From: a virus
Taxonomy: Duplodnaviria > Heunggongvirae > Uroviricota > Caudoviricetes
DNA length: 34,951 nt
IMG/VR virus record: IMGVR_UViG_2740892423_000023
Span: 1-34,951 of that record
Strand: one strand, 5' to 3'
Under the pieces are notes generated by a model. That model worked only from the letters and a program-made list of their open reading frames with translations, was not told the DNA's origin and did not search any database. Shown piece after piece: positions 1-34,951 of the stretch (its first letter is position 1; the number at the start of each line of letters is the position of its first letter). Position numbers and translations under genes: made by a program.

Positions 1-504
1 AGATGATGCCAGCAGCGCCACCTGATTTTTATCTTCGGCAACGGCTTCTGCATTCTGCTGTACGTTATCCGCCAGCGTCTCGCAGTCGCTCTTAATTTGT
101 TGCGCATCAGCGACATGTTGCCCGGCCTGTCGTTCGCTTTTCGCTGCCGCTTCCGCGCTCTGCTGCGCCTGCGCCACCATTTCCTCAAAGCGTTTCACAA
201 CATCCGGTTTTAAATCGCCTTCATCGAGGGCGGTCAGAAAGTCGTTCAGTGTGCCGGGCTTTGAGTCGTCGTAAACCGAAATGTCACCCACGCAGCACTT
301 AGGGCCGTTCTTTTGCTTGATGTGTACGGTGTATTTGCCTTTTTGTGCTTCAAAGGCATACTGTCCCGCCGCATCGGTTTCAATAACCGCAAATGATTCA
401 GTGACCACTTCACTGGTATTAACCAGTGCATCTAAATAAATTTTGCATTCCGCCATCGGAACGCCAGCGCCATTAATCAGCGCACCTGAAATTAATACAG
501 ACAT
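1..504 (-). CDS. Side-tail-fiber-like protein, N-terminal part only (continues beyond window start)
   Basis: Hand translation from ATG at 504: MSVLISGALINGAGVPMAECKIYLDALVNTSEVV...DDSKPGTLNDFL then Ala/Gln-rich coiled-coil; resembles prophage tail fibre N-terminal domain; open to position 1; not in ORF track because no stop in window. Confidence 0.55.
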   Translation of the reverse strand, partial: MSVLISGALINGAGVPMAECKIYLDALVNTSEVVTESFAVIETDAAGQYAFEAQKGKYTVHIKQKNGPKCCVGDISVYDDSKPGTLNDFLTALDEGDLKPDVVKRFEEMVAQAQQSAEAAAKSERQAGQHVADAQQIKSDCETLADNVQQNAEAVAEDKNQVALLASS

Positions 505-521
505 AAAGCCTCTGAACTGAA

Positions 522-545
522 AACGGCCGCCAGACAGCGACCGTT
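522..545 (-). terminator. Candidate weak intrinsic terminator after tail fiber assembly gene
   Basis: Minus-strand RNA AACGGUCGC-UGUCUG-GCGGCCGUU (9-bp stem with one G-U) followed by UUCAG; lies between tfa stop (552) and next start (504). Confidence 0.3.
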
Positions 546-551
546 ATTGTT

Positions 552-1076
552 TTACACGTCAGGTTTTTCCGGCCACTGAATTAAATCAAAGGAAGATTTA
601 TCGCTGACCTGACTTAAATCCAGCGCCTTTACCGCTTTGATATATGCCATCCACTGCATAAGACGGGCTTTATCATCGTCGCTGATGGTGCCCAGCTCCA
701 GCTCGGTTTTCCAGTCGGAGGTGATGTCCTTCGCTTCATTCAGCAGGCGCTGACGTTGTTTTTCTGCCAGTTGCGAATAATCAACAGGAACAGGCAGCAC
801 TTCGCCGTCTTTGTAATACCAGCTGGCTTCAATGCCAAAACCTTCCGGCAGTTCATCCACTTCCACAATGGTGAAGCCAGCCGGATAAAGACGGGACACG
901 TCTTCAGCCATCGAATAAATCACGCCGGTTTCAGGGTGAATACACAATTTGTATTTCTTCGTGAATTTATCCAGTGATTCATAAAAATCCTGTCCGTCCT
1001 CACTGCGGAAATACTGAATGTTTTCACCATAAGGCATCTCTTCCGGGTAATAACGCGTGACGTTTCTGAGTTCCAT
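552..1076 (-). CDS. Tail fiber assembly protein (Tfa/Mu U-like)
   Basis: ORF 552-1112; start refined to ATG 1076 (MELRNVTRYYPEEMPYG) preceded by AAGGAG; C-terminal DKARLMQWMAYIKAVKALDLS typical of Tfa chaperones. Confidence 0.8.
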   Translation of the reverse strand: MELRNVTRYYPEEMPYGENIQYFRSEDGQDFYESLDKFTKKYKLCIHPETGVIYSMAEDVSRLYPAGFTIVEVDELPEGFGIEASWYYKDGEVLPVPVDYSQLAEKQRQRLLNEAKDITSDWKTELELGTISDDDKARLMQWMAYIKAVKALDLSQVSDKSSFDLIQWPEKPDV

Positions 1077-1090
1077 TATTTTCTCCTTAA

Positions 1091-1894
1091 TTAGCCGGAT
1101 ACCGTGCGCCATCCGCCATTGATATAAATCTGAGTTTGTTTGTAATACACGCCGCCGATGTTATCCGCAGAGCTCCTGCCAGTTTCCTGAACGTTAATAC
1201 CTGACAAAATACAACCTGAAGGCGCGCGAAATACCCAGGAAATTTCGTTACCACCGGGATTGTGAAACACTTCGCTGGTGTATCTGAAATCACGCACAGC
1301 GCCGGAATCGGTGCTGCTGATGGTGATATCGCTGGTGCCATCAAACAGCACATTGTTAATCCTGCGGGCCGTCTGAAGCCGGGTTGCCGTTCCGGCGTTG
1401 CCACTGATGTTGTTGATAGTGATATCCGACGTCAGGGGCATATTGTTAATTTTGCGCGTTTTCGGCGCACCGCCGATGTTATCCAGAAACAATTGTTTAT
1501 TCGGGATGTCTGCGCCGTTACGGTCTTTTGCGAGTCTGGCGTTTGCGTTATCCATCGCAATTTTGACCGCTTTTGGTGTGGCTGCTTCTGTTTCTGATTC
1601 ACTGTTAACAGCGCTGTTAAGCTGTACCACGCCTTTTTGCGTCAGCGATGCATCCGGGACTTTCTGACCAATAAACGAGGTCAGCGCCTCAACCAGCTGG
1701 TTTTGTTTTTCCGGGTCAGGGGTGACGCCAGCCTCCTTAAGAACGTTAATCACCTCCTGCTGCAAATCACGCGTTGCTGCCTGATGATTATTCATAAATT
1801 CAGCAGTAACGATGGTTCCCTCAATTCCCTGAGTCGGGTCACCGTCATGAAATAACTTGTCCGGCGTATTCACCGGGGGCATTAAATTCCGCAT
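1091..1894 (-). CDS. Tail fiber protein (Mu S-like)
   Basis: 267-aa ORF directly upstream of tfa, after baseplate genes; Gly/Asn/Thr-rich C-terminal region; start overlaps upstream stop (TAATG). Confidence 0.65.
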   Translation of the reverse strand: MRNLMPPVNTPDKLFHDGDPTQGIEGTIVTAEFMNNHQAATRDLQQEVINVLKEAGVTPDPEKQNQLVEALTSFIGQKVPDASLTQKGVVQLNSAVNSESETEAATPKAVKIAMDNANARLAKDRNGADIPNKQLFLDNIGGAPKTRKINNMPLTSDITINNISGNAGTATRLQTARRINNVLFDGTSDITISSTDSGAVRDFRYTSEVFHNPGGNEISWVFRAPSGCILSGINVQETGRSSADNIGGVYYKQTQIYINGGWRTVSG

Positions 1895-2466
1895 TATTCC
1901 TCCACCTCATACGTGAAATAACAGTCTGTAAAAGCCGGTTTAAGGTCTTTAAAGGTATTTTCTAAAATGGATTCACCGAAGGCCGTCAGCGGTTCACCGG
2001 TTGCCGATGCCCCCGTTCTGAACCGGTAGAGCGGTGTTTTTGTCCCGATAACGTTGACCTGCCACGCCCAGCGGATTTCCGGTATCAGCAGACGATCGCC
2101 ACAGCGGTTTATCCCCACCCGGAACGGTCGTGGCTCCGTAATGGTGATGGTATAACCCAGACTGGCGGCAAGGCTCTTAAAGTAAGGGATTGACAGCCCG
2201 CCCGTGGCTGCCATTTTCACCAGAATGTTCTGCCTCCGCTCCTGTTGTGTTGCCCCTTCACGGGGGGCAATACCGTACACACGCTCCCAGTCGGACAGCG
2301 TCATCGATGCCTGCAACGGGGTGATTTGTGCCAGAACGCGCGCCGCTGACGCCTTCACGGCCTCCATGACGTCAGCCTCGGCGGTCAGTTCTGCGGAAAT
2401 ATATTTCCCGTTCGGGTCATAACTGACAGGTGGCAGCATGGCGCGAAATAAATCGACCATATTCAT
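1894..2466 (-). CDS. Tail protein, Mu gp48-like (DUF2313-like)
   Basis: ORF 1894-2502; start refined to ATG 2466 (MNMVDLFRAMLPP) with GAGGGG RBS, 2 nt after upstream stop; position after baseplate J. Confidence 0.65.
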   Translation of the reverse strand: MNMVDLFRAMLPPVSYDPNGKYISAELTAEADVMEAVKASAARVLAQITPLQASMTLSDWERVYGIAPREGATQQERRQNILVKMAATGGLSIPYFKSLAASLGYTITITEPRPFRVGINRCGDRLLIPEIRWAWQVNVIGTKTPLYRFRTGASATGEPLTAFGESILENTFKDLKPAFTDCYFTYEVEE

Positions 2467-2470
2467 AAAA

Positions 2471-3550
2471 TCACCCCTCACGTGGAAAAGGCTGAATATC
2501 AATATTTCCGGGGCGCAGCCATTCCCACGTTGACGCGTTAATAATGGCTTTTACGTTGCCTGCTGGCGTAATGATTCGCCGGTCACTGATACCGGAAATT
2601 AATGAAATCTGGGTTTCCAGTTGTGAAATAATTAATTCCTGCCCCGGCTCCAGCCGGTTCATAAAATCCGTGATAACGTCAGTTATCTGCGGTTTTATCT
2701 GTTCAACGGTCAGGCCGCTGGTTTTTACCCGGACAACGAAATCAACGGCTTTTTTCGTCGGGGCCAGCACCATCGTGTCCTTCGCTGTCACCGGGCGGAC
2801 TTCCTCAATATGAGCCAGCACGGCATTAATCAGTTCCTGCGAGGGAAGGTCATTGGCTGACGTAATGGCCACATCAACCGTCCCCAGTCCACGACGCAAT
2901 GGCTCCACATATGCCGAGGTAACACCATCCACTTCCAGCGCCCAGCGTTTGTAATCATATTTGTTACCGCCAGCGGGCGGCCTGCGCAGAATATCCAGAT
3001 AACGCGCCAGCAGGTCGGCGTCGCTTTCCCTGTCCGTTCCGCCGGTCAGGGATTTAATCGTCACCGTGCTGTTGATGCCTTCCGGCGGACTGACGAGCGT
3101 TGCCGTCTGCGTCGCGGATGCATTCGTCTGTGCACCCTTGGTGGTGCTTTTTACCGTCACCTCCGCGCTGCCTTCATCACCGATGGTGCAGTCTGCGGTG
3201 GTGGCCACGCTGACACCTTCACCACGAATTTCCGCACCGGCTGGCAGCGTCTTACCGGGTGTGCCGGTAATCACTGCCGGACCGGATGAGGCTGTTGCTT
3301 TTTTACGAAAAACATTGCGCGTGCGGCAGTGCAGCTCCAGATATTCAGGGTCTGCCGTGTCAGGAAACACCTGACGGAGGATCCACCCCTGATGCATATA
3401 AAGCCCGTCCGCCACGCCGGATACGGCATTTGCACGAATGCGGTAATCGCTGTCAGCGCCGGTATCTATGGTTTCTCCCGGCAGGGCGTTAGCGATATCA
3501 CGTAGCTGGCGTTCTGTGTTTTCAGCAACGCCCGGAACAGGAAACGGCAT
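2471..3550 (-). CDS. Baseplate J-like protein (Mu gp47-like)
   Basis: 359-aa ORF; position and size match Baseplate_J family; overlaps neighbours by start/stop coupling. Confidence 0.75.
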   Translation of the reverse strand: MPFPVPGVAENTERQLRDIANALPGETIDTGADSDYRIRANAVSGVADGLYMHQGWILRQVFPDTADPEYLELHCRTRNVFRKKATASSGPAVITGTPGKTLPAGAEIRGEGVSVATTADCTIGDEGSAEVTVKSTTKGAQTNASATQTATLVSPPEGINSTVTIKSLTGGTDRESDADLLARYLDILRRPPAGGNKYDYKRWALEVDGVTSAYVEPLRRGLGTVDVAITSANDLPSQELINAVLAHIEEVRPVTAKDTMVLAPTKKAVDFVVRVKTSGLTVEQIKPQITDVITDFMNRLEPGQELIISQLETQISLISGISDRRIITPAGNVKAIINASTWEWLRPGNIDIQPFPREG

Positions 3551-3900
3551 TACATAATCCTCACAGGGTGTTCAAACGTCTGCGGTGTGCCCGCGTTATC
3601 CGTGACGGTGATTAACAGCAACAGCCAGCCGCGCTGGCCCACTTTCGTGTCAACGGTAATGGCTGTCGCCCGCCCGTCATCAAGCAGGGGCTGAAGTGCC
3701 TGGCTGGCATACTGCGCCGCCAGCCTGTGGACACGGGAAACGTCTTTTTCCCGCTTCAGCTCGTGCAGGCGTGACCCCAGCGACGCATCCGCCCAGTAAC
3801 TGCCAAGCGGTGTCGCCAGTCGCAGATAAACCGCGTTATGGAGTGTATAAATCCGGCGGCGTTCGTAGTCGCCGGTTGCAGGTGAAATCGTCTGGTCCAT
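3550..3900 (-). CDS. Baseplate protein, phage GP46 family (Mu gp46-like)
   Basis: 116-aa ORF MDQTISPATGDYERRRIYTLHNAVYLR between spike and J genes. Confidence 0.7.
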   Translation of the reverse strand: MDQTISPATGDYERRRIYTLHNAVYLRLATPLGSYWADASLGSRLHELKREKDVSRVHRLAAQYASQALQPLLDDGRATAITVDTKVGQRGWLLLLITVTDNAGTPQTFEHPVRIM

Positions 3901-3953
3901 GCCGCCAGTCTGGCAGCATGGACAGGTCAGAATCAGGTGAGGGTGTTCAGCAC

Positions 3954-4607
3954 TTAATTATGCGGCAGGCCAGATATGCCGTGAGGGGTATCGTGTTTAT
4001 GCGTTCCGATTTTAACGCCATTAATGGTGACGTCAACGGAGGTAATCACACCTCCCACATGGTTGATATTGCCTTCAAAGGTGGCGGCGTATTCCTTGCC
4101 TCCACGGATGGCCATGCCACCGTTGCCGGTGATTTTACCTTCCACCGTCAGCTTATCGCTGGCCGTCAGTAACGGTGTCGTGAATGCGGCGTTCTCCTCT
4201 GCCTCAACCTCATAGCGTTTGCATTTCACCCGGTAAACGTCACATTCGGTTTCAACAATCCGCCCGCGCTTCAGTACGATTTTCGCGCCTTCGTCGGTAT
4301 ACAGGGCCACCTCGCCGGGTTTCAGTTCCGTCAGGCGATATGCGCCGTGCTCTGTGGCCACGACGACGGTATGGGAGGTATTACCATTCAGCGGAACGGC
4401 AATACCCATCGAGCCGGGCGGCGGGGATGTGGTGAGGCCGTAATGCTGAAAATACTCCGCACCGTCCAGCTGTTCGCCTGCCAGCCCGTTCAGCTGAAGT
4501 AGCTGTACTTTGGTCGAACTGTCCACCGTACCGGTCACCACCCTGAATGCCTGGCGAACGGCGGCCAGTGCCTGCTGTATGCGCTGATTAACCTTGTCCC
4601 ACATCAT
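3954..4607 (-). CDS. Baseplate spike/assembly protein V-like (Mu gp45-like)
   Basis: 217-aa ORF; gpV-like pattern with C-terminal THKHDTPHGISGLP; ATGA overlap with upstream gene. Confidence 0.75.
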   Translation of the reverse strand: MMWDKVNQRIQQALAAVRQAFRVVTGTVDSSTKVQLLQLNGLAGEQLDGAEYFQHYGLTTSPPPGSMGIAVPLNGNTSHTVVVATEHGAYRLTELKPGEVALYTDEGAKIVLKRGRIVETECDVYRVKCKRYEVEAEENAAFTTPLLTASDKLTVEGKITGNGGMAIRGGKEYAATFEGNINHVGGVITSVDVTINGVKIGTHKHDTPHGISGLPHN

Positions 4608-5815
4608 TTCTCCCAGACCTTAACAATGGCGACCTCTTTTTTCTTTTTGCCCCTGCGGTGATGGCGTTTCTTCTCGCGCGGGAAGGCATCTGGTATCCAC
4701 ACGCCATCCTCCTTAAAGCGGAGCCGGGTTGTCTGCCCGCTCCGGCCTCCGCTGAACTCACGCCCCATCAGGAAAAAGATGGCATCAATGCCGTGGGGTT
4801 CGCTGACAATTCGCACACGCTGGCCGGGCTGCCACAGGACACCGTCCGTCGTGCGATGACCTGCAACCAGTGCGACGATATTCAGCCCCGACAGGCGGGC
4901 ATCACTCATCATTTTTTTGGCGCGCCAGTTCACCTGCTCCATGTTACTGGTGTCGCCCTGGGTGATTATCTGCGGGCGGTAATAATCCACGGCGGGGTCG
5001 GTGGCCACGGCTTTCATGTTATGAATGCCTGTCTGACCATTGTCCGTATTACCGCTGTCCTGCCCGGATAATGTGCGCACGCTGCCGTCCTTGTTCCAGA
5101 TATCCAGCGGCACCACGGCCAGTTGTTTCTTGCTGTCTGCGCGGCGGGCGTGGCTCTGGGCCAGCACCGTCAGCTCGGAGAAACAGCCGTTAATGGACCG
5201 GGTATCGTCCAGCTCCATCACGTTGTTCCCGGTGCCGTCCAGCTTCATAATCAGCGTGTCCACCGGCGTGGTGGTGTAGTCAGGGCCACCCACAACCAGC
5301 GTCCCGTCAGGCTCAAACCACGGCCATAAGCCGCGACCGGCGGCAGCTTTAGCCAGTGCATCCCACGCACGCATCCCCGGCTCTATAACGACCTTGTCAT
5401 TACGTGACACACCGGACGCCTGAATACGGATGCGCTGTATCCCCAGCGGTCTGACTATCCTGTCGATGACCTCGTCCAGTGTCAGCTGGTTGGCGCTGAA
5501 CACCGGTGCGGCACAGTCCACCAGGATGGCGGCATCATCACGCCCGGACAGGGTCAGCGTGCAGCTCTGACGGGATACACTGCGGCGCACGCTGTCCACG
5601 CGACCACTGAGGACCGTCTCGTCTCCCACCTGCAAACGGACCGGCGCACCCCGGACGATATCCGCCGGGAACACCTTTTCAGGCAGTCCCAGCTGAAGCT
5701 GCCACCCGTCGGCGGCTTTCAGGAAATCGCTGTCAATACGATAACTGCTCCAGTCAGAATGCGACCTTCCGGCAATGACCAGGCTGATTTTGTCGTCGTT
5801 ATTTTGCATAGGCAT
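4604..5815 (-). CDS. Baseplate hub / late control D-like tail protein (Mu gp44-like)
   Basis: 403-aa ORF between DNA-circulation protein and spike gene; size and position typical. Confidence 0.75.
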   Translation of the reverse strand: MPMQNNDDKISLVIAGRSHSDWSSYRIDSDFLKAADGWQLQLGLPEKVFPADIVRGAPVRLQVGDETVLSGRVDSVRRSVSRQSCTLTLSGRDDAAILVDCAAPVFSANQLTLDEVIDRIVRPLGIQRIRIQASGVSRNDKVVIEPGMRAWDALAKAAAGRGLWPWFEPDGTLVVGGPDYTTTPVDTLIMKLDGTGNNVMELDDTRSINGCFSELTVLAQSHARRADSKKQLAVVPLDIWNKDGSVRTLSGQDSGNTDNGQTGIHNMKAVATDPAVDYYRPQIITQGDTSNMEQVNWRAKKMMSDARLSGLNIVALVAGHRTTDGVLWQPGQRVRIVSEPHGIDAIFFLMGREFSGGRSGQTTRLRFKEDGVWIPDAFPREKKRHHRRGKKKKEVAIVKVWEK

Positions 5816-7148
5816 TAATCACCATCCCGGCGGTTATGTTGTTCGGGTCACGCAGCTGCGGGTTCAGACGTTGCAGCTCTGCCGCACGGCTGTAATCACC
5901 GTACCACTGCCACGCCAGCAACAGCAGACAGCTGTCCGCCTGCACCTGTTTCTGCGTCAGCGGTGGGCGGCGTGACAGAACCAGCAGGCCGACATCCTGC
6001 ACGGATGCCGCCACGTTCTTCATGCTCTGAATGATTTCCGGGTACATCAGCCCCAGTGGTGATGCGGTTTCGGTTATCCATTCGCGTTCGCCTTCATAGC
6101 GTTCACGGAACAGCGTGATGGCTGCCTGTAAGCGGGTGCGCACATCCCCGACCAGTCGCCCGATATCCGCCGGTATAAGCTGCTCTGACTGGGCCTCATC
6201 TGACAGTATCGCCGTCGCCACGCTGGCCAGCTCTGAGGCCGCCAGAACCGCATAAGCCGCTTTCACGTCCTGCACGTCTTCCACGGACGCATCCGGCGGA
6301 AGTGCCACAGACGGCGTTTTATCACCGCTGACCAGCGCGACCGGCAGCGCGACCAGCTCATCCATATCTGCCATCACCTCATTCCAGCAGGTCATCACGG
6401 TCGCAGAACTGGCGACGCTGTCTTCTCCGGTCAGCCCGGTCGTGGTGGCGGAATCAGAACGCTCCAGCACCGGCACCGCGTGCCCGACATCTGACGTGTG
6501 GATTTCCAGCACCTCTGCCAGCCCACCGATGAACTTTCCGGGTTCGCTGGCCAGCGACATCATATTGTCGATGGATGAGAGAAAATCGCTTTTGAACGTC
6601 AGCAGGGTATTTACCAGTGTGGCGCGCACTGTCTGGATTTTTTTAATCACGCTGTTAATGGTCTTTAAAGGGGCTGTAACAGCGTCAAATAATTCGCTTA
6701 ACTGTGCCAGTAACTTATCCAGTTCTTCAAATAACTTCTGTGCAAACAACTCCGGTAACGGGGTGCTGAACAACGCGCTGCCGGTGCGGTTCTCCAGAAA
6801 GCTCATGTCGATGGTGCAGCTGTCCGGGCTTTCTGCGTCATGGCGAATGCTGTAGCCGGTCACAATCACCGACGGAACGGAGCCGTAAACCGGGTGAATC
6901 AGCTCACCATCGCCGCCTTTATCCAGGGCGGCGATCAGCTTTTCAAGTTTATATTCGTAATACTCCCCCCACAGGAACGCCGTCATGCGGAACGGTCGCG
7001 CCTTGCGTCCGAGGTCGTGCAAATCTGCCCCGTCAACAAACGGGTATTCATAGACCGCATGGTCGCGGCTGATTTGTTCATCCGTGTTCAGTACATCAAA
7101 CTGCACGCCACGAAAGGAGGCGTTTTGCAGGTTTTCAGCCCAGCCCAT
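5799..7148 (-). CDS. DNA circulation protein (Mu N-like), C-terminal LysM-like region
   Basis: 449-aa ORF MGWAENLQNASFRGVQFDV; start shares one nt with tape measure stop (TGATG). Confidence 0.75.
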   Translation of the reverse strand: MGWAENLQNASFRGVQFDVLNTDEQISRDHAVYEYPFVDGADLHDLGRKARPFRMTAFLWGEYYEYKLEKLIAALDKGGDGELIHPVYGSVPSVIVTGYSIRHDAESPDSCTIDMSFLENRTGSALFSTPLPELFAQKLFEELDKLLAQLSELFDAVTAPLKTINSVIKKIQTVRATLVNTLLTFKSDFLSSIDNMMSLASEPGKFIGGLAEVLEIHTSDVGHAVPVLERSDSATTTGLTGEDSVASSATVMTCWNEVMADMDELVALPVALVSGDKTPSVALPPDASVEDVQDVKAAYAVLAASELASVATAILSDEAQSEQLIPADIGRLVGDVRTRLQAAITLFRERYEGEREWITETASPLGLMYPEIIQSMKNVAASVQDVGLLVLSRRPPLTQKQVQADSCLLLLAWQWYGDYSRAAELQRLNPQLRDPNNITAGMVINAYAK

Positions 7149-9382
7149 CAGTAAGTGCCTCCCGTGCCTCTGTTACCGTCCTGAAGGTTGTATTTATTCA
7201 CCGCCTCTGCGATAACCTGCCCGTCGAGCACCACCTGAGTGGTGACGTTAACCGGGGGCGCTGGCGGCTGTCCGCCATTCTGAACGCCGGGCTGACCACC
7301 ACGTTTACCGGATGCATTAATGGTATCAGCCGCGGTCATCCCGGCTTGCTGTCGGACTTGTTCTGGTGTCGGCAGAGAATCACCGGCGATAACCCCGGTT
7401 TTTTTCAGTTCGTCAAGATACTGCTGGATCCATTTCTCGTTTTCTGTTGAGTAACCTTCGCCAAACTGCCACCACGGCTGATATTTTTCACGGGCAGCAT
7501 CAATCAGCCACTGAGGATATTTAGCCCGTATATTTTTCCAGCGCTCCTCGCTTCCTTCGACGGCGGCGTCTTCTTCCGGGCTGGTTGCGGTAGCCAGTGC
7601 CGTAACGGTGCCACCGAAAGAAAGCAGGCCACCGGCAATGCCGGGAAGTTTTAACCCTTTGCCTTTCTTAATTGTGGTTTCAAGCACATCACCAACAACG
7701 TCGCCAATCTTGCCACCGGATTTTCCCCCGGTCAGGATTTTGACCCCGGCCCATGTCAGGGCCGCTGCGGTCATCGCTTCAATGGCGGTCGTGGCTGCCA
7801 CCACTGCCGTGGTCAGTCCCGGAAACTTTTCACCCGCCCAGCTTATGGCATCAGCCACAGCACCGGACGCATCAGCCAGCTTTTTCACGCTGTCCATTTG
7901 TGAAAATTCAAGCGTGTTTTTAGCCTGTTCGGTTTTAAAATCATTCGTGCCTGACGTGAATTCGAAATCCACATCACCAGTTCGTTGACCTTCAGGAAGT
8001 GACCGTTGTTTTTCAATTTCAGCTTCAACCTTTTTGCGAAACTCAGGATTCTGGCGGTAGGCCAGAGCGCCCAGTAGCGCCTGACGGTCCTGAAGGATCT
8101 CACCAACCCCAAACCCTTCAAGAATAGTGGCCATAGAGTCCAGAATTTCAGCCTGTTCTTTTTTATCCTTTGATGCAGCCAGTTTTTTTTGAAGTTCCTG
8201 ATAGGCCGGATTGTTTTTTACAACAGCATCAAGAACCCGGTTAAACGCCTCAATCGGATCAATGCCTCGCTCACGGGCCATGGTCATTGTTCCTGGTAAA
8301 TCAATATACTTACCGTTGGCCATTTTTATATTTGCAGCAGCATCTGCGGCCTGCTTACTGTTAATTTTATCCAGAAAATTTAGCGTGTTATTGGCTGCCT
8401 CTTTACCATTTCCGGCTGTGATACCCGCAGCTTCATTTGCTGTCAGTATCTTCTGAAAACCATCCAGACCCCACATCCCTGTTTTTTGCGCAATCCCGAG
8501 TTGCCCGGGAAGGGCTTCTGCCATGTCCTTCAGTTCAACCCGACCTTCTTTACCGGCTGCAATCGCCATATTCAGCGCAACGGGAATATCTTTATCACTG
8601 ACGTTAAAAGTATCTCTGAGGGATACTGCAATTGTCGCCAGCTCTTTTGGTAATGCACCTGATGCTGTGGCATATTTCATAATCTGCGGAAGCCATTTAT
8701 CCGCAGTGTCATAATCAACCCCTGCTGCCAACAATTCATTCATTGTGTCAGCAGCATCCTCTTTTGAGCCTCCGCCGTACATCACGGCATTTTTAATACT
8801 GCTTTTCAGTTTTTCTTTCCCGGCCTGTCGACCTGCCAGACCACCATCACTGAAGGCAGTATTGGCCATTTCACTCAATCGACGATCAAAGCTCATCTGC
8901 TTTTTGACCGGCTGTGTCATAATGGCAGTACCTGCTGCGATGCCACCACCAATCGTCAGGACGTTGCCGCCAATATTGGCCGCCTTTGCCAGCGTGCCGA
9001 CACCACGCATTTCCCGCTTCAGTTCCCGGATTTGCTCTTTCGTGGCACGCCATGCCCGCGCCTGTTCGCGGGCAGACATGACGCCACTACGGGCAAGGCG
9101 GTTATAACTGGCTTCAGTAAGGGCGATTTCCCGGCGGATTTCATGCTCCGAACGGATGCCAAGCGTTTCCCGGGCACGGGCTGCACGCTGTAATTCGGTG
9201 ACAACCCTTTTTGTGCTGTTGATGCTCTCATCATCGGTGCGTTTCTGCTCCTGACCTGCCTTTTTGGTTGCTTTTTCCACTCCTTCAGTGGCTTTTACAA
9301 CCTTCTTTTTTCCCTTTTCCAGAACCTGCGAGGCTTCGTCCTTCGCAGTCAGGGTCATGCCAACTTTGAAATTACCGGCCAT
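7148..9382 (-). CDS. Tail tape measure protein
   Basis: 744-aa ORF, Ala/Gly/Lys-rich with coiled-coil character, immediately downstream of tail chaperone. Confidence 0.85.
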   Translation of the reverse strand: MAGNFKVGMTLTAKDEASQVLEKGKKKVVKATEGVEKATKKAGQEQKRTDDESINSTKRVVTELQRAARARETLGIRSEHEIRREIALTEASYNRLARSGVMSAREQARAWRATKEQIRELKREMRGVGTLAKAANIGGNVLTIGGGIAAGTAIMTQPVKKQMSFDRRLSEMANTAFSDGGLAGRQAGKEKLKSSIKNAVMYGGGSKEDAADTMNELLAAGVDYDTADKWLPQIMKYATASGALPKELATIAVSLRDTFNVSDKDIPVALNMAIAAGKEGRVELKDMAEALPGQLGIAQKTGMWGLDGFQKILTANEAAGITAGNGKEAANNTLNFLDKINSKQAADAAANIKMANGKYIDLPGTMTMARERGIDPIEAFNRVLDAVVKNNPAYQELQKKLAASKDKKEQAEILDSMATILEGFGVGEILQDRQALLGALAYRQNPEFRKKVEAEIEKQRSLPEGQRTGDVDFEFTSGTNDFKTEQAKNTLEFSQMDSVKKLADASGAVADAISWAGEKFPGLTTAVVAATTAIEAMTAAALTWAGVKILTGGKSGGKIGDVVGDVLETTIKKGKGLKLPGIAGGLLSFGGTVTALATATSPEEDAAVEGSEERWKNIRAKYPQWLIDAAREKYQPWWQFGEGYSTENEKWIQQYLDELKKTGVIAGDSLPTPEQVRQQAGMTAADTINASGKRGGQPGVQNGGQPPAPPVNVTTQVVLDGQVIAEAVNKYNLQDGNRGTGGTY

Positions 9383-9530
9383 TTTTCTGCTTACCTTTTC
9401 TGCGTTTCTTTCTGAGGGATTTAAATGACTGGCGGGTGGTCTGCGAGGTGCCCTTCCTTCCTGAGCCGCCGCCGTTCAGCCTGTCAACGGCGGCAAGCCA
9501 GCCGTCCAGCTCGGGACGGCTCATGGTCAT
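9372..9530 (-). CDS. Small ORF in -1 frame between chaperone and tape measure (candidate frameshift extension or independent small gene)
   Basis: Hand translation MTMSRPELDGWLAAVDRLNGGGSGRKG...; the -1 frame relative to gp41 is open from 9629 to 9372; weak AAGAG before ATG 9530. Confidence 0.35.
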   Translation of the reverse strand: MTMSRPELDGWLAAVDRLNGGGSGRKGTSQTTRQSFKSLRKKRRKGKQKNGR

Positions 9531-9544
9531 GATTTGCTCTTCGG

Positions 9545-17709: not shown

Positions 17710-19297
17710 TCAGTCGCCCCCAGATATCCGCCACAAAAAATGCCTGTGTCAGCAACTGCCGCAGCGTGTCATCCGGCAGTTCCGGCCACGCTTCCGCCAG
17801 TACATTCATGGCCTCGTCTGCATCCCGGCCTTCCTGTATGGCCTGCACCAGCGGGGCCACCAGTTCGTTCATCCTCTGCGCGATGGCCTCTGCCGGAAGC
17901 TCTGCCCGGTCGATGGCGTTCTGTGCCGGGTCGTCCTCTCCGTTGTCCTGCTGACTGAGTGCAGCAACATTCAGCCGCTCACGCAGCTGGTTGAGGCCCG
18001 CCTGCACAGGGAGACGCTGTGCCACCGGCACCAGTACCTCTTCGCCGTCTTTCGGGGTGGGGATGCCGGTTTTTTTGCGCACCCACGACGCCGGGATATC
18101 CTTCATTCCCACATTGTTGAGCAACACGCTGACGGCTTCTGCCACACCCTTAATGTCGGCTTCCTGCTGCACATCAAACACCAGTCGCGGCAGACGGCGT
18201 GGCGGGATATCCTGCCAGCCGTTGAGGCTGGCCATCATCTGTATCAGGCTGCTGAACATGCCGGACAGCTGGCGTGCATCGGCGGCCAGAATGTCGTGCC
18301 GGACCTCGTTATGCACATTACCCAGCGCGTTGGTGGAGGTTTTACCGTCAGCCTGGCTGGTCAGCGTACTGCCCAGAATCACTTTTGAGGTGGTACGCTC
18401 CGCCCATTCCACCATCGACATGAACGCCTCCGGCCCGCCGGACGCGGCTTCCTTGAACTCGATTTCGTTACCCTGCGGCAGTGCGGCCACCGCTTCATGG
18501 CCCAGATTGACCAGGGCTTCGAGAATGTTGTCCCGGTCCTCGTCACTGGTGCCCTGTGCATAGTAAGCAATGCGCGCCGGAAGGCCGTAAATCTCCAGAA
18601 ATTCTGCCATATCACGCAGCGCAAAGTTTTTGAACAGATACGGCCAGACCAGTACGCGGAACAGGCCGGATGAACCCAGGAACCCCGACCGGGCGTTGTA
18701 ACGGTGAACCAGCCAGCCGAACGGCCACAGCGCGGAACCGTCTTTACCATCTTCCCCACGATTGCCGTCATCCAGCCGGAGTTCGTCATTGTGCTCCGGC
18801 AGGGTAATGAACCAGTTATGCGGGCGCAGCGTCACCGCATCCGGTAACCACGTTTTATCCACGAACGCCCAGCTGATTTCCTGACAGCTGAAGCCATAAC
18901 CGACACTGCTCATCCCGTTGAGGATGATGTCCTCCATGTCCGGGATGCCGTGCAGCCACTCATCCACGGCGGCGGCCAGCTCCTTTTCTGCCTTCGAGGC
19001 ATTGCGGGGCGGCTCCACCGACCAGTCCAGCGTCAGCAACGCTTTTTTGCGCTTTTCCATCTCGGCGAACAGATGGCCATCACGTTCTTCCATATCCGCA
19101 AACAGCATCGCCTGCGCCGGAAGATAACCGCGTTCGGCAGCTTCCAGAATGCGCGGCAGTTTTCTGATGTTCAGACCACGGGACGGGTGGTCGGGATAAA
19201 TGCGCAGCCGTTCCGCCACTCGGACCGACTGCGTGGTTTTGAGTGCCTCACGTTTCAGCGGGCGTCCGTAAATATCAACAAGCTGTGCCATTACCAT
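17696..19297 (-). CDS. Portal protein (Mu gp29-like, DUF935-like)
   Basis: 533-aa ORF MVMAQLVDIYGRPLKRE after large terminase. Confidence 0.8.
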   Translation of the reverse strand: MVMAQLVDIYGRPLKREALKTTQSVRVAERLRIYPDHPSRGLNIRKLPRILEAAERGYLPAQAMLFADMEERDGHLFAEMEKRKKALLTLDWSVEPPRNASKAEKELAAAVDEWLHGIPDMEDIILNGMSSVGYGFSCQEISWAFVDKTWLPDAVTLRPHNWFITLPEHNDELRLDDGNRGEDGKDGSALWPFGWLVHRYNARSGFLGSSGLFRVLVWPYLFKNFALRDMAEFLEIYGLPARIAYYAQGTSDEDRDNILEALVNLGHEAVAALPQGNEIEFKEAASGGPEAFMSMVEWAERTTSKVILGSTLTSQADGKTSTNALGNVHNEVRHDILAADARQLSGMFSSLIQMMASLNGWQDIPPRRLPRLVFDVQQEADIKGVAEAVSVLLNNVGMKDIPASWVRKKTGIPTPKDGEEVLVPVAQRLPVQAGLNQLRERLNVAALSQQDNGEDDPAQNAIDRAELPAEAIAQRMNELVAPLVQAIQEGRDADEAMNVLAEAWPELPDDTLRQLLTQAFFVADIWGRLNADS

Positions 19298-20949
19298 CCT
19301 CCTGAACCAAAACGCCCGTCACGGTCACGCCCGGTGCTGCGTGGGGTGTGAATCTGAAATTTTGCGCTGCGCGATACCGCCAGCGTCCACAGCATGTGCA
19401 GACAGTCCGGGCCATCATCGTGGTCGGCTTTGGGGTAGTGGCGCAGCTGGTCAATCAGCGTCTGATGTGTGTGACTGATACGAATCAGGCCGTTGGCCAT
19501 ATGCGGCTGAAGGGATTCGATACGCAGTGCCTTATCCTCCAGCGGGATGACCGGCAGCGCCGGAACCGGCACGCCCAGCGCCGCCGAACGCTCAACCAGC
19601 ACGGTACGCAGAAACTCCTGAAACTGGACGGACTCAAACGACCAGCACAGACAGTGATATTCCCGCTGATACTTAATCACGTCTTCGATAAGTTTGTTTG
19701 GCAGACGTCGGCGGATATCGGCTTCAACCACATCCAGAATGCCGGTAAAGCGGTTAAAGCCCCCCACGAGAATGGCCGACGGGTCGCGGTTTTTGTTTTT
19801 CTTCCCGAGGCTGGGGTCAACAGCGCCGTAGAATACCCATTCATCAAGACGGTTAACCCAGAATTTAATGCAGCCCGCAAACAGCGCGTCTTCACCGCTG
19901 ACCGGGTCGTTCTGGTATTCAGAATCAAAGGTGTCATGACCGTCACGGACACGGATTTTCATCAGCGCCAGCAGGGGACGCGCCGCCCATGACACCACTG
20001 ACCCGGCGAGCATGTCGGCTTCGTTCTGCCGGTAAAGTGCCTCCGCCGCTTCCGGCTGTTTATTGCGGATGAGTTCTTCCCACTCGTCCCACAGCTTCAT
20101 GTTGGCAGGCCACTGAATAACAGCCTTAAAGCGGGCCGTTTTCCACATCGGGTTATTGAGTGTGCGCGACAGCACGGAGTCGTAATGCAGGATGGTTCCG
20201 ATATAAATAATATCGGTTTTACCGCCAGCCTCGCCCAGCGGCATCACAGTTTTGGTGAGCCAGTCATGCAGCTTGTCGCGCTGCTCCGGGTTACGCACCA
20301 TCTCGTCGTTCTCGATGTCGTCGAGGATGACCAGGTCAGGACGGTACGGACCGTGGCGCAGACCACGCAGTTTTTTACCACTACCGGCAACGGTCACCTT
20401 GATATTGTTGGCCGTGACGATGGTCCCCATACGCCAGACGCGCCCCTGTCCGCACACCTCCGGGAAATCGTTTTTTAAACGGGGGTTAAATTCCAGTTCA
20501 GCCTTGATGGCTTCCAGCATCGGATAAGCCTGGTCGATACTGTCCATAATGATGACCGGGTAATGCTTAATGGCCCGGATAATGGTCCACAGGGTAAACA
20601 GCTGAGTCACCAGCGTGGATTTTGCTTCACCACGGGGCGCGGCGATGGCGTCGTTCTCCGGGGCCGGGCTTGCCACAACCTGTGGCAGACGGCTGAACAG
20701 GTATTTATGCAGCTCGCTTTTTGCCGGGTTGCGGACGTAATGCGGGAAATAGTTTTCGACAAAATAATCGTAGCCCGTCACCGGGTCGCAGACTGCCGCC
20801 CGGCGGGCCTGTGTGGCCTGCGGGTTAACATCGAACCCCAGACATTCAGCCTCGATGGTCTGGCGGAGGTTGGCGATGTATTCCTGTAAGCTTCTCTGAA
20901 ACTCTTTAATGGAAAGTTTACGTTTTGCCACGTCACACCTGGTATACAA
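19291..20949 (-). CDS. Terminase large subunit
   Basis: 552-aa ORF; deviant Walker A (AAPRGEAKST), Walker B-like LVILDDIENDE; start is TTG 20949 or GTG 20931 (AGGTG RBS). Confidence 0.8.
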   Translation of the reverse strand: MYTRCDVAKRKLSIKEFQRSLQEYIANLRQTIEAECLGFDVNPQATQARRAAVCDPVTGYDYFVENYFPHYVRNPAKSELHKYLFSRLPQVVASPAPENDAIAAPRGEAKSTLVTQLFTLWTIIRAIKHYPVIIMDSIDQAYPMLEAIKAELEFNPRLKNDFPEVCGQGRVWRMGTIVTANNIKVTVAGSGKKLRGLRHGPYRPDLVILDDIENDEMVRNPEQRDKLHDWLTKTVMPLGEAGGKTDIIYIGTILHYDSVLSRTLNNPMWKTARFKAVIQWPANMKLWDEWEELIRNKQPEAAEALYRQNEADMLAGSVVSWAARPLLALMKIRVRDGHDTFDSEYQNDPVSGEDALFAGCIKFWVNRLDEWVFYGAVDPSLGKKNKNRDPSAILVGGFNRFTGILDVVEADIRRRLPNKLIEDVIKYQREYHCLCWSFESVQFQEFLRTVLVERSAALGVPVPALPVIPLEDKALRIESLQPHMANGLIRISHTHQTLIDQLRHYPKADHDDGPDCLHMLWTLAVSRSAKFQIHTPRSTGRDRDGRFGSGGW

Positions 20950-20958
20950 ATATCAGAC

Positions 20959-20976
20959 GGCCCGGAAAACCGGGCC
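20959..20976 (-). other. Perfect stem-loop between terminase small and large subunit genes
   Basis: GGCCCGG-AAAA-CCGGGCC, 7-bp GC stem, 6 nt after terS stop. Confidence 0.5.
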
Positions 20977-20983
20977 GCTGTGG

Positions 20984-21484
20984 TTAACTGAAATTATCCT
21001 CAAGCTCTTTAGCGAAGCCTTCGAGCACCTCAAGAAACGGGGCATACTGTGCCGGGTGACGCTCCTTGATGAACGCGCCGAGCCGCTGCACCACTTCCAG
21101 TGCCGTGGCGAGCCGGTCGGTTTCCGGCAGGATTTTTTTACTGCTGGCCACCGCCTTACTGAGACTGTCAGACAGACTCGCCAGCAGTTCGACGGACTCC
21201 TGCGGCGGGATGTCCGGGTTCTGGTTCAGCCGTTCAAGCGTCGTCTGACACTTCACCACCAGACTGATAAGCACGGTGCGGGCGACACTTTCCAGCCCGT
21301 CACCGGCGAGCGCGTGAGCGGCACGCAGCTTGTCCCAGTCGTCGCCGTTCTTCATCGCCTGCGTTTTCCAGCGCCGCGCGGTGTCGTGCGGCACGGCGTA
21401 CTTCATGGCGACGATATCCAGCGGAAGCTGGTCAAAGATGTACCCGTTACGGACTTTGTCCCTGATATCCTGTGACCACGCCAT
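20984..21484 (-). CDS. Terminase small subunit-like protein (Mu gp27-like, DUF1804-like)
   Basis: 166-aa ORF MAWSQDIRDKVRNGYIFDQLPLD with AAGGA RBS, immediately upstream of large terminase. Confidence 0.6.
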   Translation of the reverse strand: MAWSQDIRDKVRNGYIFDQLPLDIVAMKYAVPHDTARRWKTQAMKNGDDWDKLRAAHALAGDGLESVARTVLISLVVKCQTTLERLNQNPDIPPQESVELLASLSDSLSKAVASSKKILPETDRLATALEVVQRLGAFIKERHPAQYAPFLEVLEGFAKELEDNFS

Positions 21485-21690
21485 TAAGTGTCCTTCTGAG
21501 CCTGTTCAATCAGGCATTTAACTTCGTCAGGATTTTCAAGAACATACACGTTTTTCCCGGTATCCAGTTCAATGACCGTGCCACCATATGCACCGCACTG
21601 ACGGTAAAAATGGGTGATGCGTTCAGCGAGCACCATGACAGCGCCAGCACCTCCTGAACCTGTGTATTCCGTAAATCTGATAATGCTCAC
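21484..21690 (-). CDS. Small hypothetical protein (start uncertain: GTG 21690 or ATG about 21633)
   Basis: ORF 21484-21771 overlaps the lipoprotein gene; likely internal start. Confidence 0.35.
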   Translation of the reverse strand: MSIIRFTEYTGSGGAGAVMVLAERITHFYRQCGAYGGTVIELDTGKNVYVLENPDEVKCLIEQAQKDT

Positions 21691-21709
21691 TGTGTCAGAC
21701 CTTAAAAAA

Positions 21710-21892
21710 TCAGCTCTGTGAACACTGCCGGATGCCGTCAATAATCCGGCAGACCTGCGCCGCCGCGTCAAACAGCTGGCCCGCCCTGTTAATGTCTGTG
21801 CATCCCACCGGAAGCAACATCATCAGAAACAGGGCCAGAACACAGCGCGCGGCTTTACGTGGCGTTCTGTGGGTCCAGTGACTTCTGTTCAT
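21710..21892 (-). CDS. Small predicted lipoprotein (possible o-spanin-like lysis protein)
   Basis: 60 aa: basic N-region, hydrophobic CVLALFLMMLLPVG followed by Cys (lipobox-like), directly after endolysin. Confidence 0.45.
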   Translation of the reverse strand: MNRSHWTHRTPRKAARCVLALFLMMLLPVGCTDINRAGQLFDAAAQVCRIIDGIRQCSQS

Positions 21893-21905
21893 AACCCGTC
21901 CCGCA

Positions 21906-22283
21906 TCAGCGTTTTAACTGGAAATGAGGCCCGTCTTTCAGCGTTTTCCAGTCTCCGCCCCATTCGATGGCGACACCCAGCTCTGCGGCAGCCTGTTTAA
22001 AGGCACGGGCGATTTTTTCGTATAACGGCCAGTCCCATGAAATGGTGCTACCAACGTAAGCCACGACATCAACGGCATCGCCAGTAAGGTGACGGCTGTT
22101 CATGGTCTGGCTCTTGCCTTCAGCGACAAGTTGTTTCTGACGTTCTTTCGTGCGTAAACCTTCGGTAATACCAAAATCGACGTCCGACAACGCCAGCGCA
22201 CGGCGTACAACCGCCACCAGTTGTGGCTTTACGCCAGCCAGATTTTTCTCGCTACGTTGACTGAAACGGAATTTTTCCGACAT
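21906..22283 (-). CDS. Endolysin, peptidase M15-like (L-alanyl-D-glutamate peptidase type)
   Basis: ORF 21906-22334; start refined to ATG 22283 (MSEKFRFSQRS) with GGAGGT RBS; SRHLTGDAVDV and WGGDW...DGPHF motifs. Confidence 0.75.
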   Translation of the reverse strand: MSEKFRFSQRSEKNLAGVKPQLVAVVRRALALSDVDFGITEGLRTKERQKQLVAEGKSQTMNSRHLTGDAVDVVAYVGSTISWDWPLYEKIARAFKQAAAELGVAIEWGGDWKTLKDGPHFQLKR

Positions 22284-22285
22284 AT

Positions 22286-22564
22286 TTACCTCCGCAGTAA
22301 CGAAAGGATTTTTGACAAATTCCCGTGCGCCCACACGATAAGCGCACAGAAAACCAGATTCAGCGCCACAACCAGCCAGCTGGAGTGCGTGTATGTACCG
22401 GACAGCCAGCGGAACGGGATGATGATGTAGCCGAGCATCAGCCAGTACGCCAGCCAGGTAATCATCGGCTTATGCGCCGCACCGTGGCGACGATACACAA
22501 ACAACCCCAGCACAATGGCGAGACACAGCCAGACGTTCACGATACCGGCAAGGCTACTTTCCAT
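22286..22564 (-). CDS. Holin-like membrane protein (3 predicted TM helices)
   Basis: ORF 22286-22570; ATG 22564 with GGAGGGGG RBS; three hydrophobic segments and basic C-terminus; precedes endolysin. Confidence 0.5.
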   Translation of the reverse strand: MESSLAGIVNVWLCLAIVLGLFVYRRHGAAHKPMITWLAYWLMLGYIIIPFRWLSGTYTHSSWLVVALNLVFCALIVWAHGNLSKILSLLRR

Positions 22565-22946
22565 TTCCACCCCCTCCGCCGCGCAGTCTGGAAAACAGGC
22601 CGAACAGCGATGAAATTTCCTGTTGATAAAGAAAGGTCAGTATCTTGATGGATAACGCCGAGACACCGACCGCACACAATGCATCGAGCGGCTTGTCGTT
22701 GTAGTGGGTCAGCCACTGCATCAGTGACGCAGCCACGCCAGCCCCCAGAACGCCAACCACAAACGCGACGAGCAGGTGGATGGCCATTCGCCAGACCGGG
22801 ATTTCTTTCTGTTGCGTGACAACAAAAAGCGCCCCGGCAAACGCGCCCACCACGACCCCGAAATCGGTATTGGTGAGAAGACCAAACACACTGGCACCAC
22901 CGATGGTGACTGCCACAGCTCCGCCGCCTGATAAGGGTTCAGACAT
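22554..22946 (-). CDS. Membrane protein (about 4 TM helices), possible holin/antiholin
   Basis: ORF 22554-23006; ATG 22946 (MSEPLSGGG) with AGGAG RBS; Gly/Ala/Val-rich hydrophobic segments. Confidence 0.45.
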   Translation of the reverse strand: MSEPLSGGGAVAVTIGGASVFGLLTNTDFGVVVGAFAGALFVVTQQKEIPVWRMAIHLLVAFVVGVLGAGVAASLMQWLTHYNDKPLDALCAVGVSALSIKILTFLYQQEISSLFGLFSRLRGGGGGNGK

Positions 22947-23081
22947 GAGTTTCTCCTGTAAATCTGAGCCACTGACGGCCCGTAAATAACACCCTGTCAA
23001 AGGCACAAAAGCCTTTTGCAGGGCGCTATCCCTTAAGGTGCCTTGTGGTCTGAGTGGACAGGGTAAACGGTCTGGTGTGGT

Positions 23082-23108
23082 GGGTACTGCTGGGGGTGTT
23101 CAGCACCC
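23082..23108 (-). promoter_or_regulatory. Conserved 27-bp late-region motif upstream of lysis genes
   Basis: Minus-strand GGGTGCTGAACACCCCCAGCAGTACCC; 23 of 27 positions identical to the site upstream of I. Confidence 0.45.
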
Positions 23109-23133
23109 CCGGCAGGTTGATTAGCTGGATGGG

Positions 23134-23421
23134 TTAAAGGGAAGCGAGTTTTAATGGTGGCTTATAACACGCCTGCGCAAGCAGGTTAGCTCTTTCCACG
23201 GCTTTACGCATTTCCCGTTCTGCGTCCAGCATCCTGTTTACGGCTGACAGCACTTCATTATGATTCGTTTCTGACTCCGGCCTTTGGGCCTGTCTCGCCA
23301 GATAACTGGATAAATTACATATCTCAGCATGTCGGCGACGGGCTGCATCCCGGGCCTTGTCTGAAAATGCGGTATATTCACCGAGTGCTGCGTAGTCGAT
23401 ATTGGTGTCAGAACTCATCAT
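23134..23421 (-). CDS. Hypothetical protein (95 aa)
   Basis: ORF with AAGGAGA RBS immediately after the mor terminator; no family recognised. Confidence 0.5.
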   Translation of the reverse strand: MMSSDTNIDYAALGEYTAFSDKARDAARRRHAEICNLSSYLARQAQRPESETNHNEVLSAVNRMLDAEREMRKAVERANLLAQACYKPPLKLASL

Positions 23422-23448
23422 TTCGTGTCTCCTTTTTTCTGAGTCTCA

Positions 23449-23916
23449 TTAATCAAAAAGCCCCACCTGGGTGGGGCTTTTCAGCGAAGTCTGTTTTTGT
23501 CGTCGGTGTATCAGTTGCCATGCGTACCGGTCTGAAATGCCGTAACGGGGACAGAGCAGTGCCAGCGCCTGCCGGTGTGAGCATCCGCCTTTTACATGCT
23601 GCTGTAAATCAGCCATAAAACGGGTGTTACGCAAGGCACGTAACGCATGATCGCAACGGGGAATGTAAAACGGTGCGCCGCCAAGAAAACGGATCAGTTT
23701 GTTGATTTCGTCTTCGGTCAGCACGTCATGTAACAGGGCATGGACACCGCCGGTTCGTTCGGCGTGTGCGCCGGTTTTACCGCTTAACGTCACGCCACCA
23801 AAAGAACGGATTAACCGGGTCAGGGCGGGGAAGCCAATCACGCTAATCAGTTGCTGCACGGAATCAGGCAACAGTGCCTGCGCATCGCGAAGATCTGTTT
23901 CACTGAAGGTCTGCAT
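23449..23916 (-). CDS. Mor/C-family transcriptional activator (only copy in window)
   Basis: 155-aa ORF with GGAGA RBS; C-terminal region ...FYIPRCDHALRALRN...RYGISDRYAWQLIHRR resembles the Mor/C DNA-binding region. Confidence 0.75.
   Translation of the reverse strand: MQTFSETDLRDAQALLPDSVQQLISVIGFPALTRLIRSFGGVTLSGKTGAHAERTGGVHALLHDVLTEDEINKLIRFLGGAPFYIPRCDHALRALRNTRFMADLQQHVKGGCSHRQALALLCPRYGISDRYAWQLIHRRQKQTSLKSPTQVGLFD
23455..23482 (-). terminator. Intrinsic terminator, bidirectional-type, overlapping last codons of the Mor/C gene
   Basis: AAAAAGCCCCACC-TG-GGTGGGGCTTTT; minus-strand hairpin followed by UUUUUGAUUAA; Mor stop at 23449. Confidence 0.7.
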
Positions 23917-23945
23917 GATGGCGTCTCCGGTAGTAACTTACTGTT

Positions 23946-23951
23946 ATTATA
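23946..23951 (-). promoter_or_regulatory. Consensus -10 hexamer (TATAAT on minus strand) upstream of the Mor/C gene
   Basis: Minus-strand GGCTATAATAACAG about 30 nt upstream of ATG 23916; weak -35 (TGTACA) 16-17 bp upstream. Confidence 0.4.
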
Positions 23952-23979
23952 GCCATACATGATCGCCTGTACAGACCAC

Positions 23980-24005
23980 AAAAAAGCCCCTGCAAGGCAG
24001 GGGCT
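23980..24005 (-). terminator. Intrinsic terminator between GemA and Mor/C genes
   Basis: Minus-strand AGCCCCUG-CCUUG-CAGGGGCU (8-bp stem) followed by UUUUUUGUGG. Confidence 0.65.
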
Positions 24006-24011
24006 GATTCT

Positions 24012-24434
24012 TTATTGTTTATGTGCTGCTCTGGCTCGTTTTCTGGCGTCTTTTGTCAGCGCCACCATCACCCCGAAAAGCTGTTCATCCGTCAGCCATT
24101 CGATCACATGTTGCTTATACATGTGAGATGCCAGTCCTTCTGCATACGCCCAGGAACGACCGGCATCAGCCAGCAACGCTTCAATTTTGGATAATACCGA
24201 TTTTCTGCTCATTGCAACACGGGGGCGGCGACCTTTACCGACGGGCGCTTTGCGCGGGAATCCCTGTTCGTGCATATATTCCCGGATGATGCGCAGTTCA
24301 TCGAGGTTGCAGCGTGTGGTGCTGGTTTTACCGGTCAGGCGGGCCAGCGTCTGGCGATAAAGGGCATCATCCCACCCCAGATACGCCTGACCGGCTTTAA
24401 TGGCTCCGATCATCTTTTTCAGCATGTTTGTTAT
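24012..24434 (-). CDS. gemA: GemA-like regulatory protein (DUF1018-like)
   Basis: ORF 24012-24551; start refined to ATG 24434 (MLKKMIGAIKAGQAYLGWDDALYRQTLARLTGK), characteristic N-terminal pattern; position before Mor. Confidence 0.65.
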   Translation of the reverse strand: MTNMLKKMIGAIKAGQAYLGWDDALYRQTLARLTGKTSTTRCNLDELRIIREYMHEQGFPRKAPVGKGRRPRVAMSRKSVLSKIEALLADAGRSWAYAEGLASHMYKQHVIEWLTDEQLFGVMVALTKDARKRARAAHKQ

Positions 24435-24675
24435 CCTCAAAACGCACGGTAAAACGTGAAACACCAATCCCTGACAGAAACGCGGCGGCACGGTCAAGAG
24501 ACAGCCACGTCTTGTAATCGCCACGGCGTTCCTGTAGAAAATAGGACACACCAGCGCGGCGATTCACAGCGAATAGATGATACACACCACCGAACCGCTG
24601 CACGACGAACTCATCCACGCCACCGCTTTCAGCCTGTTGCCGGAAGGCTGCCATTCCGATTTGTTCAATCTTCAT
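24397..24675 (-). CDS. Hypothetical protein (92 aa), possible DNA-binding protein
   Basis: ORF 24397-24711; ATG 24675 (MKIEQIGMAAFRQQ); no SD; preceded by palindromic hairpins. Confidence 0.45.
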   Translation of the reverse strand: MKIEQIGMAAFRQQAESGGVDEFVVQRFGGVYHLFAVNRRAGVSYFLQERRGDYKTWLSLDRAAAFLSGIGVSRFTVRFEDNKHAEKDDRSH

Positions 24676-24698
24676 AATGACCAAAACACTACTTTTGG

Positions 24699-24724
24699 CA
24701 GACCAAAACATATGTTTTGGTCTG
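24699..24724 (-). promoter_or_regulatory. 26-bp perfect palindrome upstream of the 92-aa gene
   Basis: CAGACCAAAACATATGTTTTGGTCTG; a second related inverted repeat CCAAAAC-N5-TTTTGG at 24681-24698 abuts the start codon. Confidence 0.55.
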
Positions 24725-24742
24725 TTATTGGTTATTATTTAA

Positions 24743-24925
24743 TTACTTTGCGTTAGTGTGATTCTTCCAGCGGTTTTGCGCCGCGCTGGGCTTTTTGCAA
24801 CAGCTGTGCCCCATCACCCCGCAACACCCCGTCAACCTCACTCGTCTGTTACTAATCCTCAACCATCGCCAGATCCCAACACCGTTTCTGCGAGCTAACA
24901 GAATTTTTGCCTTACGATTTTTCAT
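24743..24925 (-). CDS. Small basic Cys-rich ORF (60 aa), hypothetical
   Basis: AGGAGAG RBS 7 nt before ATG; ATGA overlap with preceding small ORF; composition atypical. Confidence 0.25.
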   Translation of the reverse strand: MKNRKAKILLARRNGVGIWRWLRISNRRVRLTGCCGVMGHSCCKKPSAAQNRWKNHTNAK

Positions 24926-25095
24926 CGTTTTGCTCTCCTGCGTTTCTTTGCTGCTCGTCTCGCCGCCGCAATGCCTGTACGGCGTTTCGGTGCCGGGATG
25001 ATGCTGTCAGCCATCAGGACATGCGGCTTTGCAATTAGCGCAGAAGCCCAAAATCGAGTCGGATACGGTAACAAGCCGATACATGCCACACGCAT
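24922..25095 (-). CDS. Small basic ORF (about 57 aa), hypothetical
   Basis: Hand translation MRVACIGLLPYPTRFW...RRAAKKRRRAKR; GGAGGTGA SD formed by last codons of upstream gene; TAATG start overlap. Confidence 0.25.
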   Translation of the reverse strand: MRVACIGLLPYPTRFWASALIAKPHVLMADSIIPAPKRRTGIAAARRAAKKRRRAKR

Positions 25096-25484
25096 TACTC
25101 ACCTCCCTTACCCTGAAGCATGGCGGCGCAGCAGGCGTTCCATGAAATTTCCTGAAGGGAACGACGAATCTGTGTGCTGCATATACTCCTCCCTGACTCC
25201 TGGCTGTTAAACCATGTTTCAAATTCCGGCACCACCGTCGCTGGCGGGGCAGCGTAGAGTGGAATGCCTCTCCCTCCATAAGAAAATTCGTTGCGAGCGT
25301 TATACTCACGACCATCTGCGTCATCACGCATCCATGCCACCGGCTCTGCTTCCAGCGATGCCAGCGCGATACGAAACACATTGGCAAGCAGGCTGTTTGA
25401 AGATTGGTTATCGTGCGCCGGGTCGCTCAGGAAACCAGTGATGAATGATTTAATCTCCGCTTTTTCTCTGGTTATAGTGGTCAT
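25095..25484 (-). CDS. Hypothetical protein (129 aa)
   Basis: ORF 25095-25565; start refined to ATG 25484 (MTTITREKAEIKS) with AGGAG RBS, just after upstream stop. Confidence 0.5.
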   Translation of the reverse strand: MTTITREKAEIKSFITGFLSDPAHDNQSSNSLLANVFRIALASLEAEPVAWMRDDADGREYNARNEFSYGGRGIPLYAAPPATVVPEFETWFNSQESGRSICSTQIRRSLQEISWNACCAAMLQGKGGE

Positions 25485-25485
25485 A

Positions 25486-26076
25486 TCACTCTCCTTTGAT
25501 GCGAATGCCTGCGGCACGTAGCACATTAACTTCCACGATGCGCACAGTTGGTTTGTACATCTCAATTGCTGTCAGCCAGTCAGCGCCAGTCATGCGCTTT
25601 TCTGCATCGCCATTAGTCCACTTAACCGGTACACCAATAGCCTTCATCGCGATTTCTATTTCCCCGGCAATGGCGCTTTTTCCGCAACCAGTAAAACCAG
25701 ATACAACGACAAGAACTTCGCCTTTGGCTGGTTTTATTTCCCGTGCTTCCAGTTCTGCTATGCGCTTCTCTGCGGCTTCCAGCTTCTTGTAAAGAGCATC
25801 CCAACTTGTCGAGTTATCCATAACCAGCTTTGTAACCCGCTCTTCGCGTGATTTGTAATACTCCAGTTCATCCAGCAGTGCCAGCACGGTAGCCGGATTG
25901 GCTGCTGCTATGAATCGCTTATTGGCGCGATTATCTGGTCCTGAGCATGATGCTATGTAGTAATTTGCGTTCAGTCCGGCATCAGCAATTACCCCATAGT
26001 AATCATCAGAACACCATTCGCCTGGTGTTGCATTTTCTGCCGCCATTCGCAGTGCCTGATAGTTAACTTCACTCAC
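25486..26076 (-). CDS. Ead/Ea22-like protein
   Basis: 196-aa ORF, GTG start with AGGAGG RBS; N-terminal ...ALRMAAENATPGEW... typical of Ea22-like proteins of lambdoid phages. Confidence 0.6.
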   Translation of the reverse strand: MSEVNYQALRMAAENATPGEWCSDDYYGVIADAGLNANYYIASCSGPDNRANKRFIAAANPATVLALLDELEYYKSREERVTKLVMDNSTSWDALYKKLEAAEKRIAELEAREIKPAKGEVLVVVSGFTGCGKSAIAGEIEIAMKAIGVPVKWTNGDAEKRMTGADWLTAIEMYKPTVRIVEVNVLRAAGIRIKGE

Positions 26077-26329
26077 TGGTTGCCTCCTTTTTCCATGTTT
26101 TCAGACTTTCACCACAGAACGGGCAAAATGAGACTCGAATAGGTGATTTAGAAAACTCACCAGAACGCAACATCACCAAATCAGGTCCACGGGTTAAACT
26201 CTCATTCCAGATTTTGTATAGCAGTAAGCCTTTTCTTACTGAGCATTCAGCATCGTGCTCAAGAGACTTTGCCAATGCAGCACACGGCTCTATTCGATTG
26301 CCATTAATTCGACACTTTAATTCACTCAC
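26069..26329 (-). CDS. Small Cys-containing protein (87 aa), possible zinc-binding
   Basis: ORF 26069-26392; GTG 26329 with GGGAGGAG RBS, GTGA overlap with upstream ORF; paired Cys (C-x13-C ... CPFC). Confidence 0.4.
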   Translation of the reverse strand: MSELKCRINGNRIEPCAALAKSLEHDAECSVRKGLLLYKIWNESLTRGPDLVMLRSGEFSKSPIRVSFCPFCGESLKTWKKEATSE

Positions 26330-26490
26330 TTCAACTCCTCCCGACGACGTTCCTGAAGTTCCAGCATTGCGGCCCGGAAATCCTGCCACCATTCCTCATC
26401 GGCAACGGGGCTGTTTCGCTCCAGCACCTTGTCCGCATCGGCAATCAGTCTGGTCAGGCTCTTATCGCTTATTCTGGTTTGCTGGTTCAC
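26326..26490 (-). CDS. Small hypothetical protein (54 aa)
   Basis: Hand translation from GTG 26490 with AGGAGG RBS: VNQQTRISDKSLTRLIADADKVLERNSPVADEEWWQDFRAAMLELQERRREELK. Confidence 0.4.
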   Translation of the reverse strand: MNQQTRISDKSLTRLIADADKVLERNSPVADEEWWQDFRAAMLELQERRREELK

Positions 26491-26777
26491 TGCGCCGCCT
26501 CCTGTTCATTTTTTTCACTCCGGTATACCAAAATCACGACATCACCTACGGGGATAACGCGGGTTGGTTCTCCCGGCTCTATGCTGTCGATATCGAAGGC
26601 CTCAAAAAACGCATTCATTGCCTTCTGCTGCTGCGTCTGTTTACGGTGCTTATTCCATGTTTTCAGGAATACAAGGGACAGCCACATCCCGGCGCGGAGC
26701 ATGATGTAACACCAACCGAGAAGAGCGATGCCTGCATTCATGGCTATATCTATCGTTATCGTTTTATCAATGACCAT
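26487..26777 (-). CDS. Small membrane protein (96 aa, hydrophobic N-terminal half)
   Basis: AGGAGG RBS; hydrophobic ITIDIAMNAGIALLGWCYIMLRAGMWLSLVFL. Confidence 0.5.
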   Translation of the reverse strand: MVIDKTITIDIAMNAGIALLGWCYIMLRAGMWLSLVFLKTWNKHRKQTQQQKAMNAFFEAFDIDSIEPGEPTRVIPVGDVVILVYRSEKNEQEAAQ

Positions 26778-26997
26778 TGCCAGCCTCCTGTTTTGCCACT
26801 TTAAACGCCCGTAACATCGGGACCGTCTTACCGTAGATGACGGTTCTCATTAAAAGACCGCCACCGCTCTGATGGTGCACTTCAGGGGCCGCAAACAGCG
26901 CCGCATCCACAACCCGGCAATAGCGACGGAACTCCCAGAACCAGCAGGTGACAATGATTTTTGCAGTAACCCCATAGTCATAAAATTCAATATTCAT
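26767..26997 (-). CDS. Hypothetical protein (76 aa)
   Basis: ATGA overlap with upstream ORF; AAGGAGG upstream. Confidence 0.45.
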   Translation of the reverse strand: MNIEFYDYGVTAKIIVTCWFWEFRRYCRVVDAALFAAPEVHHQSGGGLLMRTVIYGKTVPMLRAFKVAKQEAGNGH

Positions 26998-27221
26998 TTG
27001 CAGTTAAACCTCCTTTTGTGACGTTCTACAGCGGCTTTCATGGCGTTGTGTACGGTTCTTTTAATAATCCGGTGTCCCGCACTGTCATAGAACCGCCACC
27101 GGGAAGCCCCCGGATATTTAGGGAACTCAACCGCCGCGCTACCGTCATTCATCCTGTATTCGTGGCGTTCTCCGGGAGGCTGGTATATTGCTTCGGTAAC
27201 ACTGAGAAGTTTAAAAGCCAT
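26994..27221 (-). CDS. Hypothetical protein (75 aa)
   Basis: GGAGGGGG RBS 5 nt before ATG 27221, immediately after DUF2786-like gene stop. Confidence 0.45.
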   Translation of the reverse strand: MAFKLLSVTEAIYQPPGERHEYRMNDGSAAVEFPKYPGASRWRFYDSAGHRIIKRTVHNAMKAAVERHKRRFNCK

Positions 27222-27223
27222 CG

Positions 27224-27934
27224 TTACCCCCTCCCCAGTGCCAGCGGTCTGTTGCTCTGACCATTAACCCCCTGATGCAGCCTGGCGTTTTTCCCGGCGA
27301 TAAAACCGGCAGTAGCGGCAAACTCTGCACCCCGACACGCTTTAGCTGTGCGCATATCCCCGTCGCGCAGTCCTTTAGTGCTGTGCAGGTTCTTTCTGTA
27401 AAGCTCAAGGCGACTTTTTTCTTCCGGGGAGACGTCATACACCGCAATGACATCACGGGCACCAAAGACCCAGCCTTCGCAGAACTGGTCGCCACGGGCT
27501 ACCCGCGTGGACGGGCCGCAACGTTTGCAGTGTTTATCCTGATATTTCTTGCGCTCTGCCATCATCTGACGGGAAAGCACATCAAACGCGTAAGCCGCGA
27601 TTTCCGGGCGGCTGTCAGAGCCATAAAAACGCACGTGACGTTTGAGTGAACCAGAAGCCCGGTACTCACCGGATATGTAACACTCGACACCGAAGGCTTT
27701 ACAGACCAGGTCACACAGGATGTGCATATAACGCGGCGGCGTACTGGCATCACTCGGCGCACCCGCGCTGGCAGCTTCCTGAATGTCGAACAATTCAGCG
27801 TCGTTTTCGCTGATGCCATGCTGGCGCATATAAACCTGGGCTTTTGCAATAGCGTTAGCGGCTTCTTCCGGGCTTGATGTCCCTCTGGCAAGGCGTAACA
27901 GTTTTTTGATTTTGGCAATGTATTTATCTTTCAT
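27224..27934 (-). CDS. DUF2786-like protein (236 aa)
   Basis: N-terminus MKDKYIAKIKKLLRLARGTSSPEEAANAIAKAQVYMRQHGI matches the pattern I recall for DUF2786. Confidence 0.55.
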   Translation of the reverse strand: MKDKYIAKIKKLLRLARGTSSPEEAANAIAKAQVYMRQHGISENDAELFDIQEAASAGAPSDASTPPRYMHILCDLVCKAFGVECYISGEYRASGSLKRHVRFYGSDSRPEIAAYAFDVLSRQMMAERKKYQDKHCKRCGPSTRVARGDQFCEGWVFGARDVIAVYDVSPEEKSRLELYRKNLHSTKGLRDGDMRTAKACRGAEFAATAGFIAGKNARLHQGVNGQSNRPLALGRG

Positions 27935-27947
27935 GGTCGTCTGAACC

Positions 27948-28130
27948 TCAGCATCCTGAATTCTGAATTACGCGACTTCCGGCACGGCCTTCAGGAGCGT
28001 GGGGAGCTCGTTCTGGCTGCGGCGCTGAATGAACATCTGCTGTTGATTGAGAACTGGTCGCAAGACGATTAAAACAAACGATTGTCAGATTAATTTCGCG
28101 GGCGAATTTTTTTTGCTTAGCGATATTCAT
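27948..28130 (-). CDS. Small ORF (60 aa), doubtful
   Basis: GAGGAAG RBS 9 nt before ATG 28130, directly after repeat copy A; product low-complexity. Confidence 0.25.
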   Translation of the reverse strand: MNIAKQKKFAREINLTIVCFNRLATSSQSTADVHSAPQPERAPHAPEGRAGSRVIQNSGC

Positions 28131-28146
28131 AAATAAACTTCCTCAG

Positions 28147-28205
28147 ATTCAGGCGTAAGCCAGCCCCGGCGGGTTTACGCCATATACAAATAAAATTAAA
28201 AACAG
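28147..28205 (-). repeat. Repeat copy A: 35-bp GC-rich palindromic core plus A/T-rich tail
   Basis: attcaggcgtaagccagccccggcgggtttacgcc at 28147-28181, identical to 28772-28806; outer arms GGCGTAA/TTACGCC. Confidence 0.8.
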
Positions 28206-28210
28206 ACTTA

Positions 28211-28762
28211 TTAACTACGACATTCAGCTTTCCGGTAATGACGGTCAACAGACTTTACGAACGCCTTCACATCACGGGAAATCGAATCCAGCGGATAATA
28301 TTCATTCAGCAGTTCCATTCCACTGAATCGAATCTGAAAAAAATCAGGCTTATCTTTATATGACTCCATCAGGTCAATAAACCGCAACTGACGCGGGAGG
28401 GATTCCTGCACGCCTGAAATAGTGAGCAAATCACCTTCAAGAATGTCCCGGAGGTCTTCCATACCCTCCCTACATGACTGCATGGATATTCTTGTCAGTA
28501 TGTTGCGTGTCGCGAGGTACAGTGCCACCGTGTCATTTGCCATCATGGCGAACAAATCCCCCTGAATATAAGCCCCCTTACTGGCCATAGCATTCCCGGC
28601 AATCTGGGCATTAAGTACCACATCCATAAAACTACCGGGTCCTCCCAGACGTCCCAGCAATGATGACGCCCATAACGTTACATTGGTTAACTTCTCAGAT
28701 GAACGGGTAGCAAAACCTTCAGGAGTAACAATAAAATCCCAGACTTTATCTTTCATATACAA
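28211..28762 (-). CDS. Hypothetical protein (183 aa), repeat-flanked cargo gene
   Basis: AAGGGGA RBS; no family recognised; lower GC than flanks; bracketed by repeat copies A and B. Confidence 0.6.
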   Translation of the reverse strand: MYMKDKVWDFIVTPEGFATRSSEKLTNVTLWASSLLGRLGGPGSFMDVVLNAQIAGNAMASKGAYIQGDLFAMMANDTVALYLATRNILTRISMQSCREGMEDLRDILEGDLLTISGVQESLPRQLRFIDLMESYKDKPDFFQIRFSGMELLNEYYPLDSISRDVKAFVKSVDRHYRKAECRS

Positions 28763-28771
28763 ATCCCCTTA

Positions 28772-28831
28772 ATTCAGGCGTAAGCCAGCCCCGGCGGGTT
28801 TACGCCTGTTTTAAATAACAATTAAAAACAA
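28772..28831 (-). repeat. Repeat copy B: 35-bp GC-rich palindromic core plus A/T-rich tail
   Basis: Identical 35-bp core at 28772-28806 followed by tgttttaaataacaattaaaaacaa, similar to the copy A tail. Confidence 0.8.
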
Positions 28832-28837
28832 ATTAAA

Positions 28838-29029
28838 TTAATGCGGTGCTTTCAGTGTTTCGACTTTTACGAAATAAGGCTCGACATTAATTTCAACCAC
28901 ACAACCACATTTAAAATCTCTGGCCGGTGAAACGGTTTTCACCACACGACCACCACGCAACGCCGGATGTGCAGTGTGCATGAAGCGAGTCCCTACCGGA
29001 TACTGCTTATTAAAGTTCTTCGCATTCAT
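28838..29029 (-). CDS. Hypothetical protein (63 aa)
   Basis: GGAGG RBS 7 nt before ATG 29029. Confidence 0.45.
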   Translation of the reverse strand: MNAKNFNKQYPVGTRFMHTAHPALRGGRVVKTVSPARDFKCGCVVEINVEPYFVKVETLKAPH

Positions 29030-29243
29030 GGCGTGGCCTCCAGCCCTTCAGGTGAGCGTTAGCGCAGAACTCCGCACGATGTTCAGCCCAGATACGACGC
29101 AGGGTACTACATGGGCTTTGTGCTGCCTTACGCCACAGCTTTTCAGCCCCGGCATAATCGCCGCGTTGTTCTGCTCTGGATGCACCCAGCGAATACGCTG
29201 CGCAACTATTTCCGGCTCTGTACTCTTTGATATCCTGATGCAT
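29010..29243 (-). CDS. Hypothetical protein (about 77 aa)
   Basis: ORF 29010-29354; start refined to ATG 29243 (MHQDIKEYRAGN), 2 nt after upstream stop. Confidence 0.45.
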   Translation of the reverse strand: MHQDIKEYRAGNSCAAYSLGASRAEQRGDYAGAEKLWRKAAQSPCSTLRRIWAEHRAEFCANAHLKGWRPRHECEEL

Positions 29244-29244
29244 G

Positions 29245-29889
29245 TTAAACCCCTGCAATATCAAGCGGGATTGCGCGGTATTCATCAGAATCACCGACGC
29301 GCTCATACACGCGGATATAGCTTTTGCTGCCAACCACCTGGACGGCTTCACCAATCAGCGTCATGGCGTTATCCCAGCGCTCCTCCGTAATATCGAGACG
29401 ACGCAGAGCCAGAACGCGCCCGGTGTTAATATTGCCTTCCTTGTCCGTGCTGAATGCCTCACTGATGATGGCTTTAATTTCAGGGCGCGCTCCTTCCGTC
29501 CAGTCAGCCAGGCAATCATCAATCAGCGATTTCGCGGTCTGGATGCGCTCATCAAACGCGATACGGTCCTGCATAGCGCGCTGAATCTTGTAGCGTCCGT
29601 CAAAGCTGTAAAGCGTGATATTGCCTTTTTTACCGCCTTTCACAGCGCCGTATTTCTCCGCCGACAGGTCAATAAATGCCTGAATATCACCAAACGCGCG
29701 CAGTTTCAGTTCACGCAGCGAGGCGGAGGCAGCAATCACCATCTCCACAAGCTCACCGACCAGCTGCTCGCGGTCGCGGTCAATATCTTTGATAAGGCTT
29801 TCAGGTGTCATTACGCCACGGGCATCCACCCAGTAACCTTCAGGCGCTTGAGTTTTCGTGTATTGCTTAACTTTATTTTCAGTCGTCAT
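29245..29889 (-). CDS. Conserved Mu-like early protein (214 aa; possibly DUF3164-like)
   Basis: MTTENKVKQYTKTQAPEGYWVDARGVMTPESL...; family name from memory only. Confidence 0.5.
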   Translation of the reverse strand: MTTENKVKQYTKTQAPEGYWVDARGVMTPESLIKDIDRDREQLVGELVEMVIAASASLRELKLRAFGDIQAFIDLSAEKYGAVKGGKKGNITLYSFDGRYKIQRAMQDRIAFDERIQTAKSLIDDCLADWTEGARPEIKAIISEAFSTDKEGNINTGRVLALRRLDITEERWDNAMTLIGEAVQVVGSKSYIRVYERVGDSDEYRAIPLDIAGV

Positions 29890-29918
29890 AATTAAATTAC
29901 CTCAGTGATATTTACAGA

Positions 29919-30134
29919 TTAATGTGTGTTATGCGCGCAGGGTTCCACGCCAACAGAAAATAAATCAACGCCGTTAAATTCTTTATTAAGAGTTTGATTC
30001 ATTGCCTCCCATAACCGTTGTCTTACTCCGACCTCTTCATCCGTAAATCCTTTTTTATCAACAGCCCCCATGCTTCTGACACGAAGCGTACCGTTTTCAT
30101 CGGTATAGATAATTACTTCTAACTTAACCGCCAT
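29919..30134 (-). CDS. Hypothetical protein (71 aa)
   Basis: ORF 29919-30155; likely start ATG 30134 (MAVKLEVIIYTDENG) with AAGGTGGA RBS. Confidence 0.45.
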   Translation of the reverse strand: MAVKLEVIIYTDENGTLRVRSMGAVDKKGFTDEEVGVRQRLWEAMNQTLNKEFNGVDLFSVGVEPCAHNTH

Positions 30135-30315
30135 GTTTTCCACCTTTGAAATCAAACGATTTAAAAATAATTTCGTTCATAAAACAGTGAGTTTTTATGA
30201 TAATGTCGGAAACCTGCTCTCCCGTGACATCAGGCGGCAACTGATACGTCGCGACGGCTTTCTCCGGTTTACCAGGCCTGTCCAGGCTGAAAGTTAACTC
30301 AAGCTCTAATGACAT
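30124..30315 (-). CDS. Hypothetical protein (63 aa)
   Basis: GAGGAA RBS 6 nt before ATG 30315. Confidence 0.45.
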   Translation of the reverse strand: MSLELELTFSLDRPGKPEKAVATYQLPPDVTGEQVSDIIIKTHCFMNEIIFKSFDFKGGKHGG

Positions 30316-30330
30316 TTTCAGTTCCTCGTT

Positions 30331-30597
30331 TTACTGCCATACGACGGTGCAGCCGTCGATACAGGATGTTTTCACCACGCGGCGCAGGCCGCTGAATGTC
30401 TGGACGATTTCCGTTACCGGCCATACAGGACCACCCACAGGTGGGCAGGCATAAACCACAGGTAAACGGTGATGTTGCCCCGTTACACGACCGCCGGTGG
30501 TGTGGATGGCCACACGGGCACGGGAACGGACGGCATTAATGGTCTGCTTTTCCATCGTCTTGTTCTCCATCAGTGAATTAACATTTCTGCGCTGCAT
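30331..30597 (-). CDS. Hypothetical protein (88 aa)
   Basis: ORF 30331-30648; ATG 30597 overlaps upstream stop (TAATG). Confidence 0.4.
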   Translation of the reverse strand: MQRRNVNSLMENKTMEKQTINAVRSRARVAIHTTGGRVTGQHHRLPVVYACPPVGGPVWPVTEIVQTFSGLRRVVKTSCIDGCTVVWQ

Positions 30598-30947
30598 TAT
30601 CTGAGTGCAAACGCAAGTCGTGGCTGATAACGGGGAAGACGGGCACACATACGCGCAAGACGATAAGCCCGACGAAACCCCTGTAAAGTCTGCTCAAAAG
30701 GAATAATCATTAATCGCGCACAGCATTCATCAACATCCCAGTCGTCGCTGGTATTTCCGGTTCCATTGATTTCCCGTTCACGGGAATACAAATCAATGCG
30801 CAGTTCACCCGGCACGAAGCAATCAACAAACGGAATAATTTCACCAGGGGTTCCATTAGAATAAATACAACCATTACGACCAATACTCTGTAGTGCCCTT
30901 ATTTCATTTCTGAGAGCCATTTTTTCCATGCGCAAAACTCCAGTCAC
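30597..30947 (-). CDS. Hypothetical early protein (116 aa; start GTG 30947 or ATG 30929)
   Basis: First gene after MuB (kil-region position); GTGA overlap with MuB stop. Confidence 0.45.
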   Translation of the reverse strand: MTGVLRMEKMALRNEIRALQSIGRNGCIYSNGTPGEIIPFVDCFVPGELRIDLYSREREINGTGNTSDDWDVDECCARLMIIPFEQTLQGFRRAYRLARMCARLPRYQPRLAFALR

Positions 30948-31837
30948 TTAATTAACATTTCGGAGAATTTCTCAATAGCTTTTACGCTCACTGGCACTTT
31001 GGTGACATCACTCATCCGGTACACGCCACGCACCAGTTTGAACAGGCGACGGGCGTTACCACGCGAATATGTATAAAGCGCCTCGCCGATTTCTGGCGTT
31101 TCCGCTTCCGGCATCAATTCTGTGGCTATTGGCGTAAAATCCTCTGGCGACAACGTATTCCCCATATCAAGCGCCACACCCACACGACTGTATAACTGAG
31201 CGAACTCCCCGCGATTACCCTTAAGATTAGTCACAAGGCGCGGCATACCCGCCAGAACAATCCCGATACCCGCCTTGTCATGCAGACGGCGCAGAACCTC
31301 CAGTGCACGGTAGGGGAGTAGCTCGGCTTCATCCACCATCAGCAGACGACCGGAATCACGCAGTTCGCGCACACAGACATCAATCAGTTCGTGAATACTG
31401 CCGCGAACCTTTACCCCCAGCTGGCGACACAGCTCCCCGAGTAGCGCCCTGGCTGTATAGCCGGTGTCAGCCTCAATCAGTATCGCATCCCGGTTTCTGG
31501 CGGCGTATTCACTCAGAATCATTGTTTTTCCAAGACCAGCCTCGCCATGCAGCACGCAGATTTCACAATACGCATGAGCATAAGAGAGCATCTCCAGCCC
31601 TTTATCTGCCATTTCCGTGGCGACAAATTTCGCTTTAACACGACGATTACTTTGCTTCTCCAGCTCACGACTGACAAAGGAAGATATACGCTCTTCAACG
31701 TCAGTAACGTCACCTACATATTTACCCTGTAAGTACTGGTTGATAACGGCGCTACTACGACCAATTGCACGACCAACGTGGGTCTGCGTATAGCCGCAAC
31801 GGGCCATTACGTCATTTAATTGCGTAATTAAACTCAT
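30944..31837 (-). CDS. Transposition ATPase, MuB-like (AAA+)
   Basis: 297-aa ORF; Walker A GEAGLGKT, Walker B LLMVDEAE; directly downstream of transposase. Confidence 0.9.
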   Translation of the reverse strand: MSLITQLNDVMARCGYTQTHVGRAIGRSSAVINQYLQGKYVGDVTDVEERISSFVSRELEKQSNRRVKAKFVATEMADKGLEMLSYAHAYCEICVLHGEAGLGKTMILSEYAARNRDAILIEADTGYTARALLGELCRQLGVKVRGSIHELIDVCVRELRDSGRLLMVDEAELLPYRALEVLRRLHDKAGIGIVLAGMPRLVTNLKGNRGEFAQLYSRVGVALDMGNTLSPEDFTPIATELMPEAETPEIGEALYTYSRGNARRLFKLVRGVYRMSDVTKVPVSVKAIEKFSEMLIK

Positions 31838-31854
31838 ATTAAATACCTTTTAAA

Positions 31855-33930
31855 TTAACGGTTGTTTGTGCCGTCTTTCTTTAAATTGCGGTCACGCTCG
31901 GATGCAAAGAAATAAAGTTCTTCTTTTTTCTTTTCCTCCTTACGCTCCAGACCAAATCCAAAATTAAAGTCAGGTTTCTGCGTAATAGCCGGGGTAAGCT
32001 CGCGTTTAGCCTCTTCGATTTTCTGCGTGGCCCGTGCAATGCGGCCTCTGACGCGTTTCTCCAGTTTTTGTTCGATAACTGGTTTAGCGAAGGCATCAAC
32101 CTTGTTACCGTTCCAGATGGCATCGCAGATATAAGAGCCATCAGCCCGCCGGACAATGACACTGTTTGCGTCATGAATATCGTAACTGACCCTGACTTCA
32201 TTCCCGTGCTCTGCGGCCAGCTCATACGAGTAATAAATATTGTTGAATAACTGAATTTCCCCGCGAAATGTTTTGCGCGTCACCTCCGGCCTGAACATTT
32301 CATGCAGCTCTTCCGGCGACAGGAAATCAATTTCAACATTCTGCTCTTTTATCAGTTTCCGGCGATACGCTGCCGGGCTGTAATATTCGCCATCCTCTTT
32401 GCGGGGAAGGCTGCTGTGTGGCCGGTTGTTATAGCGTCTGACCTCCAGCTCTATGGCGGCCATCAGTTGCTCAAAGGTGGGGATTTCATCCCTCGCCTTA
32501 ACCTGCCGTTTTGTCAGCTCTTTCCCTTTGTGGGTGGCCTTAATGGCTGACTGCATAATCCGTTGCTGCATCATTACGGTTTCCTTGTCTGCATCCCTTG
32601 CGCAGTACGTCTGGAAACTCAGAGCCACGTCTTTAGGTATTCCTTTGTTTGCCCGTTCAATCACCCCGCGCCCCTGCGGGTTACCTGGTATCCCCGTGTG
32701 ATGTTCTACACCCAGCCGGGGCAGAATCCCGGTAATATCGGCATCAAGCACCCGGTTTTTTTCACCGCCCCCGTTATCGGAGTAATAAATCAGCGGTATC
32801 CCGTGCTGCGCCATGCCGTAACGTAACGCATCAGCAACGGCTATCACGTTCTCCGACAGGGACAGTGACCAGCCCACAACAAAGCGTTGCCCAGCATCCA
32901 TAACCAGCGTCACTTCTGGCCGGAAAATATTGCCGGTCAGGGGGTTAAACGCGGTCATTTTCATACAGTGACCATCCCCGACCCATACCGCATTAACCGG
33001 TAATGATGTCCAGTCGCGCCGCACAAAGGGATTGAGCGAACGCCAGGCTGAACCGGTGGAGCGGAAACGCTCTTTAACAATCACCGGGACGCTGCTTAAC
33101 ACCCGTCTTACTGCGTGAACTGAAGGCAGTGCCGCCAGCATTCCCGCATCATTCGCGTGTTTTTCATGCCACCAGGCTGAAAACTCACGATACGCATATT
33201 CAACAGTCGGGCGCTTCCATGAGCGATAGAACATAAAGAAATCGCTCAACCACCAGACCTGCTCCCACGGTGTTCCCTTATGATGACCGGGAGCCAGTAA
33301 CGCCAGTAACTGATTGGCATCACCGCGCGCCATCAGCCAGGCGGAATACCATTCCTGTAAACTCCCTGTACTGACGCCAGTTCGCTTACCCTGTCGGGCA
33401 TTGGCGGTATTACCTGCCACAATAACGCGCTCGGGCAAAGCCTCCTGGCGGATACCATCAACGATGTGTTTTATCGCTGCCGTCCTGGACATTCCTGCGT
33501 ATTCACGCAGTTTATGCACTTCGGTAGCCAGCAATATCCGCGCATCAGCGATGGCCTTTTGCTTGTCGGTCAGTGCCTGAACTTCGCGTAATGCCAGTTC
33601 CGGGCATTTGACCATCACCTCCAGCTCATCGCGGACGGTGACGTTTTTAGCTGCCTTCTGCTCAACCACTGCGGGCAGTTGCGCATCTTCCAGGACCTGA
33701 TGGGTCAGGCGTTGACGTAAAACCTTCTGAACATCTTTAGGTAAACTGGATATATGGTACTCATATATTTTCCCCTGAACTCCAGACTTCCTTCTTCTTG
33801 TCCAGTTCGCTCGTTTAGCTTTTTGAGTGATCCCCTGTACAGTTTTCGGTAGCCCTTGAAGCCCTGTTAGTTCATTCAACGTAAACCATTCAGGTTCGAA
33901 CTTGACTTCATAGTCGTTGTTCTTATTCAT
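31855..33930 (-). CDS. DDE transposase, MuA-like
   Basis: 691-aa ORF; N-terminal winged-helix region (LTGLQGLPKTVQGITQKAKRANW) related to the repressor N-terminus; overlaps ner stop. Confidence 0.9.
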   Translation of the reverse strand: MNKNNDYEVKFEPEWFTLNELTGLQGLPKTVQGITQKAKRANWTRRRKSGVQGKIYEYHISSLPKDVQKVLRQRLTHQVLEDAQLPAVVEQKAAKNVTVRDELEVMVKCPELALREVQALTDKQKAIADARILLATEVHKLREYAGMSRTAAIKHIVDGIRQEALPERVIVAGNTANARQGKRTGVSTGSLQEWYSAWLMARGDANQLLALLAPGHHKGTPWEQVWWLSDFFMFYRSWKRPTVEYAYREFSAWWHEKHANDAGMLAALPSVHAVRRVLSSVPVIVKERFRSTGSAWRSLNPFVRRDWTSLPVNAVWVGDGHCMKMTAFNPLTGNIFRPEVTLVMDAGQRFVVGWSLSLSENVIAVADALRYGMAQHGIPLIYYSDNGGGEKNRVLDADITGILPRLGVEHHTGIPGNPQGRGVIERANKGIPKDVALSFQTYCARDADKETVMMQQRIMQSAIKATHKGKELTKRQVKARDEIPTFEQLMAAIELEVRRYNNRPHSSLPRKEDGEYYSPAAYRRKLIKEQNVEIDFLSPEELHEMFRPEVTRKTFRGEIQLFNNIYYSYELAAEHGNEVRVSYDIHDANSVIVRRADGSYICDAIWNGNKVDAFAKPVIEQKLEKRVRGRIARATQKIEEAKRELTPAITQKPDFNFGFGLERKEEKKKEELYFFASERDRNLKKDGTNNR

Positions 33931-34126
33931 AACGTGATGGCCAAATTTCTTCTGGCTTTTTACCGATCACACTAGCGACAATCATTTCTGCTTTGGGCCA
34001 TTTTGTACGTAGAACATTACCCAAACTTCTTGATTTCATTCCATGCTCTCGTGAAAGCCGACTAAAGTTTGTTCCTTTCTTTTCTAGTTCCGCCTTGATA
34101 TCTGACGGATGCATATCTTGTCTCAC
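33923..34126 (-). CDS. ner: Ner-like DNA-binding protein
   Basis: 67 aa; ...NVLRTKWPKAEMIVASVIGKKPEEIWPSRY matches the Ner/Nlp signature; GTG start with GAGGT RBS. Confidence 0.8.
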   Translation of the reverse strand: MRQDMHPSDIKAELEKKGTNFSRLSREHGMKSRSLGNVLRTKWPKAEMIVASVIGKKPEEIWPSRYE

Positions 34127-34372
34127 GTCTCTACCTCTTCACATAAATCAACAGATATGAGATCTTGAGTGATTACTCGCATGTGTACGCGATTGAGTTA
34201 CTCACCTGCGTGAAGAATACTAGATTTAAACAATGTTTAAGTCAACATGTTTAAATCTGTGTTTAAAACATTTTGGCGACCGTGTGACTTATCGTTTTGT
34301 TTTTGAGGTAATTTTTGTGTTTTAAACAAAAGCTCTATTTCATGCTCTTTTGTTTAAATCTAAGGGGGTAGA
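34127..34372. promoter_or_regulatory. Divergent immunity control region (operators and promoters for repressor and ner-A-B)
   Basis: AT-rich 246-bp gap with repeated TGTTTAA units and near-palindromes GAGTGATTACTC (34167-34178) and GAGTTACTC (34194-34202). Confidence 0.6.
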
Positions 34373-34951
34373 ATGAAACAAGAATGGGTTGCCGCAAAAG
34401 ACCTGGTAGGGCTTCATGGTTTACCTGCCACAATTCAGGGAATTCACCAAAAAGCCAAAAGGGGCGGATGGCGCAAAGAGAAAAGAATTACACCTGGTGT
34501 GAAGGGACATCAGGTATACTTCTACTTACCTGATTTGCCTGAAAAAATACGCTGCTCCTTGGTGTCGAAAGACGGAGAAACTCCAGTGAGGAATGATTTA
34601 AACAAAGGGTTGATATCAATACTGGAAATGACATCCGCAGAAGATCAATTCAATCTTTTTCGCGCTTTGTGTGAATTTGGCATCAAAGGAGTCCTAGAAC
34701 ACCTACAACAACCCACCAGGCAAGCTACGCAGGCCGACAGCGACCAGGACGAACAGGAGAATGCCATCAGAAGCCTAAACATCAGGGAATCGCTTAAAGA
34801 CGTTATATGTATGGCTCTAGATGGTAATGAAGAAACCGACAAAGAGATTTTGCGACGCATCGAATCTCGTGCACGGGCTGGGTCGCCAGGTGGTCAGACC
34901 GTTGCCACGCCGGAGCAAGAAACGAAGCCTGTAAGCAAAAAATCAGCATGA
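34373..34951 (+). CDS. Mu c-like repressor
   Basis: 192-aa ORF with AAGGGGG RBS; N-terminus LVGLHGLPATIQGIHQKAKRGGW parallels the transposase N-terminal DNA-binding domain; divergent from ner. Confidence 0.75.
   Translation: MKQEWVAAKDLVGLHGLPATIQGIHQKAKRGGWRKEKRITPGVKGHQVYFYLPDLPEKIRCSLVSKDGETPVRNDLNKGLISILEMTSAEDQFNLFRALCEFGIKGVLEHLQQPTRQATQADSDQDEQENAIRSLNIRESLKDVICMALDGNEETDKEILRRIESRARAGSPGGQTVATPEQETKPVSKKSA

What the first reader, a model, noticed from the sequence alone, without database searches (positions are those of the whole stretch)
29010..30947. Long chain of overlapping start/stop codons in the post-B early region
Consecutive genes are linked by GTGA, TAATG, a 10-nt ATG...TAA overlap and a 2-nt gap, and several ORF-track starts need refinement to internal codons. 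This implies tight translational coupling across at least six small genes, so their stoichiometry is linked and automated callers are likely to mis-call them.
Basis: seen in the sequence. Interest (0 to 1): 0.2.

Follow-up and report, generated by a model that had tools for sequence, protein, structure and literature searches.

The report
Closely packed Mu-like prophage early genes
This is the ordinary, tightly packed block of small early genes that follows the transposition genes of a Mu-like prophage; only three of its seven gene junctions really touch or overlap, and the "long chain" comes mostly from reading each ORF from its longest possible start.

Summary
The window is a Mu/BcepMu-like transposable prophage with its genes on the minus strand. 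Region 29010-30947 holds the first six small genes after the B ATPase: g1, Kil, g3, g4, DUF3164 and ANR.

Two of them, GTGA at 30947-30944 and TAATG at 30599-30595, depend on start codons with no Shine-Dalgarno sequence. In relatives those codons are missing, mutated, or cut off from the gene by in-frame stops.

Starts supported by homologues give these spacings: B>g1 +14, g1>Kil +41, Kil>g3 +15, g3>g4 -11, g4>DUF3164 +29, DUF3164>ANR +1, ANR>g7 -20. Every supported start has its own SD (-5.9 to -9.3 kcal/mol).

Only 2 of the 7 junctions overlap, against 16 of 36 elsewhere in the same prophage. Phage Mu's early region is packed the same way. g1 and g3, and g8 just downstream, are optional cassettes in close relatives, which argues against fixed stoichiometry. 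PGAP and database gene calls already use the supported starts.

Coupling is plausible at DUF3164>ANR, whose +1 spacing is conserved in 59 of 74 loci. It is possible but weak at the two overlaps.

Verdict: ordinary and already known; partly an ORF-track artefact.

The parts
30944..31837 (-). B-type AAA+ transposition ATPase (297 aa), the gene upstream of the chain
   Evidence: Pfam AAA_22 3.4e-21, TniB, N-terminal HTH. PGAP calls it an AAA family ATPase in homologues.
30944..30947 (-). GTGA string: TGA stop of B plus an in-frame GTG of the g1 ORF. Not the functional start.
   Evidence: The string is present. GTG 30947 has no SD (dG +0.1). It is absent in L087 and L091, where stops lie 3 codons before the ATG. 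Database homologues are all 109-110 aa.
30597..30929 (-). g1, a 110-aa protein of unknown family. An optional cassette between B and Kil, 14 nt after the B stop.
   Evidence: The ATG at 30929 has a GGAG SD (dG -5.9). The start is conserved. No Pfam, PHROG or NCBIfam hit. Absent from most relatives, where B is followed directly by Kil.
30595..30599 (-). TAATG string: TAA stop of g1 plus an ATG in the Kil frame. Not the conserved Kil start.
   Evidence: No SD (dG +0.4). The ATG is ATA in L092. In-frame stops lie between it and the conserved start in L115, L117, L118 and L022. The PHROG Kil profile begins 9 residues downstream.
30565..30587 (-). Duplicate of the 3' end of B (GAAATGTTAATTCACTGA plus TGGAG SD) upstream of Kil; a footprint of the g1 insertion
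   Evidence: the repeat finder family D10. In loci without g1, B ends ...GAAATGTTAATTCACTGATGGAGAACAAGACGATGGAC.
30331..30555 (-). Kil homologue, 74 aa, 41 nt after the g1 stop
   Evidence: phrog_2679 'Kil protein for bacterial septation inhibition', 2.8e-37. 34% identity to the C-terminal 44 residues of Mu Kil, also 74 aa. The ATG column is present in all 20 distinct homologues, offset by one column in L139. GGAG SD dG -6.4. Database clusters are 74-75 aa.
30124..30315 (-). g3, 63 aa, unknown function. An optional cassette, 15 nt after the Kil stop.
   Evidence: phrog_38867, full length, 5.3e-48. GAGGA SD dG -6.1. Absent where Kil is followed directly by g4 with a 12-nt gap.
30124..30134 (-). 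11-nt overlap ATGGCGGTTAA between the g4 start and the g3 stop
   Evidence: The -11 spacing is found in 8 of 8 loci that carry both genes.
29919..30134 (-). g4, 71 aa, unknown function
   Evidence: phrog_7438, full length, 3.1e-21. The ATG is universal. In half of the homologues a stop lies 4 codons upstream, which rules out TTG 30155. SD AAGGTGG dG -7.2.
29245..29889 (-). DUF3164 protein, 214 aa, 29 nt after the g4 stop
   Evidence: PF11363 2.8e-80. phrog_846. 66-69% identity to BcepMu gp05 and phiE255 gp36.
29241..29247 (-). TAA-C-ATG: 1-nt spacer (29244) between the DUF3164 stop and the ANR start. The only junction in the optimal range for coupling.
   Evidence: The +1 spacing is found in 21 of 22 loci with ANR, and in 59 of 74 loci whichever gene follows DUF3164.
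29010..29243 (-). ANR-family small regulator, 77 aa
   Evidence: NCBIfam NF033650, 56.1 bits against a cut-off of 32. phrog_2227. The ATG is universal, with stops just upstream in 8 homologues. PGAP names it an ANR family transcriptional regulator.
29010..29029 (-). 20-nt overlap between the g7 start and the ANR stop
   Evidence: The -20 spacing is found in 24 of 25 loci.
28838..29029 (-). g7, 63 aa, unknown function. A conserved follower of DUF3164 and ANR.
   Evidence: phrog_5591, full length, 3.5e-40. Strongest SD of the set, GGAGG dG -9.3. Present in 105 of 162 loci and in all 45 loci that have ANR.
28211..28756 (-). g8, 181 aa. An optional cassette outside the finding's coordinates, flanked by two copies of a hairpin.
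   Evidence: phrog_7741. Exact 30-nt repeats at 28777-28806 and 28152-28181. A single copy where g8 is absent.

Best explanation
Region 29010-30947 is the start of the accessory ("semi-essential") part of the early operon of a Mu/BcepMu-like transposable prophage. It is most likely read as one polycistronic mRNA from the early promoter, through ner, A and B, into a string of small genes: g1, Kil, g3, g4, DUF3164, ANR and g7. Each gene starts at an ATG with its own Shine-Dalgarno sequence. Spacings after the preceding stop are +14, +41, +15, -11, +29, +1 and -20 nt.

Translation of most of these genes is therefore expected to initiate independently. Termination-reinitiation coupling is plausible at DUF3164>ANR (+1), where the last DUF3164 codons carry the SD of the next gene. 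It would be at most weak at the -11 and -20 overlaps.

The apparent long chain of overlaps comes from extending each ORF to its first possible NTG. The close spacing is the normal economy of phage operons, here shaped by cassette exchange at conserved stop-plus-SD linkers.

Shown: gene identities, conserved start positions, the spacings and their conservation, and the SD strengths.
Inferred: a single transcript, and the degree of coupling at each junction.
For: Identity of the element:
- Mu transposase, AAA_22 B ATPase, Ner-like HTH_35, Mu-type repressor, GemA and Mor.
- Kil (phrog_2679).
- DUF3164 is 66-69% identical to the BcepMu and phiE255 proteins.
- A whole-prophage PGAP annotation of a 94% identical E. 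coli relative.

Starts:
- Stop-to-stop alignments over 160 related loci show one universal ATG column per gene. In-frame stops or non-start codons occupy the longer alternatives.
- Projected spacings are conserved: -11 in 8 of 8 loci, +1 in 21 of 22, -20 in 24 of 25, +29 in 16 of 17.
- SD duplex energy is -5.9 to -9.3 kcal/mol at supported starts. It is about 0 at GTG 30947, ATG 30597, GTG 30648 and TTG 30155, and -3.1 at TTG 29354.
- Database gene calls agree: 110 aa for g1 and 74-75 aa for Kil.

Ordinariness:
- 18 of 43 junctions overlap across the window, but only 2 of 7 in this region.
- 18 of 49 junctions overlap in the PGAP-annotated relative.
- The early region of Mu shows the same spacing style, with B>kil +18 and kil>gp6 +2.

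Single transcript:
- Promoter-like and terminator-like sites do not exceed shuffled expectation in 27000-34951.

Distance dependence of coupling:
- Review PMC12548453.
Against: There are no expression data for this element. One transcript is inferred only from the lack of predicted signals, and the scan used is crude.

The -20 and -11 overlaps are strictly conserved. That could mean they matter for expression, and are not merely tolerated.

Absence of an SD does not by itself exclude reinitiation at GTG 30947 or ATG 30597 in this particular strain.
Confidence: 0.85

Rival explanations
1. The six genes are tightly translationally coupled through start/stop overlaps (GTGA, TAATG, the ATG...TAA overlap and a minimal gap), so that one ribosome flux sets their relative amounts.
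For: The four strings are in the sequence. The genes are co-directional, with no predicted internal promoters above chance. The +1, -11 and -20 junctions are conserved.
Against: - The GTGA and TAATG starts lack an SD and are not conserved. They are replaced by stops or ATA in relatives.
- Real spacings at four junctions are +14 to +41 nt, each with its own SD.
- g1, g3 and g8 are optional between close relatives, which does not fit fixed stoichiometry.
- Overlaps of -20 to -25 nt couple poorly in the experiments reviewed in PMC12548453.
Confidence: 0.06
2. In this strain the overlap-type codons are used in addition to the conserved starts. Reinitiation at GTG 30947 (after B) and ATG 30597 (after g1) would give N-terminally extended isoforms of g1 (116 aa) and Kil (88 aa).
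For: Both codons are in frame and open to the conserved start in the window and in L089. Spacings of -4 and -1 are the most efficient for reinitiation, which can occur without an SD (PMC12548453).
Against: The extensions are not conserved. L087, L091 and L092 and all g1-less loci lack them. The Kil extension is read from a remnant of the 3' end of B, in a frame different from B's own. No database protein other than one contig-end fragment carries either extension.
Confidence: 0.08
3. The conserved overlaps and the +1 junction have no role in expression. They are neutral by-products of how cassettes were recombined into conserved linkers, and persist because changing them would alter two proteins at once.
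For: There are footprints of cassette insertion: the 3' end of B is duplicated upstream of Kil, and a hairpin is duplicated around g8. Three alternative arrangements occur after the Kil stop-plus-GAGGAA linker. The genes downstream of both overlaps have strong SDs of their own (-7.2 and -9.3).
Against: The +1 spacing after DUF3164 is kept in 59 of 74 loci whichever gene follows, at down to 36% identity of the downstream protein. That is more than dual-coding constraint would explain for a 1-nt spacer.
Confidence: 0.3

Closest known systems
Semi-essential early region of Escherichia phage Mu (B, kil, gp6-gp9, gam ... gemA, mor; NC_000929)
   Same: The order repressor / ner / A / B / kil / small accessory genes / gemA / mor is the same. 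Kil is 74 aa in both and aligns to its last residue. The packing style is the same: spacings of +18, +2, +11, +14, 0 and +19 with occasional overlaps of -1, -14 and -4.
   Different: Apart from Kil, GemA and Mor the accessory genes differ. DUF3164 stands where Mu has Gam. ANR, g1, g3, g4, g7 and g8 have no Mu counterpart. There is no nucleotide similarity to any isolated phage.
Burkholderia phage BcepMu / phiE255 (Bcepmuvirus) early region
   Same: The DUF3164 protein is 66-69% identical. It sits between the transposition genes and GemA/Mor in a co-directional block of small genes.
   Different: BcepMu has a Tn552/rve-type transposase and different neighbours (pyrophosphatase, HU, SSB). It has no Kil or ANR, and DUF3164 there is followed by a 63-nt gap, not the +1 junction.
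Classical translationally coupled gene pairs (trp operon pairs, f1 gene VII; termination-reinitiation pairs of Huber et al., as reviewed in PMC12548453)
   Same: DUF3164>ANR has a spacing (+1) within the most efficient range, and the SD lies inside the upstream coding sequence.
   Different: The downstream genes here have good SDs of their own and accessible starts. Most junctions are +14 to +41 nt. No dependence on upstream translation has been measured.

Membership tests
Translationally coupled gene chain (termination-reinitiation) | Co-directional neighbours on one transcript | tested here: inconclusive
   All genes are on the minus strand. Promoter-like and terminator-like sites do not exceed shuffled expectation. 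No transcript data are available.
Translationally coupled gene chain (termination-reinitiation) | Stop-start spacing within about -4 to +3 nt at each junction | tested here: not met
   With homologue-supported starts the spacings are +14, +41, +15, -11, +29, +1 and -20. Only DUF3164>ANR qualifies. The range is taken from PMC12548453.
Translationally coupled gene chain (termination-reinitiation) | Downstream start is weak or occluded on its own (no SD, or buried in structure) | tested here: not met
   All supported starts have SD duplex dG of -5.9 to -9.3 kcal/mol. Mean unpaired probability over -14 to +6 is 0.35-0.63.
Translationally coupled gene chain (termination-reinitiation) | Expression of the downstream gene depends on translation of the upstream gene | not testable with these tools
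   Needs premature-stop reporter constructs or ribosome profiling.
Mu-like transposable phage early operon | Mu-type DDE transposase A followed by an AAA+ B ATPase | tested here: met
   The 691-aa ORF at 31855-33930 is 91% identical to a protein PGAP calls 'Mu transposase C-terminal domain-containing protein'. B matches AAA_22 and TniB.
Mu-like transposable phage early operon | Divergent repressor plus a Ner-like regulator upstream of A; GemA and Mor downstream | tested here: met
   HTH_Tnp_Mu_1 repressor at 34373-34951 (+ strand), HTH_35 Ner-like gene at 33923-34126, GemA at 24012-24425 and Mor at 23449-23916.
Kil (phrog_2679, Mu gp5) | Sequence match to the family, and position directly after B | tested here: met
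   phrog_2679 at 2.8e-37. BLASTP against Mu Kil gives 2e-5, and both proteins are 74 aa. Kil lies directly after B in loci without g1.
Kil (phrog_2679, Mu gp5) | Blocks host cell division when expressed | not testable with these tools
ANR (AraC negative regulator) family, NF033650 | Score above the curated NCBIfam cut-off | tested here: met
   56.1 bits against a cut-off of 32, covering residues 15-64.
ANR (AraC negative regulator) family, NF033650 | Binds AraC/XylS activators or H-NS | not testable with these tools
   Known for Aar and its homologues (PMC4983702, PMC5570504). Not tested for this protein.
DUF3164 (PF11363) | Score above the Pfam gathering threshold | tested here: met
   269 bits against a cut-off of 23.7, covering the full-length profile.

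The most novel reading that the evidence does not exclude
DUF3164, ANR and g7 may form one conserved, translationally linked expression module in the early operon of enterobacterial Mu-like prophages.
- The stop of DUF3164 is followed after exactly 1 nt by the next start in 59 of 74 loci, whichever gene follows, and the SD is encoded in its last codons.
- ANR, when present, is always inserted between DUF3164 and g7 (45 of 45 loci).
- The ANR>g7 overlap of -20 nt is fixed (24 of 25 loci).

If so, part of the ANR family studied as anti-virulence regulators would be phage early proteins made in step with DUF3164. Given the H-NS-modulating activity reported for ANR proteins, they might act on H-NS or AraC-type host factors during transposable-phage development.
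Probability: 0.15. Interest if true: 0.4.

Novelty: already known. Interest (0 to 1): 0.1.

Why it matters
It matters little for biology in general. Short gaps and overlaps between co-directional genes are the rule in phage operons, and about a third of prokaryotic genes overlap a neighbour (PMC12548453).

The practical value is for annotation. The correct starts of six small early genes in this prophage family are now backed by comparative evidence. The analysis also shows that NTGA or TAATG strings found by a longest-ORF rule are not evidence of coupling.

The side observations could be useful to people studying phage mosaicism or ANR regulators. These are cassette exchange at conserved stop-plus-SD linkers, and an ANR regulator sitting in a Mu-like early operon.

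Tried and rejected
- Megablast of 28700-31300 against isolated phages found nothing. tblastn of the Kil ORF against phages also found nothing. The Kil assignment rests on the PHROG profile and a pairwise comparison with Mu Kil.
- Rfam at gathering thresholds and a tRNA scan of the whole window found nothing.
- My first stop-to-stop extraction was wrong for some loci, because tblastn alignments ran through stop codons. I redid it anchored at the middle of each alignment, and only the corrected result is used.
- AlphaFold2 on g1 with a 6-sequence alignment gave mean pLDDT 56.9. That is too low for a meaningful fold search, so none was run.
- I considered that the Gp37/DUF1834 gene at 11949-12587 was a pseudogene, because no ATG, GTG or TTG start aligned. 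I rejected this. The DNA matches the intact E. coli homologue except for scattered substitutions and one in-frame 15-nt gap, and PGAP uses a CTG start there.
- I considered orf60 (27948-28130) as a missed gene. It is intact in 13 variants, but non-synonymous changes equal or exceed synonymous ones, so its status is left open.
- I considered internal promoters or terminators splitting the region. Predicted sites do not exceed shuffled expectation.
Full report
**What the window is**

The 34,951-nt window is almost entirely one Mu-like transposable prophage, with its genes on the minus strand.
- At the right end lie a Mu-type repressor on the plus strand (34373-34951, HTH_Tnp_Mu_1) and a Ner-like gene (33923-34126, HTH_35).
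- Next come a 691-aa Mu-type transposase (31855-33930) and an AAA+ B ATPase (30944-31837, AAA_22/TniB).
- GemA, Mor, lysis, head and tail genes follow.
- No isolated phage matches at the DNA level. However, 58 of 5,426 complete E. coli genomes carry the region at 90-96% identity.
- One relative, inserted between carB and caiF, has a full PGAP annotation.
- The closest isolated phages by the DUF3164 protein are the Burkholderia phages BcepMu and phiE255, at 66-69% identity.

**The genes in the finding**

Region 29010-30947 holds the first six ORFs after B.
- I used PHROG, Pfam and NCBIfam profiles.
- I also used 160 related loci fetched through the DUF3164 protein.

| Gene | Coordinates | Size | Identity |
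|---|---|---|---|
| g1 | 30929-30597 | 110 aa | no family |
| Kil | 30555-30331 | 74 aa | phrog_2679 |
| g3 | 30315-30124 | 63 aa | phrog_38867 |
| g4 | 30134-29919 | 71 aa | phrog_7438 |
| DUF3164 | 29889-29245 | 214 aa | PF11363 |
| ANR | 29243-29010 | 77 aa | NF033650 |
| g7 (just outside) | 29029-28838 | 63 aa | phrog_5591 |
| g8 (outside) | 28756-28211 | 181 aa | phrog_7741 |

The window Kil is 34% identical to the C-terminal 44 residues of Mu Kil, which is also 74 aa.

**Checking the observation**

|---|---|---|
| GTGA | TGA stop of B plus in-frame GTG | 30947-30944 |
| TAATG | TAA stop of g1 plus ATG in the Kil frame | 30599-30595 |
| 10-nt overlap | ATGGCGGTTAA, 11 nt | 30134-30124 |
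| 2-nt gap | TAA-C-ATG, 1 nt | 29247-29241 |
| not listed | 20-nt ANR/g7 overlap | 29029-29010 |

**Which starts are real**

For each gene I extracted the stop-to-stop ORF from every related locus, aligned the translations, and marked every ATG, GTG and TTG (one search had a bug and is superseded).
- One ATG column is universal for every gene.
- **g1:** L087 and L091 have a stop three codons before that ATG and no GTGA.
- **Kil:** the ATG of the TAATG is ATA in L092. It is absent in all loci without g1. In L115, L117, L118 and L022 in-frame stops lie between it and the conserved ATG.
- **g4:** half of the homologues have a stop four codons upstream, which rules out TTG 30155.
- **ANR:** eight homologues have stops just upstream of the ATG, which rules out TTG 29354.
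- SD-antiSD duplex energies agree. They are -5.9 to -9.3 kcal/mol at the conserved starts. They are about 0 at GTG 30947, ATG 30597, GTG 30648 and TTG 30155, and -3.1 at TTG 29354.
- Predicted accessibility of the start regions is unremarkable (0.35-0.63).
- PGAP uses the same starts in three E. coli relatives.
- Database clusters give 109-110 aa for g1 and 74-75 aa for Kil.
- The prediction that callers would mis-call these genes is therefore not borne out.

**Real junction geometry**

These are the spacings with supported starts.

| Junction | Spacing (nt) | Conservation in relatives |
|---|---|---|
| B > g1 | +14 | - |
| g1 > Kil | +41 | - |
| Kil > g3 | +15 | - |
| g3 > g4 | -11 | 8 of 8 loci |
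| g4 > DUF3164 | +29 | 16 of 17 |
| DUF3164 > ANR | +1 | 21 of 22 |
| ANR > g7 | -20 | 24 of 25 |
| g7 > g8 | +81 | - |

- The +1 spacing after DUF3164 holds in 59 of 74 loci whatever gene follows.
- According to the review PMC12548453, coupling is most efficient between -4 and +3 nt. It persists at 3- to 10-fold lower efficiency out to about +40. It falls off faster with growing overlap and was undetectable at -25.
- Only DUF3164>ANR is therefore in the efficient range.

**Is it more than background?**

- Across the window, 18 of 43 same-strand junctions overlap when supported starts are used.
- In the region of the finding, 2 of 7 overlap, against 16 of 36 elsewhere.
- With longest-ORF starts, the region's count rises to 5 of 7.
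- In the PGAP-annotated relative, 18 of 49 junctions overlap: 5 of 17 early and 13 of 32 late.
- Phage Mu's early region has the same spacing style.
- An NTGA string accompanies 8 of the 14 TGA stops in the window, so the string alone says little.
- The chain is thus mostly a product of the longest-ORF rule, and the region is not unusually compact.

**Modularity argues against fixed stoichiometry**

- **g1 is an insertion.** In most relatives B ends ...GAAATGTTAATTCACTGA and is followed after 14 nt by Kil. The window keeps a copy of that B 3' end plus the TGGAG SD upstream of Kil.
- **g3 is optional.** Kil is followed by g4 directly (+12), by g3 then g4, or by an extra 81-aa gene then g3 then g4. 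Each arrangement comes after the same stop-plus-GAGGAA linker.
- **g8 is flanked by two exact 30-nt hairpin copies.** The hairpin is single where g8 is absent.
- **ANR is optional between DUF3164 and g7.** ANR occurs in 45 loci, always with g7. g7 occurs without ANR in 60 loci.

**Most likely mechanism**

- The region is probably one early transcript. A promoter-like site lies at 34245-34217, and predicted internal signals do not exceed chance.
- Most genes would initiate independently at their own SD.
- Reinitiation coupling is plausible at DUF3164>ANR.
- At most weak coupling is expected at the two overlaps, whose downstream genes carry strong SDs of their own.
- The transcript structure and the degree of coupling are inferences. 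The gene models, spacings and their conservation are shown.

**Verdict**

- The feature is an ordinary, already known property of phage operons.

Noticed in passing
window 30565-30587 and 30938-30961 (minus strand): About 18-23 nt of the 3' end of B plus the following GGAG SD is duplicated upstream of Kil. In relatives without g1, B is followed directly by Kil with this same sequence. g1 therefore looks like a cassette inserted at the B/Kil junction.
   Followed up: yes
window 28777-28806 and 28152-28181 (minus strand); D1 repeat 28147-28202 / 28772-28827: Two exact copies of a 30-nt GC-rich hairpin (GGCGTAAACCCGCCGGGGCTGGCTTACGCC) flank the optional gene g8. Loci without g8 have one copy. The hairpin folds much better on the plus strand, antisense to the operon (-26 kcal/mol, z -5.8, followed by UUUUAAAU at the 28772-28812 copy), than in the mRNA sense (-19.8, z -1.65). 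Its role is unexplained.
   Followed up: partly
window 27948-28130 (minus strand): A 60-aa ORF with a GAGGAA SD, ending 13 nt before the DUF2786 gene. It lies in a 276-nt stretch that PGAP leaves unannotated in a relative. The ORF is intact in 13 sequence variants, but non-synonymous changes equal or exceed synonymous ones, so its coding status is unclear.
   Followed up: partly
window 11949-12587 (minus strand): The Mu Gp37/DUF1834 gene appears to start at a CTG that overlaps the upstream stop (CTGA, -4). The Pfam profile begins at residue 2 of that version. The ORF-track ATG at 12530 would remove 19 domain residues. PGAP makes the same CTG call in the E. coli relative.
   Followed up: partly
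window 29010-29243, and related loci L083-L141: An ANR-family (AraC negative regulator) protein is encoded in the early operon of this Mu-like prophage family. It is always between DUF3164 and g7 (45 of 45 loci). One ANR paper I searched for these terms (PMC4983702) groups Salmonella, Citrobacter and Xenorhabdus members together and does not mention a prophage location.
   Followed up: partly
window 29241-29255, and 74 related loci: The last codons of DUF3164 (GGAGTC or GGGGTT before the stop) carry the SD of the next gene. That gene starts exactly 1 nt after the stop in 59 of 74 loci, whether it is ANR or g7.
   Followed up: yes
window 30597-30929: g1 (110 aa) has no Pfam, PHROG or NCBIfam match. 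Database homologues named by source are from E. coli and Salmonella, and 36%-identical copies occur in three viral contigs. The AlphaFold2 model was poor (pLDDT 56.9).
   Followed up: partly
window 20932-20983, compared with L163 22458-23198: The E. coli 54214 relative carries a DNA methyltransferase gene between terL and the DUF1804 gene. The window has only a 52-nt spacer there.
   Followed up: no
window 34217-34245 (minus strand), 34318-34342 and 34594-34618: A promoter-like site (TTGACT-17-TAGTAT) lies upstream of the Ner-like gene and is a candidate early promoter. A 25-nt direct repeat (76% identity) lies in the repressor/ner intergenic region and could be operators.
   Followed up: no
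window 24926-26766: About 1.8 kb of early-region genes has little or no counterpart in the annotated E. coli 54214 prophage. It includes an Ead/Ea22-like protein at 25486-26076 and is another mosaic segment.
   Followed up: no

What the first reader, a model, noticed from the sequence alone, without database searches (positions are those of the whole stretch)
34127..34372. Immunity-region operator repeats between ner and repressor
The divergent control region carries at least five TGTTTAA-type units (for example atgtttaag, atgtttaaa, gtgtttaaa, tgttttaaac, ttgtttaaat) plus two near-palindromes GAGTGATTACTC and GAGTTACTC close to the ner start. The repressor and transposase share an N-terminal DNA-binding domain, so as in Mu these sites likely serve both as repressor operators and as a transposition enhancer. 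The specific repeat sequence defines this phage's immunity specificity.
Basis: partly seen in the sequence, partly recalled or inferred. Interest (0 to 1): 0.35.

Follow-up and report, generated by a model that had tools for sequence, protein, structure and literature searches.

The report
Mu-like prophage repressor operator repeats
The TGTTTAA repeats between the repressor and ner genes of this Mu-like E. coli prophage are real and conserved, and are most likely the repressor's operators and probably also the transposition enhancer; this is an ordinary feature of Mu-type phages, here with a different recognition sequence from Mu's.

Summary
Observation confirmed. Six exact TGTTTAA cores lie within 132 bp (34226-34357), against about 3.8 expected in the whole 35-kb window. 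They fit an 11-nt motif, TGTTTAARWCW. A seventh full-strength copy sits inside the repressor gene. The sites form two clusters. Cluster A (four sites) covers the -10, spacer, -35 and upstream region of the only conserved sigma-70-like promoter facing ner-A-B. Cluster B (two sites) lies just before the repressor's ribosome-binding site.

A Salmonella prophage whose repressor is only 59% identical keeps all six sites in the same order and orientation, with spacing within 1 bp. The spacer between its clusters has diverged (49% identity).

Sibling E. coli prophages share 90-98% identical transposase bodies and about 80% identical repressor C-termini. They carry unrelated repressor DNA-binding domains and have none of these repeats, apart from one stray copy in L012.

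The repressor and transposase N-termini are paralogous Mu-type winged-helix domains (40% identity, the same as in Mu). The transposase N-domain is swapped together with the operators, which supports a dual operator/enhancer role; binding itself is inferred.

No IHF consensus lies between the clusters.

Verdict: a new member of a known kind.

The parts
34221..34234 (-). S1, repressor-site candidate ATTGTTTAAATCTA. It overlaps the -10 and spacer of the early promoter and forms a palindrome with S2.
   Evidence: PWM 20.0. Kept in L001, L002 and L005.
34232..34245 (+). S2, AATGTTTAAGTCAA. It contains the -35 hexamer of the early promoter on the opposite strand.
   Evidence: 17.8. The TGTTTAAGTCAA core and 3' flank are identical in Salmonella L005, which has ATTGTTTAAGTCAA.
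34246..34259 (+). S3, CATGTTTAAATCTG, immediately upstream of the -35.
   Evidence: 17.1. L005 has TATTTAA at the same position.
34258..34271 (+). S4, TGTGTTTAAAACAT (near-palindromic TGTTT-A-AAACA).
   Evidence: 17.2. Kept in L005 (19.6).
34272..34316 (.). T-rich spacer between cluster A and cluster B. Its sequence varies freely but its length is kept.
   Evidence: 49% identity to L005, against 89% for cluster A. Most substitutions among the E. coli copies fall here. No IHF consensus with <=1 mismatch.
34317..34330 (-). S5, TTTGTTTAAAACAC. It forms a 12-nt perfect inverted repeat with S6 (CTTTTGTTTAAA).
   Evidence: I2; 18.2. Kept in L005.
34349..34362 (+). S6, TTTGTTTAAATCTA, directly before the repressor Shine-Dalgarno sequence (AAGGGGG).
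   Evidence: 20.3. Kept in L005 (19.8) and in L007 (CTGTTTAAATCA, 15.8).
34593..34606 (-). S7, TTTGTTTAAATCAT, a full-strength site inside the repressor gene (codons 74-78). It overlaps an exact IHF consensus by 4 nt. Status uncertain.
   Evidence: PWM 19.0 and not in the training set; 0.002 expected per window. Kept only in the 96-99% relatives; absent in L005 and L007.
34603..34615 (-). Exact IHF consensus TATCAACCCTTTG next to S7.
   Evidence: only two exact matches in the window. Kept in L001 and L002, absent in L005 and L007.
34217..34245 (-). Candidate early promoter (Pe-like) for ner-A-B: -35 TTGACT (34245-34240), 17-nt spacer, -10 TAGTAT (34222-34217).
   Evidence: The only 9/12 sigma-70 match in the region. 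Same position in L002 and in L005, which has TTGACT-17-TAGCAT.
34171..34188 (.). Ner box 1 (degenerate): GATTACTCGCATGTGTAC.
   Evidence: Aligns with L005 GTTACACGCACGTGTAAC. 14-nt direct repeat D2, 25 nt apart.
34197..34214 (.). Ner box 2 (degenerate): GTTACTCACCTGCGTGAA.
   Evidence: Aligns with L005 GTTACTCGATCGTGTAAC. Pairs of 16-18-bp palindromes 26 bp apart lie next to ner in three other control regions, L005, L003/L004 and L012; in L013 the scan reported one such palindrome next to ner (3407-3422) and the second box is read by eye.
34373..34951 (+). Repressor gene (192 aa). Residues 4-70 form a Mu-type winged-helix DNA-binding domain. From residue ~80-83 on is a C-terminal domain shared with repressors that carry other DNA-binding domains.
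33923..34126 (-). ner (67 aa, HTH_35). Its end overlaps the transposase start by 8 nt.
33712..33891 (-). Part of the transposase gene encoding the I-alpha-like N-terminal domain (residues 14-73), paralogous to the repressor domain.
   Evidence: 100% identical in L001 and L002 while the rest of the protein is 92-93% identical; replaced in heteroimmune siblings.
33730..34676 (.). Immunity cassette exchanged as a unit: transposase residues 1-67, ner, all the sites above, and repressor residues 1-~101. GC is lower than in the flanks.
   Evidence: blastn against L004: 96.5% identity up to 33729, no similarity 33730-34676, 94.5% from 34677. GC 0.31-0.46 against 0.51-0.58 in the transposase body.

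Best explanation
This is the immunity (operator) region of a transposable Mu-like prophage of E. coli. It is arranged as in Mu: repressor one way, ner-transposase-B the other way, about 0.9-1.0 kb from the left end.

**Repressor sites.** The 11-nt asymmetric motif TGTTTAARWCW is the recognition site of the repressor's Mu-type winged-helix domain. Four copies (S1-S4, 34221-34271) blanket the -10, spacer, -35 and upstream region of the early promoter, so bound repressor shuts off ner, transposase and B. Two copies (S5 and S6, 34317-34362, an inverted pair) sit just upstream of the repressor's own ribosome-binding site and probably autoregulate it. The variable T-rich spacer, whose length is conserved, lets the two clusters cooperate.

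**Enhancer.** The transposase carries a paralogous N-terminal domain; 10 of 14 residues in the presumed recognition helix are the same (TIQGIHQKAKRGGW against TVQGITQKAKRANW). The same sites, or sites interleaved with them, therefore probably also act as the transposition enhancer. Repressor would then block both transcription and transpososome assembly, as in Mu.

**Ner boxes.** The two degenerate 18-bp boxes at 34171-34214 lie between the promoter and ner. They are the Ner (Cro-like) operators, not repressor sites.

**Shown:** the repeats, their statistics, their conservation, the promoter overlap, the domain homology and the cassette exchange.

**Inferred:** which protein binds which site, the enhancer function, and autoregulation.
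For: - **Repeats beyond chance**.
- **Promoter overlap.** Overlap with the one conserved promoter-like site facing ner.
- **Purifying pattern.** Among E. coli copies, cores vary at 0/42 columns against 31/204 elsewhere. Against Salmonella, cores are 90% identical against 64% elsewhere.
- **Spacing.** Start-to-start spacings are 11/14/12/59/32 in the window and 11/14/12/58/31 in Salmonella L005, although the repressors are 59% identical and the spacer is 49% identical.
- **Recognition helix.** The stretch TIQGIHQKAKR is invariant in the three repressors (100%, 59% and 51% identity to the window's) that keep the motif.
- **Heteroimmune siblings.** Siblings with PF07022- or HTH_3-type repressor N-domains lack the motif and carry other repeats.
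- **Domain identity.** Rep and Tnp N-domains hit MuA I-alpha (1TNS, E 1e-7 and 4e-9) and Mu Rep (1G4D). Their paralogy equals that in Mu.
- **Co-variation of the transposase N-domain.** Identity to the window of residues 1-67 against the rest of the protein (cassette boundaries):
  - L003: 45% / 90%
  - L004: 45% / 98%
  - L012: 35% / 95%
  - L013: 33% / 97%
  - L001 and L002: 100% / 92-93%
- **Geometry.** The left end lies 300 nt past the repressor stop, so the sites lie 0.89-1.03 kb from it. Mu's control region is at 930-1098, and its enhancer is about 1 kb from the L end, overlapping O1-O3 (PMC3145075).
- **Ner boxes.** Paired 16-18-bp palindromes 26 bp apart lie next to ner in three other control regions, L005, L003/L004 and L012. 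In L013 the scan reported one such palindrome next to ner and the second box is read by eye. Their sequences track the Ner proteins, which are 89% and 45% identical to the window's.
Against: - No binding data of any kind.
- No IHF consensus between the two clusters, unlike Mu.
- The repressor's own promoter could not be located. No + strand sigma-70-like site is conserved between the window, L002 and L005, so autoregulation at S5/S6 is a guess.
- Co-exchange of the transposase N-domain with the operators could partly reflect physical adjacency rather than function.
- In siblings with non-homologous repressors the transposase N-domain also co-varies, so shared recognition by the two proteins is not the only way to couple them.
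- The comparative set is small: one clade of near-identical copies, one Salmonella relative and one truncated contig. No relatives turned up in the species-representative genomes.
- The Ner boxes in this window are degenerate; box 2 matches 12/18 of the consensus read off the two Salmonella boxes (sequences).
Confidence: 0.72

Rival explanations
1. The TGTTTAA sites are repressor operators only. The transposase N-domain recognises different sequences, in this region or elsewhere, so the repeats are not the enhancer.
For: The two domains are only 40% identical. In sibling prophages the transposase N-domain co-varies with the cassette although the repressor has an unrelated fold, which shows that coupling does not require shared sites. 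No IHF site lies between the clusters as it does in the Mu enhancer.
Against: The presumed recognition helix is 10/14 identical between the two proteins, more than the 7/14 I count for Mu Rep and MuA from the alignments. Mu is the case where shared binding is established (PMC3145075). No other repeat family in the cassette is left unassigned.
Confidence: 0.2
2. The TGTTTAA repeats are bound by Ner (the Cro-like protein) or by a host factor, and the repressor binds the 34166-34216 boxes instead.
For: No binding data exist. Both proteins are encoded next to the region.
Against: Ner proteins of one family (PF13693) occur in all immunity types. They go with similar TTAnC...GnTAA palindromes 26 bp apart in three of the types and with one such palindrome in L013, whereas TGTTTAA occurs only with the Mu-type repressor domain. 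L007 keeps the site directly before its repressor gene. Repressor must silence the early promoter, and only the TGTTTAA sites cover its -35 and -10.
Confidence: 0.05
3. The repeats are a by-product of AT-rich intergenic composition (UP-element-like or H-NS-bound DNA) without sequence-specific recognition.
For: The region is 31-34% GC, and the motif is AT-rich.
Against: Even with a 34% GC background, 0.29 hits of score >=17 are expected in 70 kb of scanning, against 7 observed. The cores are invariant while the equally AT-rich spacer diverges freely. Heteroimmune intergenic regions of the same GC content lack the motif.
Confidence: 0.03

Closest known systems
Bacteriophage Mu operator / enhancer region (O1-O3, IAS/E element) between c and ner
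   Same: - Gene order: repressor, then control region, then ner-A-B, about 1 kb from the left end.
- The repressor and the transposase I-alpha are paralogous Mu-type winged-helix domains, about 40% identical.
- Multiple ~11-nt asymmetric sites, in mixed orientation, fall into clusters that overlap the early promoter.
- Ner-type sites lie between the promoter and ner.
   Different: - The recognition sequence is unrelated. TGTTTAARWCW is found here, against CTTTTYNRWAW in Mu. The Mu consensus is quoted from memory; it has 3 exact matches in Mu's control region and none here, and TGTTTAA is absent from Mu's control region.
- The intergenic region is 246 nt against 169 nt in Mu.
- There are two clusters (4 + 2 sites) rather than three operators.
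- No IHF consensus lies between the clusters.
- The proteins are distant: repressor DNA-binding domain 29% identical, transposase 22%, Ner 45%.
Phage D108 control region (heteroimmune relative of Mu; Mizuuchi, Weisberg and Mizuuchi 1986, cited in PMC3820752)
   Same: An immunity cassette consisting of the repressor N-terminus, operators, ner and the transposase N-terminus differs between otherwise closely related phages. Repressor and transposase N-termini resemble each other within each phage. This is the pattern seen here between the window and L003, L004, L012 and L013.
   Different: Here the alternative cassettes in sibling prophages carry repressor DNA-binding domains of a different fold (PF07022 or HTH_3), fused to the same C-terminal domain and without homology to their transposase. 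The D108 paper itself was not held in the library, so its details come from memory and from its title.
Mu-like prophages of E. coli such as the UMNF18 and STEC316 elements (L004, L003)
   Same: B, the transposase body and the repressor C-terminal domain are 90-98% (DNA or protein) or about 80% identical. They are the same phage lineage, inserted at different chromosomal sites.
   Different: A different immunity cassette: CI-type repressor N-domain, 168-nt control region with GAAAG/CTTTC-type repeats and GTTATCC-N4-GGATAAC boxes, and no TGTTTAA sites. The window's cassette is rare: full-length matches in 3 of 5,426 complete E. coli genomes.

Membership tests
Mu-type immunity/operator-enhancer region | Divergent repressor and ner-transposase-B genes, with the control region about 1 kb from the left phage end | tested here: met
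   ORFs and Pfam. The left end, taken from two independent insertion junctions, lies 300 nt past the repressor stop. Mu layout for comparison.
Mu-type immunity/operator-enhancer region | Repressor with a Mu-type winged-helix DNA-binding domain (PF02316; fold of 1G4D/1QPM) | tested here: met
   PF02316 E=4e-8, above the gathering score. Sequence hits to 1TNS (1.3e-7) and 1G4D (7.7e-6). The fold itself was not modelled.
Mu-type immunity/operator-enhancer region | Transposase N-terminal (I-alpha) domain paralogous to the repressor domain | tested here: met
   40% over 60 aa, E=2e-12. Tnp residues 15-73 hit 1TNS at 3.7e-9. Same degree of paralogy as Mu Rep/MuA.
Mu-type immunity/operator-enhancer region | Clusters of short asymmetric repeats overlapping the early promoter | tested here: met
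   Six sites in two clusters. S1-S3 cover the -10, spacer and -35 of the conserved promoter-like site.
Mu-type immunity/operator-enhancer region | IHF site between the site clusters | tested here: not met
   No WATCAANNNNTTR match with <=1 mismatch in 34127-34372, and none in the L005 control region. The only nearby exact match is inside the repressor gene (34603-34615).
Mu-type immunity/operator-enhancer region | Repressor binds the repeats and represses the early promoter | not testable with these tools
   Comparative support only.
Mu-type immunity/operator-enhancer region | Transposase N-domain binds the same region, and the region stimulates transposition in cis | not testable with these tools
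   Indirect support only: co-exchange of the I-alpha-coding segment with the operators.
Mu immunity specificity (homoimmune with Mu) | Mu operator consensus CTTTTYNRWAW in the control region | tested here: not met
   0 matches here against 3 in Mu. TGTTTAA is absent from Mu's control region. Predicted heteroimmune to Mu.
Ner/Cro-like operators of Mu-like phages | Paired symmetric boxes between the early promoter and ner that co-vary with the Ner protein | tested here: inconclusive
   Clear pairs in L005, L003/L004 and L012 (16-18-bp palindromes, 26-27 bp apart). In L013 only one such palindrome next to ner was reported by the scan (3407-3422); the second box is read by eye. In the window the same positions hold degenerate copies (box 1 lacks one base, box 2 matches 12/18).

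The most novel reading that the evidence does not exclude
In this prophage lineage the unit of immunity exchange is a fixed cassette: transposase I-alpha domain, ner, operators and repressor DNA-binding domain. The transposase I-alpha domain co-varies with the cassette even in siblings whose repressor domain has an unrelated fold (CI/HTH_3 type). Coupling of enhancer and operator would then be selected in its own right and would not depend on repressor-transposase paralogy. The window's cassette would be the rare Mu-style solution grafted onto a common repressor C-terminal domain. A distal seventh site plus an IHF consensus inside the repressor gene would act as a looping partner, replacing the missing inter-cluster IHF site.
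Probability: 0.3. Interest if true: 0.45.

Novelty: new member of a known kind. Interest (0 to 1): 0.25.

Why it matters
The finding gives a concrete, testable operator motif (TGTTTAARWCW) and a site map for an uncharacterised immunity type of E. coli and Salmonella Mu-like prophages. This type is rare: 3 of 5,426 complete E. coli genomes, and no deposited phage. The lineage also offers a natural domain-swap series: one transposase body and one repressor C-terminal domain combined with at least four different cassettes. That series could be used to ask how Mu-type transposases and repressors share or partition an enhancer/operator. It does not change the known picture of Mu regulation.

Tried and rejected
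- **GAGT...ACTC palindromes as the functional unit.** Rejected. The GAGT arms are AAAC and GGGG in the Salmonella relative and are mutated in E423, while GTTAC...GTAAC boxes are conserved.
- **IHF site in the control region.** None found with <=1 mismatch.
- **Repressor promoter.** Relaxed sigma-70 scans gave TTGAGT-17-AATACT at 34193-34221 in the E. coli copies, but it is not kept in Salmonella. No candidate is conserved. A TTGTTT island at 34297-34302 is invariant in the four aligned sequences, but with TTTTAA as its -10 it is a poor promoter.
- **More distant relatives.**
  - Two scans of species-representative genomes found none.
  - IMG/VR and JGI metagenomes gave only ~99% copies.
  - A search with the 79-aa domain alone returned nothing because of the word index.
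  - No DNA match in deposited phages. The best phage repressor hit was 40% over 63 aa, and the transposase is <=47% identical to isolated phages.
- **Known RNA family.** None; the one hit scored 16 bits against a threshold of 199.
- **Mu operator consensus.** Absent here.
- **Literature.** Reading the D108, van Rijn and Harshey papers failed because they are not held.

Full report
**What is there**

The last 5 kb of the window is the early region of a Mu-like transposable prophage, read in reverse:
- a B-like AAA ATPase (30944-31837, -)
- a 691-aa transposase with PF02316 and the Mu-transposase C-terminal domain (31855-33930, -)
- a 67-aa Ner/HTH_35 protein (33923-34126, -)
- a 246-nt intergenic region (34127-34372)
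- a 192-aa repressor whose residues 10-72 match PF02316 (34373-34951, +)

The window ends at the repressor stop codon. Near-identical copies lie in three complete E. coli chromosomes at different sites: next to yigF, and inside alx. This is expected for a transposing phage. Comparing two junctions puts the phage left end (...CCCCACA) 300 nt past the repressor stop.

**The observation**

TGTTTAA occurs 10 times in the window, against 3.8 +/- 1.7 expected. Six of these lie in 132 bp. Longer matches show that the unit is about 11-14 nt. S1, S3 and S6 share TGTTTAAATCT exactly, S4 and S5 share TGTTTAAAACA, and S2 is TGTTTAAGTCA. The consensus is TGTTTAARWCW.

A 14-nt PWM from the six sites has 0.02 hits >=17 expected per window, or 0.29 if the whole window were as AT-rich as the intergenic region. 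The six sites score 17-20 (12.8-18.4 leave-one-out), and nothing in the other 34 kb exceeds 12.1.

A seventh site outside the training set scores 19.0. It lies at 34593-34606 (-), inside the repressor gene.

**Anatomy**

- Cluster A is S1(-), S2(+), S3(+), S4(+) at 34221-34271.
- Cluster B is S5(-), S6(+) at 34317-34362, a perfect 12-nt inverted pair (CTTTTGTTTAAA) ending at the repressor's Shine-Dalgarno sequence.
- Between them is a 45-nt T-rich spacer.
- The only sigma-70-like site of 9/12 in the region faces ner: -35 TTGACT (34245-34240), 17 nt, -10 TAGTAT (34222-34217).
- S2 contains that -35, S1 covers the spacer and reaches the -10, and S3 and S4 lie just upstream.
- The promoter is at the same position in E423 and in the Salmonella relative (TTGACT-17-TAGCAT).

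**Comparative tests**

1. Three E. coli copies (96-98.6% identical over 33900-34951). All 42 core positions are invariant, while 31 of the other 204 intergenic columns vary (p=0.004). The changes pile up in the spacer.

2. A Salmonella enterica prophage (L005), with repressor 59% and Ner 89% identical.
   - It keeps all six sites in the same order and orientation.
   - Start-to-start spacings are 11/14/12/58/31, against 11/14/12/59/32 in the window.
   - The spacer is 49% identical.
   - Cores are 90% identical against 64% elsewhere (p=4e-4).

3. A short contig (L007), with repressor 51% identical. It keeps CTGTTTAAATCA in the S6 position.

4. The stretch TIQGIHQKAKR is invariant in these repressors. 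By alignment to MuA I-alpha and Mu Rep it is the second helix of the helix-turn-helix; that assignment is from my memory of the Clubb laboratory structures.

5. Most homologues of the repressor match only its C-terminal 57%. They carry PF07022 (CI-type) or HTH_3 N-domains. Their prophages (L003, L004, L012, L013) have 138-182-nt control regions with other repeats: GAAAG/CTTTC, AAAGTACGA, AATCCG. They have no TGTTTAA-type site, apart from one stray copy in L012.

**Repressor-transposase relationship and the enhancer question**

The repressor's residues 4-63 and the transposase's residues 14-71 are 40% identical (E=2e-12). That is the same as Mu Rep against MuA (40.6%). Both hit the solved MuA enhancer-binding domain 1TNS and the Mu repressor domain 1G4D. 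In the presumed recognition helix, 10 of 14 residues agree.

blastn against the UMNF18 prophage (L004) shows 96.5% identity up to 33729 (transposase codon 67). There is no similarity from 33730 to 34676, and then 94.5% from 34677 (repressor codon ~101).

At the protein level, identity to the window's transposase is as follows:

| Locus | Residues 1-67 | Rest of protein |
|---|---|---|
| L003, L004, L012, L013 | 33-45% | 90-98% |
| L001, L002 | 100% | 92-93% |

The I-alpha-coding segment therefore always travels with the operators. The cassette also has lower GC than its flanks.

In Mu the enhancer overlaps O1-O3, lies about 1 kb from the left end, and consists of two clusters of MuA sites (PMC3145075). 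Here the two clusters lie 0.89-1.03 kb from the left end.

I take this as good indirect support for a dual operator/enhancer role. It is an inference, because adjacency alone could produce some co-exchange. In the siblings the transposase domain co-varies with the cassette although their repressors are not homologous to it.

**The near-palindromes**

GAGTGATTACTC and GAGTTACTC exist, but their GAGT arms are not conserved. The conserved reading is two 18-bp boxes 26 bp apart. In Salmonella these are GTTACACGCACGTGTAAC and GTTACTCGATCGTGTAAC. In the window they are degenerate: GATTACTCGCATGTGTAC (34171-34188) and GTTACTCACCTGCGTGAA (34197-34214).

Three other control regions have such a pair next to ner. 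L003 has GTTATCCGTGCGGATAAC and TTATCCCTTCGGATA. L012 has TTATCGAATCCGATAA and TTATCGGATGTGATAA. In L013 the scan reported only one such palindrome next to ner (TTATCTGATGTGATAA, 3407-3422); a second box 26 bp upstream is read by eye from the sequence.

The Ner proteins belong to one family, with 89% and 45% identity to the window's. The boxes lie at and just downstream of the predicted early start site. I assign them to Ner, the Cro-like regulator, not to the repressor.

**What does not fit, or is unknown**

- No IHF consensus lies between the clusters.
- An exact IHF consensus (34603-34615) abuts S7 inside the repressor gene. Both are kept only in the near-identical copies and are absent in L005 and L007. 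Their role is open.
- The repressor's promoter was not found.
- The set of informative relatives is small.
- No Rfam family matches the region.

**Comparison with what is known, and verdict**

In architecture and inferred mechanism this is a Mu/D108-type immunity region, with a different recognition sequence and distant proteins. The repressor domain is 29% identical to Mu's, the transposase 22% and Ner 45%. Mu's operator consensus is absent here.

The immunity type is not represented among deposited phages. It is rare in E. coli: full-length matches in 3 of 5,426 complete genomes.

It is a new member of a known kind, and the interest is low to moderate. The most useful by-product is the natural series of cassette swaps in one prophage lineage.

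Noticed in passing
window 34593-34615: A seventh full-strength repressor-type site (TTTGTTTAAATCAT, - strand) lies inside the repressor gene, in the linker after the DNA-binding domain. It overlaps by 4 nt an exact IHF consensus (TATCAACCCTTTG). Both lie inside the swapped cassette. They are kept in the 96-99% relatives but absent in the Salmonella relative and in L007.
   Followed up: partly
window 33730-34676, compared with L003, L004, L012, L013: The repressor is modular. Its C-terminal ~110 residues are 52-78% identical to those of repressors in sibling prophages, which carry CI-type (PF07022) or HTH_3 N-domains instead of the Mu-type domain. The transposase's first ~55-67 residues differ in each immunity type while the rest stays 90-98% identical. 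In those siblings repressor and transposase share no N-terminal homology.
   Followed up: partly
L001 4340-4352 and L002 4339-4351 (300 nt beyond the window end): The prophage left end can be read from two different insertion junctions: ...GATCACTACCCCACA followed by host DNA. Read inward it starts with TG, as in Mu. The copies are inserted at different chromosomal sites (next to yigF, inside alx, next to agaF), which indicates active transposition.
   Followed up: partly
L012 3424-3437: A single good TGTTTAAATC site (PWM 16.0) sits in the control region of a heteroimmune sibling whose own repeats are AAAGTACGA-type. It may be chance or a remnant.
   Followed up: no
window 24699-24724: A perfect 26-bp palindrome, CAGACCAAAACATATGTTTTGGTCTG, with a further GACCAAAACA copy about 20 nt upstream, in an AT-rich stretch. 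It could be a regulatory site or a terminator stem.
   Followed up: no
window 34350-34381: S6 and a degenerate copy that overlaps the repressor start codon (TAGAATGAAACAA) form an 85% inverted repeat flanking the Shine-Dalgarno sequence. In RNA it could form a hairpin with the ribosome-binding site in the loop. It is not conserved in L007 and is weak in L005.
   Followed up: no
window 34140-34165: The ner leader (CACATAAATCAACAGATATGAGATC) is almost invariant between the E. coli and Salmonella phages (85% for 34127-34165), although the neighbouring Ner-box region is only 61% identical. It contains an IHF-like AATCAACAGATAT with two mismatches.
   Followed up: no
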